IMG/VR virus record: IMGVR_UViG_2906128962_000004
Span: 25,940 to 89,939 of that record
Strand: one strand, 5' to 3'
DNA: 64,000 nt
Source: a virus
Taxonomy: Duplodnaviria > Caudoviricetes
Positions 1-64,000 of the stretch are shown one piece after another. The translations under genes and the position numbers were made by a program. Below the pieces are notes generated by a model. The model worked only from the letters and a program-made list of their open reading frames with translations. It was not told the DNA's origin and made no database searches. Positions within the stretch are counted from its first letter, which is position 1. Each line of letters starts with the position of its first letter.

Positions 1-2
1 CG

Positions 3-1013
3 TTAATTGGTGCCGTCATAAATCACCCCTAACAATGCTCGTGTTACATATCCAAATCGGTCTTCCTGATGGGCTGCAAGCTTAACTACTAATTTGGTAG
101 GCACGGATTCATCAAGTCCGCTTTCAGTGTTGTAGTTGTGGATCAGGACCTTCATCGGCAGCCCGGGAGTAATAGCTGAGTTGCCGGTAACCTCGATATC
201 GATTTTGGGTAAAAGGAACGTCGAAAGGTTATTGAGGGCTGTCTGATCATCAACGCTCACCATCTTTACTGGCCACGACTTATCACCGGACGTCAGGAGG
301 CCTTTAGTCGGGCTGTATGCCATAAGCCGGTATTGACGTGAGCGGATGTATTGGTCGTCATTATTAAGCTTGGCGAAGCGGTTAATGCGCAACGCTGCCT
401 TTGGGTTATTCGCTTCATACGTTAGTGCCGGTGACTGCCTGGATAACGTGGCCATGCTTTTAACGTTAATCGAACCACGACACACCCAACAAAGGGCACC
501 GGCTTCCTGAGCCATCTGCGCCAGCACTCCGCTGGGTTTTTGCCCCATGTTCAGATGATACGTACCCAGCTTTTTGAAATTGTCAGCGTTAACCGTCAGG
601 CCTGTGGCCAGAGCGCGCACGATATTAGCCGGTTGCTTCTTAACAAAAAACTGAGGCTTTGAAGCCGGAACTTTAAGTGTTTTCACCTTTTCACTGAAAG
701 CAATAATCGTGACGATATCCGCCGACTGGGGGGCTTTCAGGACCTCAAATGTATCGGTCCATGTTGTGTTGCCTATGCCCTGTGGATCACCAAAGCTACA
801 GGTAAGAATCGTGCCTTTTTTAACGCCTAATTGATCTACTACGTAACTGGAATTATCGCGAACCTCCAGCTGCAATTGCGGACCGGTCAGATCGGCTACC
901 TCAATGTAAAGGCAGCGCGCAATCATGGAGCGGGGGATTTCCGTCTTCCCAATCTTTACTGTCTGTAGGAAGAGTTGGGAACGTTTCTCTGATGAATTGC
1001 TATTAGCGGCCAT
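3..1013 (-). CDS. P1 gp6-like tail/baseplate protein
   Basis: 336 aa; QLFLQTVKIGKTEIPRSMI and TYHLNMGQKP segments match remembered P1 gp6; synteny 6-24-7-25-26. Confidence 0.8.
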   Translation of the reverse strand: MAANSNSSEKRSQLFLQTVKIGKTEIPRSMIARCLYIEVADLTGPQLQLEVRDNSSYVVDQLGVKKGTILTCSFGDPQGIGNTTWTDTFEVLKAPQSADIVTIIAFSEKVKTLKVPASKPQFFVKKQPANIVRALATGLTVNADNFKKLGTYHLNMGQKPSGVLAQMAQEAGALCWVCRGSINVKSMATLSRQSPALTYEANNPKAALRINRFAKLNNDDQYIRSRQYRLMAYSPTKGLLTSGDKSWPVKMVSVDDQTALNNLSTFLLPKIDIEVTGNSAITPGLPMKVLIHNYNTESGLDESVPTKLVVKLAAHQEDRFGYVTRALLGVIYDGTN

Positions 1014-1818
1014 TGGTCACCCTACCTGATTCAGGCATTACGCCAGAATCATTACCAGAGAGGACATCGATGGTTTGCGATAAAGGCGTACCTTTCCACG
1101 CGGAGTAGAGCGGGGCGATAACAGTGAAGGATATCGCCGAGGCGAACACCCTGTTAGATGCCAGCGGTAACGATAGATTGTCGACAATGGCTGACTTGGG
1201 ATCGCGTATCAGGCAATTCAGCTGCAACGCAGCTCCCGCAAGCACGGTCTGGAAGGTGAAATTTGTATTCCCAAAGTTGGAGAACTGGCGGAACCAGGAC
1301 GCATAAATACCGGTTAACGCGTTTAGGACCTCTTTTTCGTTGGCTAAAACCATCAGAGAGTATGAGATCTCTATGGGGGTGTTGCTTAGTAGGGCTGTAG
1401 GCTTCCCATCGTTATCGGTGATATACCCGGCATCATATTCATCTGTCACTATGGTGTTGTCGTGTAACTGGAATCCCGGCGTTCGCCCCAGGTTCAGTAC
1501 TGGCAGGGAATTGGTATTCACTTCCGGTCGATTCGGGTTGAAGCGACGACCGGCACCCGCAGAACGGTATGCACGGAGAAACGCTTCCACATCATCAAAT
1601 TCACCAAATTTAAGCTGATCGCTCTTCTTCCGGGACAGAAATTCGACAAGAGGCTTGGACCACGGCCGTGTGTCTGTTACTTCAATGTCTTCCAGTGCCG
1701 ATAAGAGCGCATTACCCAGACCGGCATCCACATCGCTGGTGGATGAGAGCTCACGCTTACCCGTGGGCGCCAACATAGCCTTCTTGAAGCGCATCAATAA
1801 TTTGTCGTTATTCACCAT
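1003..1818 (-). CDS. P1 gp24-like baseplate/tail stability protein
   Basis: Likely start MVNNDKLLMRFKKAMLAPTGK resembles P1 gp24; synteny. Confidence 0.75.
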   Translation of the reverse strand: MVNNDKLLMRFKKAMLAPTGKRELSSTSDVDAGLGNALLSALEDIEVTDTRPWSKPLVEFLSRKKSDQLKFGEFDDVEAFLRAYRSAGAGRRFNPNRPEVNTNSLPVLNLGRTPGFQLHDNTIVTDEYDAGYITDNDGKPTALLSNTPIEISYSLMVLANEKEVLNALTGIYASWFRQFSNFGNTNFTFQTVLAGAALQLNCLIRDPKSAIVDNLSLPLASNRVFASAISFTVIAPLYSAWKGTPLSQTIDVLSGNDSGVMPESGRVTNGR

Positions 1819-2566
1819 CAGATACGGATTCCTCAAACGTGCGGCATGGTATACAGACGAAGAGCGTGCCCACGGCCGCTGTACCATAGTTAAATTTGCG
1901 GTGAACGTACCACCAGCGCCGGGTCATTTCTCCGGATGCCAGTTCCTCATTCCATTCGAGAATCGAACCTATCGAGATATCAAGGGCGGCCACACGGAGT
2001 ATCAAAGAGTCTTCCTGATAGCCGGTGTTGTCGTCCTCTTCGTTCATGCTCAGAAAGCTGTCCATTTCGTCCGGGCAGTCCAGGACTTTCACGATTTCAG
2101 GCTCGCCGTAGGAGAGCGTTTCCTGGTTTGGATCAAGGCGTTCTGCCTGCATTACCTCAAAACCTTCATCATCAATAGGCGCGTCTATAGAGTTAGCGCG
2201 ATACAGGAGCGCGTCGAACGACAATGGATCATTGATGATGGCTAAAGCCCACGCTTCGCGGTAAAGGTCGTTGAAACTCTTGTGGCCAAGAAATCGAGCG
2301 CGCATATCACTGTTAGCAGGACGGGAAAGCATTGCAGCAGTAATTGAGACAGGCGCTTCAGTAGGCTCTTTGGTTTCGTTGGGTAATTCATGTTTTCCAG
2401 ATGGCTCATCTATAGGGTCCGCTACCGGTTCCAACGTCTCAAACGTGGTAGAGGTTGGGCTTTGAACTGCTACAGTATCAACAGGAGAAGGGACGCCATC
2501 AGGAACGCCACCAGCCACTTTGATATCGTCGTTGTTATCGATGAGATCGTCATAAAAACCTGCCAT
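1808..2566 (-). CDS. P1 gp7-like tail stability protein
   Basis: MAGFYDD start, LDCPDEMD and RWWYVHRKFNYGTA motifs match P1 gp7. Confidence 0.8.
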   Translation of the reverse strand: MAGFYDDLIDNNDDIKVAGGVPDGVPSPVDTVAVQSPTSTTFETLEPVADPIDEPSGKHELPNETKEPTEAPVSITAAMLSRPANSDMRARFLGHKSFNDLYREAWALAIINDPLSFDALLYRANSIDAPIDDEGFEVMQAERLDPNQETLSYGEPEIVKVLDCPDEMDSFLSMNEEDDNTGYQEDSLILRVAALDISIGSILEWNEELASGEMTRRWWYVHRKFNYGTAAVGTLFVCIPCRTFEESVSDGE

Positions 2567-3777
2567 TATTGTTTACCTTGTTGGGAGGCGAGCCATTTCT
2601 TGAATGCTGTCTCTGCCTGTTGATCGGTCATGCCGGTTATCTTCATGGCCTGAATGAAGCCTTGTTTCTTCAGCTTCAGTTGCTCCTGTAATTGAGCCTT
2701 CATCGCTTCCTGCTGCTTTTTCAGCAGCGCGTTCTCTGCCCGGGCGGTTTTAAGCTCTGCTGCTTTGCGCTTAAGTGAGTTACGCGCGGTGGAGGCCTGT
2801 TTTCTCAGCCTATCGATCTTGTCTTTCTCGGTTCGTTGTACCTTGGCTAACCCGCGTTGGGCGGCCTGGTATTTTTCGAACTCGCGGCGGATCTTCGTCT
2901 GGTCTGTTTGATCAGAGCGGTTACGGGCTAAAGCTTTCAGTTCTTTGTCGGTAAAAACCTTTGTCGTGCGTTTCTTGTCATCGCCAAAAGCTACTTGCTC
3001 AGCAGCTTTCTTCATCTGTGTGCCCAGCTGGCGTTGCCAGGTAGACGACTGAAAACGGGTCATGACATGGAGGACGTGCTTGCAGGCTGCGCCGACGAGA
3101 TCAGGGTTGCGTATTTTGGGAAAGGCATACTCAGCTGGTGGCTTCAGCGCGTAGTTACCGGCTGTGGCCATGTAACGGAACCAATACTGATGGCGCCCGC
3201 AATCACAGTCGAAAGATACGCGACCTTTAGCGAGGTTTTTTGCCAGCGTGGCCAGACTTACTTTTTCATCGCCGACGTCTTCAACGTATCGGTCCCATTC
3301 TTCAAAGCGCACTCGCACCAGGTGGTTATCGTCGACCGACGCATCAGATGCTGTAACCTTCACATCGGCGATGTTATGGCGTATGCGTATAAACAGCGCC
3401 GACTTAATGCCGGTGCCATCATCTACCTTGTTGTTGGCGCGCTTAACATCGATCTGAGTCGACATGGCCACCAGCTGAGCGTAGGTAATGCCCGCCTGAT
3501 CACTGCTGAACTTCGTGCGATGGCCAGCGCGTTTTTCGATGAATTGCTTTAAGTCTTCAGGAGTAAAGAATGTGCCGTCTTTCTTCTTGCCGAGCTTAAG
3601 AATCTCATCGACGCTTTTATTACGCAGTCCTGCAGGCGTAAGCGTGCGGTGTGCGCCTCTACGGCTTGCGCGCTGACCTTTACGGATTTTGTTGAAGACC
3701 TTAAGGAAGTCAGTTGCAGAAAGGCCATGTGTGGCGTAGCGGCCATTCTCTTTTTTCTCAAAACCGGTAGAGGGCAT
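2566..3777 (-). CDS. P1 gp25-like tail stability protein
   Basis: GITYAQLVA, GRVSFDCDCGRHQYW and ACKHVLH (SWIM-like Zn motif) match P1 gp25. Confidence 0.85.
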   Translation of the reverse strand: MPSTGFEKKENGRYATHGLSATDFLKVFNKIRKGQRASRRGAHRTLTPAGLRNKSVDEILKLGKKKDGTFFTPEDLKQFIEKRAGHRTKFSSDQAGITYAQLVAMSTQIDVKRANNKVDDGTGIKSALFIRIRHNIADVKVTASDASVDDNHLVRVRFEEWDRYVEDVGDEKVSLATLAKNLAKGRVSFDCDCGRHQYWFRYMATAGNYALKPPAEYAFPKIRNPDLVGAACKHVLHVMTRFQSSTWQRQLGTQMKKAAEQVAFGDDKKRTTKVFTDKELKALARNRSDQTDQTKIRREFEKYQAAQRGLAKVQRTEKDKIDRLRKQASTARNSLKRKAAELKTARAENALLKKQQEAMKAQLQEQLKLKKQGFIQAMKITGMTDQQAETAFKKWLASQQGKQ

Positions 3778-3778
3778 A

Positions 3779-4120
3779 TCAGTTGCTCTGTATGGTGCCG
3801 TCTAATTCCGGCAAGCTGGTGGAATAGATGTTTATTTGCTCGCGTATCCACGCCAACTCCGGGAGGAATAGGGCTTTGCCCACTGGTAGCGCTTCGCTTT
3901 CATCCTCTTGGCCACAGACACGGGTAATAACCCAACGCAGCTCGTCGGTGCCCCATACACGCTGAGCAATGAGGTCAGGGCGATATATCTCGTCCTGAGT
4001 AATGTCGTGGGGGATCAGGTCTGAATCGTAGCTGTTACACTTGGCTACTACGGCCTGGTGCATGTACGCGCGGATGATTGGATCGGATACGTTACGATCA
4101 TCGAGTCGTGAGATGCTCAC
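3779..4120 (-). CDS. P1 gp26-like baseplate protein (LysM-like)
   Basis: SRLDDRNVSDPIIRA and YRPDLIAQRVWG motifs match P1 gp26. Confidence 0.8.
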   Translation of the reverse strand: MSISRLDDRNVSDPIIRAYMHQAVVAKCNSYDSDLIPHDITQDEIYRPDLIAQRVWGTDELRWVITRVCGQEDESEALPVGKALFLPELAWIREQINIYSTSLPELDGTIQSN

Positions 4121-4764
4121 AGGTATCTTCCTTTGCCCGTGAGCGGACTCATAGTGACTGATTTAATTGCTTCAGCTTCGGTTGCGCGAACAATTTTACG
4201 CAGGGGGTCTAAAGGGTCCGGGGGCAGTTCAACCGTCAACGAGCTGTACATTTGCTCTATGTAGGAAGCGCTGGCCACGTTCTGATAGATCGTACCGTAT
4301 ACGCAAAGCAGCATTAGAAGGTGTTCGCTTTTAAGGCGTTCCCAGTCAATGCGATACACGGCTTGACCGCGGGTATCATGCTCTACATCGATAATGTTGT
4401 CCGGGATGGTATAACGCTGGCCAGCTCCGGTGGTTTTGGGGCGGATGATGGCCTTCTGCAGCGAGAGCTCTCGATAGAGGTCCAGTGACTCGACCAGAAT
4501 TGGCTTTCCGCTCGTTCCTGGGGCAGCAAACTGGATATGCTTTCCGCCGGTCGCGCTGAAGAAACCGCTGCGTTCGTCCACCAGCACGTCATCGCCGTTT
4601 TTCTCAATCTTGCGAATGATGTTGGGAAGGACGTCAAGCAACCCCTTACGATCTGCTGGAAGGGTTTGTTCTGATAACAGGGTGAGGTTTCCCTTATGCC
4701 AGACAGCCTCCACCAGCATTGGCTTGGAAGTGGAAAGGGTGATGGCACATATGGCCTTATCCAT
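4117..4764 (-). CDS. mat: Particle maturation protein Mat-like
   Basis: YRELSLQK and IPDNIIDVEH...VYRIDW...HLLMLLCVYGTIYQNVASASYIEQM align with P1 Mat. Confidence 0.75.
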   Translation of the reverse strand: MDKAICAITLSTSKPMLVEAVWHKGNLTLLSEQTLPADRKGLLDVLPNIIRKIEKNGDDVLVDERSGFFSATGGKHIQFAAPGTSGKPILVESLDLYRELSLQKAIIRPKTTGAGQRYTIPDNIIDVEHDTRGQAVYRIDWERLKSEHLLMLLCVYGTIYQNVASASYIEQMYSSLTVELPPDPLDPLRKIVRATEAEAIKSVTMSPLTGKGRYL

Positions 4765-4800
4765 AGTAGGACTCCGCTGGTAATGAAGTCTCTATAGTAT

Positions 4801-4817
4801 AATTAGTACTTTCTGTA
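4801..4817 (+). promoter_or_regulatory. Putative C1-type repressor operator upstream of mat
   Basis: AATTAGTACTTTCTGTA, copy of recurring 17-mer. Confidence 0.65.
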
Positions 4818-4989
4818 AGGAAGGGCGAAATCTGGACAAGAAAAAGGCCGGTATAAAACCAGCCTTGAGGGATTGGGTAAACCTTAACTATTGCAATGCG
4901 AGGCAGCTACCATCATAGCTTCCATATGACGATAGAACCAGTAACGCTTTCTGTTTATGTTGTGTTTTCTTTTCAAAATAAGCTCACAA

Positions 4990-5634
4990 TTAGTTTTTTA
5001 AACGTTCAATTCCCGCACGTCTGTAAGACTCAGCCAGCAGATCAAGCTGAGTACCATTCGCTTTCTCGAATTCCGCGGGACCGCCAACATTGCCATCTGC
5101 ATGCACTGGTAATAACCAAGGGTATTGCTCCCGTATATCAGCCGGTGCTGCGTGCTGGTGGTGGAAATTACACAATGGCAAAACGTGAGCGTGGGCGTCA
5201 GGTGCTGTTCGGCCATCAATATGGTGCAAACTGATCAGCGGCGAAACTTTCCCATGTATCAGGCATGCAATACATGGTAAGGCTCCTAGCTTATCCATGA
5301 TGCGGCGTTCAGCAGCGGTTGGTGTACGTCCCTTATTGCCACGGGACTTTATAGCCTTACGTGGCTTAGTGGATGTGTTGAGTACCGTACTTCGTTTGCG
5401 CGCAATAATCTCTCTGCGTTTCTCCCAATATTCTGGAGACTGTAACTGAAGGAGCCTCTTCTCGCGTTGGCGTTCCTGCGCCTCGCGAGCTTTATCAACC
5501 TGCTTTTGGCGATACTCAGGGTCCGCGAGTTTTTCTGCATTGCGGGCTCTTTGCCGCTCAACGGCGGCACGCTGGCGGGCGAATAGTTTCTCCCGGGCTT
5601 CCTGAGTTAATTCCATTAGATTTGGCCCAGCCAT
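4990..5634 (-). CDS. ref: Recombination enhancement nuclease Ref (RecA-dependent HNH)
   Basis: GRTPTAAERRI...LPCIAC...SLHHIDGRTAP...LPLCNFHHQHAAP closely matches P1 Ref; basic N-terminal tail. Confidence 0.92.
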   Translation of the reverse strand: MAGPNLMELTQEAREKLFARQRAAVERQRARNAEKLADPEYRQKQVDKAREAQERQREKRLLQLQSPEYWEKRREIIARKRSTVLNTSTKPRKAIKSRGNKGRTPTAAERRIMDKLGALPCIACLIHGKVSPLISLHHIDGRTAPDAHAHVLPLCNFHHQHAAPADIREQYPWLLPVHADGNVGGPAEFEKANGTQLDLLAESYRRAGIERLKN

Positions 5635-5861
5635 TTATAGCGTTCGGCCACTTCGGCCGGGTTCATTTTCCCTGTACCCAGGAGAGCCAGGGAAATGTAC
5701 AGCGATCGGAAGTGGCGGCGGGCACGCATTCCAGCAGTTATATAACCGCCCGGTTGAGCTGCTGCCAGCTGGGCTATGTTTGCTGCTGTCACTGTACGGG
5801 TGCAGTATTCATTGAATACAGCCACGGCGACGCGGGTAGGGTATTGCAGTGGATTGTTCAT
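5616..5861 (-). CDS. Hypothetical protein
   Basis: 81-aa ORF with GGAG RBS, co-directional in operon. Confidence 0.6.
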   Translation of the reverse strand: MNNPLQYPTRVAVAVFNEYCTRTVTAANIAQLAAAQPGGYITAGMRARRHFRSLYISLALLGTGKMNPAEVAERYKWLGQI

Positions 5862-5870
5862 GTATTCTCC

Positions 5871-6047
5871 TTATCGGTGTTTAGGACGGCGCTTTGATTT
5901 AATCCGGCGCTTCAGGCCAGCCCGGATAGCTGCTTTGATGAGTTCCAGAGTGCTAAGCGCAAGGATCACGGTCACAGATAACTTGAGCGCAATCAGCCAC
6001 CCAGCAAACGAATAGTCGAGAGCGATGTTGATGTAGTGATCAATCAT
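5871..6047 (-). CDS. Small membrane protein, 58 aa (not in ORF track)
   Basis: Manually translated MIDHYINIALDYSFAGWLIALKLSVTVILALSTLELIKAAIRAGLKRRIKSKRRPKHR; ATGA overlap with upstream stop. Confidence 0.6.
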   Translation of the reverse strand: MIDHYINIALDYSFAGWLIALKLSVTVILALSTLELIKAAIRAGLKRRIKSKRRPKHR

Positions 6048-6562
6048 GATGAGTAATAGAGTGATGGTTCAGTAGGGGGATACCAGCCGATGCCGTGCTC
6101 AGCAGAGCTGATGATGCGCCAGCGAATAGCGTCATTCACAACTGTTTTAGCGACGTAATACTCCTTCGCCAATTGAGTGCTGGCCATCGCAGTAACAGTT
6201 TTAAGGTCGATTACCGCGGGTTTATCACCGTAAGCAGGGACGCACGCAGCGCGAAGGATCTCTCGACTGCGAAACCAACATTGTCCCAGGTGCTCTTCGG
6301 GTAAGTTAAATGTGAATCCATGGCCAGCCGGTGCTGTCTGGATATGGTTTTGTTTGGCCAGAGAATGAAGGCGAGCTGTCGACAGCCCCGGGAGAATAGC
6401 GGAACGCTCCGCTGATGAAATCCGTATGGCTTTATCCATCCAGTAGCCATCATCCGGGGTGAGCGTATAGCCTCCATCGACCATTAAGAGAGCCTCCCGT
6501 GGAAGCCGCTTAATGGTGGCGCTGAAAATTGCGGTGATGATCTTGTCGTCGGTCAGTCTCAT
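6044..6562 (-). CDS. Hypothetical phage protein
   Basis: 172-aa ORF downstream of operator at 6594. Confidence 0.65.
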   Translation of the reverse strand: MRLTDDKIITAIFSATIKRLPREALLMVDGGYTLTPDDGYWMDKAIRISSAERSAILPGLSTARLHSLAKQNHIQTAPAGHGFTFNLPEEHLGQCWFRSREILRAACVPAYGDKPAVIDLKTVTAMASTQLAKEYYVAKTVVNDAIRWRIISSAEHGIGWYPPTEPSLYYSS

Positions 6563-6593
6563 GTTCGTAATAATGACACATTAAAAAATAAAT

Positions 6594-6610
6594 AATTAGT
6601 ATTATCTGTG
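6594..6610 (+). promoter_or_regulatory. Putative C1-type operator
   Basis: AATTAGTATTATCTGTG. Confidence 0.7.
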
Positions 6611-6781
6611 TTGCGGCGGGGTATTTGCCTTGAAAATGCGCGAGTTATTGGGATTTGAATTGCATTGCCTGTCTGGCATTAGTGCATTAACATCTGCTGG
6701 TGCTTTTAGAAATAGTGATTGATTGATAAGAGCATGCAGCCCCTGGTTCGCCGGGGGCTGTTCATTTCAAGCCAGGTCCCT

Positions 6782-7435
6782 CTAATACACGTTCTTATTC
6801 CAGTTTTCGCACATATAATTACTGCATCCGTCAAAATCATACGGGTTAAGTTGCCAGCTTATCCGACCGCAACACGGGCAATTCCAGCGAGTTTTACCGG
6901 TTGATGTGCGATCTCGTCGTTTCTGACGTTTCAGCCAGTCAGGCTGACGTAACCCGCGGGCCTGAATCATTTTCCGCCGGTCGAGCCGGTTTATGCAGAA
7001 CGTGCGCCGTTTAACTTTGTTGGCCAGATGATATGGGAGCCAAATTAGCCCTTCGCTGGTGGTGACGGCGAAGGGATGAATATAGGCTTTCGTGAAATCT
7101 GTTGTAGGCAGCTCGGTACCGGCAAGCCAGTAAACGTCGTTGCCATCCCATTCTCCTTTCACGTATGCCACGTATTGCGTGCAACCTGGTTCTATTAGCG
7201 ATTCGCCCGGCAGTTGCTGGCAGTCGACATGCCATATGGCCAGTTCATCGACACAATCGGCCGCAACCGGCAGATCGATCGGACGGCCCTTATTCCAGCG
7301 TTCTTGCGCCTCTTGCAGTGTGTAAACATGTGCGGCATCGATGTTGCTGCTGTAGCCATTTCCGTTCCGGCAATGAAAAGAGGCGTTAGTGCCAACTGTT
7401 TCTCGTAGGCAAAGCATATAAAAGCGATCATTCAT
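6782..7435 (-). CDS. Hypothetical phage protein with C-terminal Cys cluster
   Basis: 217 aa; internally repeated xGN(A/D)xF/YW segments, CPCC..C..C tail. Confidence 0.7.
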   Translation of the reverse strand: MNDRFYMLCLRETVGTNASFHCRNGNGYSSNIDAAHVYTLQEAQERWNKGRPIDLPVAADCVDELAIWHVDCQQLPGESLIEPGCTQYVAYVKGEWDGNDVYWLAGTELPTTDFTKAYIHPFAVTTSEGLIWLPYHLANKVKRRTFCINRLDRRKMIQARGLRQPDWLKRQKRRDRTSTGKTRWNCPCCGRISWQLNPYDFDGCSNYMCENWNKNVY

Positions 7436-7785
7436 TTTCGGCCACCAGCGTTTCTTTGTGTTCGATTAACATGACTATTCCTTTCAAGTTTTGCGTAGGC
7501 GATGGATGCCTCAGCATCAGAGGCTCCGAATACACGATTAACACCGGCTATGACGTTCTCTTCTGAGCGGCTCAGGCGTGAAAGAATGCTGCGACATACG
7601 AAGTGATCAGCGTGCGTAATGTATGCGTCAGCTGCCTTCATTGAGGACATTGGTCGATCAACCTGGATAAAGTGAAGAGGGTTCTGGGCACCATAGTTCA
7701 GTGTGCAAGCTACCACCGGCGTTCCGTCGCGTAGCCCACTTTGCAGGTGGACGTGAACGCCATTAATCAGCATTGATTTTTTCAT
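7432..7785 (-). CDS. Hypothetical protein
   Basis: 117 aa, overlapping-stop coupling to next gene. Confidence 0.6.
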   Translation of the reverse strand: MKKSMLINGVHVHLQSGLRDGTPVVACTLNYGAQNPLHFIQVDRPMSSMKAADAYITHADHFVCRSILSRLSRSEENVIAGVNRVFGASDAEASIAYAKLERNSHVNRTQRNAGGRK

Positions 7786-7814
7786 TTATAAAAAATAAGC
7801 ACATAATTAGTATT

Positions 7815-8138
7815 TTACGACCAAAATAAATCCGGCCCTTGAGACGCTGCGCTATCTTCTTCCAGAATGATTTCCTGCGCCTTAAGCATCCCTACTTCAG
7901 TCAACTGATAGGTATGAACTGGCGGTGTTTCGTTGAGTGTATGTACCGTTAACAGGCATTGTTGCTCCAGCCTGGCGAGTGACTGTCGTACATTCTGTGT
8001 CCTGGCTTTCCGACCTCCATAATGTTCATCTATATACGCAGTTATAGCGAGCAGGGTCACCGGGGTAAAAACATGCTGCTCGTTATATCTGCGTCCTATG
8101 CAAGATAACGCTAACTTTTGAATTGTTGAAAGCGCCAT
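7815..8138 (-). CDS. Putative winged-helix protein downstream of cre
   Basis: 107 aa; NVRQSLARLEQQCLL...YQLTEVG pattern typical of wHTH. Confidence 0.55.
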   Translation of the reverse strand: MALSTIQKLALSCIGRRYNEQHVFTPVTLLAITAYIDEHYGGRKARTQNVRQSLARLEQQCLLTVHTLNETPPVHTYQLTEVGMLKAQEIILEEDSAASQGPDLFWS

Positions 8139-8158
8139 TGTTGCTTATCTCCTTGATC

Positions 8159-9196
8159 TTACCGCTTCATGCGTTGGCTGTTTACAATATCGAGCATCAC
8201 CGACTTATTGGCATCGATATAACGTATATAGCTCATGACCTGCTCAGGGCGTTTCCACGTGCCCTCATGCATGATCTGAGTGAGCTCTGTTCCTTTCAAT
8301 GCCATATCCTGTGCAGCGCCCACACGGGGGCTATGCCCGGTCCAAGTTCTGTAGCGGGAGGATTCAAGAGGCGCACCTTTAACGGCCTCCCAGGCTTTGG
8401 CAAATATTTTCTCTATATTTTTACCGGCCATGGGTTTTACTGCTGGGTGAGCATTGCCATAGCGATCGACCTTGCCAAAGATAAAGGTTGATTCATCCGT
8501 GAGGCCACTTGCGTTGAGCCAATTACGTAACCAACCGGCGACATCTGGCGCCAGCACTTTCACCACGCCGAGCTCGTCTTTAATTGTTTTTGTATAACCC
8601 ACATCAAGTGTGGCTGAACCATCTCGCTGAAACTGAATATCACCAATTCTTAACCGTGCAACTTCTGACATGCGTAACAGGGTGTTGTAGGCCACCCCTA
8701 AAAACGCGAGGTCGCGTAGTTGCTGCATTTTGCCGCTGGCTTGGGTAATCTCCGCCAGTTGGAAAAGATCGTCGAGATGAAGGGGGATCGCCTGTTCAAC
8801 TCGCTCGCCACTGAGGACCGCTTGCCGACTTATTTTTTTCATCCCGCGCGTCACCAGTATGTGCGATGCAGGTAGGGCCAGACCAGCCTCGCGATGGATC
8901 TTGTTAATCATTGATTTGTGCATCGCGATGGTGTTCTTTTTACGCCCAAGTGTCTCTCGCAGATAGATAAGGTACTCACGCACATCTGCAGGATCGGCCG
9001 GAAGCCACACTTTATTAAACTGCTTACACCATAACCCCCAGCTGCGGAGAACTGACTTCATTTGCGCCCAGGTGTTTTCTGATGCTGCTTCCCGATCCAC
9101 AAAGAACATGTGTAAATTTTCGGCAACCCGTTCATCGTATTTATCCGCAGTAATCAGCAGCGGGGATTCGGTCTGGTTAACCGGCAAATTAGTCAT
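8159..9196 (-). CDS. cre: Cre-like tyrosine recombinase (345 aa from likely ATG at 9196)
   Basis: AFLGVAYNTLLRMSEVARL, GYTKT, WTGHSPRVGAAQDM, W...QVMSYIR: R-K-H-R-W-Y catalytic set aligned with P1 Cre. Confidence 0.95.
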   Translation of the reverse strand: MTNLPVNQTESPLLITADKYDERVAENLHMFFVDREAASENTWAQMKSVLRSWGLWCKQFNKVWLPADPADVREYLIYLRETLGRKKNTIAMHKSMINKIHREAGLALPASHILVTRGMKKISRQAVLSGERVEQAIPLHLDDLFQLAEITQASGKMQQLRDLAFLGVAYNTLLRMSEVARLRIGDIQFQRDGSATLDVGYTKTIKDELGVVKVLAPDVAGWLRNWLNASGLTDESTFIFGKVDRYGNAHPAVKPMAGKNIEKIFAKAWEAVKGAPLESSRYRTWTGHSPRVGAAQDMALKGTELTQIMHEGTWKRPEQVMSYIRYIDANKSVMLDIVNSQRMKR

Positions 9197-9255
9197 TGGC
9201 ATATCTCTCAGGTGCACGGGTACGAGTAGTGACTCATTACGGAAAACTACCATAA

Positions 9256-9272
9256 CATTAGTATAATCTGTT
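9256..9272 (+). promoter_or_regulatory. Putative C1-type operator upstream of cre
   Basis: CATTAGTATAATCTGTT, near-match to 17-mer. Confidence 0.5.
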
Positions 9273-9456
9273 AGGTTTTTTATGAAATTTACACGGTTTT
9301 TAGGAAAACCGCTGTATTTTTCATTTTGCAGCACAATGACCGGTCAGAAATCCCAGATTTCACGTAGCGACGCCAATACCTGAGTTAAGTGTAAGGTTAT
9401 TTGTGGTGTAAAAACCGGTTCAGATGTTTTGTTAACCATGCCATTTTACATAAAAA

Positions 9457-9490
9457 CAAAGGTAATATAATGGGTGTTATATTACTTTTG
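9457..9490. other. lox-like recombination site (13-8-13)
   Basis: CAAAGGTAATATA-ATGGGTGT-TATATTACTTTTG: 13-bp inverted arms with 1 mismatch, TATA inner ends as in loxP, about 260 bp upstream of cre. Confidence 0.85.
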
Positions 9491-9579
9491 TGACTTTTTA
9501 AGGGGGGATCGAATTACGAGAGTTCGTGCTATGAAAAGCCTGTGTATTGCGCACCTTCTAAGCGGCTGCTTAATAAACG

Positions 9580-9596
9580 TACAAATCATACTTAAT
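9580..9596 (-). promoter_or_regulatory. Degenerate C1-type operator upstream of c1 operon
   Basis: Minus strand ATTAAGTATGATTTGTA. Confidence 0.4.
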
Positions 9597-9687
9597 TTCA
9601 ATGATTGCCTTTCTCTTACTTTTACCCCGGGCATCAGGATGATATACAACCCCAATTCGAAAATTTGTATGATTTTAGGAAGGATAA

Positions 9688-9936
9688 ATGGCTAACAGTG
9701 ATGAACTTTTACTCGTTAACACTGAGATAACGACTGCAATTCAGAAACTTCACCTTGATATTACTTCACGTCGTGCAGTTTCAACCCTCACCAGCCATTT
9801 CTGCATTGTCAAAGGATTGCATTCCAAACCCGCCAGTGAACTAAAACGCCTTAAAAAAAGTATCCAGTTTCAGATAAACACCCATATATCCCAAAAATTT
9901 GCCCCAGCTAACTCTGCTTATGGTCGATTTCTCTAA
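9688..9936 (+). CDS. Small ORF in the position of P1 coi
   Basis: 82 aa, AGGA RBS, immediately upstream of c1; no recognisable sequence similarity to Coi. Confidence 0.5.
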   Translation: MANSDELLLVNTEITTAIQKLHLDITSRRAVSTLTSHFCIVKGLHSKPASELKRLKKSIQFQINTHISQKFAPANSAYGRFL

Positions 9937-10003
9937 CGAAATAGACTAAATTCTCCCTTAGTTTTTAGCTAATGGGCATTGCGCCCACAACCGGAGAATA
10001 CTG

Positions 10004-10864
10004 ATGTCAGATAGCCGTACGGGCGAAGCCGTCTATAAGGAATTTATAGAGTTCCGAGACGCGTTCCTGACAGATGCTATGGATGAAGCTTCTGCCTGGA
10101 GCACGAATAAATATGGTGAAAAGTTTAGGCCTGTGGTGCTTGTCAGCGCCCGCAGGCTTAAAAAATGGACTGAAGCTATCGAACAATGGAATAAGTTCGC
10201 ACAAGAACTCAAGAAATATCCTCAGTTGGGCATCCCAGTTTCGCTATACGAACCAGCTCCGAAATTCATCTCCGGAGCTATACGCGTGCGTTGTTATGAG
10301 CTACCAGCTACTGAGGTAACGACCAAGGCGCGGGAGAAGATCCTTGCAGATTACGACCGTGAAATTGAGCGGTTTAAGGCTATAGATAATACTAATCCTT
10401 ACCTTACCCAACTGCAGGATGAACGGAAAACATTCGAAGCCTTACCTCCAAAAACGAAACTGAGATTACGCCGCACCGGCTACACGGATCTGAATTGCGC
10501 ATACAGCACAACTGAAGAAAGTCAGATAATGGTGCGCGTATCATCCTCTGGTGTGTTCTTTGATGAGCGTACTCTTGGACAGGGTTTCACCTTCGGACCT
10601 AAAACCAAAAACAGTAAAGCATCGATTTACTCAGAATTGAGCCCCATTCCGCAATCGCTCTATCAAAGCATAGATATTTACGACATCGATACTGTTGAAA
10701 AGGCAAAAGCTGCACGCAAAAAGTATCGAGAAGAGAATGAACAAGAGATCAAGCGTGAGCAATGGTCGCGCTATAACAAAACTCGTGCTGCCAAAAATGC
10801 AATCCAGGCTGATGCAGAACATGCGGCAAGCGAGAAAAACCCTTCAGGTAGCAGCCACGATTGA
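10004..10864 (+). CDS. c1: C1-like primary repressor
   Basis: 286 aa; GEAVYKEFIEFRDAFL and RPVVL...W...AQELKKYPQLGIP match P1 C1; convergent with pacB as in P1. Confidence 0.85.
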   Translation: MSDSRTGEAVYKEFIEFRDAFLTDAMDEASAWSTNKYGEKFRPVVLVSARRLKKWTEAIEQWNKFAQELKKYPQLGIPVSLYEPAPKFISGAIRVRCYELPATEVTTKAREKILADYDREIERFKAIDNTNPYLTQLQDERKTFEALPPKTKLRLRRTGYTDLNCAYSTTEESQIMVRVSSSGVFFDERTLGQGFTFGPKTKNSKASIYSELSPIPQSLYQSIDIYDIDTVEKAKAARKKYREENEQEIKREQWSRYNKTRAAKNAIQADAEHAASEKNPSGSSHD

Positions 10865-10897
10865 CTCGGCCACCAGCGGGCAGCTGGTGGTGTGAGT

Positions 10898-12406
10898 TTA
10901 GCTTGCCCTACGTCTACGCAACCATTCCTCGGCTTCAGAACGAGTCTCTTCTTCATCATGGAAGGTTTCTTCGTTTGCCGGGGTAAAGTCCACCAGCTGC
11001 GTGAAGCAATATACATCCCAGTGATCCGGCGATTTGATGTTGAGCTTCTCGCGCATCTGCTCTTTCGGCACCATATACCATTGACCGGCTTCATTTAGGC
11101 CGCATGGGATCTTACATGCTTGGTCGACAGCCTTCCCCCCTTTATCAAACTTGAGTCGTCCCTGCTGTACGGCCATTTTGGCCATGATGTTTGCATATGC
11201 ACGCTGGTTGATGAATCGCTCTTTGTCCTTCTTGGTGTGCATCCGTTTACCCCAGCGGATTCGCTGGGCGATGATGCCGTGTTTTTCTTCCAGTACATCA
11301 GCAGTGGTCGCGCCAACGCCGTCGCCATCGATGGCGATCTGAATATTGGGGTATTTCTCCGGGTCACATTCACTGAAAATGAAGTCTGCAAAACGTGACG
11401 GTGTAACAGTGGCTTCCATCTCCTTAACCAGATGAGGGACTACGCGCCGGTGTTTGCCATATCCGGATACCCTGAAGATGCCCATTACTGATTTATCGCG
11501 GCCATTACCTACGTCACAGCAACAGATCCAGCCCCAGCCCATTGCAAGGGGAACTTTACGCCGCTGCGCACGTTCACACTCATCACGGCCAAGCAGATAG
11601 CCGGAAAGCGAGCTGGGGAATTCACCGCGTACCTTAATGAGGTATTCCGGTGACTCCCGGCCACCATAGTCCACCAGCTTTTCACGGATGAATTTCAGCG
11701 TTACGAGAGGCGATTCTTCAGAGTTAAGCTTAATCGCGTTGTATAGCCCATTCGGGTTGGCTTCTGTGCGCGCCAGGCGATGGTGAGAGTCGTAGAATTC
11801 ACCAGCAGTACGCGTCGGCTGCGAGATGAGCATCAGCCGGTTGTCGTCCTGCGTCAGCGCACCTTTGATAATACCGAATGCCTTATCCGATACGCCTGAC
11901 GCTTCATCGATGATGTAAAGCAGGTGCTCTGCGTGCTCACCGGCGAGTGCTTCTTCGTTCCCCAGTCGGAAGCCTTTAGCGATAACTTCCCAGCTACCCT
12001 TCGACGCGTTCTCGTAAAAAGTAACATCGGCCAGGGTGAAGTATTGACCTAACCATGGGAACCGCTTCAGGCATTCTTTCCAGTTCTGCCGGATGTACTT
12101 AAAGATACCGGTTTTAACCTGCTGCAGTTTGTTGGCCACGATGATGATACGAGACTCTGGGAAGAACATCAGGTAGCACAAGATCATGATAGCGGTCATG
12201 TCGGACTTACCCGTACCATGCCCGGAGGAAACCGTCGTCCAGCTGCCGGTCTGCTGAACTGATTCGATAATTTCCTCCTGCTGCCAGGTGGGGATCTTAT
12301 TAAACAAGACTTCAGCAGCGGTTACCCAGTCATAACGATACAGTTTAACCAGCTCCTGCCAGCGCGGGTCTTCAGTGATTGAGCGCCTAGTTATGGCTGC
12401 CATCAT
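10898..12406 (-). CDS. pacB: Terminase large subunit
   Basis: Walker A SGHGTGKS, Walker B IIDEASG, C-terminal RNase H nuclease motifs CDVG, IDGDG, SPDHWD. Confidence 0.95.
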
Positions 12407-13607
12407 CGCCCCCGTACAGCAGGTTATTTACCTCATCATCTGGTATTTCGTCGTCGGCAAATTGTGCAGTTAGGTTGATATCGTTAAGAGAACCGTCAGC
12501 AGCGACATCACCAAACCCGCCACCATCCACCAGGAGATTTACAGCCTCGCGTTTCTCCGCCATAAGTTGTTCGTGCTGAGCATGGCGAATTGCGCGCGCC
12601 TCCCTGGCTTGGCGGTCCAGTTCTTCCGGGTCATAAGCCACAGCTTTAACCTTGTCGGACTCACCATCTTTCACCTCTTTACGTGCCATCTCCATGAGTA
12701 GCGCCGGAACCTTATAGCCATGGGTCTCGATGTAGATCGCGGTATCAACAGCACTCCAGCCGTTTTCCTTTCGCTGCTGGTACGCTTGCATGATTCGTTC
12801 AGGCTCTTCTGTTTTGCGGTCGTGCAGCTCTTGCTCGCGCTTGTTCTTCGCATAGCTCTGACGAATGCCCGCTAACGATCGTGCGGTGTCATTGATGGCA
12901 CCCGCCGCGGCCGCGGCAACAGAGAGAGCTTTCGTTATTGGGTTCGGTCCGGATTCATCATCATCACCTGATGCCGGTGGTTGTTCGGTAAGGAAGGTAA
13001 GGACCGCTTTCACAGTGCGGTTAAGGCAGAACAGGTTAACGAGGGATGATTCGATGGCCATAGCCTCAATATCATCAACACCGGCTGCTGCTATCAGCTT
13101 TCGGGCTTCCTCCATGTCTTCATCGCTGGGGATTATGGAAGCTTCCAGAATCTGGCTACCGGCCATGTATTGATCACGTGTACGTCCCGATTTCGTCTTG
13201 GTCGATACTGCATTGATCAATTTCCCGACCAGCACAGCCTCTTCCGTTTGCCCAGCTTCGACGCGCGCGTGTCTTCCGGCCTCTTTAACTTTCAGGCTTA
13301 ATTCATTGATTTCCTGAGATAAATTTTTATTCTGCTTCGAGGGTTTGTGATCGCTTTTGCGCTTACCTGACTTTTTTTGATCATTTGATCGTTTTCCTGC
13401 CTTTTTAACGATCTGATCAGCTGGTCGCTGGTCTTGAACCTTACCTAATTGAGTCGTGCCTTCCCCCAGGTAGCGACGTGCGGTATTAGGGTTTAAACCA
13501 TAGGTAAGTGCATATTCCTTAATAGATATTTTCTCGCCAGCGGCGCGCATTTCCGCATAGCGATTTCTATGTTCTGACCAGTCCGTTTTTACTGCCACTG
13601 CGATCAC
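12387..13607 (-). CDS. pacA: Terminase small subunit
   Basis: 406 aa, N-terminal HTH ([12 protein letters not shown]), upstream of pacB, GATC cluster in 5' part. Confidence 0.85.
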
Positions 13608-13657
13608 CCCTTTACAACGATGATCGCAGTCTACTGATCGTTACATCTCAATTGATC
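13349..13657. other. Putative pac region: two GATC clusters
   Basis: GATC at 13349, 13379, 13387, 13410, 13415 and 13602, 13622, 13636, 13654; P1 pac is a Dam-dependent GATC cluster in pacA. Confidence 0.65.
13628..13646 (-). promoter_or_regulatory. Lpa-type late promoter for pacA/pacB
   Basis: ATGTAACGA-tcag-TAGACT. Confidence 0.55.
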
Positions 13658-13817
13658 ACTTTTGATTGGTATTAGCTGTCATTTCAACAACCAAAAAACA
13701 GACATATTTATGTTATTTACTGGTTGGTTTATTGATTTTCTCGGTGGTTTTTGTAACATGTGACTCGCTATTTCAATCAATCACAAGCAGTTAGCGTTAA
13801 ACGCAAGGATTAACACT

Positions 13818-14909
13818 ATGTCTAAATCACCAATTTTTGTGGCTGTCGACGGCGGCTCCGGCAATATCGCACTTCGTTTTGAAAATGAACAAGGCGAGCT
13901 GAAAACGCACATCAGCCCTGCGCTGGTTCGTCGTGGCCTGCTCCAGCATGGGACTCAGGAATCATCTACAACCTGGCGTACCGATGAAGACGAAATCTAC
14001 TCGGTTACCAATGACGCAACCAGCATTGAGCTGGTCAACACCTGTGATCCAGAATACCAACTGAGTCCGGCCAACCGCGTGCTGGTGCTTAATGCGCTCA
14101 GCCGCGCCGGGTTAGGTGGGCGTGACGTGGTTCTGGCCGATACGCTGCCAGCGGATCAGTATTACGGTGATAACGGCATCAACAAAGTACGCATTGAGGC
14201 CAAGAAAAATAGCTTGCTGCGTGCCGTCGAGAACTACTCTGGCTCAGCTGCTGCGCCGAACATCAAACACGTGGCCATTTACCCTGAAGCGGTCACAGCG
14301 TACGTCAGTGCAACGGTAATGCCAGACGGTAGCGAAAACCCCGCGTTCGAAGGCGTACAGCGCTGCATGATTGTAGATCTCGGTCGCTTCACCTGTGACA
14401 TTGCTATCGTTACCAACGAGCTGGAAATCCTCAACCGTGTCACTACAGAGCACGGTATCCACGTGATGATTAAGCGCCTTCATCATCTGCTGCAAGAGCA
14501 CCAGGAGGCGCTCAATCTGCCTGAAGCCAAAGAGATTAGCCTGTCTGCCCTCGATGGTTTTATCGAACGTGGGTATGCCGGTAGCCAGGCGGCTTCGCGA
14601 GCACATCTCCGCCGTGATATTCGCCATTTAGTCGAGCAAGCAGCGCGCGAGCTGGCGAACGATATCCGCAATGACATTCGCAGCCTGCACCGCAACATGA
14701 CCGACATCGATATGCTGCTGTTTGTCGGTGGTGGCGCGAACTGGCTGGGCGGGAAACTGGACTATCTGCCAGACTTCTCTAAAGAGTGGCACGATTACAC
14801 GTACATTCCGGATGAACCTCAGTTCGCCGTAGTTCGTGGCGTACACCTTCTGCTCCAGAACGCACAAACGCGCATTCTGCAAGATTTAGCGGAAACTGCG
14901 GAGGCTTAA
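13818..14909 (+). CDS. parM: ParM/StbA actin-like partition ATPase
   Basis: VAVDGGSGNIAL, YPEAVTAY, IVDLGRFTCDI, LFVGGGA actin-fold motifs. Confidence 0.9.
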   Translation: MSKSPIFVAVDGGSGNIALRFENEQGELKTHISPALVRRGLLQHGTQESSTTWRTDEDEIYSVTNDATSIELVNTCDPEYQLSPANRVLVLNALSRAGLGGRDVVLADTLPADQYYGDNGINKVRIEAKKNSLLRAVENYSGSAAAPNIKHVAIYPEAVTAYVSATVMPDGSENPAFEGVQRCMIVDLGRFTCDIAIVTNELEILNRVTTEHGIHVMIKRLHHLLQEHQEALNLPEAKEISLSALDGFIERGYAGSQAASRAHLRRDIRHLVEQAARELANDIRNDIRSLHRNMTDIDMLLFVGGGANWLGGKLDYLPDFSKEWHDYTYIPDEPQFAVVRGVHLLLQNAQTRILQDLAETAEA

Positions 14910-14910
14910 T

Positions 14911-15381
14911 ATGTCAGGAAGCGACACCAAGGCGAAACGTGATGTGTTGTCTATCAACATCACCGAGGATTTGAAGCGATCGGCGGCTTCGTGTCGCTTC
15001 ATTGATGAGTATCGTGCCACCAGCGACCGCAGTGCAAAGCGCATCAAAATTGTCAGTGCTTTGACAGCTGGCCAGATTTTGCAGGAATGCGATCTGATGG
15101 CCGTTATTGGCTTTATCGACACAGAGGCATTTACCAGACTCGATATTGATCAAAAGAGAATGATGCTGCTGGCGAGAATGCAGGAGTTCATGGGGGTCAC
15201 AGAGTCAGTTGCTGCGCCGGTGGTTACGACACACAAAGCAGCACCTGTAGCGCAAACTAAACCAGTGGCCCCTGCTGTTAAGGAGCCACCAGCAACAACT
15301 ACTGAAGAAAAGCAGGAAAAAACAGAGGAACAAGGTTCAGCTAGAGTGAGTCGCTTCGCTAACCGCTTGCCCGGTGCTTGA
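14911..15381 (+). CDS. ParR/StbB-like centromere-binding adaptor
   Basis: Immediately downstream of parM; small, low-complexity C-terminal tail. Confidence 0.6.
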   Translation: MSGSDTKAKRDVLSINITEDLKRSAASCRFIDEYRATSDRSAKRIKIVSALTAGQILQECDLMAVIGFIDTEAFTRLDIDQKRMMLLARMQEFMGVTESVAAPVVTTHKAAPVAQTKPVAPAVKEPPATTTEEKQEKTEEQGSARVSRFANRLPGA

Positions 15382-15774
15382 TGTATTTCGCGATGTATAC
15401 AGCATCAACCGCGTCAAATAAGCACCTGCTCTTTCCTTCTCATCCTCATCCATAAGCATTTTTTCACGGCGGTCCGGAGGGATTCTCTCCGGATTTCTGC
15501 AACGCCTGAAGAATGCATCATCTATCCGTGTTAAGTAAAACGTTCGTGGGCGTACAGACAGGTCTACTACGCAATCTGAGTTGTGCGACAAGGCAATAGA
15601 TCGCATTCTCAGGTAAATATTACGTAACGATGAGTGGTATTGCGGATACTTTAATTTAAGCCCTTCAGCTACTTCTCTTGCTGTGGCCGGTCTACCAAGC
15701 TCAATTAGATACTGCGAAATTTCCCACGACGTTAGCCTATTGTGCTTTGCCAAATAGACACCTCGCCGAGACAA
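15337..15774 (-). CDS. lpa: Late promoter activator Lpa
   Basis: VDLSVRPRTF...FFRRCRNP...MDEDEKER resembles P1 Lpa; position near pacA; operator at its start. Confidence 0.75.
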   Translation of the reverse strand: MSRRGVYLAKHNRLTSWEISQYLIELGRPATAREVAEGLKLKYPQYHSSLRNIYLRMRSIALSHNSDCVVDLSVRPRTFYLTRIDDAFFRRCRNPERIPPDRREKMLMDEDEKERAGAYLTRLMLYTSRNTSSTGQAVSEATHSS

Positions 15775-15789
15775 CAGATTGTACTAATG
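15773..15789 (-). promoter_or_regulatory. Putative C1-type operator at lpa
   Basis: Minus strand CATTAGTACAATCTGTT. Confidence 0.55.
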
Positions 15790-15847
15790 CAAAAGGGATT
15801 CTACTGACGACATGCCTGTTTTTCAAACGACATTAATCACAGACAAG

Positions 15848-15869
15848 AAAAAGGCGCATTAAGCGCCTT
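15848..15869 (-). terminator. Intrinsic terminator
   Basis: AAGGCGC/GCGCCTT stem followed by U-tract on minus strand. Confidence 0.65.
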
Positions 15870-16059
15870 GATTCATGGAATTTTAGTATGCACAAAGATT
15901 ACCGATGGCTACTCACAAAAGAATCTTGGAATGGACTCGACTAAGCACATTACAAAACCCCTCAGAAGCTATGCCGCACACATCTTATTACAGAACATAC
16001 TAAGCATTCAATGGGTAAACGATCAGTTAGTAGCGTTTCCGAGCGTGCGGCCAATCAAG

Positions 16060-16149
16060 TCACATCACCAGAGAGTACAGCCAGACTCCCCAGACAGGTA
16101 TAGCAACAAAGGTGAGCGTGTAAACAAACACCTTCTGGAAATAACCCAT
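16060..16149 (-). CDS. 29-aa hydrophobic peptide (not in ORF track)
   Basis: MGYFQKVFVYTLTFVAIPVWGVWLYSLVM; AGGA RBS upstream. Confidence 0.5.
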   Translation of the reverse strand: MGYFQKVFVYTLTFVAIPVWGVWLYSLVM

Positions 16150-16171
16150 AATTCTTTCCTATCTTAGCAAG

Positions 16172-16191
16172 AAAGCCCGCTTGTGCGGGCT
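16172..16191 (-). terminator. Terminator after TA operon
   Basis: AGCCCGC/GCGGGCT stem, short U-tract. Confidence 0.55.
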
Positions 16192-16199
16192 GTATCCTG

Positions 16200-16574
16200 T
16201 CAGTCGTCTATCAGTTGGGTAACGCGGCAGTCGTACAGTTTGGCCAGTTTTTCGAGAGTCGCCTTTTGTGGCTTGCTTCGCTTTTCCATGTTCGCTACGC
16301 CCGCCTGAGTGATGCCTAGCGCCTCTGCTACGGCCTCCTGAGATAAACCGCGATACATGCGCCAGGCCGCTTGTAAGGTCACGCCTTTTTTAATCTGAAA
16401 GCCTACGACTTCATGAGGGATTGTTTCATCGTCGTTCGGGCCTTCTGTGTATGGGACGGCTTCATACAGCTCATCCAGATCAGAAGTGGCCACCAGCTTA
16501 TTAAACAAATCAATCGGTATCACTACTGATTGACGTGCGCCGTTTTCGTCGGTCAAAAATTGTATGTTTCTCAT
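16200..16574 (-). CDS. HigA-like XRE HTH antitoxin
   Basis: AWRMYRGLSQEAVAEALGITQAGVANMEK Cro/CI HTH; downstream of RelE-family toxin. Confidence 0.85.
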   Translation of the reverse strand: MRNIQFLTDENGARQSVVIPIDLFNKLVATSDLDELYEAVPYTEGPNDDETIPHEVVGFQIKKGVTLQAAWRMYRGLSQEAVAEALGITQAGVANMEKRSKPQKATLEKLAKLYDCRVTQLIDD

Positions 16575-16644
16575 TCTCACGGGTCTCGTAAATATTGGAG
16601 AAAGTCGCTTTCTCGCTGGGTTGGGCGGGTTTCCCCGCCTCGCC

Positions 16645-16908
16645 TTAGTACGTATTTGACTGTCTGCGCATTACCTCATCAATTCGGATTATTGTCGGTT
16701 TGCCGTCTATCACTGTGAACAGCACCCTGTATACTCCCACCCTTACCCGATACTCTTTGTCTTTACTACCTTGCATCTTCTTTAAGTCTAACTGCACATC
16801 GGGGAAGTCCTCTAACTCGCTAACCTTGTCAAAAATCATTTCACGGTAGCGGTTATCTATGCGGGAGAGTTGTTTCTTTGCCTTTTTACTCCATTCAACC
16901 TTCGGCAC
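16645..16908 (-). CDS. RelE/HigB-family toxin
   Basis: VEWSKKAKKQL...KKMQG...YRVRVGVYRVLF RelE signature. Confidence 0.9.
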   Translation of the reverse strand: MPKVEWSKKAKKQLSRIDNRYREMIFDKVSELEDFPDVQLDLKKMQGSKDKEYRVRVGVYRVLFTVIDGKPTIIRIDEVMRRQSNTY

Positions 16909-17027
16909 TTTGTATCCCTCTCGTCGAACTTCGAGATTAATTATAACTATATTTGGTTATATTTCAATCTATTTAGTTATTTTTTCGAGGGGTAGTTATA
17001 TTTTTTCTAAATGGCAGTGACTGCTAT

Positions 17028-17249
17028 TCATACCTTTGACGATTTCATAGCCTTACGTAACTTATGCATTTGGTTCAGCGTATTGGAAACACCAGAGCGG
17101 GGATGACATGCAGAGAATTTCCCATCCTGCTCAGTCGTGTAGCTCTCCACCAGCGCCATCAGTGCTGCCTCTGCCTGTTCCATTAGCGCTATAGCCTCAT
17201 CACGCTGCATAGTACGAACGTCTTTCAGGGTGGGAACCTTATCATCCAC
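17028..17249 (-). CDS. Hypothetical protein
   Basis: 73 aa, GGAGG RBS near GTG; start uncertain. Confidence 0.5.
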   Translation of the reverse strand: MDDKVPTLKDVRTMQRDEAIALMEQAEAALMALVESYTTEQDGKFSACHPRSGVSNTLNQMHKLRKAMKSSKV

Positions 17250-17597
17250 ACCTCCACGCGTAACGCGCAGTAACGGCTGCGAAATCTCATCTTCAATGAC
17301 GATCAGCGCCTTCTTAAACTCGACTTTAAACCCTTTCTTACAGGCTACAGCTTTAAGGCTGCTGGACTCCTGCTGATTGGGGGTGGTTTGGGAAACGGAA
17401 ATTATTGTACGTTAAGAGCATAATTTAACGTTTCTAATAGGTAACTGATTGATTTTTTTTCACATGTTATCGCTTATAAGCTGTAGCTGATATTTCGGAC
17501 AAAAAAAGTTTATCCCTGATATTCGGGAAAAGTGGTGTAGTGGTCATATATACTGGTTGAAAGTTGCATTGGAGTGGTTTATTTTCCATTTTTAAAG

Positions 17598-18275
17598 TCA
17601 CTTGCCAGGGCGTTTTGGAATGCGTTTCCCTATCTCTTCGATAGAAGTATCCTGTAAAACAGCTTTCTCAATAAAGCGTTCCATTGTACGCAACATAGGA
17701 ATAAAGTCATCAATCTGAGGTGTCCACCCTCTGTGGGCTGCTGCATTACCCGCGTTAGTAATTACGTCAAGTTGATCCCGCTCGGTTTTTCCAACATAGC
17801 CTTGTTCAAATACAGCGTTCACTTTTTCGAACATCCTTAAATTTGGGTTAATACCTATAATCTCTGTCGTCCTGTCAAACGCAGTTCGAAGACCGATTGA
17901 AGCAAGAATAAACAAACCGTGTTCAGCCGCGCTATAAACCTCACATAAAATTTTATAAAGGACCTCATCTTTTCCATTAATGAACAGTCCCCACATAGGC
18001 CGTTCAAATGCTTTATTCGAATCGGGTATTGTGCTTATCATATGGAACTGCTTGCCAATAACTACAGCGTCAATCTTATCGTAGCTCCACGCATCACGGT
18101 AATAAAAAACCAATTCGCAACCGCAACATTCTAATATCTTATGATCTATTCCGTAATTGTGTTCAATACCGCTAGCATTAATCAAATTGGCAACTTGTTT
18201 TTGGCCATGTACAAGTGTGTTGCACTCTCTTTGGCATAAAGGGCATTTTGTCTTAAATTTAGGTGGGGTGGGCAT
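17598..18275 (-). CDS. DUF4145 (HEPN-related) protein with N-terminal Zn ribbon
   Basis: CPLC..CCGC, ILCEVYSA...LASIGLRTAFD, NAGNAAAH; AT-rich. Confidence 0.75.
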   Translation of the reverse strand: MPTPPKFKTKCPLCQRECNTLVHGQKQVANLINASGIEHNYGIDHKILECCGCELVFYYRDAWSYDKIDAVVIGKQFHMISTIPDSNKAFERPMWGLFINGKDEVLYKILCEVYSAAEHGLFILASIGLRTAFDRTTEIIGINPNLRMFEKVNAVFEQGYVGKTERDQLDVITNAGNAAAHRGWTPQIDDFIPMLRTMERFIEKAVLQDTSIEEIGKRIPKRPGK

Positions 18276-18516
18276 TTTTTACTCAATCTTCGCTAAATGA
18301 TTAATTCAATTTATCATAATTTTCTGATACTTCAGAATGCCAGTAGTTAGATACTTTTAATATGTTAGTCCGGTTTAGCAAACAAGTTAAGCGTAGCATA
18401 ATTTCCGATTTCCAAACTGGCCCTTGATTTGTATGGGGCTAACAGAATCGGTTCCCCAATATCCATGCTTTCAAGCGCAGTAAGCGCTGCGGTACGAGTA
18501 GCGTAATTACGAATGG

Positions 18517-19899
18517 TCATTTGAATGACTCCATATCAAAGGCGCGGGTAAAAGCCTCCCGCGAGTGGCTGCTGGTGGCTGAAGATAATGCCTGGCGCAA
18601 GTGTTGCTCATCGTATCCGTCATTTATGAACACCACGATCTTACTTTCAAGCCGCTGCTTGGCTTCGGACAGTTTGGCGTCTTTGTTATTACGCATGAAG
18701 CGCTGCATGTAATCACAAATTATCCGTAGCGGTGTCGTAATGTCAGTGTTAGCACCAGTATTCATTCCACCACTAAAAGCTTTCTGTTCAGGAGTACGAG
18801 CTAAATCTGTAAAAGAGTCGCGGTGTATCTCTACCCCATACACTTTCACGATCCGGTTGAACGTGTGACGGATCGCATAGTCGATCACCTCTTTCAGCCT
18901 CGCGCCGGTGTGTTCACGGCGAAAACCTTTGATATCGCTTCGTAGAATTGCCAGATCTGTATCCACTTTGTCATTGAGGCTCAGCGCCTCGATGTGGTCG
19001 CGTTCTATCATGAGTTCTTGTGTTGCGACATCGGCATTGCTATATGCCCACTGCTCGGCATATGCCATCGCTTGCTCTGCTGTGAGAGATTCCATTTCAC
19101 GAACAAAAGTGATTTCCTCATCCATTTTTAACGCTTCGTCATAAGCGTATTCGAGTTCAATTAAACGACCTATTTCGTCGGCGTTATCCCATGCGTCGTG
19201 CATCATTTGCGCATCCATTGTTAAAGCTTCTGAGTGGGCAGCATCAATTTCATCAGAGGAAACTACCGGCGCAACAGCAAAGGCTACATAAATCTGATCA
19301 TCGCTCATATCTTCCAGCTCGTGTTTACGCGCTTCGGTCGGTTTAACGCGGTCGTTGAAGAAACCAGAAAACAGCTCGTTGTGGTGTGCATCGCGAGCCG
19401 CTTGCAAGTGTGCAGGACGCGGCGGGCAGTCGTTTAAAATTTCGCGTACTTTAACGCGGGCGTCGTATTCCCCCATCAAGTCAGTCGCCGGGATAACATC
19501 CCCGATTTTCGGCAACGTGGTAACGACCGCTTTCATGTGCAGCTTAGAACCGCAGTAAACGACATCACCTGGGTGGAAAAGGTTATCGACGCCTACCGAG
19601 CCTTTAATGGTGATTTCGAACTCAGCCGGGGCAACTGGCTTAGTCATGAACTCTTTAACGCCAGCTTTAGCTTCTTTGTATGCCGCTTTGAACTGGTCAA
19701 CGTCACTCAGGTCGATCCACCAGCCACAACCGAAACCATCGTCGTAGCATGGGCAACCGTCATTACTCCAACCGGCAGCCGTAAGCATGTCATCCATTGC
19801 TTCCAGGATGGTCGCAGGTGCGTTCTCGATAGTGAAATGGTGTTTGCGGCCGCGCAGGTCAGGGTTTGCGGTAGTTGTAGCGTTGCGAATCAGTTTCAT
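18517..19899 (-). CDS. Large mosaic hypothetical protein with internal EAL repeats
   Basis: 460 aa; AHSEALTMD, AYDEALKMD, DHIEALSLN repeats. Confidence 0.7.
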   Translation of the reverse strand: MKLIRNATTTANPDLRGRKHHFTIENAPATILEAMDDMLTAAGWSNDGCPCYDDGFGCGWWIDLSDVDQFKAAYKEAKAGVKEFMTKPVAPAEFEITIKGSVGVDNLFHPGDVVYCGSKLHMKAVVTTLPKIGDVIPATDLMGEYDARVKVREILNDCPPRPAHLQAARDAHHNELFSGFFNDRVKPTEARKHELEDMSDDQIYVAFAVAPVVSSDEIDAAHSEALTMDAQMMHDAWDNADEIGRLIELEYAYDEALKMDEEITFVREMESLTAEQAMAYAEQWAYSNADVATQELMIERDHIEALSLNDKVDTDLAILRSDIKGFRREHTGARLKEVIDYAIRHTFNRIVKVYGVEIHRDSFTDLARTPEQKAFSGGMNTGANTDITTPLRIICDYMQRFMRNNKDAKLSEAKQRLESKIVVFINDGYDEQHLRQALSSATSSHSREAFTRAFDMESFK

Positions 19900-19933
19900 C
19901 GTCTTTTCCTCAATTTATCGTGGCGCAGTCGTC

Positions 19934-19995
19934 AATGAGTAAATATTTACTCATTTGGAAAGTGAGATCAAGAGACAAGAGTAAATATTTACTCT
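19934..19995. promoter_or_regulatory. Twin perfect palindromes (core GAGTAAATATTTACTC) in divergent promoter region
   Basis: 22-bp palindrome 19934-19955 and 18-bp palindrome 19978-19995. Confidence 0.75.
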
Positions 19996-20046
19996 AAATT
20001 AATGAGAGGATATGATGTGCACCACCAAAGACAGCAGGAAATCAGC

Positions 20047-20460
20047 ATGAAAGTGAACTATGTGAGGAAAGGCACCGGCACACGCACAACGATAGTTATA
20101 CCCGATCATCTATGCCAGCTATGGTTAGCAACCACGCCTTCTGATGCAGTAAAACGCGATACGCAGCGCATTAAAGAGCGCCTGGAGCTGTTGGATGTAC
20201 CCAGCGAAGGCGAACCATTCCAGCGCTTAGCTGAGTCTGCGCTGGTGGCTGATATTGAGGCATACCAGGCCCGTTTGCTTGCCTCCGGCGAGCAGATGAA
20301 GGTCCGTGTTATTGATGCCCTGTTAGCGTGGCTACAGGGAGCCGTGGAGCCGACCGCCAGCGTGAATGATGTGTTTAAGGCGATTGAGCAATTTAAGTCT
20401 ATTCCGTGGGAAATTGAGGAATCATTCGAAAGCTTGGAGAAACAGCGCTATCAATGTTGA
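20047..20460 (+). CDS. Putative DNA-binding regulator (RHH-like N-terminus)
   Basis: CAGGA RBS; RTTIVIPDHLCQLW resembles a ribbon-helix start; adjacent to palindromes. Confidence 0.5.
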   Translation: MKVNYVRKGTGTRTTIVIPDHLCQLWLATTPSDAVKRDTQRIKERLELLDVPSEGEPFQRLAESALVADIEAYQARLLASGEQMKVRVIDALLAWLQGAVEPTASVNDVFKAIEQFKSIPWEIEESFESLEKQRYQC

Positions 20461-20518
20461 CCACATAAATTAAATGTCCCAGCATAGATTTCAAAACCGT
20501 ATCGAGTGAGTAATAAGA

Positions 20519-21592
20519 ATGACAAAGGATAAAGGAACGCCGCTGCAAGGAGAAATCCAGGCGCTGATAGAAAACGGTCTCGATTTCCTCAATAAAGCGC
20601 GTAAAGAGCTGGAGGGTAAGCAATATAAACACTCAATCGTAAACTTCTGGACAGCGGTTGAGATCATGCTGAAAGTCCCTTTGGTTTACGAGCATTGGAC
20701 TCTGGTTTGTAGCAAAAAAAATAAACCTAAAAAACAGGACTATCTTGATGGTGATTTTCAGTCTGTCACTTACGACGAAACACGGGATCTGTTTCGTTAT
20801 GTGTTAGAAAAACCTATCAGTAAAGAGACACATGAAGCCTTTGATAAAGTCCGGAAACATCGTAATCGCGTCGTGCATTTTTACCATTCATCATTCACTG
20901 CTGCGGATTTGGATACAATTTTGAAAGAACAGGCGGATGCCTGGTTTGCGCTAAATCGCCTGATGAGGGATGAATGGCAATATATATTTGGGGACAACCA
21001 CAAACACATTCTTGCTTCCGGTGAGACTCGTCTTCTGCAGGGGAGCAAGTTTTACTCCACAGCACGACTAAAACAGGTTGAGCCTGAGCTGAGAAAGCGG
21101 GAAAAGGAAGGTGCCGACATTCGGCGTTGTCCTGATTGTGGCCAGAACGCGGTTGTTAGCGAACCCATTCACACTGGCAATAGGCCGATCCCTGAACTTA
21201 CAGTTGGTCGATGCTTCGTCTGTGAAAGTATTAACCGCGAAGTTCGTCTGCACTGCCTAGGTTGCGGAGAGCTAATCACATGTGACGAAGGTGACATGAG
21301 TATTGAATGTAATTCCTGCAAAAGTATGTTTGATCGGTACGAACTACTCGGTGATCATTTATTTCAAAATGATGTTGAGGATGAATATTTACCGGCAGGT
21401 TGTACTAATTGTATGAGCGCTGATTCGGTAGCTAAGTTTGGTGATGGATATCTGTGTACACGATGTCTGAATTTTTATAATCAAATGGCTATTTGTAACT
21501 TCTGTGATCATATGAGTGACGATGTTTCGGAATTCAGCCATCTCAAAGGATGTGATTTCTGTGAAGGTGACCAGCGATATCTTGATGATTAG
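20519..21592 (+). CDS. HEPN-domain protein with multiple C-terminal Zn ribbons
   Basis: N-terminal helical domain ending in RNRVVH (Rx4H); eight or more CxxC pairs downstream. Confidence 0.7.
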   Translation: MTKDKGTPLQGEIQALIENGLDFLNKARKELEGKQYKHSIVNFWTAVEIMLKVPLVYEHWTLVCSKKNKPKKQDYLDGDFQSVTYDETRDLFRYVLEKPISKETHEAFDKVRKHRNRVVHFYHSSFTAADLDTILKEQADAWFALNRLMRDEWQYIFGDNHKHILASGETRLLQGSKFYSTARLKQVEPELRKREKEGADIRRCPDCGQNAVVSEPIHTGNRPIPELTVGRCFVCESINREVRLHCLGCGELITCDEGDMSIECNSCKSMFDRYELLGDHLFQNDVEDEYLPAGCTNCMSADSVAKFGDGYLCTRCLNFYNQMAICNFCDHMSDDVSEFSHLKGCDFCEGDQRYLDD

Positions 21593-21621
21593 AAATTGCT
21601 AAACGGGGGCCTACTGGCCTC

Positions 21622-21918
21622 CTAGCGGCATTTTGGACACCGGTTGTCGCAGAAATACGGAAAGCTGTTATCCAGCTCGTCCACCCAGCGCTTGTGATCG
21701 TAACAGTAGAAAACCTCCCACGGCAGACCATACTCAAACATCCATTCTTGGACCTGCGCTGTCATCGGTATTGGCGGGATCGTGCTCTGGTTGGTGCTGT
21801 AGCAATTTAAGCGTTCTTCTGCCTCACGCAGCTGGCGCTCAAGGCTCGCTATTTGTTGGCGCATTAGCCGCCGTTCTCTCAGCATTTTGAAGTAAATGCT
21901 CTCATCAGTAACCGCCAT
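21622..21918 (-). CDS. Hypothetical coiled-coil/Zn-binding protein (paralog 2)
   Basis: PWEVFYCYDHKRWVDEL..SFP...CPKC. Confidence 0.7.
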   Translation of the reverse strand: MAVTDESIYFKMLRERRLMRQQIASLERQLREAEERLNCYSTNQSTIPPIPMTAQVQEWMFEYGLPWEVFYCYDHKRWVDELDNSFPYFCDNRCPKCR

Positions 21919-22201
21919 CTTCCCCCCTACATCCCGGACACGTCCCGTAGGTATCGTGCGGGAAGCTACTACACAACTCATCAAGCCAGCGTTCGTGCTC
22001 ATAGCACCAAAAAACCTCCCACGGAACCCTGTGCTTTTTCATCAGAGCCATCAGGTTTGTCGGCATATCTGCCGGTTGGCATTCTTCAGGAAGCAGTTGC
22101 CCGGACAGCTGCATTTCCATGCGCTGCAGCTGGCGCACAAGTTCTGCATTATCCCTTTCCAGTTGCTCACATTTGGCCTGGAGTTCAGCTTTAGTTGGCA
22201 T
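21905..22201 (-). CDS. Hypothetical coiled-coil/Zn-binding protein (paralog 1)
   Basis: PWEVFWCYEHERWLDEL..SFP...CPGC. Confidence 0.7.
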   Translation of the reverse strand: MPTKAELQAKCEQLERDNAELVRQLQRMEMQLSGQLLPEECQPADMPTNLMALMKKHRVPWEVFWCYEHERWLDELCSSFPHDTYGTCPGCRGEDGGY

Positions 22202-22208
22202 AATTCCC

Positions 22209-22538
22209 CTAAATTACGGGAAGCTCATCAGTCACAGCATTTAATGCGGAGTTGATGAGGAATGTAACGACTCCCATGACCGTTACATCATCAAGAGCAT
22301 CCCCTTCAATGGCTTCGCCGTCGTCGGTTATCAACGCTTTCCCCATTACACGTGCAAAGTGAGTACGACCGCAGAATGAGATCAGCACCAGGTTGCTCTG
22401 TTTTGGCTTAAATGAGCGGTTAACAACGGCGTAGCCGGTCGATGTTTGTATGGTCAAACAGTTCGCATCGTTATGGCAAATATCGTCTACGGTAAGACGC
22501 CGTTCGACATAATCGTTTGCTGGTGATGGAAAGCCCAC
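22209..22538 (-). CDS. UmuD/HumD-like protein lacking the S24 catalytic serine motif
   Basis: GTG start after GAGG RBS gives MGFPSPANDYVE; no GDSM motif. Confidence 0.75.
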   Translation of the reverse strand: MGFPSPANDYVERRLTVDDICHNDANCLTIQTSTGYAVVNRSFKPKQSNLVLISFCGRTHFARVMGKALITDDGEAIEGDALDDVTVMGVVTFLINSALNAVTDELPVI

Positions 22539-22558
22539 GGGAATACCTCGCGCAATAA

Positions 22559-22578
22559 TACTGGTTATGCGTACAGTA
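22559..22578. promoter_or_regulatory. LexA (SOS) box
   Basis: TACTGGTTATGCGTACAGTA fits TACTG-N10-CAGTA, directly upstream of the umuD-like start. Confidence 0.85.
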
Positions 22579-22609
22579 TTATTGCGCAGGGGCATGGTGT
22601 CAATTCCGG

Positions 22610-22906
22610 TCACATACGATATTTCTTGGTTATGTGCTCCATAGTACGATCAATGACATGTACAAGGCATTTTGCGTCCTGTGTATCAGCCAGCTGAGGG
22701 TTGCCGTTCTTTACCTCATACTGAAGCGGTGCTTTGACAATGTTCAGTACATCGAGCGCGCGCTGCGGATCATCCTCATGAATCATCAGCTCCGCCAGCT
22801 CCAGCTGTTGCGCAGCGATCAGGTCGGTAATTTCCTGCTGGTGGCCCACCAGCATTTGCTGCAGCCGGTGCGCATGACGTGCCAGCAATTCTTCACGCTT
22901 ACTCAT
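22610..22906 (-). CDS. Hypothetical protein
   Basis: GGAGG RBS, MSKREELL start, coiled-coil. Confidence 0.6.
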   Translation of the reverse strand: MSKREELLARHAHRLQQMLVGHQQEITDLIAAQQLELAELMIHEDDPQRALDVLNIVKAPLQYEVKNGNPQLADTQDAKCLVHVIDRTMEHITKKYRM

Positions 22907-22907
22907 C

Positions 22908-23696
22908 TTATTTATCCTCCCCACAACCTACTTTCTGAGGCTCCGCCAGAAAAGCAAGGCACAAACTGGCCCAGGTATCTTTAGCGTAATCTGATGCCTC
23001 GATATCTTTGCGTGAAGTAACTCGCCATTGTCCATTCTCGTTCAACCGTCGGTATATTTTGGTACCGACATTTTCGATCTCAGGTACGTGTCTAAGGCAA
23101 AGACGACGTTGTAGTATCGCCTCCCCTGCAGCTATGTTGACGTAGGCCCATGGATTAAAATAACGCGTTGAATACAACCCACCGGCTTCTGGTCTTGCCA
23201 TAGATACGCGCTGCGGTTTCACTCCTGACCTCTCCAGTGCCTCAGCCAAATGTCTGCCCAGCCCCTCTTCAGCAATAACAACATGCCAGACATTTTGTTT
23301 AATCCGGGACAGTACCTCTTCTTCGGTTAGATGCTCACCAATATCAACCACAATAAAGCGTCTTTCGTTCATTTCTCCAGATATGCGGAAAAGAGAAAAA
23401 TTGATACCTGAAAGGCGACTGCTATAACTACAGCAAGCTACCAGCTGTGAAGTAGCCCATTCAAAATTGACCACGGATGTATTGCTCTGCTTTGCCTCGT
23501 TAAGTTCAGTTTCGGTGTATAACGGCACCCTTAAAGTATTTAACCCGGACGGAACTATTCCACGCTTTAGCAATGTGCTACTTAATTTTGCTCTCAGTTG
23601 CTGTGTATTCTGGTATTTAATTGCTGTATCAAATAGAGCGTTTACCAGGTCCCGATAAAGATGCGGTGGTAACGGGTATAAGTCTAAGTTAGGCAT
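22908..23696 (-). CDS. Degenerate paralog of the terminase large-subunit nuclease domain
   Basis: C-terminal about 180 aa align by eye with the PacB C-terminus in this window (RYFNPWAYVNIAA vs [13 protein letters not shown]; KIYRRLNENGQW vs [12 protein letters not shown]). Confidence 0.75.
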   Translation of the reverse strand: MPNLDLYPLPPHLYRDLVNALFDTAIKYQNTQQLRAKLSSTLLKRGIVPSGLNTLRVPLYTETELNEAKQSNTSVVNFEWATSQLVACCSYSSRLSGINFSLFRISGEMNERRFIVVDIGEHLTEEEVLSRIKQNVWHVVIAEEGLGRHLAEALERSGVKPQRVSMARPEAGGLYSTRYFNPWAYVNIAAGEAILQRRLCLRHVPEIENVGTKIYRRLNENGQWRVTSRKDIEASDYAKDTWASLCLAFLAEPQKVGCGEDK

Positions 23697-23970
23697 TGAT
23701 ATTCACCTTAATTGCAAACACCTTCACCGGCTCGGCACCAAAGTGAGGATGAGTTATTGTCTCGATGTCATAGCCGTCATACGGAACAACTATGCGCCGA
23801 TCCGCGTCGTCTTTGCGTGGATAGCCCCTAGTAATAATCAGGCGGTCATATGAGCGTCCAACCAGCCGCTTAGTCCAATAGTCAGTAAACAAACGGTACT
23901 CTTTGGGTTTTTCTCCACGCTTCATAGCGTCAAAATATTCGCCGTTCACCGCCAGGTGGAGATCAGCCAT
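23689..23970 (-). CDS. ASCH/PUA-like domain protein
   Basis: LHLAVNGEYFDAMKRGEKPKEYR signature. Confidence 0.75.
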   Translation of the reverse strand: MADLHLAVNGEYFDAMKRGEKPKEYRLFTDYWTKRLVGRSYDRLIITRGYPRKDDADRRIVVPYDGYDIETITHPHFGAEPVKVFAIKVNINA

Positions 23971-24199
23971 TCTTTTTATACCGGTTGTATGCACCACGTA
24001 CTAGGTGAATAACTTTTTCTACTACAATCCAGAGAAGCAGAATTGGAATGAGCACAAACCAAAACAAAGCGAATAATAGCGCTTCTTTTGGATTCCTTTC
24101 TAGGCCACATTCCTCATCCTGTTTTAGCGAATAGAAATACATGCCAATAAATCCCAGAAAATAAATAACCAGAATAGATAAATAAACGTGAATATTCAT
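23963..24199 (-). CDS. Small membrane protein
   Basis: Two hydrophobic segments; GGAG RBS. Confidence 0.65.
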   Translation of the reverse strand: MNIHVYLSILVIYFLGFIGMYFYSLKQDEECGLERNPKEALLFALFWFVLIPILLLWIVVEKVIHLVRGAYNRYKKNG

Positions 24200-25026
24200 T
24201 TCCCCTCCGAAGTAATGGCGCTTGCACATTTATCACACCAAAAATAGGCCCAACCATTAAAGTTCAAGCGGTAAGAATCACCATGGCATCGAGGGCATTG
24301 AACCAAAACACCACCAGCAACAATGGCTTCGCGAGATGGGGAATCAATGTTTGTAGACTCACGTATGCTGCGTTTGTTTATCTCATCTGGCGATGCCGCT
24401 CTCCAAAGCATATGGGGGTCGGATAATAATACTTCTTTATCTCGCGCCAGTGTCTTACAACGGTCCACCAGCGATTGTGCAGTGACAGTTAGAGAGCGGA
24501 TTTCTCCCGGGGCATCATTGCCAGATATAATAACGGCCAGGCGCTTTAGCATCCTGCGATCTTCACTTTCAGGCGTTGGCTGAGGCTGGCTTTTATTCAG
24601 TGAATATTCAGCCAATTTAGCATTCACATCTAGCTCTTCTTTGAGCATATTGAGATGCGTTTCTTCCACACTGAATTTAGGTACAGAGCGAAGCTCACCG
24701 CATATCATACGGTGCTCATAATCAATGATTTCAGGAGATTGTTCTACCGGCGCTGGCGTGCTGGTGTAGAGCGGAGCGATATTTCTTTCTAGGTCGGTAA
24801 TTACGCTCCATATTGGAATAGATTCAACACCCTGCATAGCCATGCTTCGGTAGCGGTCCGCATAAGCTAATACAGGATTTTCCCGTGTATCGGTGCCCAG
24901 CGCTGCCAGTGCGATTTTATTAATTTCCGCATCAAGCCGCGCAGTGTGCGACTTCGGGTGTATTGCCGCCAAATGAATGACCGCTTTTACGCGCTCAATT
25001 AACTGCTCTTTGGTAAATGTGGTCAT
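24196..25026 (-). CDS. EaA/Ead-like mosaic early phage protein
   Basis: MTTFTKEQLI...EINKIALAAL and PLYTSTPAP motifs typical of lambdoid Ea-family proteins. Confidence 0.6.
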   Translation of the reverse strand: MTTFTKEQLIERVKAVIHLAAIHPKSHTARLDAEINKIALAALGTDTRENPVLAYADRYRSMAMQGVESIPIWSVITDLERNIAPLYTSTPAPVEQSPEIIDYEHRMICGELRSVPKFSVEETHLNMLKEELDVNAKLAEYSLNKSQPQPTPESEDRRMLKRLAVIISGNDAPGEIRSLTVTAQSLVDRCKTLARDKEVLLSDPHMLWRAASPDEINKRSIRESTNIDSPSREAIVAGGVLVQCPRCHGDSYRLNFNGWAYFWCDKCASAITSEGK

Positions 25027-25373
25027 GGCTGAGAATCCTCAATTACTAAATACTTTATGTTCCGCTTAAGTGCGCGCCGTGCCTCACCAGCTTCAATTAG
25101 TTCCGACACTAACCTTCGAAGGTTTTCCGCCTCTTCTGGTTGTTTTTCAGTAGCCTGTGCAATTCCTTTTTTTAAACAGTCCATCCGATAATCTAAGGCG
25201 TTCAAAATATCTATCGACGGCAACTGGATGCCAGGAACGGCCTGATTGGTGTCTTTATTCACAGGGGATAGTTCCATTTCGTTGGCTCTGTTCTGGTTCA
25301 TGCCCGGTACTCTTGGTGGTGAATTCGGACGAGTGACTTTACCTGGCGTCGGGTTTGGTTCTTTTCTGCTCAT
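25023..25373 (-). CDS. Hypothetical protein
   Basis: 116 aa, coupled in operon. Confidence 0.55.
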   Translation of the reverse strand: MSRKEPNPTPGKVTRPNSPPRVPGMNQNRANEMELSPVNKDTNQAVPGIQLPSIDILNALDYRMDCLKKGIAQATEKQPEEAENLRRLVSELIEAGEARRALKRNIKYLVIEDSQP

Positions 25374-25705
25374 TGTTCTGGCTCACCCTGCCCATTCATT
25401 GCTTTCGCTACCGGTGCGGCATAAAGCTCGCTAACTCTCTCCCACTGATTAAACTTTCTGGTGAATTGAATTTGACCAAAAGGAATGCCGCCATTGTGTG
25501 ATGTGATATTTGTGACAATCGCTATTGGTTCGCTACTATCTTTACGGCGTTCCTGTAGCTCGCTTGCGGCTGCGCCACATAACATAAGCAGGTCAGCCAT
25601 ATTTTCTGCCTCTTTCTCCGGTCGCTGGCGGTAAAACGATAAGGCGCTCATGATCCTTAATTGCAGCATGACGACCTGCTCGTCGGTTAATTCGCTATTG
25701 TTCAT
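25370..25705 (-). CDS. Hypothetical Ea-like protein
   Basis: ELQERRK...EP(I/V)A...ELYAAP motif. Confidence 0.55.
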   Translation of the reverse strand: MNNSELTDEQVVMLQLRIMSALSFYRQRPEKEAENMADLLMLCGAAASELQERRKDSSEPIAIVTNITSHNGGIPFGQIQFTRKFNQWERVSELYAAPVAKAMNGQGEPEQ

Positions 25706-25923
25706 ACATTCCACTCCTTACCGCATGACCGGCAGGTAATTACACCGTCCTCATTATCTAGTGCACCATGACCGCACTTATTTCTCTCAGCATCGAGTGA
25801 GGCCAGCGCTATACGCGCCAGCTCTTCCGCTTCTTCTGCTGGCAGCACAATGTTGCTACCAGGTCCGTATGTTTCGCGCCAAGATTGAATTTTTAGAAGA
25901 CGTTCTCTGGTAATCGTTGTCAT
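25702..25923 (-). CDS. EaA-like small protein
   Basis: MTTITRERL...AEELARIALASL. Confidence 0.6.
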   Translation of the reverse strand: MTTITRERLLKIQSWRETYGPGSNIVLPAEEAEELARIALASLDAERNKCGHGALDNEDGVITCRSCGKEWNV

Positions 25924-25933
25924 GAATTACCCC

Positions 25934-26131
25934 TCAACCTTCCTCAATCGGCTTAATGCTGTCCAACTTCAGACGACGCTTCGTATGCGGTGCACCGATG
26001 CGGCGACCAGTAAATTTGTCGTATGTTTCTCTGGGACCAGCGCACCAGGTTGTTGCTGTCTCACGCAATTTGATGCGCTTATTTCCGTCTTTGGTGACGA
26101 CTTCACCGGTGTGGGTTTTTGGTTGGCTCAT
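25934..26131 (-). CDS. Hypothetical protein
   Basis: 65 aa, GGAGG RBS. Confidence 0.6.
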   Translation of the reverse strand: MSQPKTHTGEVVTKDGNKRIKLRETATTWCAGPRETYDKFTGRRIGAPHTKRRLKLDSIKPIEEG

Positions 26132-26853
26132 TAGGCCTCCTGTCGTAGCTGGGTGGCGAACGTATGCAGCAGGTGTTTTACAACACCGGTTGAGGCGATG
26201 GTGTCTATGCTCAGAACTTCTTGGATAGCCATCTCAACGCCCTGAGCTTTGATAGCCCTAATGGCAGAATTCAGCGCCGGTGTTTTTCGGTTTTGGATCA
26301 GAGTGGAGAACGCGAGCTGCAGGCCCACGTCAGGTAAGGCGGTACTCTTCAGAGCATCAAGAGCAAGCAGCATCGCGACGGAGTTATGTTGCGGAACATG
26401 CTTTAGCGCTGCACCTTCAACCACCAGCTGCTTGAGGTGCTCTTGCAAATCAACACCGTCAGGACAACCAGAATTGGTTTTGGCTTCGCGTATGGTGTTT
26501 AACGCCGCGTCTAACTGGCCATGAACATTGGATCGCACCCATAGGCATTCTGGGCCGTCTTCACTTTCATATATTGCGGCGATAAACCATCCATCGCCGC
26601 CAGGCGCTTCCGGTTCCCAGGTCGTAAAGGATGCTGTCGAAGCATATTCGCGCGCAGCGGCCGTATCCGGTTCCTGGTCAAATTGACTGATGGCATATTC
26701 AAGCCCGTGAGCGGTTAACCAGTTTTCTAACTCCGGGTAGCTGATCCATTCGCGACCAGCGCAAAAAGCTGTGTAGGCTGGATGATAGTAAGAGCCGTCG
26801 TTATTACGAACCACCAGCTCGGGAAACATGGCCATCAGTTTTGGAGCGTTCAC
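26131..26853 (-). CDS. Hypothetical early phage protein
   Basis: 240 aa; GSYYHP...WEPEAPGGDGWFIAAIYESEDGP family motif; Ead-like C-terminus. Confidence 0.65.
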   Translation of the reverse strand: MNAPKLMAMFPELVVRNNDGSYYHPAYTAFCAGREWISYPELENWLTAHGLEYAISQFDQEPDTAAAREYASTASFTTWEPEAPGGDGWFIAAIYESEDGPECLWVRSNVHGQLDAALNTIREAKTNSGCPDGVDLQEHLKQLVVEGAALKHVPQHNSVAMLLALDALKSTALPDVGLQLAFSTLIQNRKTPALNSAIRAIKAQGVEMAIQEVLSIDTIASTGVVKHLLHTFATQLRQEA

Positions 26854-27137
26854 AATGACACCCTCCGCTGCTGCACGCGGCCCAGTAATGAGTTCAATAA
26901 AGCCTGGTTAGGGCTACCAAAAACAGCCGTGTTCTCAAGAAGCTGGTAGTGATTGCAACCATTGATTCGCTTACTTTCGACAACTCTTGCCACAACCATT
27001 TTTCTCAGCTTCGTACGGACACCGTTAATCGTGGCGCCAATATGTTTTTGAACATCAATGACCGTGGCGCCAGGGTTGGCTGACAGGAAGCTAACTACTT
27101 CATCATCATCTATAAACTTTCGTGACATAGTTTTCAC
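26850..27137 (-). CDS. Winged-helix DNA-binding protein
   Basis: FLSANPGATVIDVQKHIG...VRTKLRKMV...NHY. Confidence 0.6.
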   Translation of the reverse strand: MKTMSRKFIDDDEVVSFLSANPGATVIDVQKHIGATINGVRTKLRKMVVARVVESKRINGCNHYQLLENTAVFGSPNQALLNSLLGRVQQRRVSL

Positions 27138-27138
27138 C

Positions 27139-27477
27139 TTATGAATTGGCCGTAGTCAGAGCCTGAGCGACAGTTACCCCACCCAGGTTGTGCAGAATGG
27201 TTTTGAACAGCACGCTTTTATGGCCCTGCTCATTCATTCCGACCGCCTTCAGCAGCTCCACCAGCTTGATTTCACTTAATGGGCGGGTTAGTTCGTATCC
27301 GCCACCAGGTCCGCGCGTTGAGCGAACCATTCCGCCCCTACGCAGCGCCGCGGCCAGATGCTCTAATGAGCTGAGGGATATACCTTTTTGCTCTGCTACC
27401 GTACCGAGCGATATTCGGCCTTCCGAAATTGATGCCAATAGCTCCATCGCTACACTGTGTTTGTCTGAAATATTCAT
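27139..27477 (-). CDS. Rrf2/IscR-family regulator without Cys ligands
   Basis: ISLSSLEHL...VRSTRGPGGGYEL; no Cys in 112 aa. Confidence 0.85.
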   Translation of the reverse strand: MNISDKHSVAMELLASISEGRISLGTVAEQKGISLSSLEHLAAALRRGGMVRSTRGPGGGYELTRPLSEIKLVELLKAVGMNEQGHKSVLFKTILHNLGGVTVAQALTTANS

Positions 27478-27559
27478 ACTGTTCCCTACTCAGCTATTAA
27501 ATCGCGCCGGTGTTTATGCGGCGTACTATAGAAATCAATTCAAAATACTAATTGTGTGC

Positions 27560-28516
27560 TTATTTATTGAGAGCTGAAAAAATATTGCGCGCGACAGCTT
27601 CCCACGTAAAACCTGCAACCTTTTCAGCATTTGCTTTGCGATCAACAGCGACCAGCACTTTGGCCCAGTCGATTTTTGAAGTTATGACCTGGTGGTTCAC
27701 CAACTCCAGGCGGTCAGGAGCAATGCAACGATCGGGAGTTAGTACCAGTGCGCCGCACATCGAGGCTTCCAGGACTGTGAGGCCCAGGCTTTCCGGATGC
27801 GTTACGATAAAAATATCTGCCTGGCGCAGTTCGGCGGCGAACTCGGTAGCTGGTACTCCATTGCGACGATATGGCTTCAGATTAATGTTCTCCGGATCAA
27901 CGTCAGTTAAGCCATCATCCGTTAGCGTTCTGGCCACAAATGATATGCCCATGGCTGAGAGCTGGCGGAGATTCATCATAATGGTCAGTGAATGGTCAAA
28001 ACCGGAAACATCGAACGCAGCATGATCGATGAAGACACGCAACTGGCCGTGTTCTTTCTTTTCTGGGTAAAAGAGAGAGCTATCAGCTGCCCAGCCGACA
28101 TATTTGTTATAGCGCTGGTGGCGATCCAAACGATGCTTATCGCCTTGGAATTTCCAGGTGTCGTCACGAACGGTGAACGTTAAATCCACCGGCGCGCTGT
28201 CCAGTAGAGATCCGTCATAGATCTGAGTTACTGGCACACCTGCAAGATTGCGTAAGCGTTCCCCGATAGTAAGCGGTATCCGTGTAAAATCTCGTACTCC
28301 AGGCGACAGAATGGCCGCTGGGGTAGTGCTTTTAACCAGACTGATAACGCTATCAGCAAAAGCTATCGGGTCTTCATCAGGCGTATACCCGTGGTGAAAT
28401 ACCAGCTCGACACCAAGCGATTGAAAGGCTGAGCATAGATGATACATCCACATGTCGCTGTAGCATTTCACATCTTCCAGGGAATTCTTCTGCGTTCCAA
28501 TGATGAGCAGTTTCAC
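27560..28516 (-). CDS. GT-B fold glycosyltransferase (GT4-like)
   Basis: ADIFIVTHPESLGLTVLEASMCGALVL (Ex7E motif). Confidence 0.8.
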   Translation of the reverse strand: MKLLIIGTQKNSLEDVKCYSDMWMYHLCSAFQSLGVELVFHHGYTPDEDPIAFADSVISLVKSTTPAAILSPGVRDFTRIPLTIGERLRNLAGVPVTQIYDGSLLDSAPVDLTFTVRDDTWKFQGDKHRLDRHQRYNKYVGWAADSSLFYPEKKEHGQLRVFIDHAAFDVSGFDHSLTIMMNLRQLSAMGISFVARTLTDDGLTDVDPENINLKPYRRNGVPATEFAAELRQADIFIVTHPESLGLTVLEASMCGALVLTPDRCIAPDRLELVNHQVITSKIDWAKVLVAVDRKANAEKVAGFTWEAVARNIFSALNK

Positions 28517-29019
28517 TATTCACCCCGGGCAGCTTTAAAAGCAGCTTGCATCAGGTCATACAAGTCGCAGCCATTATTTTCCTGGTACAACTTCTCCCAG
28601 TTATCCCAGTGACGAGCAACGGCCATCCATTCCGGTCCACAGTCGTTCATTTTATAAATAATCCCCTTAAATTCAGGGACAGCCTCGACCATTTTCAGAC
28701 ATCGACCAAAATCATCCGGGTCCCTTGGGTAATTAGGTTCTGGTTGACGTCTTCCCCACCAGTGACCAAAACCCCCGCCACTTAGAATCCAGGCCATGTA
28801 AAGGCTGCTGCTACCGGTTTCGTCACAGTTTAACCACGCCTCAAGCCCCATCTTTGCAGACGCCGGTACATAAGGGCGGCCAAATTCAGCGACAATAATA
28901 TTTGCGGCTTCGATTATCTTGTTGAAGCGATGATCAACGGCAATACCTGGGTGTTGACGGCTCAGTTCATTAGTAATAGCGGTAATCAGATTAATTTGGT
29001 TTATCTGATAACTCTTCAT
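28516..29019 (-). CDS. Hypothetical phage protein
   Basis: 167 aa; DETGSSS...YPRDPDDFGRC motif. Confidence 0.65.
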   Translation of the reverse strand: MKSYQINQINLITAITNELSRQHPGIAVDHRFNKIIEAANIIVAEFGRPYVPASAKMGLEAWLNCDETGSSSLYMAWILSGGGFGHWWGRRQPEPNYPRDPDDFGRCLKMVEAVPEFKGIIYKMNDCGPEWMAVARHWDNWEKLYQENNGCDLYDLMQAAFKAARGE

Positions 29020-29711
29020 AAAGATGTGCTCCTTCGAATGGCCAGAAATTTATTGATGGCCGGGGTTAGTAACTTCTGAAGCGCGGGAGTATTCCTCTCT
29101 GGGCATTGAGATGCCCTCACCTTTTCCATGTATTCTTTCCCGGCTTCGACATCACATTCACTTACGTTGATGTTTTCAGAGCCAACGAGCCAGGACGCAG
29201 ATCGTTTACCTCCGGGGAAATTGAAATAAACCCGATGGCCTTCATCCCATTCCTTATAGGCATGGACATTAGTGATGCCGGGAAACCGGGTTAGTGCGAT
29301 CTGTTTAACCTCAGCTAATTTTTCCGCTGCTTCTACACGTTCCTGTCTCCAGCGTTCTTCCTGGGCCTGATGGTTTTGCTGGCACTCTTTATCGCAAAAG
29401 ATGCTTTGGCCGTCCCAAACACGTTCCTTATGGCCTTCAGCGCTGACCATAGAGCTGCAATATGTGCACTCTTGCCACCAGCCGAACTCTTCAATAAGAA
29501 CTTTCATCGGGACCTTGTGCTCACCAGCGTATTTGTCCAACTCTGGCATCCTGCGACAGGATGTAACCTGGCCGAATTCAATGCCGAGCTCATTAGCCCC
29601 GTTACGACGTGCAACAACATTGCTGCGAGCGAATACCACACATCCGTACTCATCGCCCTGCACGCTGTACGCGAGCAGTGGCTTTTCATCCTCGTGAGAG
29701 TTTGTATCCAT
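29016..29711 (-). CDS. Hypothetical phage protein (Cys motifs)
   Basis: Likely start MDTNSH just downstream of operator at 29724. Confidence 0.65.
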   Translation of the reverse strand: MDTNSHEDEKPLLAYSVQGDEYGCVVFARSNVVARRNGANELGIEFGQVTSCRRMPELDKYAGEHKVPMKVLIEEFGWWQECTYCSSMVSAEGHKERVWDGQSIFCDKECQQNHQAQEERWRQERVEAAEKLAEVKQIALTRFPGITNVHAYKEWDEGHRVYFNFPGGKRSASWLVGSENINVSECDVEAGKEYMEKVRASQCPERNTPALQKLLTPAINKFLAIRRSTSL

Positions 29712-29723
29712 AACATCACCATA

Positions 29724-29740
29724 AATTAGTATTATCTGTA
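29724..29740 (+). promoter_or_regulatory. Putative C1-type operator
   Basis: AATTAGTATTATCTGTA. Confidence 0.75.
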
Positions 29741-29944
29741 ATGATACATGCAGAGTTAACTCGGTATCCATGGTAATTTTTGCGGGAAATGATATTTTTT
29801 TTGAGTGCTTATCGCAGATCAATATTGACGAGGGGCAAACAGTGAAGTGATAGAGGCAATGTTGCTGGCCATGCCATAAGGATATACAAAAAACATACTT
29901 AGTACATCCTTTGGGAATCTATTGTATGCCTTATGTAATCCCAT

Positions 29945-29970
29945 AAAAAAGCCCATCACAAAGGATGGGC
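29945..29970 (-). terminator. Terminator of tRNA cluster
   Basis: GCCCATC/GATGGGC stem plus U6 on minus strand. Confidence 0.7.
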
Positions 29971-29998
29971 AAAGACTACACACAGCAATTCAATGTCG

Positions 29999-30126
29999 TT
30001 GCAGCGCTGGGACTCGAACCCAGATAACGTCCGGCCGGACCGCATGAGATACCCCAGGTTATGATCCTTGGGTAGAGCTCAACTCCCCCTTCAGGGGGCG
30101 CTCTGTTCCAATTAAGCTACACCACA
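29999..30126 (-). ncRNA. Atypical expanded tRNA-like element
   Basis: tRNA-type D-arm (GTAGCTTAATTGGAACAGAGC) and T-arm (CTGGGTTCGAGTCCCAG) around an oversized central region; no CCA. Confidence 0.55.
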
Positions 30127-30285
30127 ACTGGAAGCGCACTTCCAAGTAACAAACCTTCCCCAAAGTTAATAAAAAGGAGTGCGCTTTCATGTTGTGTGCC
30201 GGTTACGGTTCCGGCCAGGCCTCTTCCTCAACGGGGTGTTCTCCATACGGATTACCGTTTATTGGTCGTTCCTGCGGTTATATTG

Positions 30286-30361
30286 TGGTGGCCCCTGCCG
30301 GATTTGAACCGGCGACCTATCGATTATGAGTCGACAGCTCTAACCACTGAGCTAAAGGGCC
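30286..30361 (-). tRNA. tRNA-Ile2 (CAT anticodon, ileX-like)
   Basis: GGCCCTTTAGCTCAGTGGTTAGAGC...CTCATAA...GGTTCAAATCC...GGGGCCACCA, 76 nt. Confidence 0.92.
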
Positions 30362-30483
30362 AAAAGTGCCGGAGCTTATCCCGGCGCGGCCACTCAGGCG
30401 ATTGGTCTACCTGGCCGCTGGCGTCTTCTCATGGATGACAACTAACCCAACCAAACTTGCGTCACGTTTGCACCGTGAAAGCG

Positions 30484-30894
30484 CTACAAGGACTGCCGAC
30501 CTTTTCGCGCCAGCGCTTCGACCATACCCAGACAAAGATCTGCACCAGGCCGGTACTCAGCGCTTAACCCCTCTTCAACAGACTTTTTAAGCTCTGCCAG
30601 AAGTTTATCCATACCATCAGCTTCAAATTGACGAATGGCTTTGGTAGTGGTGGTCGCATGGTTACAACCGCGCACTGCCAAAGACAGCCGTTCCTTAATA
30701 ACCTCCGCACGATCTTCCTTACCGTGCACAATATTCATCACAACTTCAAACAGGGCGAGTAATCCCGCCCCTTCTGCTGCGAGCTCATTACGCTGGCGAA
30801 CGAGCTCATCAATACTTTTATGCACACGCGCCAGCGTATCTTCGATTTGGTTTTTACTAATCATTTCCTGCTCTGCGGGCTTCAACGATAGCAA
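30484..30894 (-). CDS. Hypothetical coiled-coil protein
   Basis: ORF in operon; start uncertain. Confidence 0.55.
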   Translation of the reverse strand: MLSLKPAEQEMISKNQIEDTLARVHKSIDELVRQRNELAAEGAGLLALFEVVMNIVHGKEDRAEVIKERLSLAVRGCNHATTTTKAIRQFEADGMDKLLAELKKSVEEGLSAEYRPGADLCLGMVEALARKGRQSL

Positions 30895-31675
30895 CCTTCT
30901 TAAGGGTGCTGAGGCGGTTTACTTCGCTTTTAGCCGGTTTATGCGGATAGTAAATAAAATTGTCTTTATGAATCCGCTCATCAAAGAAACGAATACGAAA
31001 ACGCTCACCATCACGCCAGGTCAGACGCGGAACAAGGGTTTCGTCAGAGGGGTAATTCACATCGCCGCGTTCAGTGAAAGAACAATACTCATCAGTGATT
31101 CGGCGGGAGTTTATGCCATCGCTTTCAAATAGATGTACGCGGCATTTATTGGTATCAGACTGGTAATGCGCATAGTGCTCAGCAAATTGCTCTTGGGTCG
31201 GACGATCCTGGTAGTGAACATAATACGCTTCCATATCTCCATAACGGTCGAATGGCTCAACGCTGATGCGCCATGGATAACCTTCCATCCAGTACTTGCT
31301 TTTCGACTTAATGAAGTTTTGAACCTTACGCAACGGGACTTCGATACCTGGAATACTGATTTCTTCAATGGATGGCATCGCGGCAATTTTCACCGGTTCT
31401 GATGATGCCTTAGCAACCGGCGTTGCTGGTGTATTAGTTGCGGGTAATTCAGGTGTTACTACGGCCGGTGCGGCTTCGATTGCTACTGCGGGTTGCTCTT
31501 CTGGTGCTGTTTGCGCTCCCGCCTTATTAACCATTGTCCAGAGCGTGAGGAACTGGAAGCCCTCTTCGGATGTGAGCGTTTTGTTCGTCATAATCGCGAA
31601 CATGTTCACTGCACGTTCCATTACATCCAGGGTTGGAGCCTCAAGTTCTGGGGCATACATCTGCTGAGCCATCAT
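30857..31675 (-). CDS. Hypothetical protein
   Basis: 272 aa, downstream of promoter/operator at 31716-31752. Confidence 0.65.
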   Translation of the reverse strand: MMAQQMYAPELEAPTLDVMERAVNMFAIMTNKTLTSEEGFQFLTLWTMVNKAGAQTAPEEQPAVAIEAAPAVVTPELPATNTPATPVAKASSEPVKIAAMPSIEEISIPGIEVPLRKVQNFIKSKSKYWMEGYPWRISVEPFDRYGDMEAYYVHYQDRPTQEQFAEHYAHYQSDTNKCRVHLFESDGINSRRITDEYCSFTERGDVNYPSDETLVPRLTWRDGERFRIRFFDERIHKDNFIYYPHKPAKSEVNRLSTLKKVAIVEARRAGND

Positions 31676-31715
31676 ATGAATATCCTTCGGTTAATCTTTG
31701 TTTTATGCGTCGTTG

Positions 31716-31752
31716 ACTTTAACGCAACGAAAACCAACAGACAATACTAATT
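31716..31752 (-). promoter_or_regulatory. Sigma70 promoter overlapped by C1-type operator
   Basis: TTGTCT-N17-TAAAGT; operator AATTAGTATTGTCTGTT (31736-31752) covers the -35. Confidence 0.75.
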
Positions 31753-31811
31753 GATTGGTTATTTCATTGAAGAATGCCTGCATTTATTCAGCAGGCAATC
31801 AAGTTATCGGC

Positions 31812-33107
31812 TTATTGAAGACCTTGTGGAGGGAAAGAAACGTTTAGTTTGCCGTTCTCTTTTTCCCATTCATCCACCAGCTTACGGCACACTTTATGCA
31901 ACATGGCCGCAGATTTACTGCCGATCCCCTTAACCTTCGCCAGTTCAGGCTCGCTAAACATCAGAACATGCCGCAGATTCTGGAACGGGGTGTCATGGTT
32001 ATGGAGCGCTTTCAAGACGGCGGCCGGGATGCCTTCAACATCTTCCAGGCTGACACTGTTAGCCCAATCAACACGCTTCAGTAAGTGTGGGTGAGTGGTA
32101 GCCATATCATCCCTGTACATCTCCTGCAGGTCTTCGTACATACCTTCTGGCCATACGTCAGCCACCAGCGGATCAATTCGATATTCCGGGCGCAGCCATT
32201 CGTTTAGATGCACTGTCGCGCCAATACCAAGCGTGCAGAGTATGTTATAGGTAAAATCCAACGTGTTCACATAGCGCGGGTAGTCTTCGGGGTCCTGGTG
32301 AATCAGGCTGCCGCGGAAGAAACGATGCATAGTGAAGCGGATCGGCTGGCCATCAGCTTTTTTAGTGTCATAGCAATATTCCGCCGCCTTACCGTTAGCT
32401 CTCTGCATTCTCCGCTGCAGCTCTTCGATTTCATTACGTGCAGATTCAAGGCCAGCCATAAGTACCGAGTTGTTTTTGGACAACTCTGAATTGGTAATGC
32501 GCTGCTGGTTCAGTTTCTGACTCGTACTCTTCAGGGTCTCACGTGTCTCTCGAAGCTCTTTTTTAGCTTCGGCATTTTTCTTTTTGAGCTTATCCGGTTC
32601 CATAATTTCGAGCTCTCTGAGACGGCTCGAAATACGCTTTTCACGCAGGGCATAAGTTTCAACCTGCGACCGTAGCTCTGTAATTTTATTTTTCAGAAGT
32701 TCGTCAGCATGCTCCAGCTGCTGAATCCGAACGACATGATTCTCTACAGCAGTGTCTACTGCTTCCTGAATTTCCTTATCGAGATTTTCGGCACGTCCTG
32801 CGAGGATCTCGTTTTGCTCACGCAATGCGTCGTTATCCAACTGCAGCAGCTTTTGGGCCTCAAGACGCGACTGGGCAAGCTCAAGCGCTTCGTTGTATTG
32901 GTCAATGTCGTCACCGGCTGCGTCGGCAATTTCCTGAGCCAGCATACGAAGACTGTCGATACAGTTCTGGATGTAACGGGTAGACATATCGTCGCCCTTT
33001 ACGCGCTTTATGGCGTAATCGAGCTGGACAATGCTACTTGTGAAGCCCTCATTGATCAGATCAATCAGGTTAGGCGCTTCCTCTTTGATATCGGTATTTA
33101 CGGACAT
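31812..33107 (-). CDS. Coiled-coil protein with C-terminal HhH/RNAP alpha-CTD-like domain
   Basis: Long heptad region; SEPELAKVKGIGSKSAAML. Confidence 0.7.
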   Translation of the reverse strand: MSVNTDIKEEAPNLIDLINEGFTSSIVQLDYAIKRVKGDDMSTRYIQNCIDSLRMLAQEIADAAGDDIDQYNEALELAQSRLEAQKLLQLDNDALREQNEILAGRAENLDKEIQEAVDTAVENHVVRIQQLEHADELLKNKITELRSQVETYALREKRISSRLRELEIMEPDKLKKKNAEAKKELRETRETLKSTSQKLNQQRITNSELSKNNSVLMAGLESARNEIEELQRRMQRANGKAAEYCYDTKKADGQPIRFTMHRFFRGSLIHQDPEDYPRYVNTLDFTYNILCTLGIGATVHLNEWLRPEYRIDPLVADVWPEGMYEDLQEMYRDDMATTHPHLLKRVDWANSVSLEDVEGIPAAVLKALHNHDTPFQNLRHVLMFSEPELAKVKGIGSKSAAMLHKVCRKLVDEWEKENGKLNVSFPPQGLQ

Positions 33108-33119
33108 GGCAATTCCTCG

Positions 33120-33344
33120 TTAAGACAAGCTTTCGGCTTCTTTTACTGTCATTCGGCCCAGATGAGACGCTGACAGGAGCGGTGTATTAGGGGGAAAGTT
33201 CTCTTGCTGGGCAGCGACAGCTATCTCCATGGGTGTTAACCGGCGTTTCTTTCTTTTGCTCTGGTAGATGATGGATTGGAACCCTTTATCTGTGTAAAAA
33301 CAGAGGGACCAGAAGTGATAGCGGCGTTGGAATAATTGAAACAT
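33120..33344 (-). CDS. Small P1-like hypothetical protein (possibly PmgR-like)
   Basis: RRYHFWSLCF...RRLT...SHLGRMTVKEA. Confidence 0.55.
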   Translation of the reverse strand: MFQLFQRRYHFWSLCFYTDKGFQSIIYQSKRKKRRLTPMEIAVAAQQENFPPNTPLLSASHLGRMTVKEAESLS

Positions 33345-33353
33345 GCTAAACCC

Positions 33354-33407
33354 TACAGACCATACTAATTGATTAATGATGATAACGAAAAATTAGTATG
33401 GTTTGTA
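33354..33407. promoter_or_regulatory. Pair of C1-type operators in opposite orientation
   Basis: Minus AATTAGTATGGTCTGTA (33354-33370); plus AATTAGTATGGTTTGTA (33391-33407). Confidence 0.7.
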
Positions 33408-33447
33408 ATGTTATTTGCCTATTTTATTAGATTTATGCCCGGGTTAT

Positions 33448-34158
33448 TTATGATGAAGGTGAGGAATAGTACAGAAATGGCGGTAACCAGGACTCACCGC
33501 AATCATACGGCCGGGGCTGGCCATGGAACACTACAACACCCGCGGTCGCCGGAAGAGAGCCGTTGCCACGAGAATAACGCTCGGTAGCCCACTTACTCTC
33601 ACCAAATTTTGCAATATCTGCTTTGTAGCTTACAAACAGTTCAGGGTAGAGATCCTGCCAGCGTCGGCAATCACCAATAACACCCCGGATAAACCCCTGA
33701 TCCCCCCATTTTGACGTCACTGTACACTCTGCAACATGCCGAGCGGAGTCATTCCAGAAAGTATTCCAGAGCCTCGCTTTTACGTTGTTAGGGATATACA
33801 TGACAGAACTCATCAGGTATTCGGGGTGATAGAAATCAGTGAGCATCACCATGGTGTTGCCGGTAGTCTTCAGCAGTTTGCTAATATTGCCGACGATGAC
33901 TGTATCGAGGTCAAAATAGAGCAGATCGTCAGTAATATCAGGGCGGAAGAGATCTATCTTCGCCCACCAGCCGTGCATACCGCGATAAGAGTTACTCAGT
34001 GGGACACACTCCACACGGTCCATAACAAACGGAGTATCGGTGAAACAGATAATTTTGTAGCCGGTCGGCAGCTGCGCTACCAGAGTTTTAACGTGATCGA
34101 CGGTATAGTCACCACCGGAACGCAGCACCAGGGCTATCGTTAAGCGTTTTTTAGCCAT
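33448..34158 (-). CDS. GT-A fold glycosyltransferase (GT8-like)
   Basis: WWAKIDLF, LYFDLDTVI (DxD), WGDQGFI, VVFHGQPRP. Confidence 0.85.
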   Translation of the reverse strand: MAKKRLTIALVLRSGGDYTVDHVKTLVAQLPTGYKIICFTDTPFVMDRVECVPLSNSYRGMHGWWAKIDLFRPDITDDLLYFDLDTVIVGNISKLLKTTGNTMVMLTDFYHPEYLMSSVMYIPNNVKARLWNTFWNDSARHVAECTVTSKWGDQGFIRGVIGDCRRWQDLYPELFVSYKADIAKFGESKWATERYSRGNGSLPATAGVVVFHGQPRPYDCGESWLPPFLYYSSPSS

Positions 34159-34745
34159 TGTTTTAAGCTCATTTGTGGGATGGAATTCAGTTTCCCGCAC
34201 GAGACAACGTTTATCTGCGGGAGAGCGGAGCGGAACAGTAACGGGAGATGAGATAAGTTATTCGGAATCCCTCCGCTATGTACCCGCGGTTCCTGTGTGG
34301 CATCAACGCCAACAAGAGCGACGTTTTTAAACCCCAGGTGATACGCCAGACCGAGCGCCCCCCAGGCTGAGTTACCGTTGTGGATCTTGGTCTCATCCTC
34401 AGAGAGGGTTTTCTTGGCTGACCACCGCCATAACCACCATTCGGGGCTGCCTTTAATACGCGGCTCAGGTCCCTGCTCCCCTACCCGCTCAAACGAATGA
34501 ACGTGGTTGGTTACCGGCGCACCAGCTGAGCAATAGTGCACGTTACGACGTCGAATGCGCAGCCGACGTATGTTGTCGCGTGATGGGTCTAACGTGAAGA
34601 AATACGAGGCACGTGACAGCCAATCAATAGCGCCATTAACCGCAATAATTGGTACGCCGCGTGGTGGAACAAAACCAGCCGCTGAAGGGCCGGAAGCCAC
34701 GATGATCACCCGATCACCGCCTCGAGGCTTTTTATAGGAAAGCAT
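34140..34745 (-). CDS. Sialyltransferase/MptE-like (DUF115-type) Rossmann protein
   Basis: IVASGPS, IAVNGA, GNSAWGALGLAYHLGFKNVALVGVD. Confidence 0.7.
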   Translation of the reverse strand: MLSYKKPRGGDRVIIVASGPSAAGFVPPRGVPIIAVNGAIDWLSRASYFFTLDPSRDNIRRLRIRRRNVHYCSAGAPVTNHVHSFERVGEQGPEPRIKGSPEWWLWRWSAKKTLSEDETKIHNGNSAWGALGLAYHLGFKNVALVGVDATQEPRVHSGGIPNNLSHLPLLFRSALPQINVVSCGKLNSIPQMSLKQWLKNA

Positions 34746-35251
34746 GTAAGTTCAGTTCTCCGGGAACAGTTGATTATGTCGATATGCGATAGCTCTTCCC
34801 GCACACCGGCGAATTCGCGGTGCCACTTCTTAACACTGAGTTGAGATGGATTACGTAAATTGCCGGTATGGCGCCCGTGAAAATGGACACCCCGGCGTAT
34901 AGAGCAGTCATATCCGATCAGGTAGATATGTTTTGCTCCAAGACTGGCGGCAAACTGAATGGCCATTGAACCAGAATTGAATTCAACCTCTGGCGCGCCA
35001 AAGCGCTGGTATTCGATACCGTAGAGAACGCTTGCCGACCGGGAAGCAGTGCAGCGCCTGATATTCTCAGGAACGCTTTTTCCATAACGACGCCACCAGT
35101 CTTCATCCCCAGCAAACAATGCATACGGCTGTCTGAACATGCTGTATGCGTTGTTAACTGCAACAACTGGGTATCCCCGTTCTTCTATTCGTTCGCAATC
35201 CACTTTTTTCAACGATGGTCCTGAAGCGACACAAAAAACTTCATTAAACAA
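34706..35251 (-). CDS. Sialyltransferase/MptE-like (DUF115-type) protein, paralog
   Basis: CVASGPSL, VAVNNA, NSGSMAIQFAASLGAKHIYLIGYD. Confidence 0.7.
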   Translation of the reverse strand: MFNEVFCVASGPSLKKVDCERIEERGYPVVAVNNAYSMFRQPYALFAGDEDWWRRYGKSVPENIRRCTASRSASVLYGIEYQRFGAPEVEFNSGSMAIQFAASLGAKHIYLIGYDCSIRRGVHFHGRHTGNLRNPSQLSVKKWHREFAGVREELSHIDIINCSRRTELTCFPIKSLEAVIG

Positions 35252-35268
35252 CGTGAGCTCCGTGAAGA

Positions 35269-35502
35269 TCAGGAGGATTGTTTTTCACCACCAGCATCGA
35301 TGGAGATATTCGCTGCAGAGATCTCGATATGTGTCGGGGTCCTGATTTGTACCGGCTTGTCAGACACCACACTTACACGGCCATCGCCGAAAATGGTGAT
35401 GCTACTGCCGTTTGCTTCTACGTGAAGAGCTTCACGCTCAGGCACGCGAACGGTGATTACTTCAATCTCTTCCGGGATATCGAGAACAGGATCTTGAGTC
35501 AT
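35269..35502 (-). CDS. Small beta-rich late protein
   Basis: 77 aa, GAGG RBS, first gene after late promoter. Confidence 0.6.
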   Translation of the reverse strand: MTQDPVLDIPEEIEVITVRVPEREALHVEANGSSITIFGDGRVSVVSDKPVQIRTPTHIEISAANISIDAGGEKQSS

Positions 35503-35565
35503 TAGAACCTCATTAGCAGTGATAGCGGTGCGGTTTACAGCCGCACCGGTTGGATTAATGAGGGA

Positions 35566-35584
35566 ATTAAAACATAAGTTAACT
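35566..35584 (-). promoter_or_regulatory. Lpa-type late promoter for glycosyltransferase cluster
   Basis: AGTTAACTT-atgt-TTTAAT. Confidence 0.55.
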
Positions 35585-35612
35585 CATAAAAATACTAAAC
35601 ATGCGCTTAGTT

Positions 35613-36206
35613 TTACTCTGTCGAAATTGACTGCCCCGGCTCCAGCAACCAGTACCTCAACGTCATCTTCACCATCATTTCCCAGCCAACAACGATCTCA
35701 TAGCAATACCCCTGCTCTCTCAATCGCTGTTGCCACTCCAGTTGTTCTGGTGTTGGTTTCCCTTTGCCAAACTTCAACTCAAGACGAAGGCCATGATATA
35801 CACCGCGGGCGGCATCGAGCGTGGCGTCAGGATAGCCTTTCTTCTGGCCCTCGGCCTTCATGTCAAAACCTACCTTATCCGAACGCGCACCACCATTAGG
35901 CGTAGCGTGCAGGAGATCGTAAATTTCGCGATGTTTCCGATGCATAAAATCGAAGTAACGCACCTGGTCCCAGTGCTCATAGTTACCCTTGAGTAGCTCG
36001 GGCTTGTTCGCCAGCTGCGTCAGCGCTTTTGCATGAACTGACGGAGCAAGATCTTGCTCTAACCGGGCAATCACTGAAGCCATCTTACCCTTTGGTACAC
36101 TGATAATATCGGGTATACCGTCAGAACGCTTTTTCCCTGACTTCTTCAGGCGGCCATTCTTATCCCGACCGGTGGACTCCAGCCAGCGCTCATCAAATCG
36201 AAGCAC
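35613..36206 (-). CDS. VRR-NUC domain nuclease
   Basis: HATPNGG...KKGYPD...LELK...PTPEQLEW; GTG start with GGAG RBS. Confidence 0.85.
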   Translation of the reverse strand: MLRFDERWLESTGRDKNGRLKKSGKKRSDGIPDIISVPKGKMASVIARLEQDLAPSVHAKALTQLANKPELLKGNYEHWDQVRYFDFMHRKHREIYDLLHATPNGGARSDKVGFDMKAEGQKKGYPDATLDAARGVYHGLRLELKFGKGKPTPEQLEWQQRLREQGYCYEIVVGWEMMVKMTLRYWLLEPGQSISTE

Positions 36207-36253
36207 AACTTTTCTCCAGTATGTGAATGTTTCTAATAATATTACTCGCTGCA

Positions 36254-36270
36254 TACATATAGTACTAAAT
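36254..36270 (-). promoter_or_regulatory. Putative C1-type operator
   Basis: Minus strand ATTTAGTACTATATGTA. Confidence 0.5.
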
Positions 36271-36395
36271 AATCGGTAAGTGCAGTACATAGGCAAGATC
36301 ATAACTTGACAATTACTATGTAAATCTATTGCCATAACCACATGAAATTTATAAGTTAATGGTATCGTGCCTATATGTTTACCCAGGATATCACA

Positions 36396-37739
36396 ATGAA
36401 AAAACAGCCAACAGACATAAAAAAAAGTGAAGAAAACGAAAGTTCAGATGTTACAGATAACCAGGATGAACGACGCATTAGTGATGAATTACGTAAACAG
36501 TTGGAAGCATCTGATCCCCAAGGGGCATTGAGTAAAACACTTGGAGAATACCATCGACAAAATAGCTTGAGCGCAATAGTACGCAAACACTCAGAAGAGT
36601 TACACAAAACCCAAACTGAGAAATACGAGCGCATGCGTAAAGAGCTCATTGAAATGCAGAAACAAGGAAGTTTTGGCGCACTGTATAGACAAATTGAGAA
36701 TATCCAGAAACAAGCAGGGCTTGGCGGTTCATTGCATAAACAAATGGAAGAGATCCAGAAAAAAGCTGGTTTTGGTGGACTACTGGAAGGTATTCACAAA
36801 CAGGCTGGTTTAGGTGGATTATTAGAAGGCATTCAGAAGCATGCTAGTTTTGATGGTTTGTTCCATAAACAAATAGAAGAAATTAGTAAACAAACTAGTC
36901 CAGCTTGGTATCTAAGCAACCAAACCAAGAAGATTCTTGAACAAAATAGTTTGGGCAACTTGGTTCGAAAGCAGCTTACTGATATGCAAAAACAATTAAT
37001 TTTCGGTAGTCAATTGCGAGATATATTTGACGTAGAAAAGAAATTATCAGGTTTATATAGTGCCGGTTCACTGCTGAAAGATATACAAAAACAGGCTGGT
37101 CTTTTTGAATCAGTTAATTCTTTAAAACAATTTGAAAATATTTTTAATGCTTACGTTAAGGAGAATAACCCTTCCCTGTCTTACATTATGGAGCTAGGAA
37201 TATCTTCAGTAGCTAAAGCTTACAACGAAGGTGTTTTAGAGACCAGTGATGAAGCAGCAACAAAATCAGATATTAGTTCAGCCTCCACCGAAAATAACGA
37301 TTACGCAAAGTTTCTCAATTTATTTAAAGCACTCCCACAACCTATTCAATTAATTATCTACGGAATACTTTCTCATATTTTTTTAGGCGCTTTCATTGAT
37401 TACGGAAAAGCTAAAGTCTTAGTTGAAATATACAAAGCTGAAACATATATTCAATCCATTTTTGATAAAAAACCAGTTACCAGAACAAATATATTGAAAG
37501 AAAACAAAAATATAGACTGGAAATCACTGAATGATTTTAGAATTATTACGGGTGAGAATGTTCGCCTCCGTGAAAAGCCATCAATGAAAAGTGAAGTTAT
37601 TGAAGTCATTGGAAAAAATACGGTTGTTGCTATTTTGGACAAACGTGGTAGGCAGTGGTTATATGTTCAAGTGCAATCAGGTGATGACCTTATAACAGGC
37701 TGGATTACTCGTACTTATACTAAACCAATCAAAGGCTGA
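36396..37739 (+). CDS. SH3b-domain protein with N-terminal helical repeats (moron-like)
   Basis: C-terminal ITGENVRLREKPSMKSEVI...WLYVQV...GWI; repeats of IQKQAGLGG type; AT-rich, opposite strand. Confidence 0.8.
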   Translation: MKKQPTDIKKSEENESSDVTDNQDERRISDELRKQLEASDPQGALSKTLGEYHRQNSLSAIVRKHSEELHKTQTEKYERMRKELIEMQKQGSFGALYRQIENIQKQAGLGGSLHKQMEEIQKKAGFGGLLEGIHKQAGLGGLLEGIQKHASFDGLFHKQIEEISKQTSPAWYLSNQTKKILEQNSLGNLVRKQLTDMQKQLIFGSQLRDIFDVEKKLSGLYSAGSLLKDIQKQAGLFESVNSLKQFENIFNAYVKENNPSLSYIMELGISSVAKAYNEGVLETSDEAATKSDISSASTENNDYAKFLNLFKALPQPIQLIIYGILSHIFLGAFIDYGKAKVLVEIYKAETYIQSIFDKKPVTRTNILKENKNIDWKSLNDFRIITGENVRLREKPSMKSEVIEVIGKNTVVAILDKRGRQWLYVQVQSGDDLITGWITRTYTKPIKG

Positions 37740-37757
37740 AAACTGCTTTAATTTGAA

Positions 37758-37789
37758 AATAATCCCCATAGTTAGATATGGGGATTATT
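37758..37789. terminator. 13-bp perfect hairpin between convergent genes
   Basis: AATAATCCCCATA/TATGGGGATTATT. Confidence 0.6.
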
Positions 37790-37847
37790 CATATCGTCAA
37801 CACTCAATGACTCATTTTTAGCCACTTTATGTTGCATAACCGCAGTC

Positions 37848-38471
37848 TTACTTCTGAGTGCGGCCATCATTGTCAGACAGTGGGTTTTCACTCAACTCTT
37901 TGGATTTCATGATCAACGTCACTACCGCTCGAGCGGTTGGCTTCAATTCTACGGGAATACCTCCAAATCGTTTGTTAAGTACGGCTAACTCGCCGCGGCT
38001 TATTAGCTGCAGGTTCTCTGGCTCACAATTTAGTGGATCGTTATCTTTGAAAGTAACGCAATGACCAGTTGCCAGTTTGCCGTTATGTTTTTCCCAGACA
38101 ACACGCTGTTTCAGTTGCCATTTATTGGGCTCGGCCACTTTGATTTCTATGTACCCATCGCGATTGATTCGCTCAGCACCAACTGGACGGCTGTTAATCG
38201 CCGTTTGCCCCTTCTTAAAAGAGCCAGAATTTGCTTTCATCACTCCTTTAGTACCAGCGTTGGCCGGTACATGCCCCTTCTGAAATTGACCGGTTCTACC
38301 CGTTTTCAACCCCAACCTTTTGCGGAATGCATGCAGTTCTTTCGGAGTTCTGGCAGTACCAAAACGATTGTTGAACGCTATGGCCAGATTGCCCGCCGGT
38401 AGCATGTAATTAACCTTCATCCATGCGCACATCGCTGGTGTATGGACAAACTTCATTTCGATTCCAGCCAT
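37848..38471 (-). CDS. HNH_3-family endonuclease-like protein
   Basis: GQFQKGH/GSFKKGQ repeats, GYIEIKV, RVVWE, VTFKDNDPLNCEPENL. Confidence 0.75.
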   Translation of the reverse strand: MAGIEMKFVHTPAMCAWMKVNYMLPAGNLAIAFNNRFGTARTPKELHAFRKRLGLKTGRTGQFQKGHVPANAGTKGVMKANSGSFKKGQTAINSRPVGAERINRDGYIEIKVAEPNKWQLKQRVVWEKHNGKLATGHCVTFKDNDPLNCEPENLQLISRGELAVLNKRFGGIPVELKPTARAVVTLIMKSKELSENPLSDNDGRTQK

Positions 38472-38680
38472 TTTTGAACATTTTTAACTCGACCTTCTCC
38501 GAGCGCTTTCTGTACCTCAAGAGCAAGTTTGCCGTTCTGAATGATCTGAGTTGCCACGCTGGTTATTGCCTTCGTGCGATTCAGCTCCAGCTGTAGTTTC
38601 TCTTCTTTCAAATCCTCTTCGCCTAAGCGCTCAATTTGGGCAAAGAGATGATTATTAAGGTCCTCAAGTGAGTTCTTCAT
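38453..38680 (-). CDS. Small phage protein upstream of HNH gene
   Basis: MKNSLEDLNNHLFAQIERL. Confidence 0.65.
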   Translation of the reverse strand: MKNSLEDLNNHLFAQIERLGEEDLKEEKLQLELNRTKAITSVATQIIQNGKLALEVQKALGEGRVKNVQKWLESK

Positions 38681-39060
38681 GGCTTTACTCCGCTCAACAT
38701 AGTGGCACGACAAACATCCCATATCTCCTGCGCACCTATATCACCAACCTCATAGCCATCGCATAAGTCGATTATTTCATCACGTAGGGTTTCAGGGACC
38801 TGCTCTGGCAGTACGGAAAGTGGCGGGACCGCGTAGAGGTCATGTGCCCCATCAGGTAATGAGTGTTCTGCATACTCACCGAATCCATCAATGCACATAG
38901 AGCCATCTTCAACGATACAGGAAGCCACCGGCCGCGAGTTAAGTGATGCCAGCGCAAAACGAGCCAGCTCACGAATTTCATCACCACCAATATCATCAAT
39001 TTCATCCCTGCTTGAGATTTGCATTAACCACTGCAGCCGCTCTTTAGCGATACTGATCAT
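38677..39060 (-). CDS. EaA-like hypothetical protein
   Basis: ELARFALASL...LYAVPP. Confidence 0.55.
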   Translation of the reverse strand: MISIAKERLQWLMQISSRDEIDDIGGDEIRELARFALASLNSRPVASCIVEDGSMCIDGFGEYAEHSLPDGAHDLYAVPPLSVLPEQVPETLRDEIIDLCDGYEVGDIGAQEIWDVCRATMLSGVKP

Positions 39061-39311
39061 TTGCTCTTCTCCCGTTCGTTCAGAATGTTAAGGCACTTGG
39101 GGCAATTAATCTCAACATGCTCTTTCATCTGATACCAACCAGCCCGGTTCATACTGCTATAGCGGTCCTGGCGAGGTTTATCACCGCAAAGAGCACCAGA
39201 CGATGGCGCGTGGCCATCTTCGGTCAACTCCATAACATGGACGATTGAACCACCTTTACGGCGCGCGCGTATTTCCCTGCCGATCAGTTGAGTTTTCGAA
39301 ATAGTTTTCAT
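39057..39311 (-). CDS. Hypothetical protein (possible Zn ligands)
   Basis: VH...ALCG...NCPKC. Confidence 0.55.
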   Translation of the reverse strand: MKTISKTQLIGREIRARRKGGSIVHVMELTEDGHAPSSGALCGDKPRQDRYSSMNRAGWYQMKEHVEINCPKCLNILNEREKSK

Positions 39312-39462
39312 GGGTTAGTCCAGCCATTTGATTTGTTGGCTACGGCTCAATGAGCCGTAGTGAAACTTGGGAGTACCGGTATAGGTTCGTGTATAACGCT
39401 TTCCTAAAAGACGGCAAAGTTGCCTCCACTCTTTCCAGAATTGCTTCATGTTCACCATGTCA

Positions 39463-40002
39463 CTATCCCTTTACTCCAATGCCAGCGGCGCTAATTGCGA
39501 CGGAGCAAGCTGAAATTGCCTTGTTCCATACTTCGGTTTCTTCCCAATACTGACTACCCGCGTACTCAGAGGGGCAAAATTTCTCTGCTGGCAAAGTCAC
39601 CTCCCGCGCCTCCAGTTCTGCTATACGCGTTTTCGCCTCGGCGTACGCCTCAAACATAACGTCAAACAGGAGCCCATCCTCTAAACAGGCCTTCAGCTCA
39701 GGCTTGTACCCTACGCAACCATCATTCGGGTCCTGTATGTTATGAATGTAGGTATCCAGCGCGCCCAAATGACGACCAAAGCCACCTCGATCATCCACCA
39801 GCACTTGCCAGGCGCGTAACAGGAATAGCTTTTCCTCCCGTGAAAGCTCTGTATCTGCCAGCGCATCTGCAATACCTGGCACGGTATTGGTACACCAGCG
39901 ATCCTCGACTCGCTGAGCCGCGGAATACAGCTTCCAGAAATATTTCATTTCCTCCGCATCCGGGCGCGCCTGGCGGATCTGTATTACTTTTCCATTACTC
40001 AT
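39463..40002 (-). CDS. Ead/Ea22-like hypothetical protein
   Basis: RIAELEAREVTLP...AAGIGVKG C-terminus. Confidence 0.6.
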   Translation of the reverse strand: MSNGKVIQIRQARPDAEEMKYFWKLYSAAQRVEDRWCTNTVPGIADALADTELSREEKLFLLRAWQVLVDDRGGFGRHLGALDTYIHNIQDPNDGCVGYKPELKACLEDGLLFDVMFEAYAEAKTRIAELEAREVTLPAEKFCPSEYAGSQYWEETEVWNKAISACSVAISAAGIGVKG

Positions 40003-40253
40003 TCATCTTTCCCCTGCTGTTTGCTAAGGAGCGCAATGTCGTAGATGTTCTGTTGAGCCAGCAACCACAATGGCTCCAGACCACAGAACGGCCCCAACTT
40101 CAGAGCTACATCGGCAGTTAATGACTGTTTTTTGTTAATCAGTCGTGAGATGGTCGCAATATTCACACCCATTTCCCGGGCCGCTGCGGCGCTGGAAATG
40201 TTGCGTTGTTCAATGACCTTTTTCAGGATTTCCCCAGGGTGTAAATTCGACAT
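39999..40253 (-). CDS. Orphan HigA/VapI-family HTH protein
   Basis: HPGEIL...AAREMGVNIATISRLINKKQSLTADVALKLG...WLLAQ. Confidence 0.8.
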   Translation of the reverse strand: MSNLHPGEILKKVIEQRNISSAAAAREMGVNIATISRLINKKQSLTADVALKLGPFCGLEPLWLLAQQNIYDIALLSKQQGKDE

Positions 40254-40265
40254 ATTTTTCTCGTT

Positions 40266-40288
40266 AAAAAAGCGCCACGAGGGCGCTT
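40266..40288 (-). terminator. Terminator after 55-aa ORF
   Basis: AAGCGCC/GGCGCTT plus U-tract. Confidence 0.65.
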
Positions 40289-40296
40289 AATTGTGC

Positions 40297-40464
40297 TCAG
40301 CTGCTGCTGGCCATCTCGAAAATGGCATTCAAAAAATAGGCAGTGGTGAAAACAACAGGGAAGAGATAGGCCACGGTTTTCGCCATAGTGCCTACAGAGT
40401 CTTGAGCGGGTTTATTGGCGCGCTGCGCCTGCGGTTGGGTAACTCGACCAACATAATCGATCAT
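40297..40464 (-). CDS. 55-aa peptide with C-terminal hydrophobic helix (not in ORF track)
   Basis: MIDYVGRVTQPQAQRANKPAQDSVGTMAKTVAYLFPVVFTTAYFLNAIFEMASSS; AGGA RBS. Confidence 0.6.
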   Translation of the reverse strand: MIDYVGRVTQPQAQRANKPAQDSVGTMAKTVAYLFPVVFTTAYFLNAIFEMASSS

Positions 40465-40478
40465 GGTATATTCCTTTT

Positions 40479-40552
40479 GTTGGCTCAGGGGTCTGGTTTG
40501 GCGACTTCGCCCCCTGAGCGACAGAGAGGCTCGCGTATGCGGGCCTTTTTTT
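40479..40552 (+). ncRNA. Candidate cis-antisense sRNA to leader of 55-aa ORF
   Basis: TCGACC-N17-TATATT (40444-40472); nested hairpin GCTCAGGGG..CCCCTGAGC; terminator AGGCTCGC/GCGGGCCT-T tract. Confidence 0.4.
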
Positions 40553-40599
40553 ATGGAGCTTTTGGCTCCCCGTTATTACGCATTGCGTAACACGTAAGG

Positions 40600-40636
40600 A
40601 ATATACCCTGGGAAAAACTTACAGACAATACTAATT
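40600..40636 (-). promoter_or_regulatory. Sigma70 promoter overlapped by C1-type operator
   Basis: TTGTCT-N17-TATATT; operator AATTAGTATTGTCTGTA at 40620-40636. Confidence 0.75.
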
Positions 40637-40891
40637 TTTTGCTTCTTTATACTCATCTGACATGAGGTACTCAGCCGCCTTAGCTATTGCCACCTTCCAT
40701 TCATCAACCCCGAGGTCGCGTATACGCTCGATTGGCTCATTCGTGGCAGGGTTGCGGAGGTATGTCCAACGATCCCCCTTTTTAAGGGTGAAGATGCGCC
40801 ACACCGGATGGTGCTCAACAAATTCACATCCATGTAACTCAGCCTCAGCTTTCAGCCGTCGCAGGTTCATAAAAAGCGGGGTATAAGTCAT
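40631..40891 (-). CDS. Hypothetical protein
   Basis: 86 aa, GGAGG RBS. Confidence 0.6.
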   Translation of the reverse strand: MTYTPLFMNLRRLKAEAELHGCEFVEHHPVWRIFTLKKGDRWTYLRNPATNEPIERIRDLGVDEWKVAIAKAAEYLMSDEYKEAKN

Positions 40892-40907
40892 GCATCCTCC
40901 TTACTGA

Positions 40908-41324
40908 TTATGATCTGTCTGATTCCTGTTCAAGATCATACGAGTAATATTCATACGCTTCATCATCGGTCACCGGCAGCTGGTGGTAAGCAGAATAAAA
41001 CAGACCATCTTCCAGACGCATATTCTGATAAAGCGATGCGGCTACAACGGTTAACGAATCTTCGTCATAACAGTATGTGCTGAGAACATCTTCATCGACT
41101 TCGCCGGTGGAGTCGTACAGCCCGTTCTCAATCAGCAGCGACTTAATCGCTGGCCAGTAAGGCCCATAGCTGCGGTAGTAGTCATGACGGTCATCGATGC
41201 ACTTGGCGATCCCTTTCAAATAGTCGCTAACAAATTGCGTCTCTGTTCTACCTGCTAACGCTCCATCACGGATAGCTGAAAGATAGTCGGTGGTAGGTTT
41301 TTGTGTTTGGTCTAATGAAGCCAT
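40908..41324 (-). CDS. ulx: Ulx (DarB incorporation factor)
   Basis: YRSYGPYWP..KSLLIE and YSAYHQLPV match P1 Ulx; downstream of darB. Confidence 0.85.
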   Translation of the reverse strand: MASLDQTQKPTTDYLSAIRDGALAGRTETQFVSDYLKGIAKCIDDRHDYYRSYGPYWPAIKSLLIENGLYDSTGEVDEDVLSTYCYDEDSLTVVAASLYQNMRLEDGLFYSAYHQLPVTDDEAYEYYSYDLEQESDRS

Positions 41325-41363
41325 AATTTTATTGCCGGTTTTACCCGGCAATCTCCTTTCAGA

Positions 41364-44300
41364 TTAGTATTTTGCCACAACTTCGAGAATTTCGGCCTGA
41401 CCATATTTGATAGGGATAAGCCACCAGCTTCCAGCAAACTCTTCGCCAGCATCCCTCCCGTTATAATAACGAGCCCCAAAATCAGCCTTTAGTTCCTCTT
41501 TAGCGCGGAAAAGAGCCCCTTCTTTTCCTTTCGGGTCCTGCAATCCGTAACAGCCACCAGGGGCAAAATTCAGACCATACTTACCGCGAAGTCGGGTGGT
41601 GTTAACCTGGATACGGAGGCCAAGCTCATCCGCTTCGTTCTCAGTATTCCGTTTTTCCTCCCTACGGGCTTCCTCGTGCTTCTGGTATTCCTCGGTAGAA
41701 ACGCCCAGGCGCTTAGCCTGATAGGTATCGCGAACCCGTTTTTTATCCTCATCCGACATGTTGTAATACAGCTTGTCTGCATCCCGGACCAGCTGACGGG
41801 CATCGTCTTCATGCACCAGCAACTCAGCTGTAACTTTAGACGGATCAAGCAACCCAATAATGACCATGGCCGCACACGCTTCAACAACCCGGAAGTAATC
41901 CTGGCCGTTACCGCCGTATGTGTTCAGGAACGTGCCAGAGCCGTCCAGTACGCTTTGTATTTCACGGTCACCAGGCGCATAACCACTCTTAATTGCTCGG
42001 CTAAATTCCTCATAACGTTCCTGGGCAACACTCGCCACGCCAGTAATCAGCTCTTGCTGTGCCTGTTTTCTTAACCGCGGTTTCTCGGCATCCAGCGCGC
42101 TAATAAAGTCCTGCTTATTAGTGTAGATTGCAGGGATCTCATTGCTCAGCCACGCCAGCCTGTCCAGCTCAACGGAACGAACAAGACCGCTACGAATGTA
42201 TTCATTAACGGAGATGTTAAAATCACGAGAACTACTCCAAAGAGAGAAGCTGGCGACTTTTTTCGCCACCAGCGCGGCGATCTCATCGGCGCTGGCCACC
42301 TCACCAAAACCAGCCATGACAGTCTTGTAATTCTCGCCGTACAACGCCAGCAAAAATCCCTGACATGAATTAGTAAACCGGGCTTGTTGACGTTCCTGAA
42401 TGGCAATAGCCCGTTTGAGCTGTTCGTCGCTGCGGTCCGGGTAAACCAGCTTATGGCCATTCTGCTGGTACCATGCAATCGACTTGGTATCCGAAGAGCC
42501 ATATCCGTAGCCAGCGCTGCGTATATTGAGCGTTTGTTGGGTGTATTCCCCGCCATCATAGGCAACAGAATAATTATCGGTAAGCACCAGCTGACCAGTC
42601 TTAAGGAAGGTATAGAACTGATCTTTACTCAGCAATTCTGCTGCCTTGCGAATGCTCAGGCCTCCTTGTAGCTCACTTAGCACCTCAAGTTCGCTTTTAG
42701 TCACATCACATGGATCACCCAGCAGCTGAACCGGCACATTCTTGGCATCGGGCGCACTGCTTGTGCCATTCGCAGAAAAAATACCGCGAAGGTTGGCCGT
42801 ACGCGCGTCAAAGTCCAAACCGACGATCTTGGCGTAGGAAATAGAGTCGTATTTCCCGCCCCTTGTAGCCGTATTGAAATGAAAGTACTGGCCGACCTTA
42901 TAGGTCTTTCCTTCCACCAGCAGAATCTCTTTGCCGTGGTCAATCACATCAGGATCTACTTTGAGCAATCCCTCTTTGATAGCCTTAAGGACAACCGGGC
43001 GCAGCTGCTTGATGTTCTGCTCGGCTTTAGCCAGGCGGGAGATCTTGCGCTGCTGTTTCATCAATGCAGAACGAGCCGACACATCAGCTTTACTGGCGTC
43101 GTTGAGTTGCTCACGTCTGGTACGCAGCTCGCGCTCAATTGCACGTGGGCGCCAGCTGTCATTACTCTTCATTATGCCAGCGGCTTCACGTTCTTTAATC
43201 GCCTCGCGCTCAGTTAAAAGCTCTTCGATTTCGTTACGGACTGATTCGAGGTGTTTTGATGTCCGCTCAACCTCTCCCTCCAGGTAGGCGATCCTTTGCT
43301 GCTCTTTTTCTAAATCAGAACCACTGGCATGCTGAGCTTTGATGTAGTTCTGAAGGTCAAGGTTCGCACGCTTAGTAGCGCGTTCCAGAACTGCGGCTTT
43401 TGCCTTAGCAACCTGTTCCGCAATACGACGCTCACGCTCTTCTGGGTTGGCCGCCAGCAGCAGCTGCATTTCAACCATGTTTCCGGCATCGGCGTTTTCC
43501 ATCTCTGCTTTGTCGGAAGTGAGGATCTCGCGAATCCAGTCCTTTTTACGTTTCAGCGTCTGCAGGCGGAATTCATCGAACGATCCACGGCCACAGTAGT
43601 AGTGAACCTTAACGGAGTCCTGAGTCGAGCCCACGCGCGCGCCGCGGCCGTTACGCTGGTCGATTGATGCCGGTGTCCAGGGCAAGGTAAGGTGGTGAAT
43701 ATCGGTCGTGCCGATATGTAGGTTAATCCCGACCTCAGCTTTTTTGTTACAGATCAGGATACGTGACCGGCCTTCATTGTAGTCGGCCGCGATTTGCTCC
43801 AACCCGCCAAGGCTAACCTCGTTGATTGCAGCAACGTACTCATCGTATGCGGCTTTCTGTTCGTAATAGGCTTTAACCTGCTCTTCGGTAGGTTCGTCCG
43901 GGAGGTCCTTCGGCTGTTTTACTTTCTTTGGTTTACGGCCTTTCTTACCAGCCTCAGCGACCGTAGTGGCGTTCAGGATACCAACGGCACTGTCATCAAG
44001 CCCCAGATGCGAGCAAATGATGCGTTTGAGCTTACCGTGCTGGCTTTTTTCATCGGTGAAGATGATCTGTTTGCCGTTTTTCAGCCCCTCTTTCAGTCCC
44101 TCGATCAGCGCGCTATATTTCGGCGTGAGCGGGTGCGAGACCTCTTTGGGATCAATATCGAACGTTGAGAGGCGTTTTATTACCTCCTGCTCGTACATCT
44201 CCGGGACCACCAACGTGCAGGTATTACCATCAACATCGACGGTAAAACGGCCCTCAGCATCGTAGTCCTCGTCACTTTCTTCCTTCGCTCCCAGCGAATC

Positions 44301-47300
44301 AGGAAGATCGGCCACCAGCTGCTGTACCTTGTCCACGTCGGCGGCAGGCAGTAAGAAAGTGATCTGATGCCGATACAGGTCCATGTCAGTACAAACACGG
44401 TCCATATCACGAATGATGCCGAAAATGGTGTCCTTCTCTTCGTCGGCATCTTCCGGTTCAGAGTCGAAATCCCCCATTTTGTTATTCTGCGAGAGCTTCT
44501 CAGCGCGCTGGCGCAGGTTCTCGTATTCAATCTCCTGCTCTTCCGACATCGGCGCTTCGACCGTACGTTCATCGAGCTCCGGAATTTTGACCTGCTCGGA
44601 AACATCCTGCGCCGTTTTCAGTGACACCCAGCGATGGAAGATACCGCGCAGCCCTGGGAGGTTTCGGAAGCCAACCAGGCCAAGCTTACTTTCAACCTGA
44701 CCAGACAGTTTCTGGACAAGACACATCTCTTTCTTGCCGAAAACTTTAACGAAATCATCCGGCGTGTAGATCCCCATGCGCTGCCAGTCAGACATACTCA
44801 GGCAGTGGGAGAGCATATTGAACGCATCGATCGGCGAGTTGACCACCGGCGTGGCGGTCAGCAACACCGGCCCGCGGCCATTGTTCTTAGCCATCAGGTA
44901 GGCGTTTTTGACCGCCATATCTCGCGCAGACTGTGAAACGGATGGAACTGGCAGGTAAGCCAACTGGGAGGCCTCACGACCAGCGCTATAGCTGTTACGG
45001 TAGTTATGCCCTTCATCGACGATCACGCTATCGAACTGCATGTCTTCGAAATAAGGGAAGTCGTGTTGTTTCTCGGTACCGGTATCGGAGTGCTCGGACA
45101 ACAGGCGATTTTTCTTCTGCTGTTCTTTGTAGGTCTCGGCAAGGATTTTCACTCGGCCAGCTTCAGCCTGAGCAAATAGAACATCGTGAGCATGGTCGCG
45201 AATGGTTTCTTCGCGCATTGGAATAGCGGCGTATTGCTCTTTCGTCATGACCACAATCGGGTAGTTCGATTGGGGGATCATGTTCATGCGGGCTTTAATG
45301 GTCGCGCTGTCTGAAATCTTCAGCGCATCACGCATTACCGGAGCGCCGTTATCATCAAATTTAGGTTCCCCGTTTTCACCGCGTACCTGCACCTGGCGAA
45401 TGCCACCGGCATCGTCCGGGATAGTCTCCAGGCCAACAAAGAGGATCTTGTTGAACATCTCTTCGCTGTAGAACGACTTGGCCTCGTAGTACCAGTTCTC
45501 ATACACCGCCTTGGGCACAACATAAGCCTGTCGCGTGCTGCGGCCGTTCTCGATGTTGTACAAACCCAGCGCCAGCGCGGTCGTCGTTTTCCCTAAGCCG
45601 GTACCAAACCCCATGATTCCGCGGCCATCTTCTGACAGGCGGCGAATTTCCTGGTTTTGATAGCCAAATGGAGCCCGACGGCCACTGATACCCTTAAGGC
45701 CCAGCGGCGAATCAGATTGTTCGAAGGGGATGAATGAGTTAAAAGCGGCGTTGTACTGATCCACCAGCTTATCGATCTCATCATGCTGGCGAATCCAGTC
45801 ATTGAAACGGCTTTCGAGGTCCTCAATACGCGAGCGATACGCTTCGGTGTTAACGCCTGTTGCTCGGCCACCATTGAGGTATTTCTCCAGCTGCGCGGCA
45901 AAAGGATCGCTACTAGTCCTGCGCGCGTAAGTCGGCACATTTTCGCCGGTTTCTTTGTCCTTTTTCAGGACCGTACCGTAACGATATCCGGCAAACACAC
46001 CATTGTTACCGCGGTACCCAAGCTCAGAGACTAAAGCGCCGTTCTCAACCTTAATTGAATCGACATACGTCAGCTCGTCGTAACCATTTTCACGTAAGAA
46101 CTCCAGCACCAGGCTACGATCAAACCAGCGCGCATCGAGGGTAAACGCGATATCGTCTACGCCGGTCCATTTGCGCTTCGACTTAATCTCTTCCAGCTGG
46201 CGCAGATAGTTATTTTTCTGCGGGCCTTCTTTGATAATCGCCAGCACACCCTGAATCTGCCCGGTGATCAGACCAATATCACCGCTGGTGGCTCGGTCCA
46301 TAGGCATAAGGTCACCGGTTGGCGTTATCGCTATGCCGTCAGTGTTGGCCAGCAGATCAAGCAATTCCTCATCGCTTTCCGGAAGTTCAGCGGTCGACGT
46401 CGCGCGGAACTCCGCCAAGGTGATAGGAATGAGGTCGATCTGGTTAAACAGGCTGCGAACTACCTGCTCATGATTGGTTGTGTCGTATTCACCTGAGACC
46501 TGTGCCTCGATGCTGCCTTGCAATAGGTCAGAAAGCTCGCCGGTGCTGGTAATCGCCGCCCGATATTTCAGCCAATCCCCGCTATTGTTGCCGGAGATCT
46601 TGCTTATCTTGCCGGTGTTCGGATCACCAAAGCGCTTGTATTCCTCATCCACCAGCTTCGCGGCACTGGTGCGCAGGCTGTCTACATAGTCACCTGGCAT
46701 TTTGTTGGCGATAGCGTCCTGCAGCACGCCGATCTGCGCGCCAATGAGTGCGCCTCGGAAAAGCCGTTCCTGTAGATCGCCGCGCTGTGTTAGCGCATAG
46801 GAATAGGCTTTACGCGTTGACTCGCTCATGCTTTCCCAGTAGTTACCGGCCAGCGCCTGGACCTGCTTCCAGTCACGAGCCAGCAATGCGCTGGGGTTAT
46901 CCAGTACAACCTTAATTTCATCGAGAGAAGAAACGCCGTAAATTGCCGGGTCGACTTTGAGTGTGCTGGTGGGCACGCTGATAACCCATTGCCCGTTGAT
47001 AAACTCGTACCACTGGCCATTCATCAGGCGTTTATCACCTTCTCTGGCGCTCTGATTGACAGGCTCCGGCACGCTGAGCAAATCCCAGTTGATACGGCTA
47101 TCGAAGCGGCGGGCTAACTTCTCTTTAAGGGCGCTCGGGGTGATTTGATCGTTTTTAATGACGATGCGGCCCTGGAAGCCGGTACTGACCTCACCATAAA
47201 CGAAACGCTTTCCGTCATGCTCAAACCATTTGCCGGTGATGAACTCTGGCCACAGCACATTTGCTTCGACCAATAGCTCTTCTTTAGCCTGGAGGATCAT

Positions 47301-48158
47301 GTTGGAAAGAGATTCGGGATGTTTACGCAATACCCAAACGTCGACCGCCGTTGGCGTGCCATTTTCTTTGAATGTCCCAGAAGGTAGGCGATGAGCACCG
47401 AGGAACTCCGCTTTACGTGACACTTGTTCTCGGAGCTTTTTCATCCGGGTCCCGCTGGTCATGCCATACGGAACAATGATGCACGCCAGACCACCGGGCT
47501 TAATTTTGTCGAGCAAACGGAGAATGAAGTAACGGCCAATGTCTTTCTCTTTGGCGTAAGCTTTATCGAGATTCATCGTATCGCCACGAGTCGAACCAAA
47601 CGGCACGTTGCCAACGCAGTGATCGAAAATGGCATCGTCGGTACCGCTGGCCAGCTTTTCGAACGGCATCACATGAACGGCGTCCTCCGGATGTAAAAGC
47701 TGGTTGATGCGCCCGGATATCGGGCTAATTTCGGTTGCCGTCATGACGGTACCGCGCGGCTTTGTTTCGTTAAAAACACCGGCGCCAGAGGATGGCTCCA
47801 GGGTATTCCCCGCATCAGCCCCGTAGAGCTTCATGATTTCCCAAATGCCCTCCGCAACGAATTGAGGGGTGTAATATTCGTCCGTTGAGCCGCCGATCCC
47901 GCCTTCGCCGGTGTAGCGGGCCAGCGTCTGCCGTTGTTCCTGCGTAAGCTCAGCGCCATCAGGCAGAGAATTCAGCAGCTCGATAGCTTTCCGATTCGCT
48001 TCCTTGCGCTCGCGGTCGACAGATACACCATCCTTTTTCGTGATCCCGTAGATAACCGGCTCACGGGTTAAACCCAGCGATCTGATAAGCCTTATGATTT
48101 CTTCGACTGTTCGAAATGAGTCGAGAATTTCCGCGTATTTGCCATCCGGCATCGTCAC
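41364..48158 (-). CDS. darB: DarB antirestriction protein (methyltransferase + SNF2 helicase)
   Basis: 2264 aa; LEPSSGAG, VGNVPF, FGTGLGKTT, IVDEGH, LLTATP, QRNGRGAR motifs. Confidence 0.95.
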   Translation of the reverse strand: MTMPDGKYAEILDSFRTVEEIIRLIRSLGLTREPVIYGITKKDGVSVDRERKEANRKAIELLNSLPDGAELTQEQRQTLARYTGEGGIGGSTDEYYTPQFVAEGIWEIMKLYGADAGNTLEPSSGAGVFNETKPRGTVMTATEISPISGRINQLLHPEDAVHVMPFEKLASGTDDAIFDHCVGNVPFGSTRGDTMNLDKAYAKEKDIGRYFILRLLDKIKPGGLACIIVPYGMTSGTRMKKLREQVSRKAEFLGAHRLPSGTFKENGTPTAVDVWVLRKHPESLSNMILQAKEELLVEANVLWPEFITGKWFEHDGKRFVYGEVSTGFQGRIVIKNDQITPSALKEKLARRFDSRINWDLLSVPEPVNQSAREGDKRLMNGQWYEFINGQWVISVPTSTLKVDPAIYGVSSLDEIKVVLDNPSALLARDWKQVQALAGNYWESMSESTRKAYSYALTQRGDLQERLFRGALIGAQIGVLQDAIANKMPGDYVDSLRTSAAKLVDEEYKRFGDPNTGKISKISGNNSGDWLKYRAAITSTGELSDLLQGSIEAQVSGEYDTTNHEQVVRSLFNQIDLIPITLAEFRATSTAELPESDEELLDLLANTDGIAITPTGDLMPMDRATSGDIGLITGQIQGVLAIIKEGPQKNNYLRQLEEIKSKRKWTGVDDIAFTLDARWFDRSLVLEFLRENGYDELTYVDSIKVENGALVSELGYRGNNGVFAGYRYGTVLKKDKETGENVPTYARRTSSDPFAAQLEKYLNGGRATGVNTEAYRSRIEDLESRFNDWIRQHDEIDKLVDQYNAAFNSFIPFEQSDSPLGLKGISGRRAPFGYQNQEIRRLSEDGRGIMGFGTGLGKTTTALALGLYNIENGRSTRQAYVVPKAVYENWYYEAKSFYSEEMFNKILFVGLETIPDDAGGIRQVQVRGENGEPKFDDNGAPVMRDALKISDSATIKARMNMIPQSNYPIVVMTKEQYAAIPMREETIRDHAHDVLFAQAEAGRVKILAETYKEQQKKNRLLSEHSDTGTEKQHDFPYFEDMQFDSVIVDEGHNYRNSYSAGREASQLAYLPVPSVSQSARDMAVKNAYLMAKNNGRGPVLLTATPVVNSPIDAFNMLSHCLSMSDWQRMGIYTPDDFVKVFGKKEMCLVQKLSGQVESKLGLVGFRNLPGLRGIFHRWVSLKTAQDVSEQVKIPELDERTVEAPMSEEQEIEYENLRQRAEKLSQNNKMGDFDSEPEDADEEKDTIFGIIRDMDRVCTDMDLYRHQITFLLPAADVDKVQQLVADLPDSLGAKEESDEDYDAEGRFTVDVDGNTCTLVVPEMYEQEVIKRLSTFDIDPKEVSHPLTPKYSALIEGLKEGLKNGKQIIFTDEKSQHGKLKRIICSHLGLDDSAVGILNATTVAEAGKKGRKPKKVKQPKDLPDEPTEEQVKAYYEQKAAYDEYVAAINEVSLGGLEQIAADYNEGRSRILICNKKAEVGINLHIGTTDIHHLTLPWTPASIDQRNGRGARVGSTQDSVKVHYYCGRGSFDEFRLQTLKRKKDWIREILTSDKAEMENADAGNMVEMQLLLAANPEERERRIAEQVAKAKAAVLERATKRANLDLQNYIKAQHASGSDLEKEQQRIAYLEGEVERTSKHLESVRNEIEELLTEREAIKEREAAGIMKSNDSWRPRAIERELRTRREQLNDASKADVSARSALMKQQRKISRLAKAEQNIKQLRPVVLKAIKEGLLKVDPDVIDHGKEILLVEGKTYKVGQYFHFNTATRGGKYDSISYAKIVGLDFDARTANLRGIFSANGTSSAPDAKNVPVQLLGDPCDVTKSELEVLSELQGGLSIRKAAELLSKDQFYTFLKTGQLVLTDNYSVAYDGGEYTQQTLNIRSAGYGYGSSDTKSIAWYQQNGHKLVYPDRSDEQLKRAIAIQERQQARFTNSCQGFLLALYGENYKTVMAGFGEVASADEIAALVAKKVASFSLWSSSRDFNISVNEYIRSGLVRSVELDRLAWLSNEIPAIYTNKQDFISALDAEKPRLRKQAQQELITGVASVAQERYEEFSRAIKSGYAPGDREIQSVLDGSGTFLNTYGGNGQDYFRVVEACAAMVIIGLLDPSKVTAELLVHEDDARQLVRDADKLYYNMSDEDKKRVRDTYQAKRLGVSTEEYQKHEEARREEKRNTENEADELGLRIQVNTTRLRGKYGLNFAPGGCYGLQDPKGKEGALFRAKEELKADFGARYYNGRDAGEEFAGSWWLIPIKYGQAEILEVVAKY

Positions 48159-48165
48159 CTCCGAG

Positions 48166-48228
48166 AGTGAACTTTTGATAAATTAACCAAACGTACTAAT
48201 TTATTTCTTAGTTTATCAAAGGTCACAT
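48166..48228. promoter_or_regulatory. Overlapping divergent Lpa-type late promoters (prt and darB)
   Basis: Plus AGTGAACTT-ttga-TAAATT (48166-48184); minus ATGTGACCT-ttga-TAAACT (48210-48228). Confidence 0.6.
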
Positions 48229-48233
48229 TTCGA

Positions 48234-49973
48234 ATGCCCAAGTTCCGGCAAGACAACATTTTGAAAGCGTTGGACCAACTGCTGCCCGGTGGGAAGGCGA
48301 ATCACGGAAACGTTATGTCGCTGGGAGCCACCAGCAGCGGCGGCAGCGGTTTCATGAACGTGTTTTCCCGATCCTGCCTGCTGGGCAAAGGTGAAACAGA
48401 TAAGTATTTCGGCGACTCGATGGTCAGCTCCGGGCGCGATGTACTGAATGAGGTGTCGCTACCTGTCGAACGCCTGCAACGCTATCCGTTCCTGGAAGAA
48501 ATGGCCACATATCCGACTATCGGCCAGGCACTCTATATTCACGTTTCGTACGCGTTTTCTATCAATAAGAGAACCAACCTTTCTTTTGAATTCCAGCCGG
48601 TGGCGGATGAGAACGACGAGGAAAATAAAGCGGCTCATGAGCTGTGCAGAGAGTTAACCAACGAAATCGGTCTCAAAGTTAACGCGGAGCTCCCCAGCTG
48701 GGGGCTGATTATGGCCATCTTCGGTGTTTGCTACATACGCCCGCACATAGTGCAGAAAGTCGGCATAACCTCGATGGAATGCAACTACTACACCCTTCCC
48801 TACTTCATTAAGGAGTATTACGTGGGCGGGGATCTGGCGGGCTTCACCGGCGACTACCTTAAGGATGAATCTGGCGCGCTCATATTTGCTAAGCCGTGGG
48901 ATATGGTTTCGATGAAGATCCCACTCTGGCATCCGAGCAGGATGAACATGCCGATATACACCGGAGCCGAACAGTTCAGCCTCCTGTCTGATCCTGCAAA
49001 GCGGATGCCGGTCGAAACGCAGAATTACGGTACCAGCCTGCTGCAAAATGCTTATGAGCCTTACCTGAATTTACGCGGAGCCATCCGGGCATTAAAAGCA
49101 TCACGCTATAACGCCAGCAAAATCGACAGGCTGATTGGCCTGAACATGGACAATCTCGATCCTGCGAAAGCGTCACTGTATGGCCGAACCGTGTCCGAGC
49201 AGCTACAAAAATCCGCCATGCAGATGGAGAAACGCGCGCGCGGGAACAACACTGCGCCGGTGGTCACCAACACCGTATTGCCGATACTGGCAAACGGCAA
49301 AGGCCAAATCACCATCGATACCCAATCGATGCCAGCCGATATATCCGGCATCGAAGACATCATGTTCCACATCAAGCAGCTGGCGTCCGCACTTAACCTC
49401 GATTACACGATGCTCGGTTTTGCCGACCAAATGACCGGCGGGCTCGGTGAAGGTGGTTTCCTGCGTACCAGTATTCAGGCGGGCATGGTCGCTGGCTGGC
49501 TGCGCGGCGGCGCGGCCGAATGCATTTACCGTCTTTGCGATATTCACCTCGCGGCCAAATACGGGAAGGTTTACCCCTCCGGAGAGCGTCCCTACAAAAT
49601 CGAATTCAACTCGATGGCCACCAGCATCGAGATGGAAGAAAGCGCCGCAATGGACAGTCACGCCAACTATGCAAGCGTGTTCGTCACCATTGCTGACGCC
49701 ATCTGCAATAACCCCGCCCTGGCAAAATCCAACACCTTCAAACAGATCGTGTTGGGCGACGTTCTGAAGATCCCAGCAACCAAGCTCGAAACCCTGCTGA
49801 CTGAACTTAAAGCGTCTCAGGATGAGGACCACGAGAACGACTTCGGCGGTGGCAATAAGAAAGGCATGTTCGAGAGTGTCACTCACAGGCCGGATGCCGC
49901 TATGTGCGATTTCATCAGGTCGATGGATAGGCATGAACTGCAAGACATCATCATCAAAGCGTTTGAAGAATGA
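48234..49973 (+). CDS. prt: Portal protein
   Basis: 579 aa; LEEMATYPTI..AL, ETQNYGTSLL, IEDIMFHIKQLA match P1 Prt; divergent from darB. Confidence 0.85.
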   Translation: MPKFRQDNILKALDQLLPGGKANHGNVMSLGATSSGGSGFMNVFSRSCLLGKGETDKYFGDSMVSSGRDVLNEVSLPVERLQRYPFLEEMATYPTIGQALYIHVSYAFSINKRTNLSFEFQPVADENDEENKAAHELCRELTNEIGLKVNAELPSWGLIMAIFGVCYIRPHIVQKVGITSMECNYYTLPYFIKEYYVGGDLAGFTGDYLKDESGALIFAKPWDMVSMKIPLWHPSRMNMPIYTGAEQFSLLSDPAKRMPVETQNYGTSLLQNAYEPYLNLRGAIRALKASRYNASKIDRLIGLNMDNLDPAKASLYGRTVSEQLQKSAMQMEKRARGNNTAPVVTNTVLPILANGKGQITIDTQSMPADISGIEDIMFHIKQLASALNLDYTMLGFADQMTGGLGEGGFLRTSIQAGMVAGWLRGGAAECIYRLCDIHLAAKYGKVYPSGERPYKIEFNSMATSIEMEESAAMDSHANYASVFVTIADAICNNPALAKSNTFKQIVLGDVLKIPATKLETLLTELKASQDEDHENDFGGGNKKGMFESVTHRPDAAMCDFIRSMDRHELQDIIIKAFEE

Positions 49974-51028
49974 GGACCAATATGGCACCTAAATACAAAA
50001 CCCTGCTGACGCACACGGACCGTTTTTCACTGTTCGACAAGGTGCGTAAAGGTAAACAAAACAACCGCAAATATATGCTTGAAGCGGTGAAAAGAATGAT
50101 CAACAGCCAGGAGACGCAGGAAGGCCTGCGCCTGGGTGAGCTCTACGGCTATTACGGCCACACGCGCCGTGAGCTGGCTAAGACACCTGAATTGCCAGAA
50201 ACATCCGTCATTATGGTGGAGGGCAAACCGGTTGTTATAGAGAACGTACCGGCCAGTCGGACTATCGCTATTTCAGTCGACGATGATGGCGTCGTCACTC
50301 ATACCGAAGAGATTTTTGATACAGCACCCGGGCGCATCGTTGCCAGTATGCTGGAATCCCGCGCTGGTGGTTGGTCATGGGTGACAACTGGCCGCGACTC
50401 CCCCGCTATTTCCATTCCTACGGGCTACTACGGCATGGATTATGTGACCATGCCCAACTTCATCAGCATGGACCATCCGGCCGCCATGCGCGAGAGCACA
50501 GAAGATCGCAATGCTGTCATGACTGAGGCCCTTATCAAGCAGAACTTCACTGAAGAAGATGCCGACGGAATCATCAAACATTACACCGCACTGAATGAGT
50601 ACGAAGTTATGTTTGAAAGTATCCAGCGTATCGAGGACCTGGAAGTTGCCCGACTGGCAGCTGCAGGGGAGCTGCTTGATAAGGATCGCCAGTTGGAAGA
50701 ACAAAGCGTCATGCTGGAGTCCTTGAGGAAGGGGGAAGCTGAGCGTGCAGAGAAAGCCTCTTTGCGTACGGCCATGTTTGAACGCGTGCTCGACAAGCTA
50801 CCGGTGTTCACTAACCAGCGCCAGCGCGATGCTATTGCCAACATGCAATCAGAAGAGGATTTAGCCATCGTCGATAAGCTGTTTGAATCACTGGCCAGCC
50901 CTTCTATCCGCACGCTGCCAGTGGAGCAGATCTCCACCACCAGCCAACCGGCCAAACGCCGCCATTCCGAGCCGGTCGACAAGTCCAGCATCATTAACTT
51001 TGAAAGCACCACACGCCACTTCGGCTGA
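49970..51028 (+). CDS. pro: Head processing protease
   Basis: LRLGELYGYYGHTRR, GGWSWVT, GMDYVTMPNF match P1 Pro. Confidence 0.85.
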   Translation: MRTNMAPKYKTLLTHTDRFSLFDKVRKGKQNNRKYMLEAVKRMINSQETQEGLRLGELYGYYGHTRRELAKTPELPETSVIMVEGKPVVIENVPASRTIAISVDDDGVVTHTEEIFDTAPGRIVASMLESRAGGWSWVTTGRDSPAISIPTGYYGMDYVTMPNFISMDHPAAMRESTEDRNAVMTEALIKQNFTEEDADGIIKHYTALNEYEVMFESIQRIEDLEVARLAAAGELLDKDRQLEEQSVMLESLRKGEAERAEKASLRTAMFERVLDKLPVFTNQRQRDAIANMQSEEDLAIVDKLFESLASPSIRTLPVEQISTTSQPAKRRHSEPVDKSSIINFESTTRHFG

Positions 51029-51041
51029 TAGCTGCAATGCC

Positions 51042-51064
51042 AAGCCCCGAAAGGGGCTTTTTTT
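51042..51064 (+). terminator. Terminator after pro
   Basis: AAGCCCC-GAAA-GGGGCTT-T tract. Confidence 0.8.
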
Positions 51065-51097
51065 ATGAGCATCAATAGCGACATTACGCCCTTAATA

Positions 51098-51114
51098 AAT
51101 TAGTATTTTCTGTA
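51098..51114 (+). promoter_or_regulatory. Putative C1-type operator
   Basis: AATTAGTATTTTCTGTA. Confidence 0.7.
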
Positions 51115-51138
51115 TGGTCAATAACAAAGGTAAAAACG

Positions 51139-51597
51139 GTGGAAACCACAACCCCTGTAACACACCACGCCAGTAAAGCGACAACCCGAAAAAACCGGGC
51201 TCAGCGGCTCCTGATCAAAGAACTATTCCCTGCTCTTTTCCAGGGTAACCATCCGCTGCCGATGAAGAATGGCATCAAAGACGACATGCTCACACAAATC
51301 GTCAGACGTGGCTTGGATATCTCCGAGGAAAAATTACAGCAGTCTTTACGCGCCTGTTGCTGCTCTCAGGTATATCAAATGCGCATCATCAACGGCCGCG
51401 CTCGCTATGATATTGACGGTAAACCAGTAGAAGAGATCAGTAAGGAAGATAAGAAACACGCCAGGGGGCGTGTCAATAAATACCGAAAAGAATACGGGCT
51501 TAAGCCACTAAAGTCTGCATTACGCGGCCGTAGGCATACCCCTTCCCACTCCAAAGAAGCAACAGCAGCGGTTAGTGAACGTGGTTTAGTGAAATAA
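51139..51597 (+). CDS. ProQ/FinO-domain RNA-binding protein
   Basis: FPALF...PLPMKNGIKDD...Y..R...GRARYDIDGKPVEEI. Confidence 0.85.
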   Translation: METTTPVTHHASKATTRKNRAQRLLIKELFPALFQGNHPLPMKNGIKDDMLTQIVRRGLDISEEKLQQSLRACCCSQVYQMRIINGRARYDIDGKPVEEISKEDKKHARGRVNKYRKEYGLKPLKSALRGRRHTPSHSKEATAAVSERGLVK

Positions 51598-51768
51598 AGC
51601 CCGTAATATCAACGCTGTAAGAGGTTTTTGTAAAGAAATGGGAAAAAATCTTTCTGATTTAACCGTTACAAATTTCGTCAAAAGAGAGGGTAGTGCTACG
51701 ATCCATACCGTTGTAGAGAACGCATTGTTACGCGGGCAAAATCAACTGAACGCTTAGGCTTCAGATAG

Positions 51769-51834
51769 AGAAAACCCCCGTACATTGCTTGGGATAAACC
51801 GGCAACATAGCGAGGGTAGTTCTTGAATCTCGAC
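51769..51834 (-). ncRNA. Rdl-like antisense antitoxin RNA
   Basis: Minus promoter TTGCAA-N17-TATTCT (51841-51869); ends in CGGGGGTTTTCTCT; leader resembles the remembered E. coli ldrD/rdlD locus. Confidence 0.7.
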
Positions 51835-51883
51835 AATCCAAGAATAGTCGCTCGCTGTTGCCATTGCAACCAACGGTGATTTT

Positions 51884-51976
51884 ATGACCTTTACACAAGG
51901 TGTTTTTGTGGCGTTAATTTCGTCGATTGTCGGACCGATTACGGTTGCGCTGATCCGTTCTTATTTTAAGTTTTAG
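51884..51976 (+). CDS. 30-aa hydrophobic type I toxin (Ldr-locus type)
   Basis: MTFTQGVFVALISSIVGPITVALIRSYFKF preceded by ldr-type leader TAGAGAAAACCCCCG...CAAGAATAG. Confidence 0.7.
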   Translation: MTFTQGVFVALISSIVGPITVALIRSYFKF

Positions 51977-52207
51977 GCTTAATTGAACGACACACACCTG
52001 AAATGGCCGCTGGGGATTAACCTCGCGGCCATTTTCGAATAAGCTGGCCAATCTCCCCTCCCTCTTTAGTGCAAAAATTAGTCGAACAATACATCCGAGC
52101 AATGTATGCGCGCAATTTAGCTCAATATTTTGAACCTGGACAAATGAACTTTTCTATGTGCGTAGTATTGTAACCACTCGTTTTTACTAATTTTTCACTA
52201 AAATATT

Positions 52208-52579
52208 ATGAAAAAAACTATATGCTTGGGGATTCTATGCGCCTCTATCGCCTCTGGGACAATGGCAGCAGAGATCTCAAATACAGGCATAACCGGCATT
52301 GCCCCTGTTGACTCTGGTTGCACTGAAAAAACCGACACGATGGGTGTCGTAGCTGTCCAGTTCTCCAAATCAGGCATGACACTGGATCTGATTCAGTTCC
52401 TCAATGCAGACAAAAGCATAATGGCTATGCCCACTGATTTTGAGAACGCTGGCTTTTCAACGCTCCAACAGTCACAAGCCAATAACTTCATTAAGCTTGG
52501 CAACTTCTACAAAGTGCATTACCAACTTTGCGGGCAAGCAGGATATCCAACCCTTTTAGACATCCACACAGCAAAATAA
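52208..52579 (+). CDS. Exported protein (sim-locus position)
   Basis: Signal peptide MKKTICLGILCASIASGTMA; Cys pair. Confidence 0.7.
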   Translation: MKKTICLGILCASIASGTMAAEISNTGITGIAPVDSGCTEKTDTMGVVAVQFSKSGMTLDLIQFLNADKSIMAMPTDFENAGFSTLQQSQANNFIKLGNFYKVHYQLCGQAGYPTLLDIHTAK

Positions 52580-52599
52580 AAAAGCACAAGGAACACACA

Positions 52600-53091
52600 G
52601 TGAGCAAAAAAGTTCTTTTGATAGCGACTATGGCTTTCTTCTCTGCTAATGCCTTTTCCGCCGCAATGCCAGCGACCAGAGCGGAAGCCAAGTGGGTTGC
52701 GAGCCATATCGACCAAAATATCGTTGCTAAAGGTATGAGCTGCAGCTCCAAGGCCGACGAAACAAGCCGCAGCAACTGCGCCTACGGTTACTCTGCACTC
52801 GCTCTCGATGATGCGATGCAAGCCGCGGGTTACTCCTACCGCGATACCCTTCATAAAATAGCCAAAGACCAATCGATTATGGGGTACATGTCCGCTGGAC
52901 TGAGTGAATTTGTTATGCCGATCAACATGCTGACTAACGCAGATGGTCAGGCATTCATGCTTAAAAATAAGCTCGTCTATAAAAACGATATTCCTGAGTT
53001 GAAAAATATCATCACAGGGAAACGTAGTCCGGACGTGTCACAGATTGAAGGCCTTCGCCACCAGCCATCCGCCAGTGAGCTTAACCACTAA
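52600..53091 (+). CDS. Exported protein (sim-locus position)
   Basis: GTG start, signal peptide MSKKVLLIATMAFFSANAFSA; Cys pair. Confidence 0.7.
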   Translation: MSKKVLLIATMAFFSANAFSAAMPATRAEAKWVASHIDQNIVAKGMSCSSKADETSRSNCAYGYSALALDDAMQAAGYSYRDTLHKIAKDQSIMGYMSAGLSEFVMPINMLTNADGQAFMLKNKLVYKNDIPELKNIITGKRSPDVSQIEGLRHQPSASELNH

Positions 53092-53107
53092 TTTAATGGG
53101 ATAAAAA

Positions 53108-53452
53108 ATGCGCAAAATCATTAAGGGAATGTTAGTTGTCTCACTGTTTGCTACTGCAACATCTGCTTTTGCTGTCGGTGATCCTGATGCAAATTTTGCT
53201 AAAACTGACTGCAACTCCCCGAAAGTTAGGGCAATGCTCATCGAGTCTTATAATGCTGTCCTGAAAGATCAGAATGCCGAGTTCTCAGTGATTGACGCTT
53301 ATGACCAAAAAAGAGTTAAAGGCGGAGTGAACAATCTGACGTGTTATGGAACATATGAGTTTTCAGACGGGGATAAACTAACGGTTACCTACAAATTGTA
53401 TAAAAATAGCCTAGGCCAATTTATCAACTCATTTGAACCTGACGAAGAGTAA
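53108..53452 (+). CDS. Exported protein (sim-locus position)
   Basis: Signal peptide MRKIIKGMLVVSLFATATSAFA; Cys pair. Confidence 0.7.
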   Translation: MRKIIKGMLVVSLFATATSAFAVGDPDANFAKTDCNSPKVRAMLIESYNAVLKDQNAEFSVIDAYDQKRVKGGVNNLTCYGTYEFSDGDKLTVTYKLYKNSLGQFINSFEPDEE

Positions 53453-53500
53453 GAATAAAGCAGTTCCTAATAGAGGGGGTTATCTTTGGCCCCCAGCTAA

Positions 53501-53517
53501 AACAGAAAATACTAATT
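53501..53517 (-). promoter_or_regulatory. Putative C1-type operator upstream of c4
   Basis: Minus strand AATTAGTATTTTCTGTT. Confidence 0.7.
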
Positions 53518-53601
53518 TTTATTTGCTAATATCCGTATTTAATGTACCGTTTTATACCGGACGTGTTGACGCGTGCTGGTGGTTCAGAGTAAGGTTTTAT
53601 T

Positions 53602-53660
53602 GTCGCAGCAAAATCTGCGGCCGGGATTGGAACCCCGATTACCTTTAACGAGCACTCAAC
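53602..53660 (+). ncRNA. c4: C4 antisense RNA
   Basis: GTCGCAGCAAAATCTGCGGCCGGGATTGGAACCCCG c4-family motif; TTGACG-N18-TAAGGT promoter; upstream of icd. Confidence 0.85.
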
Positions 53661-53709
53661 ACGCGCTCGCGTGTTTTTTTGTGCCAGCGTCCGTGCACGC
53701 CAAAATTAT

Positions 53710-53815
53710 GGTGGGCTGGATGGGGGAACCGAAAGGTTCGCCGGGTTCGTTGAAGGCCGGTAGTTCCAACCCCATTCAGTTCACCACCAAATAGAGATTG
53801 GAACCTCTCGGTGGT
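53710..53815 (+). promoter_or_regulatory. C4 target region (a1/b1, a2/b2-like)
   Basis: GCCGGTAGTTCCAACCCC complementary to the c4 GATTGGAAC loop; second GATTGGAACC element. Confidence 0.65.
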
Positions 53816-53844
53816 GTTGTTTAGCCTTCAACGAGGATGCCATC

Positions 53845-54039
53845 ATGGCTACTACCCCTACCCGAGTTCAATCCCAGTTTATCTGGCGCTTTTATTCCTG
53901 CCAGCTGCGTCGTTACCACATCGTTATCGCCACCAGCGAATCTGATGCCCGCTCACAGCTTCCAGATGCCCCTTGTCTTTTTGCCGCCCGATTTCCCTCG
54001 AACTCCCCGACGCTCTCTTACTGGAGGGCTCGCCCATGA
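53845..54039 (+). CDS. icd: Icd-like host cell division inhibitor
   Basis: MATTPT...FIWRF...IATSESDARSQL...LFAARFP. Confidence 0.85.
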   Translation: MATTPTRVQSQFIWRFYSCQLRRYHIVIATSESDARSQLPDAPCLFAARFPSNSPTLSYWRARP

Positions 54040-54248
54040 CCTTTCTGACAGAAGAAGCGATCGCCGCTGCGGCCAAAAAACTGCATGTAGACATCACTGG
54101 CATCAATGCAATTTCCACGCTGGCCAGCCATTTTATGATTACAGAAGGCTTTTACTTACTCAGTAATAAATCTGTCATTAAGCGCCGTCTGGTTGGTGAA
54201 ATTAAGGCTTTTTTAGGGCAATCACAGGGAATGAAGGTGGCCAAATGA
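54036..54248 (+). CDS. Small hypothetical protein coupled to icd
   Basis: ATGA overlap with icd stop. Confidence 0.55.
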   Translation: MTFLTEEAIAAAAKKLHVDITGINAISTLASHFMITEGFYLLSNKSVIKRRLVGEIKAFLGQSQGMKVAK

Positions 54249-54979
54249 ATACGACCAAAAATGAAATTGTCGCGCCGGTGATTTGCGGTGTGGAGATCAC
54301 AACAGACGCAGAAGGTCGTTTCAACCTCAATGCGTTGCATAGAGCCAGTGGTGGAGAGAAAAAGAATGGCCCTACGTATTGGTTTTCCCTCGATAGCACC
54401 ACTCAACTAATAACTGAACTTGAAAAACAAACTACCGGGATCACGGTAGTAAAGAAAGAAGGCCGTAACGGTGGTACCTTCGCTCACGAGCTACTGGCCA
54501 TTGAATATGCCGGTTGGATCTCTCCAGCCTTCCGACTGCAGGTAAACCAGACATTTCTGGACTACCGCACCGGCAAACTAACGCTACCAGCAGAGCACTC
54601 AGCATCCCATCAATTGATACAGTCACAGCAACGCCAAATCGAACTGCTGGAAGAGCTGCTCATGCGCGAGCGCGAAAACTCACAACTCCGCGCCAAACTG
54701 GAAGAGAAAAACAATCACCACCAGCCGTTAACGAACCAGGAACTACTGCGCGAACGTGACGAGCTGGCGGAACGGCTAGGCCGGAGCCGCAACTATGCCA
54801 CCCTCGATGCAGTTGAAAGGAAAATGGGACGAGAATATCAATGGCACCGGCTGCGTAACTGGTGTCTCAGGAATAACGTCGAGCCGCTCGTGCTGCGCAA
54901 ATTTCAGTGTGTCCACGCCTGGCCCCGCGGCGCATGGCTGGATGTATATGGGGTTGATTTAGAAGAACTCTTCGGTTGA
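54245..54979 (+). CDS. KilA-N domain antirepressor-like protein
   Basis: DAEGRFNLNALHRASG...GGTFAHELLAIEYAGWISPAFRLQVNQTF. Confidence 0.9.
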   Translation: MNTTKNEIVAPVICGVEITTDAEGRFNLNALHRASGGEKKNGPTYWFSLDSTTQLITELEKQTTGITVVKKEGRNGGTFAHELLAIEYAGWISPAFRLQVNQTFLDYRTGKLTLPAEHSASHQLIQSQQRQIELLEELLMRERENSQLRAKLEEKNNHHQPLTNQELLRERDELAERLGRSRNYATLDAVERKMGREYQWHRLRNWCLRNNVEPLVLRKFQCVHAWPRGAWLDVYGVDLEELFG

Positions 54980-54987
54980 TAGAGACG

Positions 54988-55019
54988 AAAAAAAACCGCC
55001 GTAGGAAGGGCGGTTTTTT
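54988..55019. terminator. Bidirectional terminator
   Basis: A8-CCGCC...GGCGG-T6. Confidence 0.8.
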
Positions 55020-55074
55020 CTTGTTCCGGTTGTTAGGAGTAACAGGAACATATTATGAAGACTCGTAAATTAAC
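54988..55074 (-). ncRNA. Candidate 87-nt sRNA antitoxin
   Basis: Promoter TTGCAT-N17-TACTAT places +1 at 55074; first 19 nt complementary to 55463-55481; internal hairpin; terminator. Confidence 0.7.
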
Positions 55075-55080
55075 GATTTA

Positions 55081-55109
55081 ATAGTAGCCCGCCATTAACT
55101 TGAATGCAA
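55081..55109 (-). promoter_or_regulatory. Sigma70 promoter of candidate sRNA
   Basis: TTGCAT (55109-55104) N17 TACTAT (55086-55081). Confidence 0.75.
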
Positions 55110-55552
55110 CCTTCCTTACTAATGCCTTTCTGTATCAGAATCTTAAAAAAACAGACTAAAAAACTTGAAAGAAAAAAAACACCTTGTATGCTTGCTTCGT
55201 TAATTTTACGGTCAGAGCAGAATCACAGAGATAATAAGTGTTAACCATTTGGCGTACTTGAGGAAGCAGTACAACCGTACTGAATACTTGGGCACACCAA
55301 AAAAAGTTTGATAATGAATTTTGAAATTTAATTAATACAAAACTCATCAGTCAAACCTCCACTCACCGGCCCTTGTTGCTGAGTGGAGTCTCTGTGCGGC
55401 CAGTGATCAGGTGTAGGAACCTTGGTTGAGCATGTCACCGGTCAATTTCCTCCCCCCTGCTGTGAAGACTCGTAAATTAACAGACTTGTCGAGGACGAAG
55501 CAGGGACTCAACCTGAGTGGCTGTCCGCACGGCTCCCAAAAGGGGCTTAGAA

Positions 55553-55672
55553 ATGAAAACTACCACTCTGTTGGTTTTAGTCATTGTCTTGAGCATGTGT
55601 TTGGCTAAGGGACCAGCGATTAATTTCTCTGGTAATACTATCCAGTTAGGCACATTCACTCAGACCAAGTAA
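55553..55672 (+). CDS. 39-aa hydrophobic peptide, candidate type I toxin (not in ORF track)
   Basis: MKTTTLLVLVIVLSMCLAKGPAINFSGNTIQLGTFTQTK; long structured leader; own terminator. Confidence 0.7.
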   Translation: MKTTTLLVLVIVLSMCLAKGPAINFSGNTIQLGTFTQTK

Positions 55673-55696
55673 CGATAAAATGTCTTTGGACTTTTT

Positions 55697-55719
55697 CGCC
55701 ACCTTCGGGTGGCGTTTTT
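55697..55719 (+). terminator. Terminator after 39-aa ORF
   Basis: CGCCACC-TTCG-GGTGGCG-TTTTT. Confidence 0.8.
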
Positions 55720-55758
55720 GTTTCCCTCTCCAGCAGGTCCAAGCCAGCAAAAGGTATG

Positions 55759-56126
55759 CACTTTCATAAACCCTCCATACCTTTTCTTCAAAAGGTGGGT
55801 AGCTTCATAAAAGGTGACTCGCCTCTCTTTAAAGGTGACCACTTTCATAAAAATGTGACCTTGTAACGCATCAAAACACCTTCCGTTTGATGGAATGTGA
55901 CCACGTAACTATCAAAAAGGTGGCTGCTTTCGTAAGTGGGTAAAAACACAGTTATGAAAGTGGTCACCTTTAGTCTTTTTTTTATGAAACTGCCCACCTA
56001 ATTACCGAATACACACCCGCCTCTTTATGAAAGTGGTCACCTTTTTATGATACCAGCCACCCCAAACAAAAAAGGCGGGCATCTCTTATGAAAATGCCCA
56101 CCTTTTTTATGAAAGTGACTACCTTT
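55759..56126. repeat. incA-like copy-control iterons downstream of repA
   Basis: Multiple TTATGAAAGTGGTCACCTTT-like repeats in both orientations. Confidence 0.85.
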
Positions 56127-56134
56127 TTACTCTA

Positions 56135-57073
56135 TCACTGCTCGCCACCATCTCCTTCATTTTCCTCATTTTTTCCTTTAGATGAGGTCAACTTAAGGTT
56201 TGGTCTGCGTGCGAGGATCGTGAACTGAATTTCACGCCCCTTCTTCACCTCTTTGTACTCCAGGTATCCGATCTTCTCTAAGTCAGCCAGTGCCTTTCTG
56301 ATTGTCTGGTTTTGAGTCTTCACCGGTGAGTCCAGTAACAGTCGCTCACGGAACCGCTTCATTGTCATAAACAGAGGGCCGGTGTTAGAGGGGAGGCTTT
56401 CAAGATAGATATACAGAGCCTGTGCAGCTTCCTTTCGAGAGAGGTTTGACAGCGGTTTCAGACTTAGCAGGATTTTATGATCCCAGCGATATAACTCCCA
56501 CAAATCCTTATCGCCTACCAGTTCAACGACATCCTCATTTTCATCCAGCTTAGCTTTCTGTACCAGGTGGCTCACCATATTCTTGGTGCCATCTTTACTG
56601 GTAAATCCGAGCGTTACACTCGCGATATTGAATAATGACTCTTTCAGGCGAGTGCGCGCACGGCCGTTGAGGTCAGTTGGCCGGAGACCGCACATCCGCC
56701 CGAACTCAGAGAATGAGAGAGTAATCTTCTCACCTTCAAAGCCATATTTAGAGAAAGCTGATACTATCCCTATCCATGCTTTGAAATCCGTGGACATGTT
56801 GAGCTTGGCACCCTGGATTCTGATCTTCGTGTAGCCCTCGCGACGTGCGATTTCCAGCGTTGATAGCTCTTCAGACGCATCAATAAGGAAATCACGCTTA
56901 CCACGTTCCTTCGGTGCGACAGGCGTGAACACGCTAAGGCGGAGCAACGCCCTTGGCTGAACACTTTTGTCGTCACTTGGCACAAGCATGTAATCTTTAC
57001 CAGTTTCACGGTGAACTACGAACGGATGTTCTGGGTTTAAACCGTCATCTGTCTGATTTTCAGTCGATTCCAT
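56135..57073 (-). CDS. repA: Plasmid replication initiator RepA (Rep_3, P1/IncFIB-like)
   Basis: VQPRALLRLSVFTP, REGYTKIRIQGAKLNMSTDFKAWIGI, QNQTIRKALADLEKIGYL. Confidence 0.92.
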   Translation of the reverse strand: MESTENQTDDGLNPEHPFVVHRETGKDYMLVPSDDKSVQPRALLRLSVFTPVAPKERGKRDFLIDASEELSTLEIARREGYTKIRIQGAKLNMSTDFKAWIGIVSAFSKYGFEGEKITLSFSEFGRMCGLRPTDLNGRARTRLKESLFNIASVTLGFTSKDGTKNMVSHLVQKAKLDENEDVVELVGDKDLWELYRWDHKILLSLKPLSNLSRKEAAQALYIYLESLPSNTGPLFMTMKRFRERLLLDSPVKTQNQTIRKALADLEKIGYLEYKEVKKGREIQFTILARRPNLKLTSSKGKNEENEGDGGEQ

Positions 57074-57099
57074 CGTCTACACTCAGATTTTACCGATTA

Positions 57100-57450
57100 C
57101 GAGCCTGTGAATAAGAGTGTGCATAATCGGTGGTTAAAAATTTCACATCACGTAGAGGATCTACATGAAAAGCATTGATAACAAAGATGTTTTTTGAGTT
57201 ATTCACACACCTGTGGATAAAAAACACAAATTTTATGAAAGTGCCCACCTTTGATTTATGAAAGTGTCCACTAAAATTATGAAAGTGTCCACCAAAATTA
57301 TGAAAGTGCCCACTTTTTTTATGAAAGTGTTAACCCAAAGTGCCGTTTTTATTTTTAGAATCATGAAGTTACAAGCGTGGTGATCTTTATTGATCTGTAT
57401 ATTGATCTATATATTGATCTAAAAGACTATGATCTACGGTGTGGATAATA
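57100..57450. other. Iteron replication origin (oriR-like)
   Basis: Five iterons at 57233, 57256, 57277, 57298, 57319; GATC at 57382, 57392, 57404, 57416, 57431; DnaA boxes TGTGGATAA at 57212 and 57440. Confidence 0.88.
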
Positions 57451-57482
57451 ATAAAAGGGCACCCAAAAGAGTGCCACGTCAG

Positions 57483-57974
57483 TTAGTTGATTTCTGCCAC
57501 CTTACCACCAAAGTTTTTGTAGGCCTCGATCAGAACTTCAACCTTATGCTCTCTCTGGCCGTACCCCGCGCCCGGGAAGCTTGCCCAGATATTAGCGCAC
57601 TTGGCGATCGCCCGTCGGATATGGCCAGCTTCAATATCTGCAATAGCACGCTGTTCCTTCAGCAATTGCAGACAAAGCCTGTCCTGGCTCTCTGGGCTAA
57701 AATCTTTCAACCCCAGTTGCTCTTTGTACGTCGGCCAATATTTGTAAAGCTGCTGGTAGCCGCCAGACGCAGTAGAACGCTGCCCAGCTTTGTTAAAAAC
57801 TTTCCCCGGACGGCCCTTGGCGAAAGGATGATCGCTGAAATCAGTAAAAACCTCTGGTTTACCATCGATGCCCGTGACGATCACATCGTAGCCGTCATTC
57901 ACTGTAAGCGGATGATTTAGCGTGCCCTCAGAAAAACGGATCGTTTTCATAAACGCTTGTATGTTCGGATTCAT
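57483..57974 (-). CDS. Endolysin (lambda R-like lysozyme)
   Basis: IRFSEGT, GYDVIV, STASGGYQ, DFSPESQD, WASFPGAGYGQ. Confidence 0.92.
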   Translation of the reverse strand: MNPNIQAFMKTIRFSEGTLNHPLTVNDGYDVIVTGIDGKPEVFTDFSDHPFAKGRPGKVFNKAGQRSTASGGYQQLYKYWPTYKEQLGLKDFSPESQDRLCLQLLKEQRAIADIEAGHIRRAIAKCANIWASFPGAGYGQREHKVEVLIEAYKNFGGKVAEIN

Positions 57975-58065
57975 GTCTACTCCAGATGTAACTTATGGAA
58001 AAATGCAGCAGACAAGTTAGTAGTACTCACAAGGACGCCATCAGGTGTCCTTTTTCTTTTGAGGG

Positions 58066-58084
58066 ATGCTACGGAAAGTTACAT
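58066..58084 (-). promoter_or_regulatory. Lpa-type late promoter for endolysin
   Basis: ATGTAACTT-tccg-TAGCAT. Confidence 0.6.
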
Positions 58085-58133
58085 CCCGTTGGGGATAAAA
58101 AAACAAGCGGCAAGTACCGCCCGTCCAGACTAC

Positions 58134-58463
58134 TCAGGAAACTGAATCACTCTCAAATTCTTCATAGCTCTGCTGTAGCTCTGCTTCCATTTCCTCCTGC
58201 CAGGCTTCAGGGACACCAGTTGCAGTTACTGCAGTGAGCTCAAATACTCGAAGCATTTCATACGGCGCGCACATTGGACCGTTGATCGGGTAAATACCTT
58301 GGCCAGTACCCTCTGCAGTAGCGGTGATTAACCAGAACAAGTTCATGATGGACTCGATCGAGAAATCACCGGTTACACTGAAATCACACGGTTCAAGGGC
58401 TTCGTCCCCATAGAACGTTACTACTCCGGTGCGGGTACCATCGGAAATTTGTATATCTACCAT
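58134..58463 (-). CDS. Acidic protein in position of P1 hxr
   Basis: 109 aa, acidic C-terminus, follows ddrB. Confidence 0.55.
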   Translation of the reverse strand: MVDIQISDGTRTGVVTFYGDEALEPCDFSVTGDFSIESIMNLFWLITATAEGTGQGIYPINGPMCAPYEMLRVFELTAVTATGVPEAWQEEMEAELQQSYEEFESDSVS

Positions 58464-60046
58464 TAGTGACCTTCCTTCAGCACACCAGTGACAAACTCGA
58501 TGAGGCCATCACTGTTTACCAGGGATATGGCGCCAGAGTTAGGCTGCGCCAGATATTCAAAACCAGAGGAAAAAACCTCTGTGAACGTAGCGGTGTCGAT
58601 ATGGTAGCCACCATAGATTTTTCCGATGTAGGGTGATGAGAGATGATCAGCTATCGCAACCTCTTTGTCGCCGTAAACCCCATTCCGATAAAAACGGTTC
58701 AATGACGCTACAGCAGCGTTTTCCCCGTTGGTTCGTTCCGCAAGATAGGCGCGCGCCATCAGCAGATAATCAGGGTTTGAAAACTCAAAGTGATGGCCCA
58801 CTTCATGCCAGAGTGCTCGTTTACCACCGCGAGGATTCAGGGCGATTTGTTTCTTTTGAATGTTGGCAAACGACCGGCCACGCAGGATATCGATGTTTTT
58901 TAGTGTCCGGATGCGGCCGCGAGCAAGTTTAAAAACAGCTTTAAGATCCCGCAGAAAACTACCATCCGCGCCGCTGTAAATATCATACTCGCTTATAAGC
59001 GCACGGCTAATCTTGATGCCGGAGATCCACTCATCAGCCTGGCTATCGTTGATTTCGGCGTCGTTTAACAACTCTTCCCTGATTAGCTCTACTTGGGGGA
59101 TCACTTTTTTGATCGAGGTTTGGATCACGTCTTTTAACCACTCAGCGCCATGACTGGGACCTGAGTTGATAAAATTGGCGCACCCATCTTGCTCGCCAGG
59201 ACTACCGAAACCAAATTTCCCGCTCAGCAATGCAGTACGAACGGCTTCAGCGCGTTCCCCAAACAAATTGCGTACGTTAATCCACTCCAAGGATTCAGGA
59301 TTTTTGCTATCCAGCATATTGGCTATTTCAGCCTTTGCCTCTTCGATCCTTCCTGGTACTGACATGGATCGTAAAAAATCGGTGCCAGTCGTTTTCCGTT
59401 GCTGGTAAGCGTCTGATGCGCTCTCTGATGTAAGTGTCTGGCTGGCCGGTTCCTCTGTCCCGACACGTAGCATCTGGAAGATATTAAACATCTGGTCATT
59501 CAGTAAATCACCGATACGTGACATAACCGCCGATATGGCCGGGAACTTAAACTTTATGTTGTCGACCATGATGGGATAGAGAATTTCTCGCATACGTAGT
59601 GCTGCGGAATCCCTTTCTTCAGGGGTTTTAGCGTTCTTCCACTCTGACGCAACACTGCGTAGACGAAAGAAATCACCGGTGACGAACATGAAGCGCCAGA
59701 TCTTTTGGTTCTCAATTGCTAACGGATGAACTCGGGTTATTTCCCCGGCTTTAGTCAAAAAGATGCTTTTCCCGTAGCCAAGTTCTTTCTTTGCAGCAGT
59801 GAAAGTTTTACCCAGTACAGCGCTGGCCAAGTTGGTGAATGCGGTGATATCGCTTTCGCTAACATTCGTCTTAAGGGATAACGCAGAAAGTCGATCGAGG
59901 ATGAAAGAGTAGCTGCTACCACTAACACCTTCACGATCCCAGAAACTGAGGATCGCAGTTGATAGCTCATCTACGGAATTGCACATACCGATGATGACCT
60001 TCGTTTTTTTGTCCGTTTTAGGGGCTTTAAGAGTGGTTTTTAACAT
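58463..60046 (-). CDS. ddrB: DdrB-like protein (shortened) with HExxH motif
   Basis: ALWHEVGHHFEFSNPD and TEVFS resemble the P1 DdrB C-terminus; 527 aa. Confidence 0.65.
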   Translation of the reverse strand: MLKTTLKAPKTDKKTKVIIGMCNSVDELSTAILSFWDREGVSGSSYSFILDRLSALSLKTNVSESDITAFTNLASAVLGKTFTAAKKELGYGKSIFLTKAGEITRVHPLAIENQKIWRFMFVTGDFFRLRSVASEWKNAKTPEERDSAALRMREILYPIMVDNIKFKFPAISAVMSRIGDLLNDQMFNIFQMLRVGTEEPASQTLTSESASDAYQQRKTTGTDFLRSMSVPGRIEEAKAEIANMLDSKNPESLEWINVRNLFGERAEAVRTALLSGKFGFGSPGEQDGCANFINSGPSHGAEWLKDVIQTSIKKVIPQVELIREELLNDAEINDSQADEWISGIKISRALISEYDIYSGADGSFLRDLKAVFKLARGRIRTLKNIDILRGRSFANIQKKQIALNPRGGKRALWHEVGHHFEFSNPDYLLMARAYLAERTNGENAAVASLNRFYRNGVYGDKEVAIADHLSSPYIGKIYGGYHIDTATFTEVFSSGFEYLAQPNSGAISLVNSDGLIEFVTGVLKEGH

Positions 60047-60099
60047 AGATCCAGATCCACACCGCCCGGATCGTTGGATCTTCCGGGCGGCTAATGTCG

Positions 60100-60444
60100 T
60101 TAGGCTGCCTGTAAGGCGTTCTCGTTAATCCAGGTGAGTGCGCCTGCCTTGATATCATCGAAGGTGAGAAAAACGCTCTGGAAGGGCTCCAGCGCTCTCA
60201 GCGTAGCGACAAAATCAGTGGCGCTCTGTTTGTTGAATTCACCGGCGAGGAAATCAGTAACGATCTTAGGTGGACCATCTGGCACGTCGGGTTCGCCGGT
60301 CGGCCCGTAACCCAGCTTCACTAATACCTCATCAATTTGGTCGTTGAGGTCCAGTAAGGCTATGCCGGTTGCCGATTTTGCCTGTCCCAGAAGTTCATCA
60401 AGTTTGTCAGAGAGATCTAAGCGTTCAATCGCGCTGAGTTTCAT
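60100..60444 (-). CDS. ddrA: DdrA-like protein
   Basis: MKLSAIERLDLSDKLDELL; follows darA. Confidence 0.75.
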   Translation of the reverse strand: MKLSAIERLDLSDKLDELLGQAKSATGIALLDLNDQIDEVLVKLGYGPTGEPDVPDGPPKIVTDFLAGEFNKQSATDFVATLRALEPFQSVFLTFDDIKAGALTWINENALQAA

Positions 60445-61799
60445 GCTGCAGCGCCTCCCTGCGCTATGTTGGCCAGCAGATCAGAAAGGTGCTGTACTGC
60501 TGCGTTTACCAGCTCTTCATTTTCGTCATAAATACCGGCGGCGGTAAGTGCTGATATGGCTTCACGTACGGAACCTCGTGCATTTCTGATCACCACCAGA
60601 TCGGAGCTTTCCAGCTCTGCAATACTGCTGAGATAAGCAATTGCCTTTTGTGCTTCAGTGTCAGCTTCCGGACGGGTTACTTCGGGTTCCGACTCCAAAA
60701 TTGTTGGTATGCCCTCACCAAAATCAATTGCTGATTTCATCTTCTCGATGTTTTGAGTCGTAGGATGCGCTGAGAGCTTCTCTGAGAGCTCTATAAGCTC
60801 CGCGGAGTTAAACCCTTTTGTCTCTGCCCAATGCGTTACTTGGTCCTCTGTGTGGCCTGTATGCGCGGCAATCGCACCGGCGGCAACCACAAACGGAGAT
60901 GGCTCATTGTCGACAGGAGGATTTGGCTTCTGTTTTCTCGCCTCGGCTTCTGCCTCTGCGATCTCGATCTGCTTACGCAGCTCATCGTTAAGATCCTCCT
61001 GTTCTATGGCCTGAGCGTTCAACGAATTGAGCTGCTGAGACAGCGTGCTCAGCCCGGCCTTTATTTCATCACCACTTTCAACGAGGGCCAGTTGCTGCTG
61101 CTCCAGCTTATCTCCCTGCTCCTGAAGGTTGGCAATCTCGCTTTTTACTTCCGCCTGGCGTGCCTGTGCCTTTTGGAATTTCGCGGTATTTCGCTCAATC
61201 AGGTTTGAAAGTGCCATGGTTACCTGTTTCAGCGAAATATCACGTCCGTTTGCGGGCGATACGACGTTTGTCACATCTCGCTTATTCAGCAGGAAACGGA
61301 AAGCAACCAATGTGTCAGTGGTTGTGATCGTCCCGACATTGCCGCTCGGACTATGGAAAATCAGAGTTATGCTCTGGCCGTCAGATAGTGGAATTTGCGC
61401 GGGCATAACCGCGATCCCCTGCACCTTACGCGCCCTGCCGATATTGGCCCCGCCAATAGATTTGGTTCCGTCTTCCGCTTCACCCGCGGTGTCGTTGCCA
61501 GCAGTAATCCCGGTACCATTAAGTGACTGGTTTAATGCTCGAACGAACGCGCGCATTGTTGCGGCCAGGCGCGATCGAGTCGAGGTAATTGCTTCAAGCA
61601 TCAGGTCTTCTTCCGGCAGCATCGGAACATCGTAAAAATAAGTACTGGTGAATTCTTCAAGTGAGAGCGATTCCAGCATGAAGTGTTCTCCGTCACCGGC
61701 GTACAGCTGCTGCACTGCCTGCTCGGATATTTGGATTGCTGGTAGGTCCTGCCGATTGGACAAAATAAGTCCAGAATGGCGGTTAATGGTTTTAAGCAT
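60441..61799 (-). CDS. darA: DarA antirestriction/head protein
   Basis: PAQIPLSDGQSITLIFHSP, AFRFLLNKRDVTNVVSP, QVTMALSNLIERN match P1 DarA. Confidence 0.85.
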   Translation of the reverse strand: MLKTINRHSGLILSNRQDLPAIQISEQAVQQLYAGDGEHFMLESLSLEEFTSTYFYDVPMLPEEDLMLEAITSTRSRLAATMRAFVRALNQSLNGTGITAGNDTAGEAEDGTKSIGGANIGRARKVQGIAVMPAQIPLSDGQSITLIFHSPSGNVGTITTTDTLVAFRFLLNKRDVTNVVSPANGRDISLKQVTMALSNLIERNTAKFQKAQARQAEVKSEIANLQEQGDKLEQQQLALVESGDEIKAGLSTLSQQLNSLNAQAIEQEDLNDELRKQIEIAEAEAEARKQKPNPPVDNEPSPFVVAAGAIAAHTGHTEDQVTHWAETKGFNSAELIELSEKLSAHPTTQNIEKMKSAIDFGEGIPTILESEPEVTRPEADTEAQKAIAYLSSIAELESSDLVVIRNARGSVREAISALTAAGIYDENEELVNAAVQHLSDLLANIAQGGAAA

Positions 61800-62424
61800 C
61801 TGGGTTCTCCAGTTTTTTAAGCTGATCTTCAAGCTGAGCCGTTACTGCTTTTGCTGTTGTCAGGCGCGTTTGGGCATCCTGTACCCGCTGAGTGAGGTCT
61901 GAATTCTGCTTGGTGGCTGTGTTGACGGTTTCCTGAAGGGTTTGAACATTTTTATTCAGCTTATCCCGGCGATCTTTGGCTTCTTTTAGTCGCTGGACAT
62001 TAGATTTTACCGCTGGTTTTGTGCTCGAAAGATCAATGACTCGCTTGGCCTTACGAGCCAAACTTTCACTGAACTTTTTAGCGTTCTGCTTCACAGTTGT
62101 CGCGAGGCTCTCAGCAATTTTGGATAACGTATCAGCGCGAACTGCCGGGATCGGTTTCCCGTTTAATTTGAAGCCAGAAAAGTCACCAGAGTCGTTAATT
62201 TCAGTTTGAAGTTCTTGGCCATCTTCGAAGCGCAAAGTTGCGGTCTTCACATTGAGCCCATTTTTCTTGGTAACTCGGTTGCTGGCAGCTACGTTCTCGA
62301 CAGTGAGACCGGCCTTTTTGAGCGCATCAAGGAAGGGTTTTAACCCCTTCTCGGTTACTTGGTCAAAATTGACCTGGGCATATTTTTTCCCGTTCTTTGA
62401 GGTGAGGCCATTTGGGGCTGACAT
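61792..62424 (-). CDS. hdf: Hdf (DarA-fragment homolog)
   Basis: YAQVNFDQVTEKGLK...NDSGDFSGFKLNGKPIP. Confidence 0.85.
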   Translation of the reverse strand: MSAPNGLTSKNGKKYAQVNFDQVTEKGLKPFLDALKKAGLTVENVAASNRVTKKNGLNVKTATLRFEDGQELQTEINDSGDFSGFKLNGKPIPAVRADTLSKIAESLATTVKQNAKKFSESLARKAKRVIDLSSTKPAVKSNVQRLKEAKDRRDKLNKNVQTLQETVNTATKQNSDLTQRVQDAQTRLTTAKAVTAQLEDQLKKLENPDA

Positions 62425-62858
62425 TAATGCGTTTCTCCCGGTAGAATTTCGAACTCTTTCTGAGCATCAAGGTGAAGCGGAAAAATACGGTAAAGAGGGT
62501 TGTAGAAGGAATCACCGTGCAGAATTTTAATGTTGATGATCCACTTCCCGGCAGGGATGATTAGACGGTCGAGAGGAATATCAAGGTATTCGCAGTTTTC
62601 CCCTTTGGACGCGTGCTCCAGCGTGCGACGACGGTATGCTACAACGGTTGTTGGGCAACTCTTATCCCTCAGTGTGAACTCGATAGTCGCCCCGATAAGA
62701 CGAGATGATCTTACGTTGTAATACACAGGGACGCGTAAGTGCCCTTGCTCAATTTTATGTTCACCGACGAAAAGGTTTTTTACCGTTGCGCGCCGCAGCG
62801 CCCAACGGTCTGCAGCCATTGTTATGCTGGCTCCCACAACCAAAATCAAAGCAATCAT
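62424..62858 (-). CDS. lydB: Antiholin LydB
   Basis: HGDSFYNPLYRIFP matches P1 LydB. Confidence 0.85.
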   Translation of the reverse strand: MIALILVVGASITMAADRWALRRATVKNLFVGEHKIEQGHLRVPVYYNVRSSRLIGATIEFTLRDKSCPTTVVAYRRRTLEHASKGENCEYLDIPLDRLIIPAGKWIINIKILHGDSFYNPLYRIFPLHLDAQKEFEILPGETH

Positions 62859-63184
62859 TATTTGCCACCCTTTGTGAAGATTTGAGTTATTACTCTCGCA
62901 ACAGATTCGGTATTTATCTTTCTGGCCATGTGGACGACCTCGTACCCGTTGTTACTGGAGAGCAGTACGGAAAAGTAGATGATTGGCTCATCGAATTTCT
63001 GGTGCCGCCCAATGTAGTAAGCCATTAGCCCTGCTGTTACCGCATAAGAAATCGTGGTGAGGAAATCCACTACAGTTCCTTTGACCTTGCCTTCCCTCAG
63101 TTCCATCAGGAAAACACCTGTACCGCTAAGGAGAGATAGGCCGACGGCGATGGCTATCGGCAAGATGTCGTTGCTGATCAGCAC
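62858..63184 (-). CDS. lydA: Holin LydA
   Basis: GTGVFLMELREG...AVTAG...SNNGYEV match P1 LydA. Confidence 0.85.
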   Translation of the reverse strand: MLISNDILPIAIAVGLSLLSGTGVFLMELREGKVKGTVVDFLTTISYAVTAGLMAYYIGRHQKFDEPIIYFSVLLSSNNGYEVVHMARKINTESVARVITQIFTKGGK

Positions 63185-63217
63185 CTCGGACCTCGTTTCA
63201 AGTTATTTCAAGGTCCG

Positions 63218-63236
63218 ATTTTATTGAAAGTTACAT
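63218..63236 (-). promoter_or_regulatory. Lpa-type late promoter for lyd-dar operon
   Basis: ATGTAACTT-tcaa-TAAAAT. Confidence 0.65.
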
Positions 63237-63271
63237 TTGGCGGGGGGGGATGCTTGGACTTGCTGAGTGGT

Positions 63272-63913
63272 TTAATCTTCCTCCAGGGCCTGCTCCCATA
63301 TCGGTCGCTTGTTGAACTCGGCTTGTTCATCGGCATCCGTGTACGCATCGTCCAGGCTTTCCATCTGTGATGCCGGAAACTTTTTATAGAGCGTCGAGAC
63401 ACCAACATCGAAAATAATGGCGACCTGCTTACGGCTCATGCCGTCGAGAATTAAACGTCCCATCTGCGCCCAATCTTCCTGTGAGTATTTTGGTGGGCGA
63501 CCACCTATTCGGCCTTTTTTGCGTGCAACAGCCAGTCCCGCGCGCGTTCGCTCAATGATGATTTCACGCTCCATTTCCGCCAGCGCCGACATAATATGGA
63601 ATGTGAAACGCCCCATTGATGTATCGGTATTTATGCCTTCGGTCAGAGAAAGGAACTTGATGTTTTTCTGTTTAAATGTTTGTAGCAGATCCGCCAGGTT
63701 AATGAGCGAACGCCCCAACCGGTCCAGTTTCCATACAACAACCGTATCGCCAGGTTTTAATTTTTTGAGTAAGCGGTTTAACCCTGGTCTTTTAGCTTTC
63801 GTACCGGTCATTTTGTCTTCGAAAATTAGCTCACAATTTGCGCGTTCAATAGCTTCGCGCTGCAGTTCTGGGTTTTGGTCAATTGTTGACACTCGAACAT
63901 AACCAATTCGCAT
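63272..63913 (-). CDS. cin: Serine recombinase / DNA invertase (Cin-like)
   Basis: IGYVRVST, VVWKLDRLGRS, EMEREIIIERT..GL..AR..GRIGGRP, C-terminal HTH. Confidence 0.88.
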   Translation of the reverse strand: MRIGYVRVSTIDQNPELQREAIERANCELIFEDKMTGTKAKRPGLNRLLKKLKPGDTVVVWKLDRLGRSLINLADLLQTFKQKNIKFLSLTEGINTDTSMGRFTFHIMSALAEMEREIIIERTRAGLAVARKKGRIGGRPPKYSQEDWAQMGRLILDGMSRKQVAIIFDVGVSTLYKKFPASQMESLDDAYTDADEQAEFNKRPIWEQALEED

Positions 63914-63975
63914 ATTTTTTAACCTATTTTCTGTGCATAAAAAACGGCGAATTGTATCCGATACTTATGAGGGGA

Positions 63976-64000
63976 ATATCAGAAATGTTGGTTTAGTAGA
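63976..64000 (-). other. Partial cix/hix-like inversion site at window edge
   Basis: Minus strand TCTACTAAACCAACATTTCTGATAT resembles hix/cix consensus. Confidence 0.5.

Follow-up and report, generated by a model that had tools for sequence, protein, structure and literature searches.

A stand-alone, catalytically degenerate homologue of the PacB nuclease domain in an accessory operon of a P1-like phage-plasmid

An accessory operon of a P1-like phage-plasmid of Citrobacter encodes a 262-residue protein which is a free-standing homologue of the nuclease domain of the large terminase subunit PacB and in which the active site of this domain is lost. As the catalytic residues are gone and the gene is nevertheless kept by selection, the protein probably acts by binding and not by cutting. 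The stretch of DNA analysed, referred to as the window, comprises 64,000 nucleotides of the 89.9-kb virus record (IMG/VR IMGVR_UViG_2906128962_000004) that represents this phage-plasmid. Besides PacB and PacA (12387-13607), the window encodes homologues of Cre and HumD, and an ORF of 2264 residues, matching P1 DarB in size. The initial annotation, made from the sequence alone, had placed the 262-residue protein gene far from the packaging genes, and indeed about 10.5 kb lie between it and pacA/pacB. It belongs to a separate operon, and not to a late packaging module adjoining pacA as expected for a functional large terminase. The features are listed in Table 1.

Homology, predicted fold and active site

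The relationship to PacB was revealed by a single collinear BLASTP alignment of residues 86-252 with residues 294-473 of the resident PacB (49.3 bits, 24% identity, E 4e-11). All motif pairs from which the initial annotation had deduced collinearity of the C-terminal part with the PacB nuclease domain fall within this one significant alignment. Similarity begins at residue 86 in the comparison with the resident PacB, and at residue 45 against some PacBs in a tblastn search of 2.3 Gb of phage records, where pacB genes of P1-like phages were the only matches (E 5e-9). When 1.8 billion proteins were searched exhaustively with HMMER, a PacB-type terminase was among the few matches to the C-terminal part. 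Residues 55-259, approximately, are thus truly homologous to the nuclease domain of PacB. The FRISG and LNENGQW beta-hairpin motifs and the G-x-G turn are kept, and the acidic C-terminal tail of PacB (residues 475-502) is absent. There is no N-terminal ASCE ATPase domain with Walker A and B motifs; the terminase fold (residues 55-259) is preceded by an unrelated cassette (residues 5-50). Scans of the protein against Pfam, NCBIfam and the PADLOC library identified no family, matches in PHROGs were confined to the N-terminal cassette, and a direct sequence search of the PDB returned noise only. A PADLOC scan that also included seven operon neighbours and two of the short homologues described below (P0116 and P0120) gave zero matches to defence components. 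PacA was considered as a relative and showed no similarity.

The structure was predicted with AlphaFold2 from an alignment of 64 sequences with checked register, containing the protein, four orthologues, three other short homologues and 56 PacBs. The model has a mean pLDDT of 76 (about 85 over residues 84-250) and a beta-beta-beta-alpha-beta-alpha-beta-alpha topology, i.e. an RNase H-like fold with terminase-specific additions. Every significant Foldseek match was a large-terminase nuclease domain. In an independent structure scan of 48,161 chains with VIA-align, ranks 1-14 were all terminase nucleases. Sf6 gp2 was the best match (Z 17.4, rmsd 3.1 Å over 193 residues, model residues 55-259), and E217 (16.2), T4 gp17 (13.0) and the Avs3-bound PhiV-1 terminase (9.9) also scored above RuvC-type folds (Z of 8 or less). 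PacBs were part of the input alignment, yet the homology was already known from sequence, and the fold match is therefore not circular. The structure prediction that had been proposed as a check thus points to the terminase fold.

Conservation within PacB was scored over 116 sequences. Invariant acidic residues are D298, D304, D360, D461 and D464, with D362 conserved at 95%; R303, R402, K448 and WG385-386 are also invariant. The corresponding columns of the 262-residue protein read S90, S96, A142, E144, D240 and A243, so that D298, D304, D360 and D464 are replaced by S90, S96, A142 and A243, respectively. R303, R402, K448 and the WG pair have become L95, W184, R229 and MA. The orthologues have Ser or Gly at position 90, Ala or Val at position 142, and Ala at position 243. 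The three replacements of catalytic acids named in the initial annotation (D298 to S90, D360 to A142 and D464 to A243) were therefore right, at positions conserved in 100% of the 116 PacBs, and the change from D304 to S96 adds a fourth lost acid.

In Sf6 gp2, the two-metal site is formed by D244, D296 and D444 together with N441 and K428 (PMC4678813). A profile alignment of the PacB family with Sf6 gp2, numbered after correction for a 20-residue tag offset, equates D461, D464 and K448 of the C-terminal catalytic segment with N441, D444 and K428. From their positions at the ends of beta1 and beta4 in the model, D298 and D360 would correspond to D244 and D296. The metal-binding triad (D298/D360/D464 in PacB, D244/D296/D444 in Sf6) is thus missing from the 262-residue protein, and the equivalent of N441 is the sole surviving residue of the site. 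As the metal-bridging residue is lost, two-metal catalysis is not credible; judged by these residues, the protein presumably does not cleave DNA. Alignment, fold match and residue changes fully support the original description of a stand-alone, catalytically degenerate copy of a terminase nuclease.

Table 1. Features of the locus and of the resident terminase (window coordinates).
Feature	Position	Strand	Basis
Stand-alone nuclease-dead paralogue of the PacB C-terminal domain, whole CDS, 262 aa	22908..23696	-	ORF list, orthologues, dN/dS
N-terminal cassette, residues 5-50, LPPHLYRDLVNALFDTAIKYQNTQQLRAKL..., two predicted helices	23547..23684	-	~60% identity to 45-aa module
Predicted terminase-nuclease (RNase H-like) fold, residues 55-259	22920..23534	-	AF2 model m1c6b62be76c1, VIA-align, Foldseek
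Degenerate active-site codon S90	23427-23429	-	Alignment column
Degenerate active-site codon A142	23271-23273	-	Alignment column
Degenerate active-site codon A243	22968-22970	-	Alignment column
Retained D240 codon	22977-22979	-	Equivalent of PacB D461 / Sf6 N441
ASCH-domain gene, upstream of the 262-aa gene	23689..23970	-	phrog_625; ASCH annotation in relatives
Operon-head promoter-like hexamers and perfect 16-bp motif copy TACAGATAATACTAAT over the -10; putative repressor operator	29724..29770	-	Scan and sequence
Resident PacB, large terminase, 502 aa	10898..12406	-	phrog_2 'terminase large subunit', E 1.9e-39
Nuclease domain of resident PacB, ~residues 285-475, paralogous to the 262-aa protein	10982-11554	-	BLASTP and 116-sequence PacB alignment

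Operon setting and variable modules

The gene is contained in an operon of about 8 kb, consisting of some 18 overlapping minus-strand ORFs from ~29.72 to 21.62 kb. Its ATG overlaps the stop codon of the ASCH-domain gene (ATGCCTAA), giving translational coupling, and the ASCH gene is the only neighbour conserved across all loci. Downstream, a variable small gene is followed by HumD. In relatives, the operon also has Lar-type restriction-alleviation, Ead/Ea22 and DUF262 genes. At its distal end (21622-22201, minus strand), two overlapping paralogous genes of 98 and 126 codons both match phrog_3797, a family which carries the name 'antitoxin PHD' in the annotations of relatives.

A scan for promoters and terminators identified a strong terminator (29970-29951) upstream of the operon, with promoter-like hexamers after it (29770-29731). 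An asymmetric 16-bp motif, TACAGAnAATACTAAT, occurs in the window in about 15 copies with at most three mismatches and in both orientations. Copies are often near gene starts; the one overlapping the -10 is at 29724-29740 (minus strand), and other sites are, for example, 4802, 6595, 9257, 10381, 31736, 33354, 33392, 40620, 51099 and 53501. The P1 C1-operator consensus had no match in the window at up to three mismatches. The 16-bp motif is likely to be the operator set of the phage's C1-type repressor, differing from the P1 consensus. A recurrent motif over the -10 at the operon head makes an early operon with repressor control plausible, and early expression of the 262-residue protein gene with it.

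The N-terminal cassette belongs to a 45-residue module (consensus approximately LPPHVYRELVNSLRDTAVKYQGTQQLREQLS, seen in P0006-P0117) that is present in about 100 protein clusters of unrelated length (55-463 residues), as found by HMMER search of the 1.8 billion proteins. Most carriers have it at the C-terminus, some at the N-terminus or in tandem. Among them are DUF551 proteins and homing endonucleases of the HNH_3/NUMOD4 type. No Pfam family covers the stretch, and an ESM Atlas search with residues 1-60 retrieved unnamed clusters only, with scores within the reach of chance. The window contains one copy. The cassette might serve as a recombination joint or as a docking module common to its carriers. 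A widespread 45-residue cassette shuffling among early genes of enterobacterial phages has been identified.

The linker that follows (residues 44-83; 23448-23565, minus strand) occurs in two haplotypes, KRGIVPSGLNTLRV and NSGVVPCGSDNLWM. Between these, dN exceeds dS over residues 51-83, albeit with tiny counts, which points to recombination or diversifying selection, the counts being too small to separate the two. Variation was also found at the C-terminus. The orthologues from Hafnia and from one IMG/VR contig carry an additional 37-residue CxxC...CxC zinc ribbon, and a comparison of L011:1-864 and L026:4001-4765 with window positions 22908-22945 showed that a 37-residue deletion has cleanly removed this segment from the copy in the window. 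An assignment of the Hafnia module as a Lar restriction-alleviation domain was rejected, since Pfam gave only sub-threshold matches to generic zinc ribbons. Similar zinc ribbons form the tails of two neighbouring ORFs, 24196-25026 and 25702-25923, and of Lar-domain proteins of relatives.

Selection, accessory status and independent copies

Eleven copies of the gene were examined: one in the window, five on plasmids, three in assemblies or metagenome contigs and two in IMG/VR contigs. The orthologues, from phage-plasmids of Citrobacter and Hafnia, are 80-94% identical, and all 11 copies are intact, with neither frameshifts nor stops. Nei-Gojobori dN/dS values are 0.2-0.45 for most pairs and 0.20-0.26 against the most divergent copy (Hafnia); values of 0.65-0.71 were obtained only for pairs with just 7-15 synonymous differences. 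For the nuclease-like domain alone, dN/dS is 0.20-0.24 at a dS of about 0.56. The gene is thus under purifying selection, and the signs of decay that had been named as evidence against the initial annotation (frameshifts in relatives, dN/dS near 1) are absent.

True pacB fragments, in Xenorhabdus and on E. coli pM71903, were seen for contrast. The 196-residue Xenorhabdus protein (P0119) was rejected as a stand-alone copy, as it corresponds to the second half of a pacB gene that is disrupted by a frameshift and adjoins c1; in this contig of Xenorhabdus szentirmaii (L005:5123-6591), pacB is split into overlapping ORFs of 318 and 196 residues, which suggests a defective phage-plasmid. A second place in pM71903 was likewise rejected, being a pacB fragment.

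The operon is common to nine Citrobacter plasmids with more than 92% nucleotide identity, and near-identical operons sit in Citrobacter plasmids of 84-99 kb. The slot after the ASCH gene contains the 262-residue protein gene in five of the nine, an unrelated HNH_3 endonuclease in two (C. portucalensis), and is empty in NZ_CP145667.1; the ninth, NZ_CP056338.1, lacks an orthologue according to similarity search. This gene junction is an insertion hotspot. The HNH_3 protein is a free-standing homing-type endonuclease, located for example at L022:2161-2970 in NZ_CP099368.1. A domain swap between it and the 262-residue protein via a common cassette was rejected, as the C. portucalensis endonuclease has no similarity to the cassette. 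In NZ_CP145667.1, 500 of 501 PacB residues are identical to those of the window's PacB. The terminase therefore works without the 262-residue protein gene, which is dispensable cargo of a hypervariable operon, and the phage is unlikely to depend on it for its own packaging.

With 24-28% identity, the protein is equally distant from every PacB and from every other short homologue. In a quick maximum-likelihood tree, its clade branched from among the PacBs of enterobacteria and vibrios, with a stem of 3.4 substitutions per site; with a quick search and long branches, the tree does not fix its exact position. A recent duplication of the resident pacB was rejected because the two are only 24% identical and because the tree nests the resident PacB in a starred clade to which the protein does not belong.

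A stem of this length implies remodelling well past the active site, as would be expected if the RNase H fold had been repurposed as a scaffold and no longer mimicked a terminase. Such a protein might bind branched DNA or DNA ends without cutting, or might serve as an adaptor with specificity provided by the N-terminal cassette and, in the Hafnia and IMG/VR forms, by the zinc ribbon. The sharing of the cassette with HNH/NUMOD4 and DUF551 proteins, the zinc ribbon of some orthologues, and the presence of HumD and other host-acting genes in the same operon are in line with this. However, the basic residues R303 and R402, invariant in PacB, are lost, and an isolated nuclease domain may bind DNA poorly, to judge from the description that TerL grips DNA with its ATPase domain (PMC5389665). 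We consider a repurposed scaffold improbable.

Three further short homologues were found at other loci. P0104 and P0120 are stand-alone genes for the PacB C-terminal domain (217 residues, 49% identical to PacB), found as insertions next to the cre homologue in contigs which otherwise share synteny with window positions 8959-6788. They are 66% identical to each other, with a dN/dS of 0.16 that indicates purifying selection. P0116 (230 residues; three copies, identical) groups with Pseudomonas-type terminases with 98% support, and is located in an operon of small genes between a polyvalent protein gene (DarA_N/InPase/ddrB-ParB) and LPD1 genes, a Dar-like context. Like the 262-residue protein, these proteins are short (217-230 residues), free-standing and encoded in accessory regions of P1-like or related elements, and the first catalytic Asp (D298) as well as D304 are missing. 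Unlike it, they have kept the equivalents of D360 and D464 and have no N-terminal cassette. Origins and loci are separate: nuclease-dead stand-alone genes of this type have arisen independently in at least two lineages of P1-like elements. The toxicity of a free nuclease could on its own explain why the first Asp was lost convergently, and this loss would then have no bearing on function.

Pseudomonas fluorescens plasmid CP048608.1 encodes a 431-residue paralogue of its own terminase nuclease domain (L015:610-1905; 33% identity over 258 residues, E 3e-32). The gene is located just upstream of that for the PacB-type terminase, inside the packaging module. Most acidic residues are kept, including the equivalents of D298 and D360, and from its sequence the protein may be a second, active nuclease of this module.

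A functionless terminase remnant, captured by recombination and persisting through the translationally coupled operon, might be expected in a mosaic region, all the more with a recombinogenic cassette as N-terminus, a slot that is empty or occupied by an HNH endonuclease in close relatives, and a C-terminal segment of 37 residues deleted relative to the Hafnia and IMG/VR forms. This explanation is already disfavoured, and very improbable, in view of the constraint on the dead domain (dN/dS 0.20-0.24, dS ~0.56), the freedom of the eleven copies from frameshifts and stops, and the low dN/dS (0.16) in P0104/P0120 as a second, independent lineage.

Possible function and comparison with known systems

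The initial annotation had suggested a decoy for Avs sensors, a regulator of packaging or a means to exclude competing phages, all of which are hypothetical. The separate N-terminal cassette, the lack of a recent duplication of pacB and the dead copies of independent origin go beyond that annotation. On balance, we lean towards a role of the 262-residue protein as a non-catalytic mimic in a conflict. Its status as accessory cargo, the hypervariable operon, the apparent repressor control and early expression, the Lar-type genes in relatives and the Dar-like context of P0116 all fit such a role, whereas the narrow distribution of the family (Citrobacter and Hafnia only) counts against mimicry. 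In the proposed course of events, a PacB-type nuclease domain would have been separated from the ATPase domain and the acidic C-terminal tail, would have lost its two-metal active site and so become a stand-alone pseudo-nuclease, and would have gained the promiscuous two-helix cassette at its N-terminus. Early in the lytic cycle, it might then act at the protein level as a mimic or competitor of the folded terminase nuclease domain, and occupy a partner that normally recognises this domain. As the protein is only 24-28% identical to every PacB, mimicry would need to act at the level of the fold.

The leading candidate for this partner, though a tentative one, is an immune sensor of the host, of the Avs3, Avs1 or KpAvs2 type, that engages the folded nuclease domain. 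Pre-loading with the nuclease mimic would leave such a sensor lacking the ATPase half that its activation requires. SeAvs3 engages the nuclease domain in its native fold, and some nuclease domains can by themselves trigger KpAvs2; EcAvs2 and Upx are triggered by the ATPase domain of the terminase, and SeAvs3 reads its active-site residues (PMC13601566). The absence of the ATPase domain and of the active-site residues therefore counts against a decoy for EcAvs2/Upx and SeAvs3, respectively. A free nuclease domain can also activate KpAvs2 instead of blocking it (PMC13601566), which counts against a decoy as well. The wider proposal, that P1-like phage-plasmids have repeatedly evolved dead nuclease copies as early mimics which blunt Avs1/Avs3/KpAvs2-type immunity against the large terminase, seems unlikely as a whole. 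If true, this would be the first phage decoy made from the very protein that the sensor detects.

A terminase or packaging motor, either of a rival or of the phage itself, is the next candidate partner and a somewhat less probable one. The main rival explanation, and an equally doubtful one, is interference with, or regulation of, packaging by a dead domain that binds terminase in a dominant-negative manner, for example by forming a heterodimer with an active nuclease domain or by docking on the ATPase ring. Co-infecting P1-like rivals could be sabotaged in this way, or premature cutting by the phage's own PacAB restrained. The paralogy with PacB, with both hairpins (FRISG and LNENGQW) and the G-x-G turn kept, would suit such binding. 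So would the repeated origin of dead copies specifically within P1-like elements, and the further nuclease-domain paralogue in the packaging module of the Pseudomonas phage-plasmid. On the other hand, the phage's own packaging does not need the gene, as the 500/501 identity of PacB in a relative without it indicates. The PacB C-terminal tail (residues 475-502) is missing, and in other phages the tail of the large terminase is thought to dock on the portal, according to work on D6E (PMC5727402). The equal distance from all known PacBs leaves no obvious target terminase. Finally, the operon is probably silent in lysogens, and its apparent repression in lysogeny argues against exclusion by a resident prophage.

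The known proteins most similar to the 262-residue protein are the TerL nuclease domains (P1 PacB; Sf6 gp2C, PDB 5C12/4IDH; E217), which are homologous and have the same RNase H-like fold with terminase-specific elaborations (Z 16-17). Like them, the protein has both hairpins (FRxSG and LNExGQW) and the G-x-G turn, and it retains the counterpart of Sf6 N441. In contrast to TerL and PacB, however, there is neither an ATPase domain nor an acidic C-terminal tail, and the equivalents of Sf6 D244, D296 and D444 are Ser, Ala and Ala. The gene also differs from pacB in being dispensable and apparently part of a repressor-controlled accessory operon instead of the late packaging operon. Terminase nuclease domains have so far been known as the C-terminal half of the packaging motor and in no other setting. 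In the literature searched, neither a free-standing terminase nuclease domain that is catalytically dead and maintained by selection nor a terminase-derived decoy was described. RuvC-type Holliday junction resolvases have the RNase H-like core in common with the protein (Z 7-8), but the match is much weaker than that to TerL, and there is no catalytic tetrad and no sequence similarity.

With respect to the candidate role, SaPI Ppi and PICI Rpp are comparable. These packaging-interference proteins bind the small terminase subunit and are not known to be homologues of terminase. Both are accessory proteins, and like them the 262-residue protein could bind to a terminase and thereby redirect or block it; their genes are carried by satellites, whereas the 262-residue protein is encoded by the phage itself. 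Anti-Avs proteins have been described in DruSM1, where the ligase ORF55 and the DprA/Smf-like ORF83 counter terminase-sensing Avs, with repair of Avs-made DNA breaks (ORF55) and a predicted AMP binding (ORF83) as proposed mechanisms (10.1101/2025.06.06.658234). These, too, are accessory phage proteins, but their folds are unrelated to that of the 262-residue protein, for which an anti-Avs role is hypothetical. That the known anti-Avs proteins are unrelated enzymes counts against a decoy, and the literature searched contained no terminase-mimic inhibitor of Avs. Should the protein nevertheless be a mimic, core machinery of the phage itself may have given rise to a new class of proteins for anti-defence or for interference between phages, and the protein would be a natural reagent to study the recognition of the nuclease domain by bacterial sensors (Avs1-3, Upx) or by the packaging motor. 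Regardless of its function, the comparison with TerL fixes the annotation of a family of 'hypothetical proteins'.

What the first reader, a model, noticed from the sequence alone, without database searches (positions are those of the whole stretch)
54988..55719. Unannotated divergent type I toxin-antitoxin-like system beside the replicon
An exact 19-bp direct repeat TGAAGACTCGTAAATTAAC occurs at 55056-55074 and 55463-55481. A near-consensus minus-strand promoter (TTGCAT-N17-TACTAT) puts +1 exactly at 55074. The resulting 87-nt sRNA ends at a U8 terminator and begins with 19 nt perfectly complementary to the 5' leader of a plus-strand mRNA. That mRNA has a hairpin-rich leader with an apparently occluded RBS (GCTCC/GGGGC), encodes a 39-aa N-terminally hydrophobic peptide and has its own terminator. 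This is the tisB/istR, shoB/ohsC, zorO/orzO, timP/timR architecture, but I recognise neither the RNA nor the peptide as any of them; TimP is closest in peptide layout. It occupies the slot where P1 has parAB, consistent with plasmid maintenance or abortive defence.
Basis: partly seen in the sequence, partly recalled or inferred. Interest (0 to 1): 0.85.

Follow-up and report, generated by a model that had tools for sequence, protein, structure and literature searches.

The report
TimPR-like toxin/antisense-RNA pair on phage-plasmid
Next to the replication genes of this phage-plasmid lies an unannotated pair of genes, a 39-residue membrane-type peptide and a facing 87-base RNA whose first 21 bases match the peptide's message, which looks like a very diverged relative of the known TimP/TimR toxin-antitoxin system; whether the peptide is toxic has not been tested.

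Summary
The 19-bp repeat is exact, unique in the window and not chance. The match extends to 21 bp if one G.U pair is allowed.

Ten related loci give 8 non-redundant pairs, from P1-like and N15-like phage-plasmids, Enterobacter plasmids and a Pectobacterium island.
- The two copies change together at four positions.
- Five of the six differences between copies are G.U-compatible only if copy 1 is read from the minus strand and copy 2 from the plus strand.
- Every locus keeps a minus-strand promoter that puts +1 at the edge of the match, plus a free 5' seed, a covarying hairpin and a terminator.
It has a 354-nt structured leader with a sequestered SD and AUG.
- The 39-aa ORF is under purifying selection.

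Formal TimP/ryfA models do not detect it. Profile-profile and BLASTP comparison with diverse TimPs gives a weak, collinear, full-length match.

Verdict: a real type I TA-like module, probably a diverged TimPR branch. Toxicity is untested. Earlier notes of this scan describe similar phage-plasmid TimPR-like pairs on other DNA.

The parts
54988..55074 (-). Predicted 87-nt antisense sRNA (TimR-like antitoxin candidate): free 5' seed, hairpin SL1 with an invariant 7-nt loop, A-rich linker, terminator with U8
   Evidence: Single-sequence fold z = -5.5. Consensus fold of 8 homologues shows compensated pairs in SL1. Covariance model R1 finds it in other loci at 92-106 bits.
54988..55024 (.). Bidirectional intrinsic terminator shared by the sRNA (minus strand) and the upstream KilA-N/ant operon (plus strand)
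   Evidence: (inverted repeat I19)
55054..55074 (-). sRNA seed (repeat copy 1): 21 nt complementary to the mRNA leader
   Evidence: Seed against mRNA gives dG -31.2 kcal/mol, z = -9.7, and this is the only target in the window.
55081..55109 (-). sRNA promoter (-35, 17-nt spacer, -10). It is weak here (7 of 12 positions), but a sigma-70-type promoter sits at the same position in all loci aligned
   Evidence: alignment: the hexamers differ between loci, yet each places +1 on the G at the 5' edge of the complementarity
55165..55192 (+). mRNA promoter (TTGAAA-N16-TATGCT)
   Evidence: Listed by the consensus scan. Conserved in all loci.
55199..55719 (+). Predicted toxin mRNA of about 521 nt with a 5' UTR of about 354 nt
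55215..55231 (+). 5' segment of the mRNA that pairs with 55389-55396 and 55457-55461. These long-range helices close the leader and abut the sRNA target
   Evidence: The helix with 55389-55396 is replaced wholesale by a different complementary pair in the Enterobacter and Pectobacterium loci.
55409..55422 (+). Conserved leader hairpin with an SD-like loop (UAGGA); the stem covaries
   Evidence: (pairs 217-231 to 219-229)
55461..55481 (+). sRNA target (repeat copy 2), 91 nt upstream of the AUG. It contains a start codon (GTG here, ATG in the other loci) that opens no conserved reading frame
   Evidence: Mean unpaired probability 0.59 against 0.38 for the whole mRNA.
55531..55547 (+). Hairpin that sequesters the Shine-Dalgarno sequence
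   Evidence: Five pairs kept in 7 of 7 sequences, with one G.U to A-U change. SD unpaired probability 0.16, AUG 0.06.
55553..55672 (+). 39-aa ORF (P0001): signal-peptide-like hydrophobic N-terminus and a conserved polar 21-aa tail
   Evidence: dN/dS is mostly 0.02-0.3. Weak full-length profile match to TimP.
55697..55719 (+). Intrinsic terminator of the mRNA

Best explanation
This is a type I toxin-antitoxin-like module of the TimP/TimR kind, and probably a very diverged branch of that family.

What the sequences show. Back-to-back promoters drive two genes. One is an 87-nt sRNA on the minus strand, with +1 at about 55074. The other is an mRNA of about 521 nt on the plus strand, with +1 at about 55199. 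The mRNA encodes a 39-aa protein with a signal-peptide-like hydrophobic N-terminus and a conserved polar tail. In the mRNA the SD and the AUG are buried in conserved hairpins. The long leader is closed by helices between its 5' end and sequences next to the target. The single-stranded 5' 21 nt of the sRNA pair with 55461-55481, 91 nt upstream of the AUG.

What is inferred. By analogy with timP/TimR, tisB/IstR-1 and zorO/OrzO, I infer that this duplex blocks a structural rearrangement or a ribosome standby step needed to open the RBS, and/or triggers RNase III cleavage. The peptide would then be made only when the sRNA is depleted, for example after loss of the element. I also infer from the resemblance to TimP that the peptide inserts in the inner membrane and inhibits growth.

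Shown in silico: the RNA pair, its orientation, the promoters and terminators, the occluded RBS and the coding constraint. Inferred: repression, toxicity and any role in plasmid maintenance or defence.
For: - The repeat is exact, unique and non-random.
- Eight non-redundant loci show paired changes at positions 10, 15, 18 and 22 of the block, while the flanks are unrelated.
- There is 1 mismatch in 160 cognate cells, against a mean of 7 when partners are permuted. The fraction of permutations at or below the observed value is 6e-4.
- Five of the six differences between copies are G.U-compatible in the proposed orientation and none of six in the reverse orientation.
- sRNA promoters are conserved in position although their sequences differ.
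- The sRNA has a free seed, a covarying SL1 and a terminator.
- Seed against mRNA gives dG -31.2 kcal/mol, z = -9.7, and no other site in the 64 kb.
- The mRNA promoter is conserved, and a long-range helix is kept through complete sequence replacement.
- The SD hairpin is conserved.
- The ORF is conserved in length and frame, with dN/dS mostly 0.02-0.3.
- The architecture equals that of timP/timR as published (PMC7667032, PMC11228461) and as seen in the K-12 locus.
- hhalign of my family against 23 diverse TimPs gives probability 62%, E = 7.6e-5, over 38 collinear columns.
- BLASTP against a bona fide Citrobacter TimP gives E = 1e-4.
- In other hosts the module sits among type II TA genes.
Against:
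- No toxicity data exist for any member of this family.
- NCBIfam NF040796 gives no hit at E up to 10.
- Rfam ryfA gives no hit at E up to 10.
- My leader model R2 finds nothing in the K-12 timPR locus.
- The profile match is weak. It was reached after three tries with growing TimP alignments, and the BLASTP pair was chosen after the fact.
- Here the C-terminal tail is more conserved than the hydrophobic part, the reverse of what is reported for TimP (PMC7667032).
- The window's own sRNA promoter is weak (7 of 12 positions).
- The covariation rests on few independent lineages.
Confidence: 0.6

Rival explanations
1. The mechanism is the same (an sRNA-repressed small membrane toxin), but the family is independent and unrelated to TimPR. 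The shared architecture would then be convergent, as among tisB, zorO, shoB and dinQ.
For: All curated family models fail: NF040796 and RF00126. The reciprocal model R2 also fails. The hits of sRNA model R1 on the K-12 TimR copies (24-27 bits) score no better than hits of the bare terminator on the opposite strand (31 bits), so they say nothing about homology. The conservation pattern along the peptide is the reverse of TimP's.
Against: - The hhalign match is full-length and collinear, and it improved as TimP diversity was added: 3.9%, then 41%, then 62%.
- Both families are 38-42 aa long, share an S-G-N motif about 13 residues from the C-terminus and end in K or R.
- BLASTP against TimP P0104 gives E = 1e-4.
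- Both have a start codon inside the sRNA target, as reported for timP (PMC11228461).
Confidence: 0.2
2. The RNA pair is real, but the peptide is not a growth-inhibiting toxin. It would be a small exported or membrane-anchored protein with a specific task for the mobile element, such as superinfection exclusion or signalling, that is merely kept under sRNA control.
For: The polar 21-aa tail is the most conserved part, with invariant G, I, N, N, Q, T, Q and K positions. This suggests a specific partner rather than generic membrane damage. Small residues at -3 and -1 after the hydrophobic core would allow signal-peptidase cleavage (read directly from the sequences). Native timP derepression gives no growth defect in Salmonella (PMC7667032).
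Against: The control is multi-layered (occluded SD and AUG, a long closed leader, a dedicated antisense RNA), which is typical of toxin genes. The peptide resembles TimP, which is toxic when overexpressed. In several hosts the module lies in TA-rich islands.
Confidence: 0.15
3. The two copies act at the DNA level, as binding sites for one protein, or are kept identical by gene conversion, with no RNA-RNA pairing.
For: Direct repeats that change together are also expected for paired operators. In locus L012 the two copies have recombined, deleting everything between them.
Against: - Differences between copies are biased towards G.U-compatible transitions in one orientation only (5 of 6 against 0 of 6).
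- Copy 1 starts exactly at a promoter-defined +1, and copy 2 lies 264 nt inside a transcript.
- The site is not palindromic.
- The identity stops sharply at 20-22 bp, with unrelated flanks.
Confidence: 0.03

Closest known systems
timP/timR (ryfA with STnc2070/RyfB) type I toxin-antitoxin of Salmonella, E. coli and Shigella, and its plasmid-borne forms (e.g. Yersinia pGDT4)
   Same: - The genes are divergent, adjacent and non-overlapping.
- The 5' end of the sRNA pairs with a stretch of about 20 nt in the 5' UTR, well upstream of an SD locked in a hairpin.
- A start codon lies within the target.
- The peptide is 38-42 aa with a signal-like N-terminus and a polar tail, and shares an S-G-N motif and a terminal K or R.
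- There is a weak full-length profile match (PMC7667032, PMC11228461).
   Different: - It is not detected by NF040796 or RF00126, and my leader model does not find timP.
- The leader is about 354 nt, against 144 nt for timP.
- The tail is more conserved than the hydrophobic part.
- The conserved residues of the TimP hydrophobic segment (R4, C7, S13, G14) are absent.
- It is carried on P1-like and N15-like phage-plasmids.
tisB/istR-1 of E. coli
   Same: A divergent sRNA binds about 100 nt upstream of a structurally closed RBS. The expected mode of action is competition for a standby site, or cleavage, rather than masking of the RBS.
   Different: There is no sequence relation (Rfam scans). No LexA box was looked for. 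TisB is a 29-aa helix without a polar tail (my own knowledge).
zorO/orzO, shoB/ohsC and dinQ/agrB of E. coli
   Same: The same class of trans-encoded, divergently transcribed antitoxin RNAs with 18-30 nt of complementarity to a long toxin leader (as listed in PMC7667032).
   Different: No sequence or Rfam match. The peptide layout differs: these lack a signal-like N-terminus followed by a conserved tail.
par (Fst RNA I / RNA II) of plasmid pAD1
   Same: Complementarity arises from short direct DNA repeats read in opposite directions (my own knowledge).
   Different: The par RNAs are convergent and share a terminator. Here the genes are divergent, and there is a single repeat pair.

Membership tests
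Type I TA with a trans-encoded divergent antitoxin RNA (tisB/istR-1, zorO/orzO, timP/timR class) | Small (under 60 aa) hydrophobic-peptide ORF that is really coding | tested here: met
   The ORF is 38-41 aa and conserved in frame in 11 loci. dN/dS is mostly 0.02-0.3 over the last 21 codons.
Type I TA with a trans-encoded divergent antitoxin RNA (tisB/istR-1, zorO/orzO, timP/timR class) | Separate, divergently transcribed, non-overlapping sRNA gene with its own promoter and terminator | tested here: met
   The promoter is conserved in position across loci. A terminator and stable fold are present. The two start sites are about 125 nt apart.
Type I TA with a trans-encoded divergent antitoxin RNA (tisB/istR-1, zorO/orzO, timP/timR class) | Short sRNA-mRNA complementarity in the leader, kept by compensatory change | tested here: met
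   paired changes at 4 positions, 1 mismatch in 160 cells, permutation fraction 6e-4.
Type I TA with a trans-encoded divergent antitoxin RNA (tisB/istR-1, zorO/orzO, timP/timR class) | Translation start site sequestered in mRNA structure | tested here: met
   The SD hairpin is kept in 7 of 7 sequences. Unpaired probability is 0.16 for the SD and 0.06 for the AUG.
Type I TA with a trans-encoded divergent antitoxin RNA (tisB/istR-1, zorO/orzO, timP/timR class) | The peptide is toxic on overexpression and the sRNA relieves this | not testable with these tools
   This needs induction and rescue experiments.
TimP protein family (NCBIfam NF040796) | Score at or above the curated cut-off of 45 bits | tested here: not met
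   No hit at E up to 10 for four members and up to 1 for two more (six tested), while K-12 TimP scores 86.8 bits and Citrobacter TimP P0104 scores 51 bits.
TimP protein family (NCBIfam NF040796) | Detectable remote homology to diverse TimPs | tested here: inconclusive
   hhalign gives probability 62% and E = 7.6e-5 over 38 columns. BLASTP of P0003 against P0104 gives E = 1e-4. Earlier, narrower profiles gave 3.9% and 41%.
ryfA/timP mRNA (Rfam RF00126) | Match to the covariance model | tested here: not met
   No hit at E up to 1 over 3.5 kb, or at E up to 10 over 55330-55730. The reciprocal model R2 gives only noise (7 bits or less) on the K-12 locus.
TimR sRNA | Sequence or structure homology of the antitoxin RNA | tested here: inconclusive
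   Model R1 hits both K-12 TimR copies at 24-27 bits, but hits of the bare terminator on the opposite strand score 20-31 bits.
cis-antisense type I TA (hok/sok, ldr/rdl, ibs/sib) | The antitoxin is transcribed from the opposite strand of the toxin gene and overlaps it | tested here: not met
   The sRNA gene (54988-55074) does not overlap the mRNA (55199-55719). No Rfam hit to these families falls in 54000-57500.

The most novel reading that the evidence does not exclude
The peptide may not be a generic membrane toxin. It could be a precursor whose signal-like N-terminus is cleaved, or acts as an anchor, to present a highly conserved polar peptide of about 21 aa in the periplasm. That peptide would have a specific target, for example in superinfection exclusion or in signalling for phage-plasmids. 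The sRNA may also make a second contact through its invariant hairpin loop (CUCCUAA), which resembles the anti-SD sequence.
Probability: 0.12. Interest if true: 0.7.

Novelty: new member of a known kind. Interest (0 to 1): 0.45.

Why it matters
Phage-plasmids of the P1 and N15 types spread among clinical Enterobacteriaceae and often carry resistance genes. What keeps them in their hosts is only partly known.

This module is invisible to current annotation. It has no Rfam, Pfam, PHROG or NCBIfam model, and where the peptide is called at all it is named 'hypothetical'. Yet it is conserved across several kinds of mobile element.

If the peptide is toxic, the module adds an RNA-controlled addiction or defence function to these elements. 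It would also widen the TimPR family well beyond what its models capture.

The natural seed/target variants (at least five specificities) are a ready-made set for studying how antitoxin RNAs keep their specificity.

Tried and rejected
- **Public collections.** blastn and tblastn against the phage collection and E. coli genomes found no match. Pattern scans of genome contigs and metagenome contigs were empty. L007 was a chance match inside an unrelated gene.
- **Family libraries.** The ESM Atlas gave only noise-level neighbours at about 0.8. Pfam, PHROGs and NCBIfam gave nothing for the peptide.
- **A third RNA targeting both copies, as in P4 or P1 immunity.** Rejected: the window holds no reverse-complement copy, even with 3 mismatches.
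- **A conserved leader ORF starting at the ATG in the target.** Rejected: the frame and stop differ between loci.
- **A second promoter just upstream of the conserved core near 55310-55340.** It is not conserved, and that stretch is deleted in L004 and L005.
- **Loop-loop kissing between the sRNA loop and the UAGGA leader loop.** Not supported: L011 changes the mRNA loop without a compensating change.
- **R1 hits on K-12 TimR as evidence of homology.** Rejected, because they are driven by the terminator.
- **The first hhalign, against Escherichia-only TimPs.** Negative, at probability 3.9%.

Full report
**1. The observation**

Bases 55056-55074 and 55463-55481 are an exact 19-bp direct repeat.
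- They are the only two matches in the 64-kb window on either strand, even with three mismatches allowed. No shuffle gave two matches.
- One more standard pair (55054/55461) and one U.G pair (55055/55462) extend the possible duplex to 21 bp.
They place +1 on G55074.
- These hexamers match the consensus at only 7 of 12 positions, and the consensus scan did not list them.
- The 87-nt RNA from 55074 to 54988 has a free 24-nt 5' end, one hairpin and a terminator with U8 (z = -5.5).
- The ORF is 55553-55672 (39 aa).
- Its SD lies in a 5-bp hairpin (55532-55536 with 55542-55546).
- A terminator follows at 55697-55719.

**2. Context**

The window comes from an 89.9-kb virus record. Upstream lie isrK-like and C4 antisense RNAs at 53602-53791, then small ORFs (annotated in relative L001 as icd-like and hypothetical) and a KilA-N protein at 54245-54979. 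This is a P1-type immI region. Downstream lie iterons and a Rep3-type initiator at 56135-57073.

**3. Relatives**

DNA and peptide searches found the same module in several settings.
- A C. freundii 99-kb plasmid with phage genes (L001, 93% identical).
- N15-like linear plasmid prophages that encode a protelomerase (L002, L003, L011, L012).
- L013 and L014, which share the large origin-binding replication gene of those elements; their contigs hold no protelomerase.
- Two IMG/VR contigs (L004, L005).
- E. kobei plasmids of about 100 kb, where it lies among type II TA genes (L008, L009).
- A Pectobacterium chromosomal island, beside HicB-like genes (L015, L016).

No source gives the peptide a name other than 'hypothetical'. 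Pfam, PHROGs and NCBIfam give no hit.

**4. The RNA pair is real**

In 8 non-redundant loci the two repeat copies are identical or nearly so over 20-22 bp, while their flanks are unrelated.
- The block differs between loci at positions 10 (C or T), 15 (A, T or G), 18 (A or G) and 22 (A, C or T), and each change appears in both copies.
- Cognate pairs show 1 mismatch in 160 positions. Permuting the partners gives a mean of 7, and only 6e-4 of permutations do as well.
- Within loci the two copies differ at six positions. Five of these give G.U pairs if copy 1 is transcribed from the minus strand and copy 2 from the plus strand. In the opposite orientation all six would be mismatches.
- All the loci aligned have a sigma-70-type promoter that puts +1 on the G at the 5' edge of the complementarity, although the hexamers themselves differ.
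- The sRNA hairpin covaries, and its 7-nt loop is nearly invariant.
- The seed binds the mRNA with dG -31.2 kcal/mol (z = -9.7) and has no other site in the window.

**5. The mRNA**

A promoter at 55165-55192 is conserved in all loci, which puts +1 near 55199.
- The 5' segment 55224-55231 pairs with 55389-55396. In the Enterobacter and Pectobacterium loci both arms are replaced by a different complementary pair. The upstream segment therefore belongs to the same RNA, and the leader is about 354 nt long.
- A second helix (55215-55220 with 55457-55461) abuts the target. It is invariant, so it cannot be tested by covariation.
- The distance from target to AUG is fixed at 90-97 nt.
- The SD hairpin is kept in all sequences.

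**6. The peptide**

Eleven loci keep an ORF of 38-41 aa with a basic start, a hydrophobic core of 12-14 residues and a conserved polar tail. Synonymous changes dominate. For example, the window and L001 differ by 9 synonymous and 5 non-synonymous changes, and L002 and L012 by 9 and 1.

**7. Relation to TimPR**

The architecture equals that published for timP/timR (PMC7667032, PMC11228461) and that seen in the K-12 locus.

The formal membership tests fail.
- RF00126 gives no hit.
- NF040796 gives no hit.
- My leader model does not find timP.
- The sRNA model's hits on TimR are driven by the terminator.

A note from an earlier agent of this scan (e1-5343548) prompted me to widen the TimP alignment.
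- hhalign then rose from 3.9% (Escherichia only) to 41% and then to 62%. The last comparison, against 23 TimPs from six genera, gave E = 7.6e-5 over 38 collinear columns.
- BLASTP between P0003 and a bona fide Citrobacter TimP gave E = 1e-4.

I read this as probable but unproven remote homology.

**8. Mechanism**

What is shown in silico: a divergent sRNA whose free 5' end pairs with the leader far upstream of an occluded RBS.

What is inferred by analogy with TimR, IstR-1 and OrzO: the duplex prevents the rearrangement or standby binding that opens the RBS, and/or directs RNase III cleavage. The peptide would then be made only when the sRNA decays.

Toxicity, membrane targeting and a role in maintenance or defence are inferences.

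**9. Verdict**

This is a real, unannotated type I TA-like module of a known kind, carried by several kinds of mobile element. Earlier notes of this scan describe similar TimPR-like pairs on other phage-plasmids. A look-up by sequence found no look-alike of this particular stretch.

Noticed in passing
window 51769-51834 (-): An Rfam rdlD antitoxin hit at 53.4 bits (gathering score 50). This is a second, ldr/rdl-type type I TA candidate about 3.5 kb upstream of the finding.
   Followed up: no
window 51139-51597 (+): The element encodes its own ProQ/FinO-domain protein (PF04352, E = 2.9e-19), close to two antisense-RNA modules and the C4/isrK RNAs. It may act as a chaperone for these RNAs. The C. 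freundii relative has the same gene.
   Followed up: partly
window 53602-53791 (+): isrK-like (70 bits) and C4 antisense RNA (82 bits) lie in tandem upstream of small ORFs (icd-like in relative L001) and a KilA-N antirepressor-like gene: a P1-type immI region.
   Followed up: partly
L012 2436-2620: In one N15-like contig the two repeat copies have recombined. The sRNA body is joined directly to the target and toxin ORF through a single copy, so both promoters are deleted. The repeat is therefore also a deletion hotspot.
   Followed up: partly
L003 about 360-1500: An IS481-family element (NF033577, 234.5 bits) sits exactly 5 bp upstream of the -35 of the sRNA promoter, between the sRNA gene and the mRNA promoter. 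Both genes are left intact. Earlier notes of this scan report the same insertion rule at the timR promoter.
   Followed up: partly
window 55028-55040 (-), loop of sRNA hairpin SL1: The 7-nt loop (CUCCUAA) is invariant in 7 of the 8 sRNAs aligned, while the stem covaries. It resembles the anti-SD sequence and matches the mRNA's own anti-SD arm. It may be a second contact with the SD or with the UAGGA leader loop, but there is no covariation to support this.
   Followed up: partly
window 55749-56130: Two oppositely oriented sets of iterons of about 20 bp flank the 3' side of the Rep3-type initiator gene. In the C. freundii relative an IS66 element lies between the TA-like module and the rep gene.
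   Followed up: no
L010 960-1330 (E. coli K-12): Between the annotated timR and ryfA, K-12 carries a second TimR-like gene and the start of a second timP-like leader. This looks like the remnant of a tandem duplication of the module.
   Followed up: no
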